Source of the DNA: an uncultured delta proteobacterium
GTDB lineage: Bacteria > Desulfobacterota > Binatia > Binatales > Binataceae
NCBI GenBank assembly: GCA_963711565.1
Contig: CAVQEQ010000003.1
Span: 640,001 to 704,000, forward strand
Length of the DNA stretch: 64,000 nucleotides
Direction of reading: 5' to 3'
Below, in pieces: positions 1-64,000 of the stretch (position 1 is its first letter; each line of letters opens with the position of its first letter). The notes beneath the pieces are model-generated. The model had not been told where the DNA came from. It saw nothing but the letters and a program-made list of their open reading frames with translations, and searched no databases. The position numbers and the translations under genes are program-made.

Positions 1-953
1 ACGACCTTGTAGCCCTTGGGCAGGATGCCCGAGGTGTTGAGGTCGTGGACCTTGGCCTCGACGCCCTTGAGCGTTTCCAGGGTGTTGCCGTACTTGCGCA
101 TCAGGACGATGCCGGTGACGACCTCGTTCTGATTGTCCTTGCCGACGATTCCGAGCCGGGGCGCGTAACCGACCTCAACGTCGGCGACGTTGGATACTTT
201 GATCGGGGTGGACTTGCTGGTGTTGAGCACGACGTTGCCGATGTCGTCGAGACTGCGGAAAAAACCGAGCCCGCGCACGTCGAACGCCTGTTCACCGACG
301 CTCATATAGTTGCCGCCGGAATTGGTGTTCGAGTTCTGCAGAGCCGCGATCAAGGTCGATAACGGAACCTGGTAGTAGTTCAGCTTTTGCGGATCGACTT
401 CGACCTGGTATTGCTTCGTCAATCCGCCGAAGCCCGAAACGTCCTCGACGCCCGGCACGGTCTTGATCTGCTTTTCAAGGATCCAATCCTCGACGGTCTT
501 CTCGTTGGTCAGATCGTGATCGGGACTCTCGACCGTGTAGCGGTAAATTTCTCCGATCGGATTGTCGGGCGAAATTCCCGGCGTCACACCCTGCGGCAAG
601 GTGATGAATGACAAGCGGTTAATAGTCTCGACGCGGTCCCAGTAGTAGTCGCTGTCCCACGAAAAATAGCAGCGAATATCCGACAGCCCGTACAGCGAAA
701 TCGAGCGCATCGCCTCGAGATCGCGCATCCCGGCCAGGCCGTATTCGGTCGGCACAGTGACCAGCTTTTCAACTTCTTCGGCGCTGAGGCCGTTGGGCAG
801 CGACAGGATTTCGATCAATGGCTGGACCGGATCTGGATACGCCTCGATATCGAGCTGCGAGAACGAATAGATTCCAGCCAGCAACAGCATCAGCGCGATG
901 CCGACAACGACTACTCGCTCGCGCAGTGCCAGCGCCATCAACGATCGAATCAT
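1..953 (-). CDS. CusA/CzcA-family heavy-metal efflux RND transporter (5' part; runs off the window)
   Basis: Not in the ORF track. Manual translation from ATG at 953: MIRSLMALALRERVVVVGIALMLLLAGIYSFSQLDIEAYPDPVQP...GLSAEEVEKLVTVPTE...RSISLYGLS...VPGVEDVSGFGG, a typical HME-RND N-terminus. Follows adaptor and TolC genes. Confidence 0.92.
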   Translation of the reverse strand, partial: MIRSLMALALRERVVVVGIALMLLLAGIYSFSQLDIEAYPDPVQPLIEILSLPNGLSAEEVEKLVTVPTEYGLAGMRDLEAMRSISLYGLSDIRCYFSWDSDYYWDRVETINRLSFITLPQGVTPGISPDNPIGEIYRYTVESPDHDLTNEKTVEDWILEKQIKTVPGVEDVSGFGGLTKQYQVEVDPQKLNYYQVPLSTLIAALQNSNTNSGGNYMSVGEQAFDVRGLGFFRSLDDIGNVVLNTSKSTPIKVSNVADVEVGYAPRLGIVGKDNQNEVVTGIVLMRKYGNTLETLKGVEAKVHDLNTSGILPKGYKV

Positions 954-988
954 CGACTAGCCAATAGTTCCGGTTGAGTTCTTCCGAC

Positions 989-2116
989 CTACGAACTTTC
1001 CCCGTGAGCCAGGTGCCAAAGCGCGTTCACCTGCAGGGTCTCGCCGGTGACCACGTGGTCGCCGGCTTTGAGTCCGGAAACGATGCGCGCGTAGCCGACT
1101 TTGCTCCACGACGCGATCGTGACCTTGCGATGCTCGAACATGCCGGCGCTGACCTCGACGAACGCATAGTAAGCGTCGATATCGAAGACGAGCGCGTCCT
1201 GCGGCACTACCAGCGCGTCGCCGGGGCGAGTGACGATACTCACCTTCGCGAGCATCTGAGGCTTGAGCTTGCCGTCGGGATTTTTCACTTCGCAGCGAAG
1301 TTGAAGCGTGTGCGTCGTTGGATCGACGTTCGGGCTGATGCGCGCGATCACGCCCTTGAACACTTCGTCGGGAAAAGCGGTGGTTACCGCCGACAGTTCC
1401 TGGCCGACGCGCACGCGCGCGAGGTCGTCCTCGTAAATGTCGCCGGTGATCCAAACGTCATTGAGCGTCCCGAGCGAAAACAGCACGTCGCCCGGATTGA
1501 CCGCGGCGCCGCGCTGCACCTTGTTGTCGACGACGGTGCCGCTGATCGGTGCGCGCATCCAGACGGTTGGGTCGGGCGCCTTGATGGCTCTGATGTCAGC
1601 ATCGCTCATCCCGAGAAACTGCAGTTTGCGTTTGGCCGCGATCAACAAACTGCCGGCAAAATCCGACGAAGCGCCGACACCCGGCGCAGAGATCAGCGTT
1701 GTGGACTCGCGCGCCTGGAGATACTCCGATTCCGCCGTCATGAAGTCGGGGCTGTAGAGCGCCAGGATTTTCTCGCCGCGCTGAACGTTGTCCCACAGGG
1801 AGACGCGGGTTTGCTCGATTCGCCCCGCGACGCGCGAAACGATCGTCGAGACGCTGCGGTCGTCGTAGGTGATCTGCCCGGAGGTCTCCAGGATGCCCGG
1901 CATCTCGATGTTCTGCACCTCCACGATCTTCAGACCGGGTACGTCCGCGGGATTGAATTGGATCAGTTCGACGCCCTGTTGATGAACCAGTTGCACCACT
2001 GGAGTCGCTTCGGGAACCGCCGCCGCGGGACCCTCCGAGTCGCTGTGGCATCCCGCGATTGAGATAGCCGCGGACAGCAGTGCGAGCGCGATAAGATTGA
2101 GATTGCGGCGGTTCAT
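989..2116 (-). CDS. RND efflux periplasmic adaptor (CusB/CzcB-like membrane fusion lipoprotein)
   Basis: Lipobox IAGC, motifs SRVAGRIE, LYSPDF, RAPISGTV and VPQDALV. Lies between the TolC and RND genes. Confidence 0.92.
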   Translation of the reverse strand: MNRRNLNLIALALLSAAISIAGCHSDSEGPAAAVPEATPVVQLVHQQGVELIQFNPADVPGLKIVEVQNIEMPGILETSGQITYDDRSVSTIVSRVAGRIEQTRVSLWDNVQRGEKILALYSPDFMTAESEYLQARESTTLISAPGVGASSDFAGSLLIAAKRKLQFLGMSDADIRAIKAPDPTVWMRAPISGTVVDNKVQRGAAVNPGDVLFSLGTLNDVWITGDIYEDDLARVRVGQELSAVTTAFPDEVFKGVIARISPNVDPTTHTLQLRCEVKNPDGKLKPQMLAKVSIVTRPGDALVVPQDALVFDIDAYYAFVEVSAGMFEHRKVTIASWSKVGYARIVSGLKAGDHVVTGETLQVNALWHLAHGESS

Positions 2117-3390
2117 TGATGCAACGGCGCTCCGATAGCCTGCTCGAGCGAGACTTCACCGGCCAGAAATTGATTCGCCGCCTGCAGGTAGCTCACCCGC
2201 GCAGCGTATTCGCTCTGCAGCACGGTCGAGAGCGTGACGAAATCGATTTTACCCGACTGATAGGCCGTCAGCGCGACTCGGAAATTCTGCCGTGCCAGCG
2301 GAATCAGCGAATCGCGATAGAGGATCGCGGTTTCGTAGGCGTACTGCGCGCTGCGGTACAACGTAGCGATCGCCGCCGCGGTCTGGATTCTGATCAGATC
2401 CTGGTTCGAGCGCGCTGCAGCCAGGCTGGCCTTCGCTCGCGCCACATCCTCATTCTGATGGAGCCAGAAGAAGATCGGCACATTGAAGCCAATCGAGCTA
2501 ACCCAGTAGTTGAATTTATTAGGTTGAGGCCCGGCGCTGCTCAGAGTGTATTGATCGTTGCCGATGCCGGCGGTGAAATCGGGCAGGTATTCCATCTTCG
2601 CGAGAAAGAGCGCGGTATTCGCGTTGCGCTCCGCAAGCGCCGCTTCGAGGATTTCCTGCCGGACAGCGTAGGCCCGATCTGTAAGCGCGTCGAGCGGGTA
2701 GCTGAGGGCTTCGAGATTAAGAGTTCGATCGACCGACAATGGCTCGCCGACCGGTCGATCGAGTTGCAGATTCAGCGCGGTTTCATCATTTTGAACCGCA
2801 GTCAGGTACTGGCGCTGGAGCTGGCGCGCCGCCGCGAGGTTGAACTCCGCACTGATCACGTCGGTCTGCTGCGCCGCCGAGCCCGAGTAAGCGGTCTCGG
2901 TGACTCTGACCACCTGGTCGAGGTTCTGGACGTTCTCGGCGTTGACGTCAGTCAGTGCCTGGTCGAGCACCAACTGAAAATAACCGGTCTCGGTCGCGGC
3001 ACGGACGTCGCGCACCGTCGCTGCGAGCATCAGATGTGCAATCTCGGCGGAATGCACCGCCTGGTCGCGCTGATAGAGCGCCTTGCCCGGAAACTGAAAG
3101 GATTCGGTCAGGCTGAATGTGCGCAAATCCGGGCGACCGAACGGGTTACTGACGCTGTCGGTATTCGCATAGCCGAGAATTGGATCGTTAGGCGCAACGG
3201 TCTGCTTGATCGAATGGAGCGCGGCGTCCCAATTGTAGCTGGCGGTCTTGACCTGCGGATTCGCCTCGATTGCGATTTCGACGAGCTGAGATTCAGAAAG
3301 GAGGGCGTCGGCCGCACGCGCCTGCGACGCGACAAAGCCCAACGTCGCGATCGCAAGCATCAGAGCACCGCCAGTCTTCATCGTTAACAC
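2113..3390 (-). CDS. TolC/CzcC-family outer membrane efflux protein
   Basis: Signal peptide, AIEANPQV, YLPDFT, YQSGKIDF and LEQAIG motifs. Stop overlaps the next start. GTG start with GGAG upstream (ATG at 3381 is an alternative). Confidence 0.9.
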   Translation of the reverse strand: MLTMKTGGALMLAIATLGFVASQARAADALLSESQLVEIAIEANPQVKTASYNWDAALHSIKQTVAPNDPILGYANTDSVSNPFGRPDLRTFSLTESFQFPGKALYQRDQAVHSAEIAHLMLAATVRDVRAATETGYFQLVLDQALTDVNAENVQNLDQVVRVTETAYSGSAAQQTDVISAEFNLAAARQLQRQYLTAVQNDETALNLQLDRPVGEPLSVDRTLNLEALSYPLDALTDRAYAVRQEILEAALAERNANTALFLAKMEYLPDFTAGIGNDQYTLSSAGPQPNKFNYWVSSIGFNVPIFFWLHQNEDVARAKASLAAARSNQDLIRIQTAAAIATLYRSAQYAYETAILYRDSLIPLARQNFRVALTAYQSGKIDFVTLSTVLQSEYAARVSYLQAANQFLAGEVSLEQAIGAPLHQ

Positions 3391-3604
3391 CCGAACTCCA
3401 CGCCGCCCATGGCAAATACGTCGCCGGCTCGAAAAGGTTCCATCATTCGTGACCCAAATCGGTTACATGAGGCGCGCCGTGTCCGCAATCGACACTAGAT
3501 TAAACCGGTTAGAATTAACCACCGAAAGCGCTCCGCGATAGTCGCGTTGCAAATCGCAGGAGCCTTGTGGCCGTTCAATCCGGCTGATATTTGTTATCGA
3601 ACAA

Positions 3605-3641
3605 TACCCTCTGGGGTACCGTATTATACCTACCAGGGTAT
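3605..3641. promoter_or_regulatory. Two tandem CsoR/RcnR-type operator boxes
   Basis: TACCC-TCTG-GGGTA (3605-3618) and TACCT-ACCA-GGGTA (3627-3640), 22 bp apart, just upstream of the RcnR-like gene. Confidence 0.75.
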
Positions 3642-3669
3642 CCTATAACGAAGGCCGGGAACACCGTCA

Positions 3670-3948
3670 ATGGCTCATACGATCAGAGACAAGAAAAAAC
3701 TCATCAACCGCGTCCGCCGCATCCGCGGCCAGCTCGACGCCGCCGAGAGCGCGTTCGAGCGCGAACTCGATTGCACCGACATCATGCATACCCTCGCCGC
3801 GAGCAGAGGCGCTCTCGACAGCCTCATGGCGGAAGTGATGGAGGGACACATCAAGCTTCACCTTGTCGATCCCGACGACCATCCGACCTCATCTCAGGCG
3901 AAGGCGGCGCAGGATCTGATTGATGTGATCAAAACCTATCTGACGTAA
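3670..3948 (+). CDS. rcnR: CsoR/RcnR/FrmR-family metal-sensing repressor, RcnR-like (Ni/Co)
   Basis: MAHTIRDKKKL N-terminus resembles RcnR. His3, Cys35, His60 and His64 ligand fingerprint is present. Confidence 0.85.
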   Translation: MAHTIRDKKKLINRVRRIRGQLDAAESAFERELDCTDIMHTLAASRGALDSLMAEVMEGHIKLHLVDPDDHPTSSQAKAAQDLIDVIKTYLT

Positions 3949-3967
3949 CGAAAAAGTATGGGCTGGA

Positions 3968-4516
3968 TCAGTTGCCGGCGACCTTGGCTTTTGCACTAGC
4001 AGCTTGCAGCGATCGGAGGTACATCACGATCTGCCAGCGCTGCTCGGGCGGCATTTCTTCGGCGTAGGAGGGCATCGACAGAATGCCGTCGCGAATCGCG
4101 CCGTAGATGTAGCCGTCGGGAAGATCCTTGCTCGTACCGGCCACCAGATCTTTCGGCGGCTTCGCCAGGAGATGCGCGACCGGGCCGTTGCCCTGCCCCG
4201 ACTCTCCATGACACGGCGCGCAGTAGGTATTGAACTGCTGTTTACCGTTGGTGAGATTTTCGGGCGTCGGCTGTAAAGGGTTGTGCATCTTGATCGTCGC
4301 CTGCTCGAGGCTCATCGGCGGCTCTCCGCCATGAACTGGGATTGTGTCTGCCGGAGTCACGCGCGGCGCCTCTGCGTAGGGCTGAACCTCCGGCCCGCGG
4401 TACATGTCGATACTCCACGGGAAGCAACCAGCCGGCGTCGGCAACGTCGCGACCGCAATCGCAACCGCGATCATAAATCCCCCGACGCGAATCGTCCTCG
4501 CAAGCGGACCAATCAC
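3968..4516 (-). CDS. Monoheme c-type cytochrome (ActE-like)
   Basis: Signal peptide, CAPCH heme motif, distal MPSY, and an N-terminal DMY..P..PY segment reminiscent of alternative complex III ActE. Confidence 0.85.
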   Translation of the reverse strand: MIGPLARTIRVGGFMIAVAIAVATLPTPAGCFPWSIDMYRGPEVQPYAEAPRVTPADTIPVHGGEPPMSLEQATIKMHNPLQPTPENLTNGKQQFNTYCAPCHGESGQGNGPVAHLLAKPPKDLVAGTSKDLPDGYIYGAIRDGILSMPSYAEEMPPEQRWQIVMYLRSLQAASAKAKVAGN

Positions 4517-4537
4517 GCTACTGAAAATCTCCCCTAT

Positions 4538-4999
4538 CTACTTCTTGACGACAATCACCCCGACCATACCTGCCTTCTCATGCGGAAGGCAAAAGTAGCG
4601 ATAGGTGCCCGGCACGGTAAAAGTGTAACTATAGTCGCCGCCGGGCGGGATGAAGCCTGAATCAAACGCCACCGCGCCCTTCGGCATCGAGGTGTCCCCG
4701 GGGTTCTGCGCGTTGACGGCACTAGTCGAGACCGAGTGTACCGTCTCGCCGCCGTTGACCCACTGAACGGTATCGCCAACTTTGATCGCGACATTTTCGG
4801 GCGTGTAGAACGGCTTCGTATCGGCCATCTTGATCACGATTGGAGTGCCAGCCGCTCTGGCGGGATCCGGCAGCAGCGCGAGCGCGGCGGCGATCGCGGC
4901 GGCTACGGCGACGATTACGACGCGAAGAAGAATTCGCGACCGCGGCTTGAGTGAAGCGGCGGCGGCGATGCGGAGATCGATCGTGGAACTGGCCATCAC
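4538..4999 (-). CDS. Plastocyanin/azurin-family cupredoxin
   Basis: GDTVQWVN....HSV and YRYFCLPHEKAGM type-1 copper ligands (His, Cys, His, Met). N-terminal export signal. Confidence 0.92.
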   Translation of the reverse strand: MMASSTIDLRIAAAASLKPRSRILLRVVIVAVAAAIAAALALLPDPARAAGTPIVIKMADTKPFYTPENVAIKVGDTVQWVNGGETVHSVSTSAVNAQNPGDTSMPKGAVAFDSGFIPPGGDYSYTFTVPGTYRYFCLPHEKAGMVGVIVVKK

Positions 5000-5199
5000 T
5001 CATCCTCTAATGCCGGAGGTAACTTCCGGGTACTCATGTATTCCTCGCTCGCCGTGCCGCTCAGCTTTGACATTAGTCAGCCTGATTGAGCGATCAGACG
5101 AGCATCACACTATCTAAAGTGTAACGCTTATTTTGAGCTATGCAAGACTGTCGGGCTGGTTAGTTCGGATATCGCGAAATCTACAGTAATAACAGGTGT

Positions 5200-7812
5200 T
5201 TAGGCTGCGTTTGCGAGCGGCTGGCTGGAGAATTCCAGGCCCCGCGCACCCGCATCTACCTTGACCCGTGAATTGTCGCGGATCTCCCCCGACAGCAACT
5301 TTCGCCCCAGCGCCGTCTCGAGTTCGCGCTGGATAAGTCGCTTCAGCGGACGCGCGCCGTACGACGGATCGTAGCCATTCTCGGCCAGGTAGTCGCGCGC
5401 CTTGTCGGTCAACTCGAGCTCAATCTTGCGTTCCTCGAGGCGCTGGCGCAGGCGGACCAACTGGACGTCAACAATCTTGCGCAACTCGTCGCGGGTCAGC
5501 GGATGGAACACGACGACCTCGTCAACGCGGTTGAGGAACTCGGGCCTGAAACTCTGCCGCAACACCTCGAGCGCCTGCGCTTTCATCTTCTCGTAGTCCT
5601 GTCCCTTGAAGCCGAGAATAATCTGGCTCGCGATATTCAACGTCATGATCACGACCGTGTTGCGGAAATCCACCGTGCGTCCGTGGCCGTCGGTAAGGCG
5701 CCCGTCGTCGAGCAGTTGCAGCAGGACGTTGAATACATCGGCGTGCGCTTTTTCGATCTCGTCGAACAGGATCACCGAGTACGGACGGCGGCGCACGGCC
5801 TCGGTGAGCTGCCCGCCCTCGTCGAAGCCGACGTAGCCCGGCGGCGCGCCGACCAGCCGCGAGACAGTGTGCTTCTCCATATACTCGGACATGTCGATTC
5901 GGATCATCGCGGCTTCGCTGTCGAACAGGAACTCGGCCAGTGCGCGCGCGAGTTCGGTCTTGCCGACGCCGGTGGGGCCGAGAAAAATAAATGATCCGAT
6001 CGGGCGGTTGGGATCCTTGAGTCCAGAGCGGGCGCGAATCACGGCGTCGGCAACGGCGGTGACCGCTTCGTCCTGCCCGATGACGCGCTTGTGCAGATGC
6101 TCCTCAAGATGTGCGAGTTTCTGCACCTCGCCTTCGAGCAATCGCGAGACCGGAATCCCGGTCCATCGCGCGACGACTTCGGCGATATCGTCCTCGTCAA
6201 CTTCTTCCTTGAGCAATCGCTTGCCGCCGGAGTTCTTCTCGATCAGTTTCTGTTCTTCCGCGGCCAGCTCTTTCTCCAGCGACGGGAGTTTGCCGCGCTG
6301 CAACTCGGCGAGCTTTCCGAGATCGTAATCGCGCTGAGCTTTTTCGATCGCGAGCCTGGTTTGTTCGATCTCGGCCTTGATCTTCGCCAGCTTCTCAATT
6401 CCGCCGGTTTCAGTTTCCCACTGCGCCTGAAGGCCCGCGCGCTTTTCCTTGACCTCGGCGAGTTCCTTCTCGAGTTTCTGCAGCCGATCGCGCGACGCCT
6501 GATCGGTTTCGCGCTTGAGCGCCTCGCGCTCGATCTCCAACTGCATCACGCGCCGATTCACCTCGTCGATCTCGACCGGCATCGACTCCTTCTCGGTGCG
6601 CAGCTTGGCCGCCGCTTCATCGACCAAGTCGATCGCCTTGTCGGGCAGGAACCGATCAGTGATGTAGCGTTTTGAGAGCACCGCGGCCGTCACCAGCGCG
6701 GCGTCCTTGATTCGAATCCCGTGATGAACCTCGTAGCGTTCCTTGAGACCGCGCAGAATCGAGATAGTGTCCTCGACGCTGGGCTCCTCGACCATCACGG
6801 GCTGGAAGCGACGCTCGAGCGCGGCGTCTTTCTCGATATATTTTCGATACTCGTCGAGCGTGGTCGCGCCGATGCAATGCAGTTCGCCGCGCGCCAGCAT
6901 CGGCTTGAGCAGGTTCGATGCATCCATCGCGCCTTCAGCCGCGCCCGCGCCGACGACGGTATGCAGCTCGTCGATGAAGAGAATTATTTCGCCGGCGGCT
7001 TCCTGCACTTCCTTCAGCACGGCCTTGAGCCGTTCCTCGAACTCGCCGCGGAACTTGGCGCCGGCGATCAGCGCGCCCATGTCGAGCGCGACCAACTTGC
7101 GATTTTTCAGACTGTCAGGCACATCGCCGGCGACGATTCGCCGCGCGAGACCTTCGACGATCGCGGTCTTGCCGACGCCCGGCTCCCCGATCAGCACGGG
7201 ATTGTTCTTGGTGCGGCGCGAGAGCACCTGGATAGTGCGCCGAATTTCCTCGTCGCGTCCGATGACCGGATCAATTTTGCCGGCCGAGGCGAGCTTGGTC
7301 AGGTCGCGACCGTATTTTTCCAGCGACTGGTAGGTTGCCTCCGGATTCGACGACGTAACGCGCTGGTTGCCGCGGACTTTCTTCAGCACCGCCATCAGCT
7401 TGTCGTGCGTCAACCCGGCTTCGCGCAGAATTTTCGACGCGGCGCCGGGCTCATCGAGCATCGCGATCAACGCGTGCTCGACCGAAACGTACTCGTCCTT
7501 GAGCTTGCCCGCCTCCTGCTCCGCGCGCGCGAGCACGCGACCCAGGCGCTGCGCGGCGTAGATCTGTCCGCTGTCGGCGCCGCCGCCGGTTACGCGCGGG
7601 ATTTTGGCGAGTTCAGCATCGAGCTTGCGGCTCACTTCGTCGCGATCTACGCCCGTGAGCTTCAGGATCGACGACGCCAGGCCTTCGTTGTCCTCGAGCA
7701 GCGACGCCAGCAGATGCTCAACGTCAACGGCCTGGTTATGCGCGCTGAGTGCCGCGTTCTGCGCGCGCCCGAGCGCCTCCTGAAGTTTCTCGGTGAATCG
7801 ATTGGCGTTCAT
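5200..7812 (-). CDS. clpB: ATP-dependent chaperone ClpB
   Basis: Two AAA+ modules ([16 protein letters not shown]), a coiled-coil middle domain and GARPLKR. Confidence 0.98.
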
Positions 7813-7952
7813 GCGATCTTCGCTTTTCCTTTTTGACTAAGCTAACCACTTTTCAGCCGAGGGCAAATCGAAATCCACGCAGTCAAGGCTGCGCCCGGCT
7901 GCGAGAATCACAGTCGGGCGCAGATATGTCTCTCGATAGCTGAGAAGCCGGG

Positions 7953-8783
7953 CTAGATATTCACAATCGGCGTCACTGGCGGGCGCACCGCGCGGCGATC
8001 CGTTCGCACGCGTCGCGTGGCCGCGGGCGTCGGCTCGAACGCCGGATGCAGACCGGGTTCGCGCGGAGCGGCGGCGGCACTGGCGTGGGACGGCTTCTGA
8101 GCCGCGAGCAGAATGTGGCGCCGGCCCTCGCGAATCAACACGCCGCGCTCGGTCATCTCGGTAAGCAGCTTGCTGACCATCGGGCGCGAACTGCCGATCA
8201 TCTCCGCGAGTTCTTCCTGCGCCAGCTCAGGCAGGAGCAGAGTTCCCCGCGAATCGGGCACGCCGAAGCGTTCCGCCAATTCGCCGAGAACCACCTCGAG
8301 CCGCTTGCGCAGCGACATTCCCAGAAACGTCGCATAACGGTAAACGACCAACGACCACATCGAATTCATCGCTTCCGTAATCCGAAGCAGCGCTTCCGGC
8401 TCGAGACCTTTGAGCACTTCGGCAATCTGATGCCGCGTGAACAGCGCAACGCAGGTGTTGGTCAGCGCGGTCGCCTCGAACAGCTGGGAACGACCGCCGT
8501 CCGCCTCGGCGAAGTCGGCATAGCCGACCAGGTCGCCCGGCCCGGCAATCTCGACCAGCACGGGGTCGCTGCCGGCCCGCGAGCTGTGAACCTTGACCAG
8601 GCCGGTGAGCACGGCGAAGACAACGTCGGCGGGCGAGCCCCTCGTAAACAGCTCCGCGCCCTTTGGGTAGCGCACGAGCATGTGGCGCTCGAGCAGCGCC
8701 GTCGCCGCGGGGCGTGGCAGCCCCATCGATGAGAGCTTGGTAAGCAGCCTTTCCTGAGCCTGCGTCGAAACCTGAAGATTCAT
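7953..8783 (-). CDS. Crp/Fnr-family transcriptional regulator
   Basis: cNMP-binding-like N-domain (GLVKV, GPGDLVG) and HTH QEELAEMIGSSRPMVSKLL. Confidence 0.9.
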   Translation of the reverse strand: MNLQVSTQAQERLLTKLSSMGLPRPAATALLERHMLVRYPKGAELFTRGSPADVVFAVLTGLVKVHSSRAGSDPVLVEIAGPGDLVGYADFAEADGGRSQLFEATALTNTCVALFTRHQIAEVLKGLEPEALLRITEAMNSMWSLVVYRYATFLGMSLRKRLEVVLGELAERFGVPDSRGTLLLPELAQEELAEMIGSSRPMVSKLLTEMTERGVLIREGRRHILLAAQKPSHASAAAAPREPGLHPAFEPTPAATRRVRTDRRAVRPPVTPIVNI

Positions 8784-8841
8784 AGAGTATCTCCCCGCGG
8801 CTGCACCATATGACGGCCGGTGTGTAATTAAACCCTACAAA

Positions 8842-8870
8842 AAGTTAGTCTAGCCGCGCGGCTAGGTCAA
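8842..8870 (-). promoter_or_regulatory. Putative sigma70 promoter of the Crp/Fnr gene
   Basis: TTGACC-N17-TAACTT on the minus strand. A perfect 16-bp palindrome occupies the spacer. Confidence 0.5.
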
Positions 8871-8910
8871 GTGCGGACGAAATGCCGTAAAAAATTATCG
8901 CCCGGCGCGC

Positions 8911-10260
8911 TCAAGCGCCGGCGATCGTCATCTCGGCTATCTTGATTGTCGGCGCGGCCGTGGACGAGCGCCAGTTGAGATCGTTGCCGATCATTTCGAC
9001 ACCGGCGATCATGTCCTTCAGGTTGCCCGCGATGGTGATTTCGTTCACCGGATACGCGAGCTCGCCGTTCTCGATCCAGATTCCGCCCGCGCCGCGCGAA
9101 TAGTCCCCGGTGACCATGTTCACGCCGAACCCTATCGTCTCGGTCAGGTACAGCCCCTGCTTCACCGAGCCGATTAGCTGCGCGGGCGTGTAGCTGCCGG
9201 GCTCGAGGTAGAGATTGGTGGTCGAGACGCTGGGAGCATCGCCAACAGAACGCGCGGCATTGCCGGTGGGAGCGAGGCCCAGCTTGCGCGCCGAATAGCA
9301 GTCGAGCAGGTAGGTCGCGAGCACGCCCTTGTCGATCACGCTCTTGCGGGAGGTCGGCAGACCCTCGCCGTCAAAAGGTTTGGAGCCGAGTCCGCCGGCA
9401 ATCAGTGCGTCATCGACGATCGTGACGCCGGAGGCGCTAATCGTTTTGCCCAACTGCCCGACCAGGAATGACGCGCCCTTATACAACGCAGGGCCCGAGG
9501 CGGCGCCGACGATCGATCGAATCAGGCCCGCGGCCATGTCGGGATCGAAAACAACCGGCGCGTGCGTCGTTTTGATCTTGCGCGCACCGAGCCGGCGCAA
9601 TGCGCGCTTGGCGGAGGTCACTCCGACCGACTCCGCATCTTCGAGTTTTCCGAAGCGGCGATTCGACGTGTACCAATATCCCTGCTGCATCGAGTCGCCA
9701 TCCTGCGCGATCGGTGCGACCAGGAGGCTGTACGAGGTGCCGGAATACTCGCCTGAGAAACCCTGGCTGTTGGCGAACAGGACCTGGTAGCGCCCGGAGC
9801 TGAATTCCGCGCCGCCGGAGTTCTTGATGCGCGGATCGAATTTCAGCGCCGCGTTCTCGCCGGTGCGCGCAATCTCGAGCGCGCGATCCGCATTTACGAT
9901 TCCGCTGTCGGGATCCGCCAGTGAAAGCTCGGGCAGCGACTTCGGATGCAGCGCCGGGTCGGGCAATCCCGCCCACGGATCGGCGGCCGACAGGCGCGCA
10001 AGCTCGACGGTGTTCGCGATGAAAGCGCCGAGCGAATCGCGCTCGATCTCGGCCGTCGATGAGGTCGCCGACGACTGTCCGCAAAACACGCGCAGTCCGA
10101 GGCGCCGCTCGCGCGAGCTCTTGAGTTTCTCGACTTCGCCCATGCGCACGCCGGCCATCAGATACTCCGCAGTGACGCACAGAATTTCCGCCGCGCTGGC
10201 GCCCTTGCGCCGGGCCTCGTCGAGCGCCCAATTGGCCAGTTCAATATCAACGGTCGCCAT
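8911..10260 (-). CDS. pmbA: TldE/PmbA-family protein
   Basis: PFDGEG and VNMVTGDYSRGA...VNEITIAGNL motifs. Adjacent to tldD. Confidence 0.93.
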   Translation of the reverse strand: MATVDIELANWALDEARRKGASAAEILCVTAEYLMAGVRMGEVEKLKSSRERRLGLRVFCGQSSATSSTAEIERDSLGAFIANTVELARLSAADPWAGLPDPALHPKSLPELSLADPDSGIVNADRALEIARTGENAALKFDPRIKNSGGAEFSSGRYQVLFANSQGFSGEYSGTSYSLLVAPIAQDGDSMQQGYWYTSNRRFGKLEDAESVGVTSAKRALRRLGARKIKTTHAPVVFDPDMAAGLIRSIVGAASGPALYKGASFLVGQLGKTISASGVTIVDDALIAGGLGSKPFDGEGLPTSRKSVIDKGVLATYLLDCYSARKLGLAPTGNAARSVGDAPSVSTTNLYLEPGSYTPAQLIGSVKQGLYLTETIGFGVNMVTGDYSRGAGGIWIENGELAYPVNEITIAGNLKDMIAGVEMIGNDLNWRSSTAAPTIKIAEMTIAGA

Positions 10261-10288
10261 CAGATTGTTCTCACTGTGAATTCGATTT

Positions 10289-11737
10289 TCAGGCGCGCGT
10301 GCCGCCGACCGTGATGCCGTCGATGCGAATCGTCGGAAGTCCCACGCCCACCGGCACCGATTGGCCGTCCTTGCCGCAGGTGCCGACGCCGGCGTCGAGC
10401 GCGAGGTCGTTGCCGACCATCGAGACCCGGGTCAGCACGTCGGGGCCGTTGCCGATAAGCGTCGCGCCCTTCACCGGCCGCGTCACCTGGCCGTCCTCGA
10501 TCAGGTAAGCCTCGCTCGCTGAAAAAACAAATTTGCCGTTGGTGATATCGACCTGGCCGCCGCCGAAGTTGACGGCGTAGAGGCCGTTCCTGACCGACTT
10601 GATTATTTCCTCGGGCGTCGATTCGCCATTGAGCATGAAGGTGTTGGTCATCCGGGGCATCGGCGAATGCGCAAAGCTCTCGCGCCGGCCGTTGCCGGTC
10701 GGCTCCATCTTCATGAGCCGCGCGTTCATCCGATCCTGCAGGTAGCCGCGCAGGATGCCCTTTTCGATCAGCACCGTGCGCGAGGTTGGCGTGCCCTCGT
10801 CGTCAACGTTCAGGCTGCCGCGGCGATTCGGGATCGTGCCGTCGTCGATCACGGTGCAGAGTTCGCTCGCAACCTTCTGACCGATTCGATCTGCGAACGC
10901 GGACGTCTTCTTGCGATTGAAGTCGCCTTCGAGGCCGTGGCCGATCGCCTCGTGCAGCAGAATTCCCGGCCATCCGGGACCGAGCACGACGACCATCTCG
11001 CCCGCGGGCGCGGCGACGGCATCGAGATTGACGATCGCCTGGCGGGCGGCTTCGAGCGCGTACTCGCGCCAACGATCCTTCTCGATGAAATAATTCCACT
11101 CGACCCGGCCGCCACCGCCGTAGGAGCCCACCTGGCGGCCCTTACTGTCCTCGGCGATCACGGTGACGTTGAGCCGGCAAAGCGGCTGCATGTCCGCCGC
11201 GACCTGCCCGTCGCTCTTCACGATCATCACGATCTTGCTCTCGCACGCGAACGACGCCATCACGTTCTTCACCCGCGGGTCGGCAGCGCGCGCGATACGA
11301 TCGATCTCACTCAGCAGCTTGGCGCGCTCCTGCACGGGAACGTCGAGCGGCGTGCTCGGGAGATCGTACAGCGCATGACGCGCGACCGGCGCGCCGACCT
11401 GGACCGCCGCCGGCGTCGCGCCGCGCTGATCGGCGATCGCGCGCGCGGCCTCCGCCGCAAGGCGCATCCTGTCAACTGTGACTTCGTCGGAGTACGCGTA
11501 GCCCGTACGATCTTCGGCGCACACCCGCACGCCGACGCCATGGCTGACGCTCTTGCTCGTGTGATTCACCATCGACTCTTCGAGCGCGAGACCCTCGGCG
11601 CTTTTGTACTCGAAGTAGAGATCGGCGTAGTCGGCCTTGCGTTCGAGCGCACTGCCGAGGATTCGCTCGAGCGCGCCGTGGTTCATGCCGAATCGGTTCA
11701 GGAAAAATTTATCGGGAGCAACAAGTTCGTTGGACAT
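10289..11737 (-). CDS. tldD: Metalloprotease TldD
   Basis: GWPGILLHEAIGHGLEGDFNRK and CGKDGQSVPVGVG. Likely start MSNELV at 11737. Confidence 0.96.
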   Translation of the reverse strand: MSNELVAPDKFFLNRFGMNHGALERILGSALERKADYADLYFEYKSAEGLALEESMVNHTSKSVSHGVGVRVCAEDRTGYAYSDEVTVDRMRLAAEAARAIADQRGATPAAVQVGAPVARHALYDLPSTPLDVPVQERAKLLSEIDRIARAADPRVKNVMASFACESKIVMIVKSDGQVAADMQPLCRLNVTVIAEDSKGRQVGSYGGGGRVEWNYFIEKDRWREYALEAARQAIVNLDAVAAPAGEMVVVLGPGWPGILLHEAIGHGLEGDFNRKKTSAFADRIGQKVASELCTVIDDGTIPNRRGSLNVDDEGTPTSRTVLIEKGILRGYLQDRMNARLMKMEPTGNGRRESFAHSPMPRMTNTFMLNGESTPEEIIKSVRNGLYAVNFGGGQVDITNGKFVFSASEAYLIEDGQVTRPVKGATLIGNGPDVLTRVSMVGNDLALDAGVGTCGKDGQSVPVGVGLPTIRIDGITVGGTRA

Positions 11738-11814
11738 AATTTTTGCCGCCTGTGAAACAACATTATCAAAGCGCGCACTCGCCAAGAAGGCGCTCGATCC
11801 GTTACGATTCGCCA

Positions 11815-12063
11815 ATGGCCTCGCGCGAGACATTGGCGCTAATCGATCGACTGATGCTCGATATGATCGCGCAGCAGGAGAGCAAGGTGCTCGCGATGGC
11901 GCGCGCGATTCATCCCGGGCTTACGCCGGAGGACATTCGCAACCCGAACGATTTCGCCGACCTGATGGCGAGCGGCGAGTGGAACTTCGAGGACGGAATC
12001 CTGTCGGGGCTCAAGAGCGCGCACATGGCGCTGCGCGCGAAGCTGCTGGAGACGATCGAATAA
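11815..12063 (+). CDS. Hypothetical protein (82 aa)
   Basis: ATG at 11815, divergent from tldD, protein-like sequence (LTPEDIRNPNDF...FEDGILSG), followed by a terminator. Confidence 0.75.
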   Translation: MASRETLALIDRLMLDMIAQQESKVLAMARAIHPGLTPEDIRNPNDFADLMASGEWNFEDGILSGLKSAHMALRAKLLETIE

Positions 12064-12064
12064 G

Positions 12065-12097
12065 AAAAGGCACGAAGAGAATCTCTTCGTGCCTTTT
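12065..12097. terminator. Bidirectional intrinsic terminator
   Basis: AAAAGGCACGAAGAG-AAT-CTCTTCGTGCCTTTT between convergent genes, ending the alpha operon. Confidence 0.9.
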
Positions 12098-12121
12098 GCT
12101 TTGTTAGTTGTTAGCGTCGAA

Positions 12122-12577
12122 TCAGCCAGCGGCCGCGGCGGCTCGACGAGGCCGCTCGGTGGTGGCGCCTTCCTTCTTCGCAGATGAGCGCTTGCGCGGC
12201 TTCTTTGTCTTAGTCTGCTCCTCGTTACCAGTGAACTCGATCACCGAGAGCATCGCGGCGTCGCCGCGGCGATGGCCGAACTTGATCACGCGCGTGTAGC
12301 CGCCGTTGCGATCCTTGAAGCGCGGCGCAATCTCGTCGAACAGCTTCTTGACCGCCTCGTGCGACTGCAACGCCGCGAACGCGCGCCGGCGCGCGGCGAG
12401 ATCGTTCTGCTTGCCGAGCGTGACCATCCGATCCGCGATGCGGCGGAGTTCCTTGGCCTTGGGATCGGTGGTCTTGATTCGCTCGTGACGAATCAGCGCG
12501 AGCACCATGTTTTTGAACAGCGCCTTGCGATGCGCCGACGTGCGATTGAGCTTGCGGCCCGAATTGAGATGACGCAT
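12122..12577 (-). CDS. rplQ: 50S ribosomal protein L17
   Basis: [19 protein letters not shown]...RNGGYTR. Confidence 0.98.
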
Positions 12578-12638
12578 CTTTCCCTTCTTCTAATCCTTTA
12601 CTATTCCAATCCTGTACTAGGCCGATTCGCGGCGGATT

Positions 12639-13667
12639 TCAGGCCGATTCGCGGCGTTCCTGCTCTTCCCACATGCGGTCGAGCTCGCCGCGCGGCGGCA
12701 GGTTCTCGAGCCGCATCCCGAGCGAGAGGCCCATGTCGGCGAGGACTTCCTTGATCTCGTTGAGGGACTTGCGTCCGAAGTTTTTGATCTTGAGCATGTC
12801 CTGCTCGGTCCGCTGAACCAGCTCGCCGATATACTTGATGTCGGCGTTCTGGAGGCCGTTGAAGGCGCGCACGGAAATCGGCAGGCCTTCGACCGGACGA
12901 TAGAGCAGCTCGCTCATCGACGGTCGAGCTTCGCCGCTCTCGGCTGCGCCGGGCGCCGCTTCGGCTTCTTCTTCGACGCCGGCGAAAATCGTCATCTGGT
13001 CGCGCATCACGCGCGCCGCGTAGGTCAGCGCCTCGCGCGGATTGATCGAGCCGTCGGTCCATATTTCGAGCGCGAGGCGGTCGTAGTCGGTGCGCTGGCC
13101 GACGCGCGCGTTGGTGACAGTGAAATTTACTTTGCGAATGGGCGAGAAGATCGCGTCGAGGCGAATCGTTCCGATCGCTTCCTCTTCTTCGGTGCGCTCG
13201 CCGGGGACGTAGCCGCGGCCGCGCTTGATAACGAGTTCCATATCGAGTTCGGCGCCCTTGTCGAGCGACGCGATATGCTTGTCGGGGGTCAGGATTTCGA
13301 GGCTGGGACCGCCGGTGATGTCGCGCGCGGTGACCTGCGCTTCGCCCTTGACCTTGAGGGTCGCGGTAATCTGCTCGCCCTCGTGCAGGCGCAGGCGGAT
13401 TTCCTTGAGGTTGAGGACGATGTCGGTCACGTCCTCCTTGACGCCGGCCAGAGTTGAGAACTCGTGGAGGACGTTTTTGATCCTGACTGCCGTAATCGCG
13501 TAGCCGGGCAGGGTGGACAGCAGGATGCGCCGCAGCGCGTTGCCAACGGTGATTCCGTAGCCGCGTTCGAGCGGTTCCGCGGAAAATTTGCCGTAGGAAG
13601 GAGTGACTTCCTTCTCGTCGAACTCGACAGTCTTGGGTTTGATCAGATCTCGCCAGTCATTTTGCAT
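12639..13667 (-). CDS. rpoA: RNA polymerase alpha subunit
   Basis: [21 protein letters not shown] and [10 protein letters not shown]. Likely start MQNDWRD at 13667. Confidence 0.98.
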
Positions 13668-13751
13668 AGTCTGTGCTCTTTTTTCCCGATGGATTTCCCG
13701 CGCCCACACAGGTCCACCACGGACCGGGACGCCGAATCGGTAGCCTCCGCC

Positions 13752-14378
13752 TTATCTTGAGTAATGCTCGACGATCAGCTTCTCGCTAATCGGCATCGTC
13801 AGTTCAGCGCGCGCCGGCAGCGACCGGAGCGAGCCGCGGAATTGTTCGCGTTCGAGTGCCATCCACGGCGGTACGCCGCGGCGCTGCGCCATCTCGATTG
13901 CCTCGACGATCACCTTCTTGGTGCGGCTCGCCTCGGCTACGCTAATCACACTGCCAACCTCGACAAGGGTCGAGGGAATCGTAACCTTCTTGCCGTTCAC
14001 CTGAATGTGCCCGTGGCGAACCACCTGGCGCGCCTGCGCCAGCGAGCTGGCGAAGCCGAGCCGATAGACCACGTTGTCGAGCCGCCGCTCGAGCAATACG
14101 AGCAGGTTCTCGCCCGTGATTCCGTCCATCCTCTCCGCCATCGCGAAGTAAGCCTTGAACTGCGTCTCCATCATCCCGTAGATGCGCTTGACCTTCTGCT
14201 TCTCGCGCAACCGGATCGCGAATTCAGAGAAACGCGTACGCGCCTGGCCGTGCGCGCCGGGCGGATAATTGCGCCGCTCGATCGCGCACTTGTCGCTGTA
14301 GCATCGCTCTCCCTTGAGGAAGAGTTTCAGTCCTTCGCGCCGACACAGCCGGCAAACGGGCCCTAGGTTTCTTGCCAT
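13752..14378 (-). CDS. rpsD: 30S ribosomal protein S4
   Basis: CRLCRREG...LREKQK...[11 protein letters not shown]. Confidence 0.98.
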
Positions 14379-14456
14379 TCTTTTTCTCTTTTCAGTGAAT
14401 CCGCTTGCTTGATGATAATCGGCTGAAAATTTCCTTAGTTGTTTGCGTCGTTAAGA

Positions 14457-14927
14457 TCAGACTCGGCGCCGCTTTGGCGGACGGCATCCGTTGTGCGGGA
14501 TCGGCGTTACGTCTTTGATCGAGATGACGCCCAATCCCGCCGCTTGCAGCGCGCGCACCGCCGATTCGCGGCCGCCGCCCGGACCCTTGACGTGAACGAC
14601 TACGGCGCGCATCCCGACTTCCGAGCATTTCCGCGCGCACGCCTCCGCCGCCATCTGCGCCGCATACGGCGTGCCCTTGCGCGACCCCTTGAAGCCGACG
14701 GAGCCGGCGCTCGACCAGGCGATCACGGTGCCCTGCTGGTCGGTGATCGTGACGATCGTGTTGTTGAAGGTGGCGTGCACATGCGCGACGCCTTCGGGCA
14801 CGTTGCGCCGCACCTTCTTGCGACGCGGCGCAGGAGCGGGTGCTCCAGCGGCGCCGGCAGCGGGCGCAGCAGCAGCATCCTTCTTGTCTGGCGCTGCTTT
14901 GGTCTCTTTGATTTCTTCTTCAGCCAT
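14457..14927 (-). CDS. rpsK: 30S ribosomal protein S11 with Ala/Pro-rich N-terminal extension
   Basis: [12 protein letters not shown] and [18 protein letters not shown]. Confidence 0.98.
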
Positions 14928-14990
14928 TTTTTCTCTTTTTTCAGTGAATCCGCATCGTGCGGGCTGACTGACGGAAATTTCCTTAGTGTC

Positions 14991-15374
14991 CTAGCCTTTT
15001 GGGGGCGCCATCTTCTTGCCGGCGACTACTTTGCGCGGGCCTTTGCGGGTGCGTGCGTTGGTATGAGTGCGCTGGCCGCGGACCGGAAGTCCGCGACGAT
15101 GCCGAATGCCCCGGTAGCATCCAAGATCCATCAGGCGCTTGATCGACTGCTGAAAGTCGCGGCGGAGATCGCCTTCGACTTCGTAATCGGTGTCGATCAC
15201 CTGGCGGATGTGAACCTGCTGGTCGGCCGACAGATCGTCGGTTTTGGTCGCGGGATCGACTTTGGCGGCGGTGAGAATTTTGAGCGCGCTCGGCCGGCCA
15301 ATGCCGTAGATATAGGTGAGCGCAATATCCATCCGCTTGTTTTTCGGCAGTTCGACTCCAGCTATGCGTGCCAT
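14991..15374 (-). CDS. rpsM: 30S ribosomal protein S13
   Basis: MARIAGV...[18 protein letters not shown]. Confidence 0.98.
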
Positions 15375-15392
15375 CGCGAAACCCTTCCCTTC

Positions 15393-15506
15393 CTAGCCCT
15401 GGCGCTGCTTGTGGCGCGGGTTGGAGCATAGGATTCGCACGACGCCTTCGCGGCGCACGACCTTGCAGTTCTTACAGATTTTTTTTACTGATGCTCGTAC
15501 TTTCAT
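15393..15506 (-). CDS. rpmJ: 50S ribosomal protein L36 (Zn-binding form)
   Basis: Below the ORF-track cutoff. Manual translation [37 protein letters not shown]. Confidence 0.97.
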
Positions 15507-15531
15507 AATCGTCAATCTCTACGTTCCGAAT

Positions 15532-15557
15532 CGCGGGCACGGCGGCCCGCGCCACTT
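15532..15557. repeat. REP-like palindromic element, copy 1
   Basis: CGCGGGCACGGCGGCCCGCGCCACTT, identical to 49420-49445. The minus strand reads GTGG + CGCGGGC-N6-GCCCGCG. Confidence 0.75.
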
Positions 15558-15582
15558 TACTCTCTAGTGCCCCTCGTTCGCG

Positions 15583-15623
15583 GAACCTCACCCCTGGCCC
15601 CTCTCCCTTCTGGAGAGGGGGAC
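15583..15623. repeat. C-tract/G-tract hairpin intergenic repeat, copy 1
   Basis: GAACCTCACCCCTGGCCCCTCTCCCTTCTGGAGAGGGGGAC. A related copy is at 16705-16744. Confidence 0.65.
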
Positions 15624-15632
15624 AGAGCCGTT

Positions 15633-15851
15633 CTAGCGCATCCGGTATGTTATTCGGCCGCGGGTCAGGTCGTAGGGGGAAAGTTCCACCGTGACTTTGT
15701 CGCCAGCCAGAATTTTTATGTAATGCATCCTCATTTTGCCCGAAATATGGGCCAACACCTTGTGCCCGTTGTCGAGTGTCACTCTGAACACCGCATTGGG
15801 GAGGGCTTCCTGAACCGTCCCTTGTACTTCGATCGCGTCGCCTTTAGACAT
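15633..15851 (-). CDS. infA: Translation initiation factor IF-1
   Basis: LPNAVFRV...[29 protein letters not shown]. Confidence 0.98.
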
Positions 15852-16614
15852 TTTCCAGTTCGCTTAAAATTTCCGGTCCGTTGGAGGTAATTGCGATGGA
15901 ATGCTCGAAGTGGGCAGATAGTTTACCGTCCGCCGTCACCGCAGTCCAGCCATCGGAAAGTATCTCCAAATCGGGGGTTCCCTCGTTTACCATCGGCTCG
16001 ATCGCCAGCGCCATCCCCTCGCGCAGGCGCGGATTAGGCATCCCAGGGCGGAAATAGTTCGGCACCTGCGGGTCTTCATGAAGCCGGCGGCCGATTCCGT
16101 GTCCGGCAAAGTCGGTGACCACGGAGAAACCCGCGCGCTCGACGGTTTCCTGCACCGCGCGCGCGATATCGCTGATGCGATTGCCCGCGCGAGCCTGCGC
16201 GATTCCCGCGTAGAGGGATTCGCGGGTCACATTCAGCAGCTTCGTCACCCGCTCCGGCACCGGGCCGACCGCGACGGTGCGAGCCGAGTCGCCGTAGAAG
16301 CCCTCGTACACCACGCCGAAATCGAGGCCGACGATGTCGCCGGCCTTCAATTTGCGGCTGGACGGGATGCCATGAACTATTTCGTTGTTAATCGACACGC
16401 ATAGACACTTTGGATAGACGACGTCGCCCGGCTTGTAGCCCTTGAAGGCGGGCTTCGCGCCTTTCTTGTAGGTCAGGTCTTCGGCCAGCTGGTCGAGCTC
16501 CTCGGTGGTGATGCCGGGACGCACTGCGGCGACCAGAGCCGCGAGGATCTCGGCCACGATCTGACTCGCCTTGCGCATCACGGCGATCTCGGCCGGAGTT
16601 TTAATAGTAATCAT
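15844..16614 (-). CDS. map: Methionine aminopeptidase type I
   Basis: [25 protein letters not shown] and SAHFEHS. Confidence 0.97.
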
Positions 16615-16704
16615 TTTTTTCAGTATTAAGGCTTTTTAAGTATTAAGGCCGCGCTCCGTTGTCGCGCGCGGATGGTACATTGATCTCGCGGTTCCATGCT
16701 TTAG

Positions 16705-16744
16705 GAACCTAACCCCTAACCCCTTCCCGCGCGGGAAGGGGAAC
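16705..16744. repeat. C-tract/G-tract hairpin intergenic repeat, copy 2
   Basis: GAACCTAACCCCTAACCCCTTCCCGCGCGGGAAGGGGAAC. Confidence 0.65.
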
Positions 16745-16785
16745 CGGATAAAAGAAAGATTCAGAAATCTTGTCGTTATGGTTAA

Positions 16786-17448
16786 TCACTTGGGGGGCAC
16801 CGCGACGCCGTTGACGGCGGTTAGGATTCGCTTTTCTACTTCGTCGGTGCGGCCGACTCCGTTTACCTGCGCGAGCAGGCCGAGCCGGTCGTAGTGAGCG
16901 AGCAGCGGGCGCGTCGTTTCGGCAAAAACCTTGAGCCGTTCGCGCACGGTTTCCTCGGCATCGTCCTCGCGCTGATAGAGTTCGCCGCCGCATTTATCGC
17001 ATACGCCGGGTTTGGCGGGTGGCTCGAACATCACGTGATACATCGCGTTGCAATTCCTGCAGGTGCGGCGTCCTGAAATCCGCTTGACGATCTCTTCGTC
17101 GGGCACAATCACCGCGACGACCTTGTCGAGTTTCAGCTTGTAGCGTTCGAGCCCTTTGGCCAGCGCTTCGGCCTGCGTGACGTTGCGCGGGAATCCGTCG
17201 AGGATGAATCCGGGACGGGCGTCTTCCTTGCGCAGGCGCGCATCGACCAGTTTCAAGACCAGATCGTCGGGCACCAACTGGCCGCGATCCATGTAGCTGG
17301 CGGCCTCGCGGCCCAGATCCGAGTCCTCGCGAACGACTGCACGGAGCAAGTCGCCGCTGGCAACTTGCGGGATACCCCAGAGCGCGCCCAATGCGCGCGC
17401 CTGTGTACCCTTGCCCGCACCCGGCGGGCCCAACAGCACCAGCCGCAC
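16786..17448 (-). CDS. adk: Adenylate kinase with Zn-binding LID
   Basis: GPPGAGKGTQA, GFILDGFPR and CxxC...CxxC LID. Confidence 0.98.
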   Translation of the reverse strand: MRLVLLGPPGAGKGTQARALGALWGIPQVASGDLLRAVVREDSDLGREAASYMDRGQLVPDDLVLKLVDARLRKEDARPGFILDGFPRNVTQAEALAKGLERYKLKLDKVVAVIVPDEEIVKRISGRRTCRNCNAMYHVMFEPPAKPGVCDKCGGELYQREDDAEETVRERLKVFAETTRPLLAHYDRLGLLAQVNGVGRTDEVEKRILTAVNGVAVPPK

Positions 17449-17451
17449 CTG

Positions 17452-18759
17452 CTAGGCGCCCCTCTTGGTCTTAACGCGACCGCGGCGCATAAAGCCTTCG
17501 TAGTTGCGGGTCAGCAGATGGGTTTCGATTTGCGCGACCGTGTCGATCGCGACGCCGACGACGATCAGCAGCGCGGTGCCGCCGAAGAAAAACGGCACGT
17601 TGAAGCGCGCGATCAGGATGGTCGGCAGGACGCATACAGCGCTGACGTAAACCGCGCCGCCGAGCGTGATGCGGGAGAGCACGCGATCGATATAGTCGGC
17701 GGTGAAACGGCCGGGCCGGATACCCGGGATGAAGCCGCCGTACTTTTTCAGATTGTCGGCGACGTCCACGGGATTAAATGTGACCGAGGTGTAGAAGTAA
17801 CAGAAGAAGAAAATGAGCGCGACGTAAACCAGGTCGTAGTAGATGCCGCCGGGCGTCAGGTAGCTCGAATACGGTTTCAGAAACGGCACGAAGGTCGCCA
17901 GCGTCGCCGGGAAGACCAATAGCGCGGAGGCGAAAATCGGCGGAATAACGCCCGAGGTGTTTATCTTCAACGGCAGATGCGAACTCTGACCGCCGTAAAC
18001 GCGGCGGCCGACGACGCGGCGCGCATACTGGATCGGGATGCGGCGCTGGGCGGTCTCGATATAGACGATGCCGGCGATCACGGCGGCCGCGATCGCGAGA
18101 ATGAAGATGAGCAGGAAAATGCTCATCTCGCCCTCGCGCACGAATTGCGCGGTGGTGCCGATGGCGCTCGGCAGGCGCGCGACGATTCCCGCCATGATGA
18201 TCAGCGAAATGCCGTTGCCTATTCCGCGCTCGGTGATCTGTTCGCCGATCCACATCAGGAACATCGTGCCCGCAGTGACGGTGAGCACCGTCATCGCGAT
18301 GAAGCCCGGGCCGGGATTGTAAACGATGCTGCCGCCGCCGGGCGCCTGAATCTTTTCGAGCGAGAACGCGATCATCGTGCCCTGGAACAGCGCCAACAGC
18401 ACGGTACCGTAGCGGGTGTACTGGGTAATCTTGCGGCGACCGGCCTCGCCTTCTTTATATAGTTCGTCGAGATATGGCGACGCGATTTTCAGCAGGTCGA
18501 GGACGATGGCGACCGAGATGTACGGCATGATGCCGAGCGCGAGGACCGAGAAGCGCTCGAGCGCGCCGCCGGAAAACAGATTGACCCAGCCGAACAGCGT
18601 GCCACTGGCGGCGTCGAAGAACGAGGCGAGCGCCTGGCCGTCGATGCCGGGGGTCGGCACGGCGACGCCGATGCGGTAAACGGCCAGCATGAGGGCCGTG
18701 AAGACCAGCCGTCGGCGCAACTCGGGGATGCGCGAGGCGTTTGAAAACCCTTCAAGCAT
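17452..18759 (-). CDS. secY: Preprotein translocase SecY
   Basis: ALGIMPYIS, GIGNGISL and GGFIPGIRPG. Confidence 0.98.
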   Translation of the reverse strand: MLEGFSNASRIPELRRRLVFTALMLAVYRIGVAVPTPGIDGQALASFFDAASGTLFGWVNLFSGGALERFSVLALGIMPYISVAIVLDLLKIASPYLDELYKEGEAGRRKITQYTRYGTVLLALFQGTMIAFSLEKIQAPGGGSIVYNPGPGFIAMTVLTVTAGTMFLMWIGEQITERGIGNGISLIIMAGIVARLPSAIGTTAQFVREGEMSIFLLIFILAIAAAVIAGIVYIETAQRRIPIQYARRVVGRRVYGGQSSHLPLKINTSGVIPPIFASALLVFPATLATFVPFLKPYSSYLTPGGIYYDLVYVALIFFFCYFYTSVTFNPVDVADNLKKYGGFIPGIRPGRFTADYIDRVLSRITLGGAVYVSAVCVLPTILIARFNVPFFFGGTALLIVVGVAIDTVAQIETHLLTRNYEGFMRRGRVKTKRGA

Positions 18760-19227
18760 CTAGCTTCCGGCGGACTTTACCAACTCCGCGAAGCCGCCCG
18801 CGGCGGCGATTTTGTCCAGCGCGCTTTTCGAGAACGCGTCGGCGCGCACTTTAATCTTGCCCTTCAGATCGCCGTCACCCAAGACTTTCACCTTGCGTCC
18901 CGCCGGGATCAAGCCGCGCGCGACCAGCGCGGCGGCGTCGATGGTTACATCCGCGCCGAAGTCGCCGAGCCGCGACAGATTCACAATCGCGAATTCGTCG
19001 CGACGCGCCTGGTTCTTCAGCGTGCGACGAAATCCCTGTTTAGGCAAGCGCCGCTGCAAGGGCATCTGGCCACCCTCGTAGCTCGGAGGCGTGTTGCCAT
19101 GCGAGCGCGCGCCCAATCCCTTGTGTCCGCGGCCGGAGGTCTTGCCGTGGCCCGAGCCGATGCCACGTCCGACGCGGCGTTTGCGATGGGTCGAGCCGGG
19201 CGACGGTTTCAAATCCTTGAGGTCCAT
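18760..19227 (-). CDS. rplO: 50S ribosomal protein L15
   Basis: RVGRGIGSGHGKTSGRGHKG and EGGQMPL.RRLPK. Confidence 0.98.
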   Translation of the reverse strand: MDLKDLKPSPGSTHRKRRVGRGIGSGHGKTSGRGHKGLGARSHGNTPPSYEGGQMPLQRRLPKQGFRRTLKNQARRDEFAIVNLSRLGDFGADVTIDAAALVARGLIPAGRKVKVLGDGDLKGKIKVRADAFSKSALDKIAAAGGFAELVKSAGS

Positions 19228-19235
19228 GAGTACAA

Positions 19236-19418
19236 CTAATCCTTGAGCTCGATGACGAGGTGCTTCAGGCGTTTGACCATCCCTTCGACCGCGGCGCTGC
19301 GCTTGAGCTCGCGCACGCTGCCGACTTTGCCCAAGCCGAGGCCCTTGACGGTCGCGCGCACGCGGCGATTGGTGCTGATCGGGCTGCCGACGAGCTTGAC
19401 GCGAATTTTATCCGACAT
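19236..19418 (-). CDS. rpmD: 50S ribosomal protein L30
   Basis: 60 aa, GLGLGK...GMV..LKHLV, between rpsE and rplO. Confidence 0.93.
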   Translation of the reverse strand: MSDKIRVKLVGSPISTNRRVRATVKGLGLGKVGSVRELKRSAAVEGMVKRLKHLVIELKD

Positions 19419-19436
19419 CGTATTCCAAAGCCTCGA

Positions 19437-19943
19437 TCACGCGGCCGCTTCGGGCTGATTCGGCGTGCGTCCGCGGAGACGATTGATATCCTGGGTGCTG
19501 CGGAGCTCGGCCAGCGCCTCGAGCGTCGCCTTGACCAGGTTGTGCGGATTCGACGAGCCGAGCCGCTTGGTCAGGATGTTGCGGATGCCCGCGAGCTCGA
19601 CCACCGCGCGCACACCGCCCGCCGCGATGACGCCGGTGCCCTCGGCAGCCGGCCGCAGCACGACGCGTCCCGCGCCGAAACGTCCGACGACTTCGTGCGG
19701 GATGGTGCCGTCCTGAATCGGCACGCGGACGAGACTCTTCTTGGCGCGATCGACGCCCTTGCGAATCGCCTCGGGCACTTCGTTGGCCTTGCCGAGACCG
19801 AAGCCGACGAGGCCGTTGTGATCGCCGGCGACCACCAGCGCGCTGAAGCTGAAGCGGCGTCCGCCCTTGACGACTTTCGCGACGCGGTTGATATGCACGA
19901 CCTTCTCTTTGATCTCGAGGCCCTGCGGATCGATGCGCTGCGT
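19437..19943 (-). CDS. rpsE: 30S ribosomal protein S5 (start uncertain)
   Basis: [21 protein letters not shown]. The expected start position reads ACG at 19943; an alternative TTG is at 19982. Confidence 0.95.
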
Positions 19944-19978
19944 GACCGTACCTTCGCGTAATGTGCGTTGCCTGCCGT

Positions 19979-20341
19979 TCAAAATTTTAACCCCGCTTCG
20001 CGCGCCGCGTCGGCCAGCGCCTTGACGCGGCCGTGATAGAGAAACCCGTTTCGATCGAAGACGACGTTGGAGATTCCGCTCTGAAGGCATCGCTCGGCGA
20101 TGGCCTTGCCGACCGCTTTGGCGGCGGCGAGATTGCGCTTGCTCTTGAGTTCGTCGCGCAGGCCGGCCGTTTCGGTGGAGGCAGACGCGAGCGTGCGTCC
20201 GCTCTCGTCGGAAATCACCTGCACGTAGATATGATGCAGCGAGCGGAACACGGAGAGGCGCGGACGGGTGTCGTTGCCGACGGCCTTGCGCCGGACGCGT
20301 CCTTGGCGAAATTTACGTTTTTCGGATCGTTCTAGAGCCAT
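19979..20341 (-). CDS. rplR: 50S ribosomal protein L18
   Basis: RPRLSVFRS and [28 protein letters not shown]. Confidence 0.98.
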
Positions 20342-20373
20342 AATCGCAACTAACCTTATTGTGCCGAGCCTTA

Positions 20374-20925
20374 TTACGCCGAGGTCGATCCCGCGGCGGC
20401 TTTGCCGGCCTTGCGGCGAATCGTCTCGGTCGCGTACTTGATGCCCTTGCCCTTGTACGGCTCGGGCGGCCGCAGCTCGCGAATCTGCGCGGCGACGGTG
20501 CCGAGCAACTGGCGGTCGGCGCTCTCGAGCGTCACGGTCACCTGCTTCTCGACCTTCGCGGTGACGCCCGGCGGAAGCTGATAAACGATCGGATGCGAAT
20601 AGCCGAGGGTCAGATTCACCTGCTGGCCCTTGGCCTCGGCGCGGTAGCCGACGCCGTTAATCTCGAGCACGCGGCTGAAGCCCTTGCCGACGCCTTCGAC
20701 CATGTTGGCGACCAGCTTGCGCATGAGTCCGTGAATCGAGCGCTCTTCGCTGGTATCGCCGGGGCGCTTGACGAGGATTTCCGAATCCTTGATCTCGACG
20801 GTGTAGCCGGGATGAAGCTTGAGCTCTAGCTTGCCCTTGGGGCCTTCGACTTTGAGCGTGCCGCCGGCGACGGACGCTTTGACGCTCTTGTCGAGATGAA
20901 TCGGGAGTCTTCCTATCCGCGACAT
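20374..20925 (-). CDS. rplF: 50S ribosomal protein L6
   Basis: MSRIGRLPI and [13 protein letters not shown]. Confidence 0.98.
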
Positions 20926-20931
20926 AGTTGC

Positions 20932-21330
20932 TTACCAAACCCTGCAGAGAATTTCGCCGCCGACTTTTCTGCGCCGCGCCTCGCGACCGGTCATCACGCC
21001 GAGCGGAGTGGAGACGATTTGCACACCCATCGCGCCGCGCACCTTGCCAATTTCCGCTGCGCCGGCGTAGCGGCGATTGCTCGGCTTGCTGATGCGGTCG
21101 ATGCCGCGAATGACGGACTCGCGCGTCGGCGAGTAACGCAGCTTGAGCGCGAGCATCTTCTTGGGCGCCTCGCCGCCGACTTCGACGCCACTGAGGAAAC
21201 CCTCGGCCATCAGCACGCGGCAAATCGCCTCGCGCAGCCGTGAATGGGGCAGCGTGAGTTCATTGTAGCGCGCGCGCATCGCGTTGCGGATTCGCGTGAG
21301 CAGTTCTGCGATCGGATCGGTCTGCGACAT
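20932..21330 (-). CDS. rpsH: 30S ribosomal protein S8
   Basis: MSQTDPIAELLTRIRNA and GGEILCRVW. True start at 21330. Confidence 0.97.
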   Translation of the reverse strand: MSQTDPIAELLTRIRNAMRARYNELTLPHSRLREAICRVLMAEGFLSGVEVGGEAPKKMLALKLRYSPTRESVIRGIDRISKPSNRRYAGAAEIGKVRGAMGVQIVSTPLGVMTGREARRRKVGGEILCRVW

Positions 21331-21341
21331 AATTGGTCTCT

Positions 21342-21527
21342 CTACCAGCTGGCCTTGATCACGCCCGGCAACTTGCCGTCGAGTGCGTACTTGCGCAGGC
21401 ATAGCCTGCACATCTTGAAACGCCGATAGTACGCGCGCGCGCGGCCGCATAGCGGGCAGCGGTTGTACTGGCGCACTTTGAATTTTTGTTTGCGAGTCGC
21501 CTTGACCCGCAGGCACGTTTTCGCCAT
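21342..21527 (-). CDS. rpsN: 30S ribosomal protein S14, short Zn-binding type
   Basis: 61 aa MAKTCLRVK...RCPLCGR...MCRLCLR...LPGVIKASW. Confidence 0.97.
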
Positions 21528-21537
21528 TCGACTGTCC

Positions 21538-22377
21538 TTATGCTCCCTGCGCCGGCGTCGGCGGCGGTGTTGCCGCGGCGGCGACCGCGGCCCTCGCGGC
21601 GGCATGAGCCTGTGCGGCTGCTGCCGCCTTGGCCGCATCGGCTTCGCGCTCGGCTGCGCCGCGCATCGGCATCCCGAGCGCGCGCAGCAGCGTCAGACCC
21701 TCGAAGTCGCTGCGCGCCGTGGTCGTGATCGAAATGGTCAAGCCCTTCACCTTCTCGACCTTGTCGAGGTTGAGTTCGGGGAAAATTGTGTGTTCCTTCA
21801 GGCCGAGCGAGTAGTTGCCGCGGCCGTCGAAAGCTTTGTCGCTGACGCCGCGGAAGTCGCGCACGCGCGGCAGCGAGATATTCACCAGGCGATCGAAGAA
21901 CTCCCACATCTTTTCGCGGCGCAGCGTGACCATCACGCCAATCGGCATGCCCTGGCGCAGCTTGAAATTCGATATCGCCTTGCGCGCGCGCGTCAGCACG
22001 GGCTTTTGCCCGGCGATCACCTTGAGCTCTTCGAGGGCGGAGTCGAGGATCTTGACGTTGTCGCGCGCTTCCTGCAGCGCCATGTTGATCGTGATCTTCT
22101 CAAGGCGCGGCACCCGCATCTTGTTGTCGATTTTGAGCTCGCGCATCAGGGCCGGCGCGATTTCGTTCTCGAAGCGCACGCGCAGGCGTGCGGGCAGCTT
22201 GGGCTCGGGCGGCAGCGGCGCCGCGGCGGAAGCTTTCGCCTCTTCGGCAGCCTGCTTCTGCTGAGCCTGGCGTGCCTTGCCTTCGCGCTTGGCCTTGGCC
22301 GCGGCGTCGGACTTGGCGGTCTGCTCGGCTTTGGCCGCCTGCTCGGCCTTGTCCGGCTTTTCTTTTTTGTCGGCCAT
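21538..22377 (-). CDS. rplE: 50S ribosomal protein L5 with long N- and C-terminal extensions
   Basis: [16 protein letters not shown] and [10 protein letters not shown]. 279 aa. Confidence 0.97.
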
Positions 22378-22715
22378 TAGTCGTTACCTATTGTTTCGCC
22401 GCATCGCCGGCAGACCCGGCTCCTGGCGCCGTCGTCGGCCACCTTGAGCCCGACCCGCACGGGGGCGTTGCAGCGATCGCAAAAAATCATGACGTTCGAG
22501 ATATTGATCGGCGCTTCCTTCTCGACGATTCCGCCCGGGCGCTGCGCACCGCTGCCCCCCGGCTTGGTGTGACGCTTGACGATGTTCAGCCGCTCGATCA
22601 CGACGCGTCCGCGCTCGGGCAGCACGCGCATCACCTTGCCGGTCTTGCCGCGGTCGCGCCCGGTCACGACCATCACGGTGTCGTTCTTCTTAATCTTATA
22701 TTTCGCCGACGCCAT
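22377..22715 (-). CDS. rplX: 50S ribosomal protein L24
   Basis: [21 protein letters not shown] and [15 protein letters not shown]. Confidence 0.97.
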
Positions 22716-23083
22716 CACAGCACCTCCGGCGCGAGCGAGATAATCTTCAAAAACTTTTTCGCACGCAGTTCGCGGGCCACGGGGCCGAAGATGCGCGTGC
22801 CGATCGGTTCGTGATCCTTGTCGAGCAGCACGGCGGAGTTGCCGTCGAAGCGGATATAGCTGCCGTCGTCGCGGCTGATCTCTTTGGCCGTACGCACGAT
22901 CACCGCGCGCGAGACGTCGCCTTTTTTGACCTTGGCGTTGGGAATCGCTTCTTTCACTGCGACCACGATCACATCTCCGACCGAGGCGTACCGGCGCTTG
23001 GAGCCGCCGAGCACCTTGATGCACATCACCTTGCGGGCACCCGAGTTATCGGCGACATCCAGAACTGTTTGCACCTGAACCAT
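22715..23083 (-). CDS. rplN: 50S ribosomal protein L14
   Basis: [21 protein letters not shown] and ISLAPEVL. Confidence 0.98.
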
Positions 23084-23094
23084 TGTATCGCGCC

Positions 23095-23349
23095 CTACCC
23101 CGCGGCCTTTTTGAGAACGCGGCTGACGCGCCAGCGCTTGTTTTTCGACAGCGGACGCGACTCGATGATCTGCACGCGATCGCCTTCCTTGCATTCGCCG
23201 CGCTCGTCATGCGCCATGAACTTGGTGCTGCGGCGCACGCGCTTGCCGTAGAGCGCGTGCTCGACCATGCGATCGACCTTGACCACGACGGTCTTGGTCA
23301 TCTTGGCGGAGACCACGGTCCCCTCGCGCCGTTTGATTCGCTCCCGCAT
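23095..23349 (-). CDS. rpsQ: 30S ribosomal protein S17
   Basis: [14 protein letters not shown] and [11 protein letters not shown]. Confidence 0.98.
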
Positions 23350-23570
23350 TAACCTGCCTTCTTCTTCGTCGTCACAGTTTCGCCGCGCGCCTTTTCGCCG
23401 AGCAGCGTCATAATCAGGGCCAGCTCGCGACGCGCGCGGCGGTAGCCGGCGTGATTGTCGAGCTGATTGGTGCGCAGCTTCAGGCGCAGCCGGAAAATCT
23501 CCTCGCGCGCCTCGCGTTCTTTGACCCGCAAATCCGGCGCGGTCATCTGCCTTAGTTCGTCAAGCTCCAA
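23349..23570 (-). CDS. rpmC: 50S ribosomal protein L29
   Basis: Position between rplP and rpsQ; FRLRL...QLDN...RRELA. Confidence 0.92.
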
Positions 23571-23985
23571 GGCCGCCCTCCTCGCGCTGGATCATAATTG
23601 TCTTGATCGGCAGCTTATGCGCCGCCAGCCGCATCGCTTCTTTCGCGGTGGCGTAATCGACGCCTTCCATCTCGAACAGAATCCGCCCCGGCCTGACGCA
23701 CGCGACCCATCCTTCGGGCGAGCCCTTGCCCTTGCCCATGCGGGTTTCAGCCGGCTTCTTGGTGAAGGGCTTGTCGGGAAACACGCGAATCCAGACGCGG
23801 CCGCCGCGCTTGATATGGCGGGTGAGCGCGATACGGGCGGCTTCCAGAGCGCGCGTGTCGATACGGCAAGTCTCGAGCGACTTGAGGCCGTAGTCGCCGA
23901 AGGCGAGCGTGAGTCCGCGCGACTCGGCGCCGCGGACGCGGCCCTTCATCATCTTGCGCCATTTAACTTTTTTTGGTGCGAGCAT
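23560..23985 (-). CDS. rplP: 50S ribosomal protein L16
   Basis: [20 protein letters not shown]. Confidence 0.98.
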
Positions 23986-23994
23986 CTTACTTCG

Positions 23995-24672
23995 TCAATT
24001 CGCCTGCACAGGCGTTCCCGCGCGTTTCGCGTCCGCGTCTTTGCGCGTCAAAACTTCGCCGCGGAAAATCCAGACCTTCACGCCGATCTGGCCGTAGGTC
24101 GTGCGCGCTTCGGCAAATCCGTACGCCACATCGGCACGCAGCGTCTGCAGCGGCACGCGACCCTCGCGATACCATTCCTGGCGCGCGATTTCCGCGCCGC
24201 CGAGGCGTCCCGCGACATGGACCTTGACGCCCTGCGCACCCATCCGCATCGCGCGCGTGACCGCCTCTTTCATCGCACGGCGAAAGGCGACGCGACGCTC
24301 GAGTTGCAGCGCGATATTCTCGGCGACGAGTTGCGGATCGAGATCGGGGCGGCGCACCTCGTGGATATTGATAAAGGAGTCGCGCCCCTTCATCAGCTTC
24401 TGGATATCGAGCTTGAGCTTGTCGATTTCCGCGCCCTTCTTGCCGATCACGATTCCAGGACGCGCCGTGTAAATATTAATCTTGGCCTTGTTCGCCATCC
24501 GCTCGATTTCGATGCGCGAGATACCGGCGTGGTAGAGCCGCTTCTTGATGAACTCGCGCAGCTTCAAATCCTCGTGCAGCAACTTCGCGTAGTCGTGGCT
24601 CGCGTACCATCGCGAGTCCCAGCTCTCGATAATGCCGAGACGAAATCCGCGCGGATGTACTTTCTGTCCCAT
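23995..24672 (-). CDS. rpsC: 30S ribosomal protein S3
   Basis: [13 protein letters not shown] and [11 protein letters not shown]. Confidence 0.98.
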
Positions 24673-24679
24673 AGAGACC

Positions 24680-25018
24680 TCAGGACGCCCGCTCGTCCAC
24701 GATTACCGTGAGATGGCTGGTGCGTTTATGGATCGGCGTCTGATGCATGTGCGCGCGCTTGAGCGCGCGCTTCCAGGTCGGCCCGGTGTCGGCGGTCGCG
24801 CGTTTTACGAACAACTTGTCCTCGTCAACGTTCTGCTGGTCGCGGGCGTTGGCGATCGCGGCGAGCAGCGTTTTCGAGACGAAGCGCGCCGCCTTCTTGG
24901 GCGTGAACTCGAGAATCGACAGCGCCTGATCGACTTTCTTGCCGACGATCAGCTCGCATACAAGATGGAGCTTGCGCGGCGAAATTCTGATGAAGCGGGT
25001 TCGCGATACGGATTCCAT
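24680..25018 (-). CDS. rplV: 50S ribosomal protein L22
   Basis: RISPRK, AIANA and KRTSHLTV. Confidence 0.96.
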
Positions 25019-25038
25019 GACTCTTACAACTTCCCCGC

Positions 25039-25365
25039 TTACGCCTTCGCCGCGGCCGGAGCCGCCGGTGCGGCGGGCGCTGACGCTGCTTTCACTTCGC
25101 CCTTGCGGTCGCCGGCATGGCCGTGGAAGGTGCGCGTCGGCGCGAATTCGCCGAGCTTGTGGCCGACCATGTTCTCGGTGCAGTACACGGGGATGAACTT
25201 GTGGCCGTTGTGGACGGCGAAGGTCAGCGCGATCATGTCGGGCGTGATCATCGAGCGCCGCGACCAGGTCTTGATGATACGCTTGTCGCCAGAGGCGGTC
25301 GCAGCGCCGACTTTCTTCAGCAGATGCCCGTCCACGAACGGACCTTTTTTCAGTGACCTTGCCAT
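25039..25365 (-). CDS. rpsS: 30S ribosomal protein S19 with Ala/Pro tail
   Basis: [12 protein letters not shown] and [15 protein letters not shown]. Confidence 0.98.
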
Positions 25366-25370
25366 AACGC

Positions 25371-26201
25371 TTAGTGTTTTCCCTTCGGGCGCCGACTGAC
25401 GATCAAATTGTCCGACGGCTGCTTCTTGCGCGTCTTGTATCCCTTGGCGGGCTGGCCCCACGGTGACTGGGGATGGTTTCCTTTCGACTTGCCCTCGCCA
25501 CCGCCGTGCGGATGGTCAACCGGGTTCATCGCGACTCCGCGCACGTGACCGCGCTTGCCGAGCCATCGCGAGCGCCCGGCCTTGCCGATCGAAATATTTT
25601 CATGATCGAGATTGCCGACCTGGCCGATAGTCGCGCGGCAATCTGCCTGCACCATCCGCTGCTCGCCCGAGGGCAGCTTGAGCAGAGCCATCTTGCCCTC
25701 TTTCGCCATCAACTGCGCCTGCACACCCGCGCCACGCGCGAGCTTGGCGCCGGCGCCCGGCTTCATCTCGATCGCATGCACGACGGTACCGAGCGGGATG
25801 TTCTTGAGCATCAGCGCGTTGCCGGGCTTGATGTCGGCGTTCGCACCAGACTCGACCTTGGCGCCGACCTTGAGCCCGTCGGGCGCGAGGATGTAAGTCT
25901 TCACGCCGTCGGCATAGTGCAGGAGCGCGATATTCGCCGAGCGATTCGGATCGTATTCCAGCGCGGCGACAACGGCCGGAATCCCGTCGCGGTTGCGCTT
26001 GAAATCGATCAGGCGGAGACGGCGTTTATGGCCGCCGCCGCGATGACGCGAGGTCATGCGTCCGCGATTATTGCGTCCGCCGGTGCGCTTGACCGGGACC
26101 AGCAGACTTTTCTCCGGCTCTTTCTTGGTGAGCTCGGAGAAATCCGCAATCTGCATGAAGCGCTGCCCAGGCGTGCGCGGATTTAGTTGTATAACTGCCA
26201 T
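25371..26201 (-). CDS. rplB: 50S ribosomal protein L2
   Basis: EYDPNRSA and [18 protein letters not shown]. Confidence 0.98.
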
Positions 26202-26267
26202 TTTTTTCAGTATCTCTTCCGTCTAGCTCCGAACTCTCGTCTCAATATCGTGCTCAGGCACGGTATC

Positions 26268-26558
26268 TTAGAGCCCTTCGAAGAACTCGATCTTGTCGCC
26301 TTCCTTCAGAGTTACGTAAGCCTTCTTCCAGTCCATCTGGCGGCCCTTGATTGCACCTTTTTTCCGTTCCTTGCCCATGAAGTTCGAGGTGCGAACTTTA
26401 ATCACGGTGACTTTGAACAGATGCTCGACGGCCTCGCGAATCTTGTCCTTGCTCGCGCCGGGACGCACGCGGAACAGCACCTGGCCGGCTTTTTCACTGG
26501 CCATCGTGCCCTTCTCCGTGATGATGGGGGCGAGAATCAGGCTCTCGGGACTACTCAT
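26268..26558 (-). CDS. rplW: 50S ribosomal protein L23
   Basis: PIITEK and WKKAYVTL. Likely start MSSPES at 26558. Confidence 0.96.
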   Translation of the reverse strand: MSSPESLILAPIITEKGTMASEKAGQVLFRVRPGASKDKIREAVEHLFKVTVIKVRTSNFMGKERKKGAIKGRQMDWKKAYVTLKEGDKIEFFEGL

Positions 26559-27219
26559 TTTGCTTCCCCGCAAACCGAGCTTCGATTGCCTTGGCGGTCT
26601 GACTCGTCATCACGAGTTCCCGGTAATTGAGCACGTCGTAAACGTTGAGCCCTTCAATCGCGAGCACCTTGTGGGCGGCCAGGTTGCGCGCGGCGAGAAA
26701 AAACTTGGCGTCGCCCTCGCCCGTAACAATCAAAGCGTGCTCGACGCCGAGCTTGCCGAGAGCAGCCTTGGCGGCTTTGGTCTTCGGCTCCGCGATATCG
26801 AGCGACTCGACGACGAACAGCTTGCCGTTCTTCGCGCGATCGGAAATCGCCAGGCATAGCGCGGCGCGCCACGCCTTTTTCGGCATCTTGTATGAATAGT
26901 CGCGCGGCTGCGGTCCGAAGATCGTTCCGCCATGCCGCCAGATTGGCGAGCGAGTCGAGCCGGCGCGCGCGCGGCCGGTGCCCTTCTGCCGCCATGGCTT
27001 GCGGCCGCCGCCCGAGATGAGTCCCTTGGTCTTGGTCGAGGCGGTGCCGGAGCGGCGATTCGCAAGCTGCATCCGAACCGCCTCATGCAGCAGCGACACG
27101 TCGCCGTCGCGGCCGAAGACGTTGCCGGCGACTTCGAGCTCGCCGACTTTCTCGTGCGACGCCGAGTAGAGCGGCAGCTTGACCGGCGATGCCGATTGTT
27201 TTTCTTTTCGCTCAGGCAC
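26551..27219 (-). CDS. rplD: 50S ribosomal protein L4
   Basis: [19 protein letters not shown]. Confidence 0.98.
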
Positions 27220-27883
27220 TGGCTGTCACCTTGACGTTCGCGCGGCGGCGCGGGCGGGCCGCGTGATGTACGACGAGCAGCGCGCCGTCGGGTCCGGGCA
27301 CGGCGCCCGAGATGACGACGGCGTTGTCGTCGGCAAGAATCTCGAGCACCTCGAGATTGAGTATCGAGGCGGTCGCATTGCCCATCTGCCCCGCCATCCG
27401 CATGCCCTTGCGCACGCGGCCGGGATAAGAACGGTTGCCGATCGAGCCGCCGTGACGGAAATATTCGTGGGTGCCGTGCGAGCCGGGAAAGCCGGAAAAG
27501 TGATGGCGCTTGATGACGCCGGCGTAGCCGTGGCCCTTCGAGATTCCAGTCACATCGACCTGGTCGCCGACCTTGAACACGTCGGACGCCGCTATCGGCT
27601 GCCCGAGTGTCAGATCGCCTTCGCCGCGACGCTCGAACTCGCCCGACTTGATGCCGGCCGCGATGTTGGCCTTGGCGAAATGCCCGCGGACCGCGCCGGT
27701 CACGCGATTCAGCTTGCGCTTGCCGAAGGTCACCTGGACGCTGTCGTAGCCGTCGGTCGCCGCGGTCTTAAGCTGCGACACCGTGCATGGCCCGAGCGTC
27801 AACACCGTAGCCGCGCGCACGCGGCCACTGGGGTCGGTCACCTGGGTCATCCCAATTTTCTTGCCAATCAATCCGGTCAGCAT
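27212..27883 (-). CDS. rplC: 50S ribosomal protein L3
   Basis: [21 protein letters not shown] and MAGQMG. Confidence 0.98.
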
Positions 27884-27888
27884 CGGCC

Positions 27889-28197
27889 CTACTCGAGCTT
27901 GATTTCAACGTCCACGCCCGCGGCGAGGTCGAGCTTGCCCAGCGCGTCGATGGTCTGCTGGGTCGGCTCGAGGACGTCGAGCAGACGTTTATGCGTTCGT
28001 ATTTCAAAATGCTCGCGCGACTTCTTGTCAACGTGCGGCGAGCGGTTGACGGTGAAGCGCTCGATGCGAGTCGGCAGCGGGATCGGACCCGCCACGCGGC
28101 CGCCGGTGCGCCGGATAGTATCCACGATTTCGCGAACCGACTGATCGAGCAGGCGGTAGTCGTACGCTTTGAGGCGTATGCGTATCTTGTCGTTCAT
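27889..28197 (-). CDS. rpsJ: 30S ribosomal protein S10
   Basis: [10 protein letters not shown] and [19 protein letters not shown]. Confidence 0.98.
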
Positions 28198-28286
28198 CTA
28201 GAAAATACCGCGCCCGATTCGTTCAGCGCTCCGCTCCATCGATGCTCTATTGCGTACGGTCCCTATTGCTCTTGCTTCAGTGTCAG

Positions 28287-29486
<1,200 letters not shown>

Positions 29487-29526
29487 TGTGGTGTAACCTC
29501 CGATTGAGCGCGTTGCTCATGAGTCG

Positions 29527-31617
29527 TTATGCGCGCTTCTTTTCCTTGCTGTCGCCAGTCTGCGCCATCAACTCATCCAGAATATTTTTTGGCACGGGTT
29601 CATACGCGCCGAACTGCATCGTGTAAGTTGCGCGGCCCTGGGTCATCGAGCGCAGCCGCGTGGCGTAACCGAACATAGTAGCGAGCGGGACGCGGGCCTC
29701 GATGACCTGCGCGCCAGCGCGATTTTCCATGTCGAGAATCTTGCCGCGCCGCCCGCTCAAGTCGCCGATAACCTCGCCCATGAACTCCTGCGGGGTGACG
29801 GCCTCGACCTCCATGACAGGCTCGAGCAGAATCGGCTCGGCCTTTTCGCAAGCCTCTTTGAAAGCCATCGAGCCGGCAATTTTGAACGCGAGCTCGGACG
29901 AGTCCACGTCGTGTTCCTTGCCGTCGACGACGATCGCCTTGATATCGACCATCGGGTAACCCAGGATCACGCCGTTCTCCATCGCTTCTTTCACACCGTC
30001 TTCGACTGCCGGAATGAAGTTGCGCGAGATCGAGCCGCCCTTGGTGCCGTCCTCGAACTCGAAGCCGCCGCCTTTGGGGAGCGGCTCGATACGGAGCTCG
30101 ACCACGGCGAATTGGCCGTGACCGCCGCTCTGGCGGACCAGGCGGCCCTCGGCTTCCGAGGCGCGCTTGATGGTTTCGCGGTAGGCGACCTGCGGCTTGC
30201 CGATATTGGCGTCAACTTTGAATTCGCGCAGCATCCGATCGACGATAATTTCGAGATGCAGCTCGCCCATCCCGGCGATAAGCGTCTGCGAAGTTTCCTT
30301 ATTTACGCTGACGCGGAACGACGGGTCTTCCTTGGCGAGCTTCTGCAGCGCCTCGCCGAGCTTCTCCTGGTCGGCCTTGGTCTTGGGCTCGATCGCGATC
30401 TGGATGACAGGCTCGGGAAACTCGATCGACTCGAGCACAATCGGCGCGGCCGGATCGCATAGCGTGTCGCCGGTAGTAGTATCGCGCAGGCCGACGGCGC
30501 AGATGTCACCGGCGTAAACCTCGGTGATGTCTTCGCGCTTGTTCGCGTGCATCTTGAGCATCCGGCCGATTCGTTCGCGCTTGCCGCGGGTGGAATTGAG
30601 CAGCGACGAGCCGCTTTCCAGCTTGCCCGAATAAACCCGGATGAAGGTGAGCGTGCCCATATGCTGGTCGTTCATTATTTTGAACGCGAGCGCGGAGAAC
30701 GGCGCGTCGTCACGCGGCCATCGCTCTTCAATCTTGTCGCCGACCTTGCCGACGACCGGAGGGAGGTCCAGCGGCGAGGGCAGGTAATCGACGACCGCGT
30801 CGAGCATCGGCTGCACGCCCTTGTTGCGGAACGCGGAGCCGAGGATCACGGGCGTGATCGCCATCTTGAGCGTGGCGGCGCGAATCGCGGCGCGAATCTG
30901 TGCGGGCTCGGGGTGCTTGCCCTCGAGGTAGAGCTCCATGATCTTCTCGTCGTGATCGGCGAGCGTCTCGACCAGCTTGTCGCGATAGCCCGCGGCCTGT
31001 TCTTTCATATCGGCGGGGATTTCCGCGGTACGATACTCCGCGCCGAGACGATCCTCGTCCCAAATGAGCGCTTTCTGATCGATCAGATCGATAAGGCCGG
31101 TGAACTTTTCCTCGGCGCCAATCGGCAGATGCAACAGCAGCGGCGTGGCCTTGAGCTTATCGCGCATTTCCTGCACGACACGCTCGAACTCGGCGCCGAC
31201 GCGATCCATCTTGTTGATGAACGCGACGCGGGGGACCCGGTACTTGTCGGCCTGGCGCCAGACGGTCTCAGATTGCGGCTCGACGCCGCCGACCGCGCAA
31301 AAGACCGCGACCGCGCCGTCGAGGACGCGGAGGCTGCGCTCGACTTCGATCGTGAAATCGACGTGTCCCGGCGTGTCGATAATATTGATGCGCATGTCGC
31401 GCCAGAAGCAGGTGGTGGCCGCCGACGTAATCGTGATGCCGCGCTCCTGCTCCTGCACCATCCAGTCCATCGTCGCGGTGCCTTCGTGCACTTCGCCAAT
31501 TTTGTAATTGATGCCGGTGTAGAAGAGCACGCGCTCGGTAGTGGTGGTCTTACCGGCGTCGATGTGCGCCATGATGCCGATGTTGCGCACCCGTTCTATT
31601 GGTGTCTGACGAGCCAT
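29527..31617 (-). CDS. fusA: Elongation factor G
   Basis: [21 protein letters not shown] and GMGELHLEI. Confidence 0.99.
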
Positions 31618-31633
31618 CTAAAAAAACTCGGTA

Positions 31634-32104
31634 TTACCAGCGATAGTGGGCGAACGCCTTGTTGGCATCCGCCATTCGATGTGTGTCTTCGCGCTTCTTG
31701 ACCGCGCCGCCGCGATTGGCGGCAGCGTCGAGGATTTCAGCGGCGAGCCGCTCTTCCATCGACTTCTCGCCACGCGAGCGCGCAGCGGTCACCAGCCAGC
31801 GCATCGCGAGCGAATTGCGCCGCGCCGGACGGACCTCGCTCGGGACTTGATAGTTGGCGCCGCCGACCCGGCGCGAGCGAACCTCGACCGCGGGACGAAC
31901 GTTGTCGAGCGCGCGCTTGAAGACGACCAGGCCGTCTTCCTTCGAGCGCTCGGCGGCGAGATCCAGCGCGTGATAGAAAATCTGCTCGGCGAGCGACTTC
32001 TTACCGCGTTCCATCACGATGTTCATGAACTTCGCGACGGTGCGGTCGTGATACTTGGGATCCGCCGGAATTTCGCGGACGCGTATTTGTCCTTTGCGCG
32101 ACAT
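31634..32104 (-). CDS. rpsG: 30S ribosomal protein S7
   Basis: [12 protein letters not shown] and [15 protein letters not shown]. Confidence 0.98.
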
Positions 32105-32127
32105 ATAACTCTACTATTCGGGTTGCT

Positions 32128-32499
32128 TCACTTGGGTTTCTTCGACCCGTATTTCGAGCGGCCCTTGCGCCGCTCCTGCACGCCAATGGAGTCCAGCGTG
32201 CCGCGAATGACGTGATAGCGGACGCCCGGCAAGTCGCGCACGCGACCGCCGCGAATCAGCACCACGGAATGCTCTTGCAGGTTGTGGCCGACGCCGGGGA
32301 TGTAGGTGTTCACCTCGATCCCGTTGGACAATCGCACACGCGCAACTTTGCGGAGTGCGGAGTTCGGCTTCTTGGGCGTCGTCGTTTTCACCTGGGTGCA
32401 TACGCCGCGCTTTTGCGGCGAACCTTCGAGCGCGCGCGCCTTGGTCTTGAAGCTCTTCTTCACGCGCGCTCTTCGGATCAACTGGTTTATCGTCGGCAC
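32128..32499 (-). CDS. rpsL: 30S ribosomal protein S12
   Basis: [20 protein letters not shown] start. Confidence 0.99.
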
Positions 32500-32647
32500 G
32501 TTACAATATTCTCAATCTAGCCACTCTCGTTCGTTTACGCTCGCGAGGCGCACCTGTTCCGCGCTCGCCCATTCTCAAAGACCGCTCGGCGCCGGCGTCA
32601 TGCCCGGCCCGGTTTTTCGCCGGATTGCCCCCGTTGGGGCGCGGTGT

Positions 32648-32686
32648 TCAAACAAACCCCCCAAGGACAACTTATGCCCTTGGGGG
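32648..32686 (-). terminator. Hairpin, likely intrinsic terminator after rpoC
   Basis: Minus strand CCCCCAAGGGCA-TAAGT-TGTCCTTGGGGG followed by GTTTGTTT. Confidence 0.6.
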
Positions 32687-32720
32687 AAACATCATTATGT
32701 ACGGGACCCAGCCCGCCGTG

Positions 32721-36992
<4,272 letters not shown>

Positions 36993-37013
36993 CTCTTTAT
37001 AACTCCCTGGCCC

Positions 37014-41123
<4,110 letters not shown>

Positions 41124-41313
41124 CAGCTACCTCACCGTGCGTGCGCCACCTACTTCGGCGCGCCGTGAAGCAAAAGAGGACGCGGGCGCAGGAGTCTCCC
41201 CCGTGCCCACGGCTTCATCGATAAAGACCGTTTGAAATTCCCGCGCGCCTATACGTCCCGCGCCAGTTGAATTTCCCGACCCTTTGTTATGCGTCAAAAA
41301 GACTAAATCCTTC

Positions 41314-41703
41314 CTACTTAAGCTCCACGCTGCCACCGGCCGCTTCGAGCTTCTTCTTGATCTCTTCGGCTTCGGCCTTGTTGACGCCTTCCTTGACTGC
41401 CTTGGGCGCGCCGTCAACCAGGTCCTTGGCCTCTTTGAGGCCGAGTCCGGTCAATTCGCGGACGACCTTGATCACCTGGATCTTCTTGTCGCCGGAGCCC
41501 GTCAGCACGACGTTGAACTCTTCCTTCTCGGGCGCCGCCGCGGCAGCACCGCCGGCCGCCGGAGCAGCGGCCACCGCGACCGGAGCCGCAGCGGATACGC
41601 CGAGCTCGGCCTCGAGTTCCTTGACGAGAGCCGCTGCGTCGATCAGGCTCAGGTTCTTCAGATAATCCTTCACCTGATCGCGGCTGAGTTGTGCTTCTGA
41701 CAT
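41314..41703 (-). CDS. rplL: 50S ribosomal protein L7/L12
   Basis: [23 protein letters not shown]. Confidence 0.98.
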
Positions 41704-41836
41704 GTTACCTTCTCTCCTTGTTCACGCATCCGGGGAGATTGTGGGAGCGCCCCAGGATTCTAATTTTTCACTCGACGGGATCGTTTAACTTAATCATTCG
41801 CGCGCGTTCTGCACGCGACCAAAATCAACCTTCTCT

Positions 41837-42433
41837 TCAAGCCTCAGGCGGAGCAGCCGGAGCCGCCGGCGCTTCAGGGGCCGGTTCCGATGAAGCCGCC
41901 GCTGGAGGCGGAGCGCCAGCGCCGTTCTTTTTTCCAATCGCGTCGATCACGCGCGCCAGGTACGAGCCCGGCTCGTTGAGCAGGCGGACTAATTGTGTCG
42001 CCGGCGCATTGAGCAACCCGAGCAACTGGCCGAAAATCACTTCCCGCGACGGCAGTTTCGACAGCGCCTCGACTTCCGCCGGGGTCAGCGCCTTGCCGTC
42101 GAGCACGGCGCCGCGCAGTTTCAGCTTGTCGCCGAGAGGCCCGAACGACGTGAAGGTCTTCGCCAGTACGACGGGATCCTCGTAACTGAGGATCAACCCG
42201 ACCTGACCGCCGAGGTTGCTGTCGAGCGCCTCGAACTTCGTGCCCTTGATCGCGTGGCGCACGAGAGTGTTCTTGGCAATGCGCATCTCGCCGCGCACCG
42301 CGCGCAGCCGCTTGCGCATCTCGGTCGATTCCGCCGCGGTCATCCCGCGGTACTCCGACACGAGCGCGATACTGGCGCGGTTGAAACTGCCCGCGAGATC
42401 TTCGACCAGCGCGGTTTTCTCTGATTTCTTCAT
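41837..42433 (-). CDS. rplJ: 50S ribosomal protein L10 with Pro/Ala tail
   Basis: YRGMT, KNTLV and LSKLPSRE. Confidence 0.97.
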   Translation of the reverse strand: MKKSEKTALVEDLAGSFNRASIALVSEYRGMTAAESTEMRKRLRAVRGEMRIAKNTLVRHAIKGTKFEALDSNLGGQVGLILSYEDPVVLAKTFTSFGPLGDKLKLRGAVLDGKALTPAEVEALSKLPSREVIFGQLLGLLNAPATQLVRLLNEPGSYLARVIDAIGKKNGAGAPPPAAASSEPAPEAPAAPAAPPEA

Positions 42434-42477
42434 TATACTGATCCAGCCCCAACGAACGAAAAACCAATCATCTTATG

Positions 42478-43191
42478 TTATGCCGCTGCCGCGAGCGCCT
42501 TGGCCGCCGCCTGCGCCGTGTCGATACGGACGCCGGGGCCCATCGTCAACGACAGGGCGAGGCTGCGAACGTAGTTGCCCTTGGCGCTGGCGGGCTTGGA
42601 GCGAACGATCGCACCGAGCAGCGCGCGCACGTTGTCTAGCAGCTTCTGATCGCCGAAACTCAGTTTGCCGACGCGCGCGTGCACGACGCCGGCCTTGTCC
42701 ACGCGATAATCGACCTTGCCGGCCTTGATTTCGGCGACGGCTTTCGCCACGTCGAAGGTGACGGTGCCGACCTTGGGATTGGGCATCAGGCCGCGGGGTC
42801 CGAGAATTTTGCCGATCCGTCCGACCTGGCCCATCATGTCGGGCGTCGCGATGACGCGGTCGAAGTCGAGCCAGTTCTCTTCCTGAATCTTTTTGATGAT
42901 CTCTTCGCCGCCGACGAAATCCGCACCCGCCTCGCGAGCCTCGCGCTCTTTCTCACCCTTGGCGACGACCAGCACGCGCGCGGTCGAGCCGGTGCCGTGC
43001 GGCAGCACGATTGTGCCGCGGACGTTCTGGTCGGCCTGGCGGGGATCGACGCCGAGCCGCACCGCAATCTCGACGGTCTCGTCGAACTTGGCGAGCTTAT
43101 TATCGACCACGAGCTTGACCGCTTCTTCGAGGGTGTAGCGCTTTTCGCGATCGATCTTTTTCAGCGCTTCCTTGTATTTCTTGCCAGCCAT
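42478..43191 (-). CDS. rplA: 50S ribosomal protein L1
   Basis: KFDETVE and [15 protein letters not shown]. Confidence 0.98.
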
Positions 43192-43204
43192 TTTTTTCAG
43201 AGCC

Positions 43205-43630
43205 TCAGTCGGAAACTTCGATGCCCATGCTTCGCGCCGTGCCGGAGACCGTGTTGACGGCGGCGGCGAGATCGGCCGCGGTCAGATCTTTCAGTTTGGT
43301 CTTGGCGATTTCCTCGACCTGTGCGCGCGTGACCTTGCCGACTTTGTTCTTATTCGGCATCGGCGAGCCTTTTTCGATCCCCGCCGCGCGCAGCAGCAGG
43401 ATCGACGCGGGCGGGCTCTTGGTGACAAACGTGAACGAGCGGTCGGCATAGACGGTGACGATTACCGGGATGACGAGGCCGTTCATGTTCTGGGTCTGCG
43501 CGTTGAAGGCCTTGCAGAACTCCATAATATTGACGCCGCGCTGGCCCAGCGCCGGTCCCACCGGCGGCGACGGGTTGGCCGCGCCGGCCGGAATCTGCAG
43601 CTTGATCGATCCGACTACTTTCTTAGCCAT
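43205..43630 (-). CDS. rplK: 50S ribosomal protein L11
   Basis: [27 protein letters not shown]. Confidence 0.98.
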
Positions 43631-43731
43631 TTTTCAGTGAATCCGCTTTGTGCTCGATTTTCGACGGAAATTTCCTTAGATGTCCGCTTTGGGCAGCCTG
43701 CAGCGCGCATCAGCGATTCGATTGGTTGTCG

Positions 43732-44295
43732 TTAGGCCTTCTCTACCTGCACAAAATCGAGCTCGACCGGAGTTGCGCGGCCGAAAATCGAGATGAGAAC
43801 ACGCACTTTGCCCTTCTCCGGCTTGACTTCCTCGACGGTGCCGTTGAAGTCCTGGAACGGGCCGTCGACGACTTTGATTGCCTCGCCGACTTCGAACAGC
43901 ACTTTGGGTTTCGGGCGGAGGGCGCCCTCTTCCATCTGCTGCTCGATTTCTTGAACTTCGGACATCGGCACTTCGGGCGGGTTGGTGGAATGCCCGACGA
44001 AGCCCGTAATTTTCGGCGTATCCTTGATTACGTGCCAGGTCTCGTCGTCGAGCACCATCTGCACGAAAATATATCCGGGAAAAAATTTGCGGCTCGACAC
44101 CTTGCGCGCGCCGCCTTTGCCGAGCTCCTGCACACGCTCGATCGGGACCAGCACCTTGCCGATTTTTTCTTCCTTGTGGAGCGAGCGCACCCGCTCTTCG
44201 AGCGCGGCCTTGGCCTTGTGCTCGTAGCCCGAGTAGGTGTGGACGATATACCACTTCATCGCAGGCTTGGCGGTTTCGGTAATCGGTTCAGTCAT
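43732..44295 (-). CDS. nusG: Transcription termination/antitermination factor NusG
   Basis: WYIVHTYSGYE, FFPGYI, KOW VDGPF and IFGRATPVEL. Start at 44295 is approximate. Confidence 0.97.
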   Translation of the reverse strand: MTEPITETAKPAMKWYIVHTYSGYEHKAKAALEERVRSLHKEEKIGKVLVPIERVQELGKGGARKVSSRKFFPGYIFVQMVLDDETWHVIKDTPKITGFVGHSTNPPEVPMSEVQEIEQQMEEGALRPKPKVLFEVGEAIKVVDGPFQDFNGTVEEVKPEKGKVRVLISIFGRATPVELDFVQVEKA

Positions 44296-44331
44296 CGAAG
44301 TCAGCAGGTCCACGTCCCCGGTCGTTGTTCC

Positions 44332-44535
44332 CTAGCGGAGCAGCATCTGCACGCCGCGCACCGCGAAAAAATCGATCACTCCAAGCCACAAAGCCATCAC
44401 AAACGTCAGACCGACAACCACCACCGTGGCCTGCATGGTCTCCTTGGGCGAGGGGTAATGGACCTTGGCAAGCTCCGTCCACGCTTCTGTGACGAAACTT
44501 ACGCCCTGATTGAAGTAACTTTTCAGACTATTCAT
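44332..44535 (-). CDS. secE: Preprotein translocase SecE
   Basis: ELAKVHYPS followed by one TM helix, between tRNA-Trp and nusG. Confidence 0.93.
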   Translation of the reverse strand: MNSLKSYFNQGVSFVTEAWTELAKVHYPSPKETMQATVVVVGLTFVMALWLGVIDFFAVRGVQMLLR

Positions 44536-44589
44536 TTTTCGTGCCTAACGCAAGAACCGCTTAATTGTTTCGAAAATCATCGTAAATTT

Positions 44590-44666
44590 TGGCGGGCCAG
44601 CCAGGGGTCGAACCTGGAACCCTCGGATTTGGAGTCCGATGCTCTGCCAATTGGAGCTACTGACCC
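44590..44666 (-). tRNA. tRNA-Trp (CCA)
   Basis: GGGTCAGTAGCTCC...CT-CCA-AA...GGTTCGAC...CTGGCCCGCCA cloverleaf. Confidence 0.95.
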
Positions 44667-44729
44667 GGTTTTCAATGTACTGTCGCGCGTCGAGGTTTAG
44701 TCGACCCCGAACACATGAACCTCACACCA

Positions 44730-44885
44730 TCAGGTGACTTTTCCTTCTTTGTGTACGGTGTGGGCGCGGCATTTCGAACAGAATTTTTTGATCGCAAACT
44801 TGTCGGTCTGCGTCTTCTTGTTCTTGGTCGTCGTGTAGTTGCGCGATTTGCAGGTGTCGCACGAAAGCGAAATCAGATCTCTCAT
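44730..44885 (-). CDS. rpmG: 50S ribosomal protein L33 (Zn-binding form)
   Basis: Not in the ORF track. MRDLISLSCDTCKSRNYTTTKNKK...KFCSKCRAHTVHKEGKVT. Confidence 0.96.
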   Translation of the reverse strand: MRDLISLSCDTCKSRNYTTTKNKKTQTDKFAIKKFCSKCRAHTVHKEGKVT

Positions 44886-44960
44886 TATGATACGCCTCGA
44901 AAAAAATTAGCTCACTTCCAAAAAACTTCGTTGCGCTGAATCGTCTGCACAAATCTGGAA

Positions 44961-45033
<73 letters not shown>

Positions 45034-45083
45034 ATTTCAATTCATCACTCAACCGGCGCACGTTCGTGTTTCACTGAAAAATG

Positions 45084-45159
45084 TGGAGCGGGAAACGGGA
45101 CTCGAACCCGCGACCCCGAGCTTGGAAGGCTCGCGCTCTACCAACTGAGCTATTCCCGC
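45084..45159 (-). tRNA. tRNA-Gly (TCC)
   Basis: GCGGGAATAGCTCAG...CGAGC-CTTCCAA-GCTCG...TTCCCGCTCCA. Confidence 0.96.
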
Positions 45160-45186
45160 TCTCCCCATCCGAACCCATCATTATAC

Positions 45187-45272
45187 TGGTGGAGAGGGAA
45201 GGATTCGAACCTTCGAAGGCATAAGCCGGCAGATTTACAGTCTGCTCCCTTTGTCCACTCGGGAACCTCTCC
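45187..45272 (-). tRNA. tRNA-Tyr (GTA)
   Basis: GGAGAGGTTCCCGAG...GCAGA-CTGTAAA-TCTGC, long variable arm, ends CCTCTCCACCA. Confidence 0.96.
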
Positions 45273-45295
45273 CGCCAAGGCGATAATGCCGACCA

Positions 45296-45367
45296 AGCCG
45301 ATGGCGAGAATCGAACTCGCAACCACCTGATTACAAATCAGGTGCTCTTCCGTTGAGCTACATCGGC
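45296..45367 (-). tRNA. tRNA-Thr (TGT)
   Basis: GCCGATGTAGCTCA...CCTGA-TTTGTAA-TCAGG...CATCGGCT. No encoded CCA. Confidence 0.94.
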
Positions 45368-45393
45368 AAACAACGAAACACGTTAAGAAGGAA

Positions 45394-45422
45394 AAGCTAT
45401 TCGGCGGCGGTACGACTGTCAA
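45394..45422 (-). promoter_or_regulatory. sigma70 promoter of the tRNA-rpmG-secE-nusG operon
   Basis: TTGACA-N17-TAGCTT about 27 nt upstream of the first tRNA. Confidence 0.7.
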
Positions 45423-45658
45423 GCTGAACGGGTTTTGGGGTCTGCTTCTTGCATTGCTGTGGGCCGATTCTCGACGCCTGCGCCCGGGCCTTCCCGGTCC
45501 CACCGTGCGGGCGATCGCGCGCGAGGATTCCTGAAAAGTCCAGAGGGGCCCGCTCACGATCGCGGTTGACAATAACGGCGACAAGACTCAGCCTGAAAGT
45601 TCCCTACGTAACACCGCGATACTTGCGGCTATGCACGTCAATCGGGAACAGTGATTCT

Positions 45659-46015
45659 ATGCCGAAAGCCAAACCTACCAGCAGCACCCTGATGGATCTC
45701 GAATGGGCCCGGGTCTATGCGGACCGGATCAAGGACGAGCTGAAGCTGATCGCCAAGACGCTCTCAGACCTAAACGCGCACGCGATGCATCCGCATCTCG
45801 TCAAGGGCGCGGTGGCGTTGAAGGCGCAGATGAAAGAGGCCAGTCAGCAGGTTGGCACGATGAGAAAAATCGCGGGCCAATACGAATCCAACTGGATGAA
45901 CACGATCAAGAAGGCGCTGGCCAGGAAATATCCCGGTTTCAACGACGGTAAACCCGGGCGAGCTGCGCCGTCAACAAAAAAAACGGCGAGATCGCGGCCC
46001 GCGCGCAAATCTTAG
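45659..46015 (+). CDS. Hypothetical basic helical protein (118 aa)
   Basis: ATG at 45659, coding-like codon usage, helical core with a Lys/Arg-rich tail. Confidence 0.7.
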   Translation: MPKAKPTSSTLMDLEWARVYADRIKDELKLIAKTLSDLNAHAMHPHLVKGAVALKAQMKEASQQVGTMRKIAGQYESNWMNTIKKALARKYPGFNDGKPGRAAPSTKKTARSRPARKS

Positions 46016-47529
46016 GAGTTGCCAGGCCACCGCCCCGGGTCGGGACAGACAATCTTCTGCGCCGCCATCGGATTGGAAACCTTGGTCGGGTCGTTGCAGG
46101 CTGAGGCCGAATCGGGGTGGCCGGCGGCCTCATTTTCGATATCCGCAAGCATGCATCGGAACTCGGGATCGTTCTTGAGAAGAACGCAGCCCATGTTGAT
46201 CAGCGCCTTCACTTGATCGGACGGTAAGTCGAAGTTTGTGCCGATGCCGTAAAAATCCTGGCGCACGCGTGGATCGGGAATTGCCTCGAAGCTGAGCTCG
46301 ATCACGTACGGAACGGGGGCATGAAGTTTCAGCTTTCCTCCCGATTGTGCGCTGACCTCCTCGGCTTGCTTCAACTCGTCGGCCAACTCGTTTGTGAAAT
46401 CGACAGTGTCAAAGCTGTAGTTGTCCATCGCGATCGTTGCGGTAGCCATCGCGACCGTCGGGATGATGTGCGGCGTATGACGGCTGTTGCTGATCGTGTC
46501 GTTCGACTGCGTTCTTGCATTCACGGCGATGACTACGAGGCGGTCGATATCGGGAATGTTGCGACTGATGAAGCCGTTGCTTTGTTCGTATGCGTTGATG
46601 ATCGATCTAAGTCCTATGTTGTCCGCGAGGCCCCCGTCCATCAGATGGACGTACGGATGAGGCGTATCGACATAGGCTAGCTGGGCTTGCGACCAGTAAT
46701 AGCGGCTGCGATTGATGTAGTAGTCCTGTAACCCGGTCTGATATTCGGTCAACACAGGGAATCCTTGAAGCGGCTGATAGTTCTCCAGCGTTATAGGACT
46801 AAGCAGGAACGGAAAGGCCGAGGATGCGGCCACGGCGCGCGCAACCGGGTAAGGACCCAGGTCGGAACCTATCAAATCGAATTGATCCTGGGTGAATGGG
46901 AATCGATTACCCGAACCGATATTGGTCGCGTTGAAAATTACGAACGGACGGCGCTTCTGGCTTATCAACAGGTTGTAGCTCGAGTGATCGAACAGAGCGT
47001 CGTCGTACATATCGGCAGCCAGATCTATTCTGCTGTAGTAGGGAGACAGCAGCCAGGGCCAGTTCCATGGAGAGAGAGCCTTGAGGAGAAGGCCGCCTTC
47101 GATGTTGCGATAAAGGAAGCGGCTCTCGAAGTCCTGGAAGATCCTGTCGTGATAAAGAGCGTAGTATGCGGCAGGAAAAGACCCGCCGGAGACCGATGAG
47201 ATGCAATCCACCTCGCCCAGCAGATTTTCGCCCTTGTGCGGCCAATCGATGTGCGTTTGACGCAGCGCCAGCATCGCACCATAGGCAAGCGCGGCAGCCC
47301 GCGTGCCGCCGCCCGAGAACGCCAGGCATACAAAAAGCTTGTTCTCGTCCTTGCCGCCTGCCAGGTTTTCGAACCTATAGCCCTGACCGTCGCCACCCGC
47401 AGTGGGAAGCTGATCGGTGCGCAATTTTGTGGTCGCCGTCGCGCACGAAATTGCAGCTATCGAAAGACATAGCGAGGCGAATCGCACTATGCCGGAGCGC
47501 CAGCTTGGGAGGCACTCGACGGCGCTCAT
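46012..47529 (-). CDS. Patatin-like phospholipase, probable lipoprotein
   Basis: SGGGTRAAA oxyanion loop, SSVSGGS nucleophile elbow, DGG catalytic Asp, and signal ending AISC. Confidence 0.9.
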   Translation of the reverse strand: MSAVECLPSWRSGIVRFASLCLSIAAISCATATTKLRTDQLPTAGGDGQGYRFENLAGGKDENKLFVCLAFSGGGTRAAALAYGAMLALRQTHIDWPHKGENLLGEVDCISSVSGGSFPAAYYALYHDRIFQDFESRFLYRNIEGGLLLKALSPWNWPWLLSPYYSRIDLAADMYDDALFDHSSYNLLISQKRRPFVIFNATNIGSGNRFPFTQDQFDLIGSDLGPYPVARAVAASSAFPFLLSPITLENYQPLQGFPVLTEYQTGLQDYYINRSRYYWSQAQLAYVDTPHPYVHLMDGGLADNIGLRSIINAYEQSNGFISRNIPDIDRLVVIAVNARTQSNDTISNSRHTPHIIPTVAMATATIAMDNYSFDTVDFTNELADELKQAEEVSAQSGGKLKLHAPVPYVIELSFEAIPDPRVRQDFYGIGTNFDLPSDQVKALINMGCVLLKNDPEFRCMLADIENEAAGHPDSASACNDPTKVSNPMAAQKIVCPDPGRWPGNS

Positions 47530-47753
47530 GATTGTGTAATCTTGCTAAAATAAATTTCGCAGGGTTGGAGCACCGTCGTATTATCCAATTGGATCCCGGT
47601 AACTCCCGGCGGCGCGTAGTCCGATGGCGGCGCGAGCGAGATATCATAAGTACCGGCTTCAAGCATCAGAATTTGGTTGGTCATCCATGCTCCGGGCGCA
47701 GAATTTACTATCACGCCGCGATCTTCATCGAACCAAACAATCAGGTATTCCAC
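47526..47753 (-). CDS. Small hypothetical beta-rich protein (75 aa)
   Basis: GTG start with GGAG RBS. Stop overlaps the patatin ATG (ATGA). Confidence 0.65.
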   Translation of the reverse strand: MEYLIVWFDEDRGVIVNSAPGAWMTNQILMLEAGTYDISLAPPSDYAPPGVTGIQLDNTTVLQPCEIYFSKITQS

Positions 47754-47861
47754 GCAGGTCTCCTATCGGGCCCCATGCGATCGAACTATGCGCAAATTCC
47801 GACCTATCGGACCGACGGCTTCAATTCTAAGTGAGATTCAAGTGCGCCGGGCGGCGTCATC

Positions 47862-48347
47862 CTAGCCAGACTGGAGCATCTGCCATACTGCGCTGAAAGC
47901 CTGCTGGACGACCGCTGCGTCGATCTGATCACATTGCACATTCACTGTCGCGTCTGTGGACAGATCGCCGGAATAGGACTTGCCGTCAGGGTAAGCCACC
48001 GTCAGTCCCGCACCGCAGAGCGCATCGGTGGCCGGATCCGCCATTTGGAGATACTCCTGATTTTCCGGGCCTACCGCGATCTCGACGATTTTCGTCTTCG
48101 GCGGAATATCAGGATCTGCAACTCGTTCGATCGTGTCGAAGCCGGCAGCCACAAACCCTGCTCTTACCCGCGGAGCGTTAGCCGGATCGCATTGGACTTC
48201 CAGTGAACCGCCGTCCGCCACGTCGCCTCGCGACGGTAGACCGCCCGGGAAGGGCTGCGTTAGGCCGGCCCCGCATATTGCGGTGGCCGCAATTCCGGCG
48301 AGTTGGAGATCCATTTCTTTGTCGCGGATTACCGTAAGAATCATCAT
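47862..48347 (-). CDS. Hypothetical protein with internal two-fold repeat
   Basis: AAGGAG RBS before ATG at 48347. Two copies of CGAGLT..xP.G....GD......VQCD. Confidence 0.75.
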   Translation of the reverse strand: MMILTVIRDKEMDLQLAGIAATAICGAGLTQPFPGGLPSRGDVADGGSLEVQCDPANAPRVRAGFVAAGFDTIERVADPDIPPKTKIVEIAVGPENQEYLQMADPATDALCGAGLTVAYPDGKSYSGDLSTDATVNVQCDQIDAAVVQQAFSAVWQMLQSG

Positions 48348-48443
48348 TTTGCGACTCCTTCGCCCAGTTTGAACAGATCGGCGCCGCGCGGTGACCGTTT
48401 GTAAGAATGCCCTATCAAATGGGCAGGCGAGCGCCAATCGATA

Positions 48444-49376
48444 TCAGATGGAAGCGGGCCTGAGACCGTTTTCTAGGAAGGGAGTTTCGCGGCGGCGGGC
48501 GATTTCGAACAGCGCTACCGCGGCGGCGACCGATACGTTGAGCGAGCCGACTTTGCCGCGCATCGGGATGTCCACGACGAAGTCCGCGCCCTTCCTGACG
48601 ATGTCGCGGACGCCGCGCCCCTCGGAACCGACGATGATCGCGAGCTTGCGCGAGGTGTCGAGCGCGTAGATCGATGTCTCGCCGCCGGGCGCGAGCGCCG
48701 CGGTCCAGTAGCCCGCCTCCTTAAGTTGCTCGATCGTGCGCGCGACGTTGCCGCATCGCGCGATCTTCAAATGTATCCACGCGCCGGCCGACGACTTGAC
48801 CGCCGCGGGCGTGATGCCCGCCGTGCGGTCCTTGGCGATCACGATCGCGCCGACGCCGGCGCCTTCCGCCGATCGCATCAGCGCGCCCAGGTTGCGCGGA
48901 TCGGTGACGCCGTCAACCAGCACGATCGGGTCGGGCTGATCGGCGAGAATCTGTTCGAGCGTCATGTATTCGTACTCGCGCATCAGAGCCGCGATTCCCT
49001 GATGGCGCGCGGCCGGTCCCGCGAGCCGCTCCAAGCCGGCGTCGTCGGCGAACTCGACGCGGCCGCCGCCGGTTCTGACCAGATCGATCTCGGCTGAGAA
49101 GCGCCGCTCATCGCCGGATTTCACATAGAGCACTCGAATCGAGGCGGGCGCCGCGGCGACCAGCTCGCGGATCGGCTCGACGCCGTAAACGATCTCGCGA
49201 TCGTTGCTGCTCGTGCGACGCGGCTCGCGCGCGTCAGCGTCGGGGCGTCGATAATCGCGCGCGGGGGCCGGCGCTGGCGCGGGTTTGGGCGATGATGCAG
49301 GCGAATCCCGTCGTGGCGGACGCGGTGCGTTGCGGTTGAAGCGCGGATGGCGGTCCTTGTCGCGAAAGTCTCTCAT
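48444..49376 (-). CDS. rlmB: 23S rRNA G2251 2'-O-methyltransferase RlmB (TrmH/SpoU family)
   Basis: HQGI, DGVTDPRNLGA, GSEGRG and IPMRGKVGSLNVSVA. Likely start at 49376. Confidence 0.93.
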   Translation of the reverse strand: MRDFRDKDRHPRFNRNAPRPPRRDSPASSPKPAPAPAPARDYRRPDADAREPRRTSSNDREIVYGVEPIRELVAAAPASIRVLYVKSGDERRFSAEIDLVRTGGGRVEFADDAGLERLAGPAARHQGIAALMREYEYMTLEQILADQPDPIVLVDGVTDPRNLGALMRSAEGAGVGAIVIAKDRTAGITPAAVKSSAGAWIHLKIARCGNVARTIEQLKEAGYWTAALAPGGETSIYALDTSRKLAIIVGSEGRGVRDIVRKGADFVVDIPMRGKVGSLNVSVAAAVALFEIARRRETPFLENGLRPASI

Positions 49377-49419
49377 TGGAGGCGATAGTAGCAGAGCGGC
49401 GCGCGAGTAGCGCGCAGAA

Positions 49420-49466
49420 CGCGGGCACGGCGGCCCGCGCCACTTGGAAGGACGGCCCGCGCCACT
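49420..49466. repeat. REP-like element copy 2 plus a partial tandem copy
   Basis: CGCGGGCACGGCGGCCCGCGCCACTT, then CGGCCCGCGCCACT again at 49453-49466. Confidence 0.75.
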
Positions 49467-49510
49467 GGAAAGAAATCCCCCGCCGCTGGGAAGGAGTTTC
49501 AATCTCGCGT

Positions 49511-51817
49511 CTATGACGCGGCGCGGGCGGGCTCCGGTTCGGCGTTGGTTGACAAAGCCGGGCCTCGCCGGAGGTTTGCGTAGGTTTTGAGTGCGGCGAT
49601 CACGAGCGGCACGACGCCGAGAAAAATGAAGATAAGATCGCCGGGCAGCCGCGCCCATTCGAGCGAGTGCATCAGCGTGCTGTGTCCGAACGCTTCGCTG
49701 CGTGCGTGCCAATAGCCGTTCTGCAGCACGTCATAAAGTTGCAGCACGCCGCCGGGGAACAGATTGGTAACGATCATCAGCAGGAGTCCGAGGTTCAGTC
49801 CTACGAACGAAACCCGGATGTATTTTTCAGTGTCGCGCCAATCCTCGTCGGAAGAGACCTGCCGAAAGGCGAAGACCATCAGCGCCACCGCCAACATTCC
49901 GAACACACCCATGAAGGCGGCGTGCGCGTGATTTGGCGTGAGCATGGTCCCGACCTCGAAGTAGCTCACGATCGGCATATTGATAAGGAAGCCGAACACG
50001 CCGGCGCCGACAAAGTTCCAGACTCCAACCGCCATCAGGAAGTAAAACGTCCATCGATGCGGCACGGAAATATCCTCGCCGCAGGTATCGCATCGCCCCT
50101 GGGTCAGCGCGATGAAATCCCACGCGTCGAGCGTCAGCAGCGTGAGTGGCACGACCTCCATCGCCGAGAACACCGAGCTCAGCGCCATCGCAATCTGCCC
50201 CTGGCCGGTGAAGTACCAATGATGCCCGGTGCCGATGATCCCGGCGCCGAGATAAAGCAGCGCGTCGAGATAGACGACGCGCGCGGCGGTCGTGCTCGAG
50301 ACGATTGCGAGCTGATAGAAAATGATCGCGACCGCGCAGGTGACGAACAACTCGAGAAAGTTTTCGACCCACAGATGGATGATCCAGAATCTCCACAGAT
50401 CGACGATCGTGAAGTTGGTCGCGGTGTTGTAAAAGAACGCGGGCACGTAGAAGACCGGAATCGTGACGGCGGCAGCGATGAAAAGCCATGAAAGCTCGCT
50501 CGATTCGTGGCCGCTAAGCCGCGGCGCGATCGCGCGATAGAGGAGCACAACCCATAGCGCCAAGCCCGCTGCGAGCATCATCTGCCACGCGCGTCCCAGG
50601 TCCAGATACTCCCACCCCTGGTCGCCGAACCAACTCCAGAATCTGCCGAACCATTGATGTACTCCGGCGAATTCGCCGAGCAGGCTGCCGACGACGACCA
50701 GTACCAGCGCCGCGAACAGGACGTTCACCCAGCGCGCCTGCCCGCGCGGCTCCGCGCCACCGATGACCGGCGCGAGGAACAGTCCGCCGGCTACATAGGA
50801 TGCGGCGATCCAGAAGATCGCGAGCTGCAGATGCCAAGTGCGCAGGATCTGGCTGGGCAAAATCGCCGAGAGATTAAATCCATAGAAGCTGCCGGAGTTG
50901 GCGCGGTAGTGCGCCGTGCCGCCACCGACCAGGGCCTGCGCAAGGAACAGCAGCGCAATCACCGCGAAGTACTTGATAGTTGCGCGCTGACTCGGCGTCG
51001 TCACACCGGCGAGCATCTTAGGATGCACATGCCCGCGCTGCCGGCGCCATCCAAGGAAGTCGAAGCGGCCGAATGCGAACAGCACCGCCGCAGTCGCGCC
51101 GAGCAGCGTGATCACGCTGAGCGCGCTCCATAGCACCGCGCCGCTGGTCGGCAGATTGCCCGCCGAGGGATCGTAGGGAAAATTGTTGGTGTACGAGTAG
51201 TTCAGTCCGGGCCGGTTCGCGACCGAAGCCCACGCCGCCCACGCGAAGAACGAGGTCAGCTCGCGCAGTTGAGCGGGATCGCTGATGTAATCGCGCGGAA
51301 GGCCGGCATCCTGCGACGGATTGGTGAAATATGCCGTCCATAAAGCGATCTGATGCTGATAAGAAGCGGCTTCCGCCTCGGTGAACGTGAGAGTCCCGGA
51401 GGCCGGGTCGTAGCGATTGCGCTTGAGCATCCGCGTGACTTCCGCGTTGACGATCAGGCGCCGGTTCGGCGCAATCTGCGCCGGCATCACGAAGCCGTGG
51501 CGTTCGCTGACGGTCTGTTCACTGTCGATTGCGAGCGTGTGCAGATACTGGGCCGAAAAATCGGGGCCGAGATAGGCGCCGTGTCCCCAGATCGTGCCGT
51601 TCTCCATCAAGCCGTAGCGCAGAAAGACCTGTTGACCGGCGGCGACATCGGCGGCGGTGAACAATACCGCTCCGTCGGGGCCGACGACACGTTCAGGAAT
51701 CGGCGGCGCGTCTGAGTAGGTCAGCTTCGCGAGCCATCCGAGCACGCAGAAGCACACAACGATCGTGACAATCGCGCAGCGTCGCCACCAGGGTGAGAGG
51801 GTTTGATCGTCAGGCAT
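49511..51817 (-). CDS. norB: Quinol-dependent nitric oxide reductase (qNOR, NorZ type)
   Basis: GTIWGHGAYLGPD, YTNNFP, RTWHLQ, HLWVENFLE, GTGHHWY, NHAHAA and RLPGD. 768-aa single subunit. Confidence 0.95.
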   Translation of the reverse strand: MPDDQTLSPWWRRCAIVTIVVCFCVLGWLAKLTYSDAPPIPERVVGPDGAVLFTAADVAAGQQVFLRYGLMENGTIWGHGAYLGPDFSAQYLHTLAIDSEQTVSERHGFVMPAQIAPNRRLIVNAEVTRMLKRNRYDPASGTLTFTEAEAASYQHQIALWTAYFTNPSQDAGLPRDYISDPAQLRELTSFFAWAAWASVANRPGLNYSYTNNFPYDPSAGNLPTSGAVLWSALSVITLLGATAAVLFAFGRFDFLGWRRQRGHVHPKMLAGVTTPSQRATIKYFAVIALLFLAQALVGGGTAHYRANSGSFYGFNLSAILPSQILRTWHLQLAIFWIAASYVAGGLFLAPVIGGAEPRGQARWVNVLFAALVLVVVGSLLGEFAGVHQWFGRFWSWFGDQGWEYLDLGRAWQMMLAAGLALWVVLLYRAIAPRLSGHESSELSWLFIAAAVTIPVFYVPAFFYNTATNFTIVDLWRFWIIHLWVENFLELFVTCAVAIIFYQLAIVSSTTAARVVYLDALLYLGAGIIGTGHHWYFTGQGQIAMALSSVFSAMEVVPLTLLTLDAWDFIALTQGRCDTCGEDISVPHRWTFYFLMAVGVWNFVGAGVFGFLINMPIVSYFEVGTMLTPNHAHAAFMGVFGMLAVALMVFAFRQVSSDEDWRDTEKYIRVSFVGLNLGLLLMIVTNLFPGGVLQLYDVLQNGYWHARSEAFGHSTLMHSLEWARLPGDLIFIFLGVVPLVIAALKTYANLRRGPALSTNAEPEPARAAS

Positions 51818-51980
51818 TGCGACTCCTTGTTCTGCGGTGAGTTCGAGAGACCGAACACCTTCGCCTTCGCGCGATAAAGCAGGTCGATGCCGTTCGGAAC
51901 TATGTAATCTAAAATCGCAAGTTTCAATCGCTCGGACGAATGTCTAAACTTGGTTGCTGCATTCGGTCCGGATCGAAACA

Positions 51981-53171
51981 ATGAGACTGGCAATTCCAGG
52001 GTTTGCGATTATCGATCGCTACGTCGCGCGCGAAGTGCTCGCGCCGTTCGCGGTTGACGTCGGCCTGCTGACCTTCGCGCTGGTCACCGGCAAATTGCTC
52101 AAGCTGATGGACATGGTCGTCAATCACGGCGTCAGCCTCGGCGAGGTCTGCGGGATAATCGGGTACATCATGCCGGCCTTTCTTGAGCTGACGTTTCCGA
52201 TGGCGGTGCTGCTCGGCGTGTTGATGGGCTTCGGGCGGATGTCGAGCGACCAGGAGATGACCGCGGCGCGCGCCTGCGGCATCAGCCTGTACCGGCTGGC
52301 GGTGCCGGTGATGATCGTGGCGCTGGGGGTGTACGCGATTTCGAGCTACTTCGCGTTCTCGCTGCGGCCGTGGGCGAATTCCAATCTGCGCAACAAGCTC
52401 TACGAGCTCAGCCAGACCCGCACGAGCGCCGGGTTGAAGGAAAAAATCTTCAACAGCAATTTTCCCGGCCTGGTCGTTTACGTTAACGAGATGTCCGACA
52501 CCGACTCGAGCATGAAGGGCGTCATGATCTCGGACGCGCGCGATCCGCATAACCAGAACACGATAATCGCCAAGCGCGGAGCGATGATCCCCGATACGAA
52601 GAACAAGTCGATCACGCTGCGGCTGTTCGACGGCTCGATTTTCGGGGTCGAGCCGCAGGACAACTCGACACACGTCACCAGCTTCAAGACCTACGACCTC
52701 AGCGTCAATTCCGAGGAGTCGCTCGGCGTCGCCGACGTGGAGCCGGACGAAATGACGTACGCGGTCCTGCGCGCCGATATCGCAGCCGCGCGCGCCAAAG
52801 GCAAGCCGGACTACGACGCCGAGACCGAGATGGCGAGCAAGTTTACCGTCCCGTTCGCGACGATGCTGTTCGCGCTGCTCGGTATCTCGCTCGGCTTGAA
52901 GCCGGCGCGCGGCGGGCATTCGGAGCGCTTCGGCGTGAGCGTCGCGCTGTTCTTTCTTTATTATTCGCTGATGCGCGTGGGCGAGACGTTGGCGCAGCGC
53001 GGACGGCTCAACTCTTGGATCGCGATGAGTATCCCGGACATCGTGTTCATGGCGCTGGCGTTCTGGTTCTTCTATCGCGCGGCGTCCGACAGGGCTGACC
53101 AGGGGCGCGGCCCCGGCGACATCATCTGGGACCTGGTCGAGCGTTACGAACGCAGCAGGCAGGCAGCATGA
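51981..53171 (+). CDS. lptF: LPS export ABC permease LptF
   Basis: IIDRYVAREV and GRMSSDQEMTAARACGIS, 3+3 TM layout, paired with lptG. Confidence 0.9.
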   Translation: MRLAIPGFAIIDRYVAREVLAPFAVDVGLLTFALVTGKLLKLMDMVVNHGVSLGEVCGIIGYIMPAFLELTFPMAVLLGVLMGFGRMSSDQEMTAARACGISLYRLAVPVMIVALGVYAISSYFAFSLRPWANSNLRNKLYELSQTRTSAGLKEKIFNSNFPGLVVYVNEMSDTDSSMKGVMISDARDPHNQNTIIAKRGAMIPDTKNKSITLRLFDGSIFGVEPQDNSTHVTSFKTYDLSVNSEESLGVADVEPDEMTYAVLRADIAAARAKGKPDYDAETEMASKFTVPFATMLFALLGISLGLKPARGGHSERFGVSVALFFLYYSLMRVGETLAQRGRLNSWIAMSIPDIVFMALAFWFFYRAASDRADQGRGPGDIIWDLVERYERSRQAA

Positions 53172-54268
53172 GACTTCGACCGCGCCTGTCGCCGGTGATG
53201 GATCGCTTTATCGCGGGCCAGTTCTTCGGCCCGTTCATGGTCTGCCTGGCGGCGTTCACGGCGGCCTATCTGCTCGGCGATATGTTCGATCGGTTCGACG
53301 ATTTGATCCGCTACGGCGGGCTAGGACTGTTGGGCCTCGAGTACTTCGCGCTCAAGCTGCCGCTGATCGTCTCGCAGGTGCTGCCGGTGGCGTGCCTGGC
53401 CGGCGTGCTGCTCGGCTTCGCGCTGCTCAATCGATCGGGCGAGGTGCTCGCATGCCAGCAACTCGGTATCAGCCGGCTCGAGATGGCGGTGCCGGTGCTG
53501 CTGGTCGCGATTTTGATTTCGGGTTTCGATTTCCTGATCAGCGAGACCGTGGTGCCCGCGGCGACGCGCCAAGCGAAGTACATCTACTCGGTGGAACTCA
53601 AGAAACGTCAGCTCAGGGCGATGTTCGCCAACCGGCGCATCTGGGTGCGCGTGCGCGACGGCTTCGTTTCAGTCGACAGCTTCGACAAGAAGCAGGAGCT
53701 GCTGACGGGAATAACCCACTACCAACTCGATGGCGCGTTCGGGCTTAAAGCCCTCGAACATGCGGCGAGCGCACGATGGGACGGTCACAATTGGGTCGAG
53801 GTGGGGGAGAATTCCTACCAGGTCGCCGAGGGCGGCGTCGTGACCAAAACCGGCGCCACGCAACTCGAGCTCGGATTGACGCCCGCCGATTTCGGCCTGC
53901 TGCGCTTCGACCCCGAGGAGTTCAGCCTGTGGGAGCTCGACCGCTATATCGCGGACCTGCGCAGCAAGGGGCTGGACCCCGGCGGCTACGTCGTCGATCG
54001 CGATTTGAAATACGCGATGCCGCTGGCGTGCGTGATAATGGTCGCGCTTGGGATGGCGCTCAGCCTCGATCCGCTGCCACGTAACATGAGTCTCGGCCGC
54101 AGCTTCGGGCTGGCAATCGTGATCGGCTTCGCCTATTGGACCGCGTTGGGAATCACCTCGGCGCTGGGCCGTTCAGCTCTGCTGCCGGCGGTGGTCGCCG
54201 CGTGGATTCCGAACTTCATGTTCGCGATGATCGCGATCGCAATCTTCCTGTTCGGCGAAGAACGCTGA
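53168..54268 (+). CDS. lptG: LPS export ABC permease LptG
   Basis: LNRSGEVLA..LGIS and AAWIPN. Translationally coupled to lptF. Confidence 0.9.
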   Translation: MRLRPRLSPVMDRFIAGQFFGPFMVCLAAFTAAYLLGDMFDRFDDLIRYGGLGLLGLEYFALKLPLIVSQVLPVACLAGVLLGFALLNRSGEVLACQQLGISRLEMAVPVLLVAILISGFDFLISETVVPAATRQAKYIYSVELKKRQLRAMFANRRIWVRVRDGFVSVDSFDKKQELLTGITHYQLDGAFGLKALEHAASARWDGHNWVEVGENSYQVAEGGVVTKTGATQLELGLTPADFGLLRFDPEEFSLWELDRYIADLRSKGLDPGGYVVDRDLKYAMPLACVIMVALGMALSLDPLPRNMSLGRSFGLAIVIGFAYWTALGITSALGRSALLPAVVAAWIPNFMFAMIAIAIFLFGEER

Positions 54269-54294
54269 CGACAGACATCTGCCCCTCGCGACGC

Positions 54295-55179
54295 TCAGTT
54301 GTGCGTATAGGTCATCGAGAATCCGACGTTCACGGTATTCGTTGGCACGAGAGTCGGATCGGCGTACGCGATTACAGTTGCATATGCGCCGGCGGGAACG
54401 CCCGTGTTGCTCCCAGTGGCACTGCATTGCACCGCCGAGTCGGCAATCGAGCACAGGCTGGCGCAGCTGAGCAGACTCAAATCGGGATTGAAGACGCATA
54501 TCTCGAAATCATAGGCTCCGCCCAATCCCGGGTTGGAACTGATCAGTGCCTGAAAATGTCCCAACACGCCGCCCGCGTTGCCAAAAAGGCCGCCAAGCAG
54601 CGGCGTCAACGCAATGTTCAGAGGTTTTGCCGGTGGTGGCGAGAGGGGAGTAGCAGCGGCAAATGATACGCCTCCGAATGGCATATAAAGCCCGTTGGTG
54701 GGGAGCGTGTTGAGGGGGGTCAACTGAGCGACTTGAAATTCGGCAACCTTTGAGCCCTGTGTGCCTCCCGTAAGCATCACCGCGTTAACGGTATTGAGTC
54801 CGTTGATACCAGAAGCCCCCGCCACGCCCATTGATCCCGGGGCCCCCGTCGGTCCGACTGGGCCGCGAATTCCCTGCGGTCCCTGTGGCCCTGTCACTCC
54901 CCCCAAACCTACAGTTCCGACATCGCCATTTGGACCTTGCGGTCCCTGCGGCCCGGTCGGTCCTGTCGGTCCCGTAGCTCCTGCCGGTCCGATATTCACC
55001 CAAGTCAGCGAGGTCTGATCCGGCTCGCAGGCCGTGTTAATGCCCTTTATGAGACCCTTTTTGGTGACGCAAATCGAGGTCGTCTGCGCGCGCGCGCCTG
55101 ACGGGAAGACGAGCGCAATGATTGCACTCGCCGCCATCGCTCCCAGCCATATCAGTGCCTTGCTCTTACAATAACTCAT
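54295..55179 (-). CDS. Secreted collagen-like protein (22 Gly-X-Y triplets)
   Basis: AGGAGG RBS before ATG at 55179. Signal peptide, Cys-pair N-domain, uninterrupted GXY and Cys-rich C-domain. Confidence 0.9.
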
Positions 55180-55259
55180 GCCCAAGGTCCTCCTGCGGTT
55201 GCGCCTCGGGTTTGCGAACTGCACGTCGAGTCGATCGCCTTGAGCATCCATCGCTGCCC

Positions 55260-56078
55260 TCACTGCATGGCCAGATTGAGCGACCAGGTGACCTGCGCCA
55301 AACCGTCCCCCGATGTATCTGTAGTGGAGGTTTGTATCGTCACTCTGTCACCCTGGTTGATCTGAATGACGTCCTCTATGTCCTCGCAGGCAAAATCGCC
55401 CGCTGCAATTGTGCATGTCACGGGCGTGCCACCTGCGGGGCAAACGTCGTTGACACACACGTCAAAAGTGTCGGTCTGACCCGCAGGCGGCGGGTTATCG
55501 ACAAGGATTGCCAGGTTCGTGAGCGATCCGGCGGGCAGGGGGGTACTTTCCGAAGCGAGTGAATTTGTATCCGAGACAGAGCATGAATTGCTGGGGCCCA
55601 GATAGCCGTTAAAGAACGGCATCACACACCAGGCCCCCGTTATGTACGTGGCATAACTGCTTCCGGTAAGCGTAGCGAGATTGTCGCCTGTGGTGCCGAC
55701 GGTGCCTGGAGTCCCAGGCGTGCCCGAGGCGCCGACCGGGCCTTGCGGACCTTGACGGCCCTGCAACCCTGTCGGTCCGGTCATACCAATCGCACCTTGG
55801 GGACCTTGCGGACCCAGCGGACCCTGCGCACCCGTCGGACCTTGCACACCCTGCACTCCGATCGGGCCGGAGGGTCCGGTCGGTCCCTGGATGTTCCATG
55901 TCAGGTTGACCTCCAGGAATTTGCAGGGAACGTTGATGCCGGAGATTTTTCCCTTCCGGCTCACGCAAATCTCGATTGGTTGTGACTGGGCGCTTACCCT
56001 CGAGGCCATCGCCATCGAGGTCGCGGCAGCGAAAATCGCAAGGAGCACCGGCCGCGATTGCCTAATCAATGCGAGCAT
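55260..56078 (-). CDS. Secreted collagen-like protein (23 Gly-X-Y triplets)
   Basis: GGAGG RBS before ATG at 56078. Same architecture as its neighbours. Confidence 0.9.
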
Positions 56079-56145
56079 CGTGGTCCCCTCCCGTTCGTTA
56101 GGCATTCGAATTGATCCTTCAGAGCCTTCGCCAGTTCCTCGTCGA

Positions 56146-56979
56146 TCACGGGCTCGACTGGGTAACGGTGTGTTCGAGCGAGTAGGTAACGTCGGTAGAA
56201 TTCGTGCCGGTGGTGGCACGCCCGACGATGGCGACCCGGTCGCCGTCATTCACGCTCACGTTGTCGATTGTGTCGTTGCAACTGGTGGTCGGATCGTTGA
56301 TGGTGCATGTCAGCGGCGTTGAGCAGTTTTCATTCACGCAGAGAACGAACACGTAAGAGCCCGTGGTGTCGCTGGGGCTGCCGGGATTCATGTCGGTTTG
56401 GACCAGCAACTCGCTGAGCGTTCCCGCCGACACCGGCACTTCGACGTTGGCGAGCGTGGTATCGGCGCCATTGCCGGGACCCATGTACAAGGTCTTGTTC
56501 CCGGGACTGCCCATGCCGCCAAGCACCAGGTTGAAAGCGAACCCCACGTCCTCGCCCGACGTTCCTCCAGCGATTATCTGAGTGTTAGTCCCATTGAGGC
56601 CGGCAGCTCCCAAAGCGCCCGTCGGACCCTGAACTCCCATCGGTCCCTGTACGCCAGTCAGACCCTGCGGTCCCTGCGAGCCGGCAGGTCCGACAAAACC
56701 TTGCGCTCCCGCCGGTCCGGTCGGTCCGATACTTCCCACGGCACCGATAGGTCCCTGCAATCCAATGGGGCCGGTCGGGCCCTGGACTCCAGCAGCATTC
56801 CAGGTGAGCGTCACCTGCGGCTTGGTGCAGGCGATGTCGATGCCTTTGATTCTGCCTTGCCGATTGACGCAGAGGGTGATGGTTTGGCCGGAGCTTGACG
56901 GTACGACAGCCGCGAGCATCGCGATACCTGCCGCGGCCGAAAGAGCAACCCGCAGTCCACGGCGTACTAAAGACTGCAT
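56146..56979 (-). CDS. Secreted collagen-like protein (23 Gly-X-Y triplets)
   Basis: GGAGG RBS. Same architecture as its neighbours. Confidence 0.9.
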
Positions 56980-57181
56980 CTTTCCCCTCCCCGAAAGTAC
57001 TTACCCCGCCAGGCCGCGCAGCCGGCTCTCGGATGCGTCACCTTCGTTCGCACTTCCTGCGCACGGGAGTACATCGGGCACAGAGTTGCGTCAATCAGTA
57101 AGCGTCCGAAACGTAGCAAGAGCACAAACTTTTAGAGTCAATTATGAACTTTGGCCTAGCGACCGATTTGGTGCACAACCG

Positions 57182-59116
57182 TTACTTCCGCACGCCGCGC
57201 CTTACCGTCCTTGTCGGCGGATCGATCTGATTGCCGACGATCGCATTGGTGATGTCGAAGCATCCGGCGTCGCCGTCCGGGTTCCTGAGTATCAGCGCGA
57301 ACGGCCCATCACCAAGCGGCGTCAAGTCGACACCTGTGAACTCAAGGTTGATCGTCCATTCCCCACACGCCGGTGCCGCCGGCGTCGGCAGCTCGACCAT
57401 CCTGACCGTGAGGTTCTCGGGTGGATCTATAGAGGACAGAGTTCCATAGATCTGGTGATTGACCGTCTGTACCGCCCAGGAATTCAGAAAAAACCCTATT
57501 GCGTCAGGGCCAGACGCGGCACAACTGCCCGGCTCAATAGCTACATCGATGCCATTGAACGGATCATCGCCCGCGTCGCAGGCCGGGAAGCCAAGCTCGG
57601 TGAAGGTAAACGACGTGTTGAGCAGATTTCCGGATGGAGTACTCGAATGGACTATCTGCAGCCTCTCGCCGCTCGCTGAGATCACAATCGGCGTCGTTTG
57701 CAACTCGAATGCACCGGCGTCGCAGAAGTTGGGATTGCCGGGGTCTGGGCGCGGGAAGCCGCGCTGGTCGGTCGTCAGCTGCATCGGCGGCGATTCCTGG
57801 TCGGTGCAATCGAGGACCGGAATAAAATGGACAGCTTCGCTATCGTCTTCGAGCGCGATGGTCTGGGTCGGTCCGCCGTTGTTCTGCAAGCCCGCCGGGT
57901 CCAGATTCAGAGTCGTGCTGCCATTGATGCTCTTACCGCTGGGCGCCTCGGTGAAGTCGCACGAGGCGTCATCGGAGATGTTGTAGTCCGCGTCGCCAAT
58001 CGGGCCATCGCAGTTCCCGCCGTCTGGTTCGGCGGCCAGAATCGTGCCCTTGAGCGTTGCAGTAGCGCCGTTTCTAATGCCGCCGCCGCCAGTACCCGCG
58101 CTGTTGCCGGAGAACGTGCTGTTGGTGACCGTCAGCTTGTCGAAGTTCGCAATACCGCCGCCGATGTCGCCAGCGCCGTTGCCGGAGAAGGTGCTGTTGG
58201 TGACCGTCAGCGCGCCGTCCTCGTTCGCGATGCCGCCGCCTTGGCTCGCGCTGTTGTCTGAGAACGTGCTGTTGGTGACCGTCAGCTTGTCGAAGTTCCC
58301 GATGCCGCCGCCAACGTCGCCAACGCCGTTGCCGGAGAAGGTGCTGTTGGTGACCGTCAGCGCGCCGTCGTTGTCGATGCCGCCGCCTTCGTTCGCGGTG
58401 TTGCCGGAGAAGGTGCTGTTGGTGACCGTCAGCGTGCCGCCGAAGTTCTCGATGCCGCCGCCGCCGCCGTGAGCGCTGTTGCCGGAGAACGTGCTGTTGG
58501 TGACCGTCAGCGTGCCTACGTTCTCGATGCCGCCGCCCTCACCGGCCAACACACTGTTGCCGGAGAAGGTGCTGTTGGTGACCATCAGCGTGCCGCTGTT
58601 GTAAATGCCGCCGCCGTTCTCGTCAGAGGTGCGGTTGTCGAAGAACGTGCAGTTGGTGACGGTCAGCGTACTGGTGTTCTCAATGCCGCCGCCGTTGCCG
58701 CCGGGGAATGAGCCGTCGGCAATGGTCAAATTCTGCAAGAGCGTGGCACCCCCGCCCACCTCCATAACTTGCACGTTGCCCCCGCCGCTGATCGTGATGC
58801 CCGGCGCGCCGGTCGGCCCGGTGATGGTCAAGTTGCTATCGGTAATCGTAGGCAGGGTGCTCTCCAGCGTGATCGTGCCGGTGAGGCCGGGCTCAAACAC
58901 GATGCTGTCGGTCCCGCTGCCGGCCGCGCACCCATTGGTTGCCGTCATGCTGTTAGCCGCGGTGATCGCGTCGCGCAGGATGCAGATGCTTGTAGCGCCG
59001 ATATCGCTCAGGCTTGTCACCGTGATGGTGTTAGCGCGCGCCATCCCCGACATCACCAGAAACAAAACCGGCAGCGCAACTGCTGCGGGCGCAATGCGTC
59101 GAATTCGATCTGCCAT
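57182..59116 (-). CDS. Secreted beta-helix repeat surface protein (CSLREA-like N-terminus, GGGI/FxxN repeats, choice-of-anchor-Q-like domain)
   Basis: Signal peptide, CILRDAITAAN, about 8-9 GGGIxN..LTVTNSTFSGN repeats, and LQNNGGPTQTIAL...TDQRGFPR...CDAGAFE. Confidence 0.85.
   Translation of the reverse strand: MADRIRRIAPAAVALPVLFLVMSGMARANTITVTSLSDIGATSICILRDAITAANSMTATNGCAAGSGTDSIVFEPGLTGTITLESTLPTITDSNLTITGPTGAPGITISGGGNVQVMEVGGGATLLQNLTIADGSFPGGNGGGIENTSTLTVTNCTFFDNRTSDENGGGIYNSGTLMVTNSTFSGNSVLAGEGGGIENVGTLTVTNSTFSGNSAHGGGGGIENFGGTLTVTNSTFSGNTANEGGGIDNDGALTVTNSTFSGNGVGDVGGGIGNFDKLTVTNSTFSDNSASQGGGIANEDGALTVTNSTFSGNGAGDIGGGIANFDKLTVTNSTFSGNSAGTGGGGIRNGATATLKGTILAAEPDGGNCDGPIGDADYNISDDASCDFTEAPSGKSINGSTTLNLDPAGLQNNGGPTQTIALEDDSEAVHFIPVLDCTDQESPPMQLTTDQRGFPRPDPGNPNFCDAGAFELQTTPIVISASGERLQIVHSSTPSGNLLNTSFTFTELGFPACDAGDDPFNGIDVAIEPGSCAASGPDAIGFFLNSWAVQTVNHQIYGTLSSIDPPENLTVRMVELPTPAAPACGEWTINLEFTGVDLTPLGDGPFALILRNPDGDAGCFDITNAIVGNQIDPPTRTVRRGVRK
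58075..58700. repeat. Coding tandem repeats (about 70-75 nt period)
   Basis: Recurring GTTGCCGGAGAA(G/C)GTGCTGTTGGTGACCGTCAGC, encoding beta-helix rungs. Confidence 0.85.
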
Positions 59117-59276
59117 GGACCCCTCCCCGCGGCGCCATTCGGCCGCATCGGCAAATTTCGGCTAGTAAGCCGACTTTAGAGCGTTCGGCACAATCTCGCA
59201 TCACGTCAAGCTACTGTCAATTTATAAAAATCGACAAAATGGCAGGATGTACGCGGAACTGCGCTGAGGCGAAGTG

Positions 59277-59843
59277 TCAGGCGCGGATGCGGGCCACGCG
59301 GGCGCGGGCGACGATTTCCTCGACGACTGCGGTCTTGGCGTCGGCGTAGTTCTGCACGTATTTCCAGGTCTGATTCGCCAAGCCGCGCTTGGTGCGCTCG
59401 TAAAGCTCGCGGTCCGCATCGTTGGTCCGCAGCCAGTCGCGGAACATCAGCATCTTGTCTATCTCGGGGCATCCGAACGAGTAGACGTGGAGATTGATGT
59501 CGGCGTCGGGACCCTTGAACAGCCGATGCTGATGCCAATCCGGCTCGCGGATGTGGAGCACATATCCCGCCGATTCCATCGCGGGGACGTATGCCGGCTC
59601 GTCGGCGGAATCTGCGACGGCGAGAATCATGTCGACGATAGGCTTGGCGGCGAGCCCGGGCACCGAAGTCGAGCCGACGTGCTCGAGCATCAGGGCGCGT
59701 CAACCAAGCGTCGCGCGGACGCGATCGGCCTCGCGGATGAAGGTCGCAGGCCGTTCGGCGCTGTACGCGATCAGCCGAATCGGAGCGTTATGCGGACGCT
59801 GCCCGCCAATGTGCACGGCCTGGATCTGTTCTTCAGTAGCCAT
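59277..59843 (-). pseudogene. GrpB-family (UPF0157) gene with an in-frame TGA at 59700-59702 (real nonsense mutation or sequence error)
   Basis: MATEEQ...RATLG*RALMLEHVGSTSVPGLAAKPIVD...FRDWLR...Y...K. Both track ORFs share one frame. Confidence 0.8.
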
Positions 59844-59992
59844 GTCGTGGTTCCATTCGTTCAGGTCCGACAATACGGTGCGCCGAACTCGAAAATGCAG
59901 CAAGAGTCCAGCTTGGCCGCCGATAGGGCGCGGGAGACGTTTTCATCCTCGCCGCGTCGCGCTACGCTGGTGCCCGCAAAGGAGACCTCATC

Positions 59993-61231
59993 ATGCAAAT
60001 GAATGTGAAGCCGATCCCGACGCTCAACCCCCGCATCAACGAGATCCGCGCGCTCACGGCGCAGATCGTCAATCGCGATATCCTGCCCAATGAAAAGAAG
60101 CTGTGGGCGGGATACCGCGAGGGCGGAACAGACGACGAGCGGCGCAGCTCGCGCGAGTTGCGGGAGTCGGTCAAGGAGAAGGTGAAGAAGGCGGGCCTGT
60201 GGGCGCCGCATCTGCCGCCCGAGTACGGCGGCTCCGGCCTCGGTTTCCTCGAGCATGCGTACATGAACGAGGTGCTCGCCTACAGCATGGGAGCTGCGGC
60301 GCTGTTCGGCGTGGTCGCGCCCAATTCGGGCAACCAGTCGATACTGCTCAAGTACGGCACCGAGGAGCAGAAGCGCAAATGGCTGGTGCCGCTCACCGAA
60401 GGCAAAATGGAATCCGGCTTCTCGATGACGGAGCCGGACTCGGCCGGATCCGATCCGCGGTCGATCAAGACGACGGCGGTCCGCGACGGCGACCAGTGGG
60501 TGATCAACGGGCACAAATGGTTCACGTCGAACGGGTTTCGCGCCGACTTCCTGATCGTCATGTGCCGCACCGGCGGCAGCGGCGCCGATAACGGGCGCAT
60601 GACTCAGATAATCGTGCCCAAGAACACGCCGGGCCTGCGCATCGTGCGCGGCGTCGAGGTCTGGGGGCATCGGAGCGACCATTGCGAGATCGTGTACGAC
60701 GACGTGCGGGTGCCGCTCAGCAATCAGCTCGGCCAGGCGGGCTCGGGGCATCAGGCGGCGCAGGATCGCCTCGGCGCGGGACGCGTCTATCACTGCATGA
60801 ACTCGATCGGTCAGATGTGGCGGGCCTTCGACCTGATGGTCGAGCGCGCTACGATGCGCGAGGTGCACGGCGGCAAGCTCGAGACCAAGCAGTTCATCCA
60901 GGGCTTCATCGCCGATTCGTATATCGACATTCAGGCGGCGCGCCTGATGACGATCCACTGCGCTGAGCGGATGGACAGCAACAACGACCCGCGCACCGAC
61001 ATCTCGGCAATCAAGGTTTTCGTCCCTGCGGCCTTCGAGCGGGTGGTCGATCGGGCAATCCAAGTGTGGGGCGCGGCGGGCGTCTCAGGCGACCTGCCAC
61101 TGGCAGGAATGTACCAGGGCGCGCGCACGCTACGGCTCGCCGACGGCCCCGACGAGGTGCATAGGATTCTGATCGCGAAGAACGTTCTGTCGCATTATCA
61201 CAATGGGGAGGGCTGGGACTTCGGGAATTGA
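59993..61231 (+). CDS. Acyl-CoA dehydrogenase family protein
   Basis: FSMTEPDSAGSD, WVINGHKWFTS, AIQVWGAAG and RLADGPDEVH. Confidence 0.95.
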   Translation: MQMNVKPIPTLNPRINEIRALTAQIVNRDILPNEKKLWAGYREGGTDDERRSSRELRESVKEKVKKAGLWAPHLPPEYGGSGLGFLEHAYMNEVLAYSMGAAALFGVVAPNSGNQSILLKYGTEEQKRKWLVPLTEGKMESGFSMTEPDSAGSDPRSIKTTAVRDGDQWVINGHKWFTSNGFRADFLIVMCRTGGSGADNGRMTQIIVPKNTPGLRIVRGVEVWGHRSDHCEIVYDDVRVPLSNQLGQAGSGHQAAQDRLGAGRVYHCMNSIGQMWRAFDLMVERATMREVHGGKLETKQFIQGFIADSYIDIQAARLMTIHCAERMDSNNDPRTDISAIKVFVPAAFERVVDRAIQVWGAAGVSGDLPLAGMYQGARTLRLADGPDEVHRILIAKNVLSHYHNGEGWDFGN

Positions 61232-61375
61232 GGGGGTCGGCGCGGGGGATACCGAATTTCATGGTTCACGATGATCGCGGTCGGTCTTTTCATGTTCGGC
61301 GAAGGACGCTAAGTCATGCAGGCGGGTGAATCTGGCACCGATGATGCTTCGTACTACGATTAGGAGGGAGTTCGC

Positions 61376-61717
61376 ATGAAACTCAAAGCAAAGCTGATTA
61401 TGACCTTGTTGGGTGGTACGATTTTGGCGTTGCCACTGACGCCGCCGGCATTTGCCGAGCCGTCGTACGGCACGAATTCCAACTATATCGAGCGCGTCGA
61501 TTGGTGGTGGGATAATCATGGCCACGACGCCAACGACTACGCGAATTATGGTTGGCATCACGGGTCCTACGAGTACCACGGTCATAAATATGCCTGCCGA
61601 CGCGCGCGCGGGCTCCAGACCCAGGTCTGGCAAGATCGGCACTCGGGACATCCTGCCGCGGCAAACGATGTAGCGGAAGAAGCGGCAGCCGCGCGAGCCG
61701 CCTGCTATAACCGATAG
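61376..61717 (+). CDS. Small secreted hypothetical protein (113 aa)
   Basis: GGAGGGAG RBS, signal peptide ending AFA, aromatic/His-rich segment and two Cys. Confidence 0.8.
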   Translation: MKLKAKLIMTLLGGTILALPLTPPAFAEPSYGTNSNYIERVDWWWDNHGHDANDYANYGWHHGSYEYHGHKYACRRARGLQTQVWQDRHSGHPAAANDVAEEAAAARAACYNR

Positions 61718-61742
61718 CGGTAGCGTCCTGGTTTGATTTCCG

Positions 61743-61768
61743 AGCGCCTCGCTTCAGCGCGAGGCGCT
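61743..61768. terminator. GC-rich hairpin between convergent genes
   Basis: AGCGCCTCGC-TTCAGC-GCGAGGCGCT. The U-tract is weak. Confidence 0.45.
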
Positions 61769-61867
61769 TGGATTTCCGTTTTGCGACTGGTAGCGCACCG
61801 CCCCGAGGCTGTCCTGTTTCATTACGCGCCGCGGTTTGCAGACGCCGAGGGTTGGGTTCGCCGAGGA

Positions 61868-62863
61868 TCAGCCGCCGATTTGGTACATCGACCTGTCCTG
61901 CGTCGAGCGGCCTTCTAGCAGGTGGTGGCCGGTCGGCTTTAGTTCGACCGCGCGTTTCAGGATTCTTGCGACATCCGCGATCACATCGGCTGAATTCGAG
62001 CGCAGGGCTTTGCGGACGTCGAGTTCGTCGTCGTTGAGCAGGCACAGGTGGAATTTTCCGTCCGCCGTCAGGCGCATCCGGTTGCACGTGCCGCAGTAGG
62101 GCTCGCTGACGGGGCTGATGAAGCCGACGACGCCGCGCGCGCCTCGCAGATGATAGTTGCGCGATTCGTCGGCGAGGTTCTCCGACGGCATTTCAGTGAG
62201 CGGGCCCAGCGCCGACTCGATTCTGCGCCGCGTCTCGATATTCGAGACGTAGCGCTTCATCGACAGCCGCGCACATTCGCCGCCGCCGAGCGGCATCAGC
62301 TCGATAAACCGCACGTGCCAGTCGCGCTCGACCGTCAGCCGAGCCAGCTCGATGACGTCGGCTTCGTTGTAGCCAGCCGTCACCACCGCGTTGAGCTTGA
62401 TCGGCGTCAGCCCCGCCTCTTCGGCCGCGACGATCCCGCGCCAGATTTTCTCGAAGCTGCCCCATCGCATCTGCCGCTCGACGGTCGCGGGGTCCAGGCT
62501 GTCGAGATGCACGTTGATACGATTCAGCCCGGCGCGTTTTAGCGGACGCGCCAATTCGGTGAGCAGGAGCGCGTTGGTGGTCAGCGCCAGGCCGTCCACG
62601 CTGGGCACGCGCGCGAGCCGCTCGACGATTTCGACGAGATCGAGCCGCAATGTCGGCTCGCCGCCCGTCAGCCGGAATTTCCGAAAGCCCACGCTCACGG
62701 CGGCGCGCGCGACGGTTTCGAACTCAGTCGGCGTGAGCAGCTCGTCCTTGGGGATAAAGCGCAAGCCCTCGAGCGGCATACAGTAAACGCAGCGCAGGTT
62801 GCATGCGTCGATTACCGATAACCGCAGGTAGTCTATTTCACGATTGAACGAGTCGCGGGGCAC
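61868..62863 (-). CDS. moaA: GTP 3',8-cyclase MoaA (radical SAM)
   Basis: DSFNREIDYLRLSV, CNLRCVYC, RLTGGEP, CGTCNRMRLTADG...CL and C-terminal IGG. GTG start at 62863 inferred. Confidence 0.96.
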   Translation of the reverse strand: MPRDSFNREIDYLRLSVIDACNLRCVYCMPLEGLRFIPKDELLTPTEFETVARAAVSVGFRKFRLTGGEPTLRLDLVEIVERLARVPSVDGLALTTNALLLTELARPLKRAGLNRINVHLDSLDPATVERQMRWGSFEKIWRGIVAAEEAGLTPIKLNAVVTAGYNEADVIELARLTVERDWHVRFIELMPLGGGECARLSMKRYVSNIETRRRIESALGPLTEMPSENLADESRNYHLRGARGVVGFISPVSEPYCGTCNRMRLTADGKFHLCLLNDDELDVRKALRSNSADVIADVARILKRAVELKPTGHHLLEGRSTQDRSMYQIGG

Positions 62864-62967
62864 AAGCCCATAGTTATCGGAGCATCCCGCGCGAAACAAC
62901 TTGGGGCGCCAGGCGGTGCAGGCTCAATCTTGCCAATTCGCCCGCGGCGCTTATTATCATTGGTATC

Positions 62968-63648
62968 GTGACAAACAATTGCGTGAATATGATTTGTCGA
63001 ACGCGCGGGAAATCGCGAGTGAGCCTGGCGCTCGCAATCGCGATCGCCGCGTTGGGAACCCTCGCGATCGGATCGTCGAGCTATGCCGCTGAAGCCGATC
63101 GCGCCGAGTCCGACGCGGTCGTTGCCGAGGCGGAAAAGCTCGTGATGCAGGCCGGGCAGGCCGATCCGGTCAATACGAATTTGATTCACCAGGCAATGGA
63201 CAAGCTGCATCTGGCGCTGAAAATCGATCCGCACAACGACGCGGCCTACGTGGACCTCGGCTTCTGCTACGGCGTTTTGCGCGACGGCGCAACCGCGATC
63301 GACATGTACCGCACGGCGACCGAGCTGAATCCGTCGGGCAGCAACTTTATCGAGCTGGCGGACATTTATATGCGGGTCGGCGACTCTGAAGATGCGTTGC
63401 TGGCGGCCAACGCCGGACTCGTCAAGGATCCTTCCAACGCGCGGCTCTACAACGCCAAGGGCATGGCGCTGAACGATTTGCAGCGTTTCGACGAAGCCGA
63501 AGAAGCATGGGAGAAAGCGCTGCGGCTCAATCCCAATCTGAAAGTCGCGCAGGCAAATCTAGACGCGCTAAACGGCGGCCCGAACGGCCGCGGCAGCATC
63601 AGCAAGCATCCAGCGCAAGCGCCGCCGCAATCCAGCCCGCTGCAGTGA
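62968..63648 (+). CDS. Exported tetratricopeptide repeat protein
   Basis: Signal peptide and TPR motifs (ALKIDP..AYVDLG, YNAKGMAL...ALRLNP). The start may be further downstream. Confidence 0.88.
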   Translation: MTNNCVNMICRTRGKSRVSLALAIAIAALGTLAIGSSSYAAEADRAESDAVVAEAEKLVMQAGQADPVNTNLIHQAMDKLHLALKIDPHNDAAYVDLGFCYGVLRDGATAIDMYRTATELNPSGSNFIELADIYMRVGDSEDALLAANAGLVKDPSNARLYNAKGMALNDLQRFDEAEEAWEKALRLNPNLKVAQANLDALNGGPNGRGSISKHPAQAPPQSSPLQ

Positions 63649-63677
63649 GAACGCGCGACGGCGAATCCCGAGATGTG

Positions 63678-63707
63678 AAAGGCCGAGCGATCGCGGCCCG
63701 GCCTTTT
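63678..63707. terminator. Likely intrinsic terminator after the TPR gene
   Basis: AAAGGCCG...CGGCCTTTT. Confidence 0.55.
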
Positions 63708-63728
63708 CAATTTCCAATAGACCGTTTA

Positions 63729-63875
63729 TCACCTGTAAGCGGCAGTGCGCTCAGGTCCGGCTTCTCGGCGGTCGCGCGCGACTCGAAGCCTAGAGCGGAT
63801 GACGGAAACGATTCCCACGATCGCCACGAACAGCGCGAATCCAGCAGGAACCGCAAAATCTCTGAGTGCTTCCAT
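63729..63875 (-). CDS. Small single-TM hypothetical protein (48 aa)
   Basis: MEALRDFAVPAGFALFVAIVGIVSVIRSR..., starting 8 nt after the upstream stop. Confidence 0.55.
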   Translation of the reverse strand: MEALRDFAVPAGFALFVAIVGIVSVIRSRLRVARDRREAGPERTAAYR

Positions 63876-63883
63876 CTTCAGAT

Positions 63884-64000
63884 CTAGCCGCCGGTGATTG
63901 GGCGCTCGGGCTCCGCCACGCAGTACGCACATCGGCAGAGGCTTCTGAGCTGCGGCATCGTGTAGATAGTCTCGTGGCCGTCAACCCATCCGATAAACAC
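63884..64000 (-). CDS. DUF971-like protein, C-terminal part (gene starts outside the window)
   Basis: Manual translation VFIGWVDGHETIYTMPQLRSLCRCAYCVAEPERPITGG*, matching the W.DGH...Y...LR..C.CA.C motif. Confidence 0.75.
   Translation of the reverse strand: MFIGWVDGHETIYTMPQLRSLCRCAYCVAEPERPITGG

Follow-up and report, generated by a model that had tools for sequence, protein, structure and literature searches.

A trio of length-matched collagen genes in Binataceae probably encodes the three chains of a single exported heterotrimer

Introduction

Three adjacent genes for secreted collagens may encode three separate fibres, or the three chains of one. We considered this question for a gene trio (A, B and C) of an uncultured Binataceae bacterium, located in a window of 64,000 nucleotides (the whole stretch of DNA analysed, contig CAVQEQ010000003.1, positions 640,001 to 704,000). 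Bacterial collagens are described as homotrimers, and a fibre containing one each of A, B and C would therefore be unusual. The original prediction for this locus proposed such a co-assembly into one triple helix. Length co-variation, the absence from each chain of a block of its own at the same register, and a model of A+B+C as one complex support this reading, which we consider probable.

Organisation of the collagen trio

All three genes lie on the minus strand. Gene A (P0001, 277 aa; 56146..56979) encodes a putative signal peptide (residues ~1-31), an N-domain with a Cys pair (32-63; 56791..56886; C37, C51 and LTW60), a Gly-X-Y tract of 23 triplets (64-132; 56584..56790; PF01391, E 2e-8) and a head (133-277; 56149..56583) modelled as an all-beta, TNF/C1q-like jelly-roll. 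Gene B (P0002, 272 aa; 55260..56078) has the same arrangement, with a putative signal peptide (~1-30), N-domain (31-64; 55887-55988), 23 triplets (65-133; 55680..55886; PF01391, E 8e-10) and head (134-272), as does gene C (P0003, 294 aa; 54295..55179), with a putative signal peptide (~1-31), N-domain (32-63; 54991-55086), 22 triplets (64-129; 54793..54990) followed by TVN, and a head extending to residue 294. All three chains matched the PF01391 collagen family at 34-39 bits, above the Pfam cut-off of 27.2.

The three co-oriented genes of the original prediction, with 22/23/23 triplets in coordinate order (23/23/22 from A to C) and a three-residue gap from the Trp to the first Gly of every chain, were recovered exactly, as were its N-domain pattern (C-V..G.I.GI...C......LTW) and its head Cys pattern, with GDRV in A and B only. 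The strong divergence of the C-domains against a near-fixed helix length was also borne out: the heads are 23-33% identical, and the 23rd triplet of C is a Gly-less TVN, which brings the span from the Trp to the TGG motif of the head to 78 residues in A, B and C alike. The Y positions are mainly Gln and Thr, with few Pro. The helices are nearly uncharged (K+R 0.01-0.03 per triplet), and a charge-pair register code for the chains was ruled out by this near-absence of basic residues, with no salt-bridge code seen.

The A-B spacer (56079..56145, minus strand, 67 bp) contains a Shine-Dalgarno-like GGGAGGGG ahead of B, and the B-C spacer (55180..55259, minus strand, 80 bp) contains AGGAGG ahead of C; the starts of B and C were placed at the ATG behind these runs. 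No terminator-like site was found in either spacer, in a scan that returned 4 sites against 2.7 expected, and a scan for sigma-70 promoters returned 0 sites against 1.0 expected. The arrangement suggests that A, B and C form an operon. Positions 46002-54005 had zero cover at 97% likeness in four RNA-library runs, which were chosen with the triplet, three of them holding small shares, and whose contigs are blind to strand and level. Across the 4.84-Mb genome, a six-frame scan identified just six Pro-rich Gly-X-Y tracts of at least 10 triplets, comprising the window trio and a second trio of 30/28/29 triplets. The window trio is more than a chance occurrence.

The signal peptides, as read from the sequence, have a basic N-terminus, an apolar core (that of B staying below the 1.6 mark) and small residues before a Gln. 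In agreement with the proposed lack of a membrane or wall anchor, we found no hydrophobic segment past residue 35 in any chain (Kyte-Doolittle-19 maximum 1.0-1.5), and no lipobox, Tat or LPxTG motif. The mature chains contain even numbers of Cys (6, 8 and 6 in A, B and C), which fits intra-chain pairs. The N-domain is likely to be an N-terminal clamp or docking knob; in one relative (G036, tracts 27/24/25) it is missing from all three chains together, which also favours co-assembly. Pfam, NCBIfam and PHROGs gave no name for the head or the N-domain (one PHROG at E 0.009). In the ESM Atlas the head retrieved only unnamed viral clusters (0.89-0.91) and the N-domain collagen-bearing clusters (up to 0.89), which we regard as leads only.

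Distribution and phylogeny of the trio

We identified the trio in 37 of 164 family genomes, and it is typical of Candidatus Binatus/Binataceae. These genomes hold 39 clusters, each on one strand with one gene per type in a fixed order, except that two (G005 and G176) have an additional gene, C-type and of equal length in both. Six further family genomes (G006, G015, G024, G185, G138 and G139) have single genes only, with the same N-domain and head, indicating that this head family can very likely homotrimerise. The original prediction would have counted variable gene number together with independently varying lengths against co-assembly; gene number is indeed not strictly three, but the lengths are locked within loci, as described below. 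The related-locus search used the A-clade alignment, which is narrower than broad head alignments, and no collagen was found at L133 or at the examined G159 locus. We additionally observed a propeller-headed trio in only one of 165 family genomes (a tally that includes the unpublished G018, on which none of our claims rests), with unmatched pairs in G122 and G124.

Three starred clades, one each for A, B and C, were resolved in the main Binatus lineage and cover several length classes apiece, and the position-specific orthology of A, B and C holds within subfamilies. The window A, B and C are each sister to the A, B and C of G184, which has 30/30/29 triplets. This conservation bears on whether the chains might mix promiscuously (AAB, ABC, BBC and so on) into combinatorial heads. 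Any mixture would need equal lengths, so that such mixing would account for the length locking and for the equal-length extra genes of G176 and G005, but all three position-specific types occur, in the same order, in 39 of 39 clusters, both extra genes are C-type, and the window heads are only 23-33% identical, making this explanation very improbable.

Matching of helix lengths across loci

As anticipated for co-assembling chains, Gly-X-Y lengths co-vary across related genomes. Over 36 measurable loci the helices range almost five-fold, from 18 to 86 triplets, with a within-locus spread of at most 3 triplets in all 36. The A and C spans differ by no more than 1 aa in every locus, and are identical in 29. 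For 11 length classes the mean spread was 1.1 triplets, compared to 29.9 when permuted, and none of 100,000 permutations was equally tight. Several residue-exact Trp-to-head spans were identified (78/78/78, 141/141/141, 171/171/171 and 267/267/267), the Gly-less triplet in C preserving the count. In 10 of the 36 loci B has a span longer by 3-15 residues, with the excess always in the non-Gly-X-Y linker before the head. Outside the 36-locus count are G005 and G010 (each on two contigs), G036 (no N-domain), G029 and G178 (contig edges) and three metagenome contigs; the split loci comprise pieces of 30/29/incomplete plus a 28 (G005), and 51/incomplete/50.3 (G010). One chain is frameshifted in six loci as assembled, four times in or just after the helix and twice in the head.

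Co-transcribed surface fibres could also need the same reach, and three independent homotrimeric fibres might owe their lengths to an external ruler that all three share, for instance the thickness of the envelope or capsule. This explanation is largely refuted, and we consider it highly improbable: two genomes combine unequal trios in one cell (23 against 30 triplets in G000; ~19 against 44, adjacent, in G174), which are matched within but not between trios, and the residue-level match and the same-register indels likewise argue against it.

A close relative of the window trio, found on three metagenome contigs, has 30/30/29 triplets and heads 84-90% identical to those of the window (84% for A). 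Compared to it, all three window chains lack one 63-nt (7-triplet) block at the same register in the aligned sequences, after triplets 8, 9 and 8 in A, B and C (near-best placements 5-12, 8-9 and 7-10). The three missing blocks are mutually unrelated, with 2-5 of 14 X/Y residues in common. Gene conversion readily affects tandem paralogues whose tracts are repetitive, and the matched lengths might accordingly be a by-product of conversion among the tracts or of recent triplication. We reject this explanation, as the blocks are unrelated, the A, B and C clades are older than the length changes, and the fraction of X/Y residues in common is 0.27 between paralogous tracts (87 pairs, each at the best of 7 shifts; highest value 0.47), compared to 0.58 between tracts of the same position and length in different genomes (289 pairs).

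A further alternative is that A, B and C are each homotrimeric, with the homotrimers tied side by side through their N-domains into a bundle or bouquet that needs equal stalks. Length co-variation by itself fits this arrangement as well as a mixed helix, and the single-gene relatives share the N-domain and head. Helix interruptions occur in a single chain, or at places unaligned between chains, in several loci (G009, G033, G063, G079, G177, G179 and G182), and these, with the longer B linkers in 10 of 36 loci, also favour a bundle. Against this, residue-exact matching, down to the Gly-less triplet in C, is finer than a bundle should require, and the 7-triplet losses share a register. Neither do the even Cys counts suggest an unpaired cysteine to cross-link homotrimers. 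Taken with two features of the heads, that natural single-chain fusions have exactly three diverged copies and that the A+B+C model passes (see below), these observations render the bundle unlikely.

Head fold and modelled complex

The head was modelled as an all-beta jelly-roll (pLDDT 93). With respect to the C1q/TNF fold expected for it, the top Foldseek rows (4-1BBL, ExsFA, C1ql1 and Cbln1) are of the TNF/C1q superfamily, but their scores are modest (E 3e-4 to 3e-3, TM 0.35-0.58), and the VIA alignment to 4-1BBL (Z 8.1, rmsd 3.1 A over 114 residues) is within background and equalled by those to a protease jelly-roll and a phage cement protein. No C1q, TNF or BclA_C profile matched at E<=0.1 in Pfam or NCBIfam. 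The modelled head thus appears to be a jelly-roll most like TNF/C1q, on modest scores.

Among the best 150 head homologues, 112 are single chains that lack collagen and carry the domain in exactly three copies, and five have six. One three-copy homologue folds at pTM 0.89. Its first matches are single-chain C1q, APRIL-BAFF-BAFF and adiponectin (E 3e-9 to 7e-7), yet at TM 0.23-0.25 and rmsd ~21 A, and VIA aligns one domain at a time. A C1q-type arrangement of this triplicate was not supported, as it gave no superposition; the domain order around the axis may be opposite, or the packing may be different.

As the co-assembly of the trio would predict, the A, B and C heads with five triplets modelled as one complex, scoring 0.89 against 0.20 for the best of three controls, which were other than the homotrimers AAA, BBB and CCC. 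Of 157 solved complexes 116 reach the mark for this score, as do 2 of 215 mismatched pairs; close cousins pass too (10 of 12 colicin pairs), and the A+B+C run, which used its own alignments, lies outside this calibration. The runs share at least 91% of contacts, with partner pLDDT of at least 82. The modelled interface includes the GPGNG and VP motifs of the A head, and 6 of 10 invariant or nearly invariant head columns fall within it. The pass may also stem from resemblance to solved collagen and TNF/C1q trimers.

Comparison with known collagens

The closest parallel in architecture is C1q, which likewise has three paralogous chains, each made up of a short N-terminal segment that bears Cys, a collagen stalk and a C-terminal jelly-roll head of ~140 residues, and whose helix and head are described as heterotrimeric (PMC5902488). 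The head fold matches include C1ql1/3, Cbln1 and C1q itself. Unlike C1q, the trio lacks a match to the Pfam C1q family, its fold scores are modest, and the three domains of the single-chain homologue give no superposition on single-chain C1q (TM 0.24). C1q has inter-chain A-B and C-C disulfides and forms an 18-chain bouquet (PMC5902488), whereas the even Cys counts of the trio would leave none unpaired for such links, and there is no sign of such a bouquet. Its Y positions are, in addition, mainly Gln/Thr instead of Pro, and its stalks vary almost five-fold between species.

Fixed-order triplets of bacterial collagen genes have already been published. The PCL collagen-like genes of Pasteuria ramosa form co-oriented triplets in fixed order, one gene from each of groups 1, 2 and 3, duplicated as units (PMC13233619; bioRxiv 10.1101/2025.03.22.644704), a layout that PMC13233619 terms apparently unique to P. 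ramosa. The Binataceae clusters also have one gene of each of three groups in a fixed order on the same strand, a likeness in gene layout. P. ramosa is an endospore-forming parasite, whereas the trio belongs to an uncultured Binatia lineage and has signal peptides. The word "trimer" had no match in the main texts of the Pasteuria papers searched, among which heterotrimers are raised only in PMC7743900, as a general possibility.

BclA-type spore collagens also join a C-terminal C1q-like head to a bacterial collagen stalk in which GPT/GPQ is abundant (PMC12357932), and ExsFA, BxpB, F-BclA and BclA are among the head fold matches. They are described as homotrimers, with AF3 giving no heterotrimers among the C. 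difficile BclA1-3 heads (PMC13188886), and the trio differs from them in having no BclA_C or exosporium-leader match. Scl1/Scl2 and Legionella Lcl have the Gly-X-Y tract alone in common with the trio (NCBIfam 32-43 bits, below cut-offs of 325-500), which has no LPxTG or membrane anchor and three genes instead of one. Among the matches listed, in a body of literature with few subscription papers, there was neither a demonstrated natural bacterial collagen heterotrimer nor a Binatota collagen paper.

Proposed assembly and function

We propose that the three chains, with their length-locked stalks, probably come together, one of each, in one exported collagen trimer whose head is predicted to be mixed and TNF/C1q-like. 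Each chain would be exported by Sec and its paired cysteines oxidised. The heads would choose their partners by way of two conserved surfaces, GPGNG/VP and TGG/C-terminal-strand. Zipper folding would start from the head trimer and proceed toward the N-terminus, a nucleating role that trimerisation domains have in other collagens (PMC8968730). The three small N-domains would then shut the far end of the helix. With both ends clamped, two chains must follow any change of length in the third, giving rise to matching at the level of residues. The collagen helix rises 0.29 nm per residue, and the product would on this basis be a rod of ~20 nm with an asymmetric head, and of 15-74 nm in relatives. 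The likeliest job would be adhesion or the recognition of a ligand (a glycan or surface), and the N-domain would dock to a partner on a surface, although this is the weakest step of the proposal and remains tentative.

More broadly, it seems fairly likely that Binataceae have an obligate ABC heterotrimer with a mixed C1q-like head that dispenses with animal chain-selection machinery, is clamped at both ends, and has to lengthen or shorten its three helices in concert at one register, and that three-in-one fusion of the same head family has also produced a large, unnamed family of single-chain pseudo-trimers. Were the ABC trimer real, heterotrimeric collagen and the three-gene design of C1q would have arisen in bacteria too, and the Pasteuria PCL triplets would gain a concrete structural reading. 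The system is small, with chains of ~250 residues, no anchor and few Y-position prolines, and its natural length variants (23 against 30 triplets, with heads 84-90% identical) would allow direct tests in E. coli of how the chains select one another, how they are staggered and how their lengths are matched. Recombinant human heterotrimeric collagens could borrow the heads as modules for chain selection, and in an obligate ABC assembly bacteria would offer a natural heterotrimeric collagen scaffold that needs no anchor and in which the identity of each chain is defined.

Periodicity of the helices

We additionally considered whether helix length is quantised in whole superhelical turns (7-8 triplets). 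The best period was ~8 triplets, but was equalled by 14% of jittered nulls (12% without the longest class), and this is retained as a lead only. In favour of the ABC trimer, the top internal period within four long loci was 8 triplets in 10 of 10 unshifted chains, weak in A of G008, with a sequence own to each chain.

Organisation of the collagen genes

Three co-oriented genes on the minus strand, A (56146-56979), B (55260-56078) and C (54295-55179), each encode a collagen-like chain, and are separated by spacers of 67 bp (A-B) and 80 bp (B-C) that each contain a Shine-Dalgarno-like run. Each chain has a signal-peptide-like start, an N-domain of around 32 residues with two cysteines and an LTW end, and, from the fourth residue past the Trp, an uninterrupted Gly-X-Y tract of 23 (A), 23 (B) and 22 (C) triplets, in which X is mostly Pro and Y mostly Gln or Thr, followed by a C-terminal head of 139-165 residues. 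The collagen tract was the sole part of A, B and C matched in a Pfam search, and no membrane segment past residue 35, lipobox, Tat or LPxTG motif was found in the three chains. Coordinates, tract counts and motif scans agree with the original prediction of three secreted-type collagen chains of 22, 23 and 23 triplets in one orientation, with no evident anchor. Counted from the Trp to TGG, the motif at the start of the head, the span is 78 residues in all three chains, as a Gly-less TVN in C replaces the 23rd triplet of A and B.

The trio is convergent with lptF/lptG (Pfam and NCBIfam), 26 bp away. Directly upstream, and co-oriented on the minus strand, lies the gene for a secreted protein of beta-helix repeats that carries a choice-of-anchor Q domain (57182-59116); this gene was not seen beside the trio of a close relative, the metagenome locus L131; there, the flanking genes are ones that we take from their sequence to be moaA-like and acyl-CoA dehydrogenase-like. 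The window also encodes a patatin-like phospholipase (46012-47529) and a NorB-type nitric oxide reductase (49511-51817), both on the minus strand, identified by Pfam and with no relation to the collagen finding. Contigs from four RNA-library runs match the trio, mostly at an identity of at least 99%: those of X1 and X2 contain parts of A, B and C, those of X3 parts of B and those of X4 parts of C. They give a weak hint of expression, since the runs were found via this same stretch and the contigs are blind to strand and level.

Distribution of the gene trio

A six-frame scan of the 4.84-Mb genome (G000) identified six Pro-rich tracts of at least 10 triplets, those of the window trio and of a second A-B-C trio (G000:C2:147772-150878, equivalent to L001:7785-10882) of the main Binatus lineage. 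The second trio shares the end domains of the first and has 30/28/29 triplets. A head-domain profile built from 53 rows matched 46 of 164 family genomes (G018 excluded) and, elsewhere in the class, 2 of 24 genomes, both counts resting on full match lists. Reading the regions around the matches, we identified the A-B-C cluster in 37 genomes, giving 39 clusters, with two apiece in G000 and G174, and an additional C-type gene in G005 and G176. The remaining matched family genomes comprised two cut by a contig edge, six with single genes only, and one with weak matches and no collagen at the locus examined. Titles of the related records name Candidatus Binatus sp., Binataceae or uncultured delta proteobacterium, apart from one Acidiferrales and one Spirochaetia record, the latter a distant single gene. 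The neighbours of the trio vary from locus to locus, indicating that it travels as a unit. Two complete trios of unequal length stand back to back in G174 (L103:2-6120), and in G176 (L104:6627-11136) the C-type gene of the trio is duplicated, both copies being equally long.

Co-variation of helix length

We measured 36 of the 39 clusters (33 by script and 3 by hand, excluding G005, G010 and G036), taking lengths in the DNA for four with a frameshift in or just past one helix. The shortest helix in these loci has 18 triplets and the longest 86, the sets including 20/18/19, 23/23/22, 29/27/28, 30/28/29, 36/36/36, 44/44/43, 46/46/45, 54/54/53, 60/60/60 and 86/86/85. Within each of the 36 loci the three helices differ by no more than 3 triplets, so that the conserved gene triplets with co-varying Gly-X-Y lengths anticipated in the original prediction were recovered in this survey of related genomes. 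Across 11 length classes, which are partly kin, mean spread was 1.1 triplets, versus 29.9 for permuted chains, and none of 100,000 permutations was equally tight. The Trp-to-head spans of A and C lie within one residue of each other in 36/36 loci (identical in 29), and those of all three chains in 26 (all identical in 12). B is longer by 3-15 residues in the other 10, within a non-Gly-X-Y linker, which counts against a trimer of one chain each of A, B and C. At a further locus (G036, L063:6241-8986) the N-domain is missing from all three chains and the length match is looser, at 27/24/25.

In a 73-row tree, the A, B and C heads of the main Binatus lineage form three starred clades (100/99, 100/98 and 100/96), each containing several length classes. 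The sisters of window A, B and C in a 75-row tree are the A, B and C of G184 (support 91, 97 and 96), whose chains have 30/30/29 triplets; this tree has no resolved deeper links between subfamilies.

A metagenome scan with the A head returned four loci: one was a non-collagen chance match, and the other three were near-identical versions of a single close relative. The heads of this relative are 84, 90 and 88% identical to those of A, B and C, its chains have 30/30/29 triplets and spans of 99/99/99, and one 63-base block separates each window chain from its counterpart. The block is best placed after triplet 8 in A (near-best 5-12), 9 in B (8-9) and 8 in C (7-10), and pairwise the three blocks have 3, 5 and 2 of 14 X/Y residues in common. 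Three unrelated indels of one size thus lie at matching heights in A, B and C.

A common outside ruler and gene conversion are, even jointly, a highly improbable source of this matching. The ruler is unlikely because trios of differing length co-exist within one genome (G000 and G174, adjoining in the latter). Gene conversion was rejected, as X/Y sharing is 0.27 between paralogous tracts (87 pairs) versus 0.58 between same-position tracts across genomes (289 pairs).

At window 54793-56790 and the loci related to it, relatives often differ in helix length by 7 or 8 triplets, which is close to a single superhelical turn; a periodicity test gave no significance. The top internal period is 8 triplets in 10/10 unshifted chains of four long loci, with a sequence that differs per chain.

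Head structure and homologues

The A head was modelled as an all-beta domain (pLDDT 93). The original prediction expected a fold search of the head to identify a C1q/TNF jelly-roll. The best Foldseek rows were 4-1BBL, ExsFA, C1ql1/3 and Cbln1 (E 3e-4 to 3e-3, TM 0.35-0.58), but the VIA match to 4-1BBL (Z around 8, rmsd 3.1 A over 114 residues) tied with unrelated jelly-rolls, inside the background. The modelled head is therefore likely, short of established, to be TNF/C1q-like.

The head profile identified 5,918 homologues among 1.84 billion representatives. Among the best 150 of these, 112 (P0015 and 111 others) are collagen-free proteins of around 400-440 aa with exactly three tandem head copies on a single chain; six copies occur in 5, two in 4, four in 1, seven to nine in 2, and a single copy in 26, 19 of them with collagen. 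Ranking by whole-protein score is biased to repeats, yet has no bias for three over four or five. Relatives of the triplicate family also carry six or nine copies, some are fused to LamG, beta-helix or other domains, and one is labelled Saccharibacteria; the triplicate proteins tested had no Pfam, NCBIfam or PHROG name. One triplicate was modelled (pLDDT 92, pTM 0.89), and its first Foldseek rows were single-chain Cbln1, C1q, APRIL-BAFF-BAFF and adiponectin trimers (E 3e-9 to 7e-7). The whole protein did not superpose on these trimers (TM around 0.24, rmsd around 21 A), and VIA aligned single domains in turn.

Probable assembly of the three chains

Sequence comparison supports the trio well as a real set, and together with modelling makes it probable that the window chains assemble as an A-B-C trimer with a single chain of each type. 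Each chain would be exported by Sec and then form its disulfides, the heads would select one chain of each type, the helix would zip up toward the N-terminus, and the three N-domains would close the far end, which would make length matching compulsory. The product would be a rod of around 20 nm, estimated from the rise per residue, topped by an asymmetric head whose ligand is probably a glycan or a surface; we propose an adhesive role tentatively.

A complex of the A, B and C heads with their last five triplets, modelled from 21-row alignments, scored 0.89, against 0.20 for the best of three controls. Of solved complexes, 116 of 157 reach the mark that it passed; of mismatched pairs, 2 of 215 do. 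Contact agreement between runs was at least 91% and partner pLDDT at least 82. The least-error contacts join the GPGNG and VP motifs of A to the TGG motif and last strand of C, and these motifs make up six of the ten (nearly) invariant head columns of the family. The pass may be due to resemblance to solved collagen and TNF/C1q trimers, and it bears on the mixed A-B-C composition only.

Several observations count against the A-B-C trimer: two loci have four genes and some relatives single genes, one chain is frameshifted in each of six loci (as assembled), no charge code was found in the collagen helix, and helix interruptions fall at unaligned places in at least seven loci. Promiscuous mixing of the chains is very unlikely. 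By analogy, the unaligned interruptions would be compatible with a kink of the C1q type; the kink of the C1q stalk has a chain-specific basis. In the C-type chains of six loci (L060, L042, L100, L101, L102 and L044), of 29-60 triplets in total, an interruption is fixed 11-12 triplets ahead of the head, possibly a conserved one-chain kink.

A bundle of homotrimers is an unlikely alternative to the A-B-C trimer, if less so than promiscuous mixing. Prokaryotic collagens are homotrimers according to PMC8968730. Further sources describe BclA-type heads as C1q-like (PMC12357932), report no predicted heterotrimers for Clostridioides difficile BclA heads (PMC13188886) and name heterotrimers as a possibility only (PMC7743900); passages of PMC11923368 contained no mention of bacterial heterotrimers. 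Among the papers listed in our literature searches we found none that demonstrates a natural bacterial collagen heterotrimer. Fixed-order collagen gene triplets are described for Pasteuria ramosa (PMC13233619; bioRxiv 10.1101/2025.03.22.644704; 10.1101/2024.02.09.579640; PMC10329263), the layout being apparently unique to that species (PMC13233619). By analogy, C1q appears nearest in its way of working (PMC5902488), whereas by sequence the window chains fall outside the C1q family.

Other collagen loci and flanking genes

We additionally identified a distinct trio in G010 (L046:5930-9914), with N-domains as in A, B and C, 21/21/21 triplets, beta-propeller-like heads and Trp-to-head spans of 68/71/68; it occurs in this genome alone among 165, with unmatched pairs in G124 and G122. 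Three big multi-tract collagen genes in G006 (L039:5422-14999; 30+62, 30+51+11 and 74+43+40 triplets) have unmatched lengths and lack a Trp-ending N-domain. Several trios are flanked by glycosyltransferase, YfhO/PTPS-related, PMT_2 or sugar-methyltransferase genes (L102:6416-9374, L103:7086-8537, L042:552-1979 and L109:9319-13916), and Thr-rich stalks may possibly be glycosylated via such genes.
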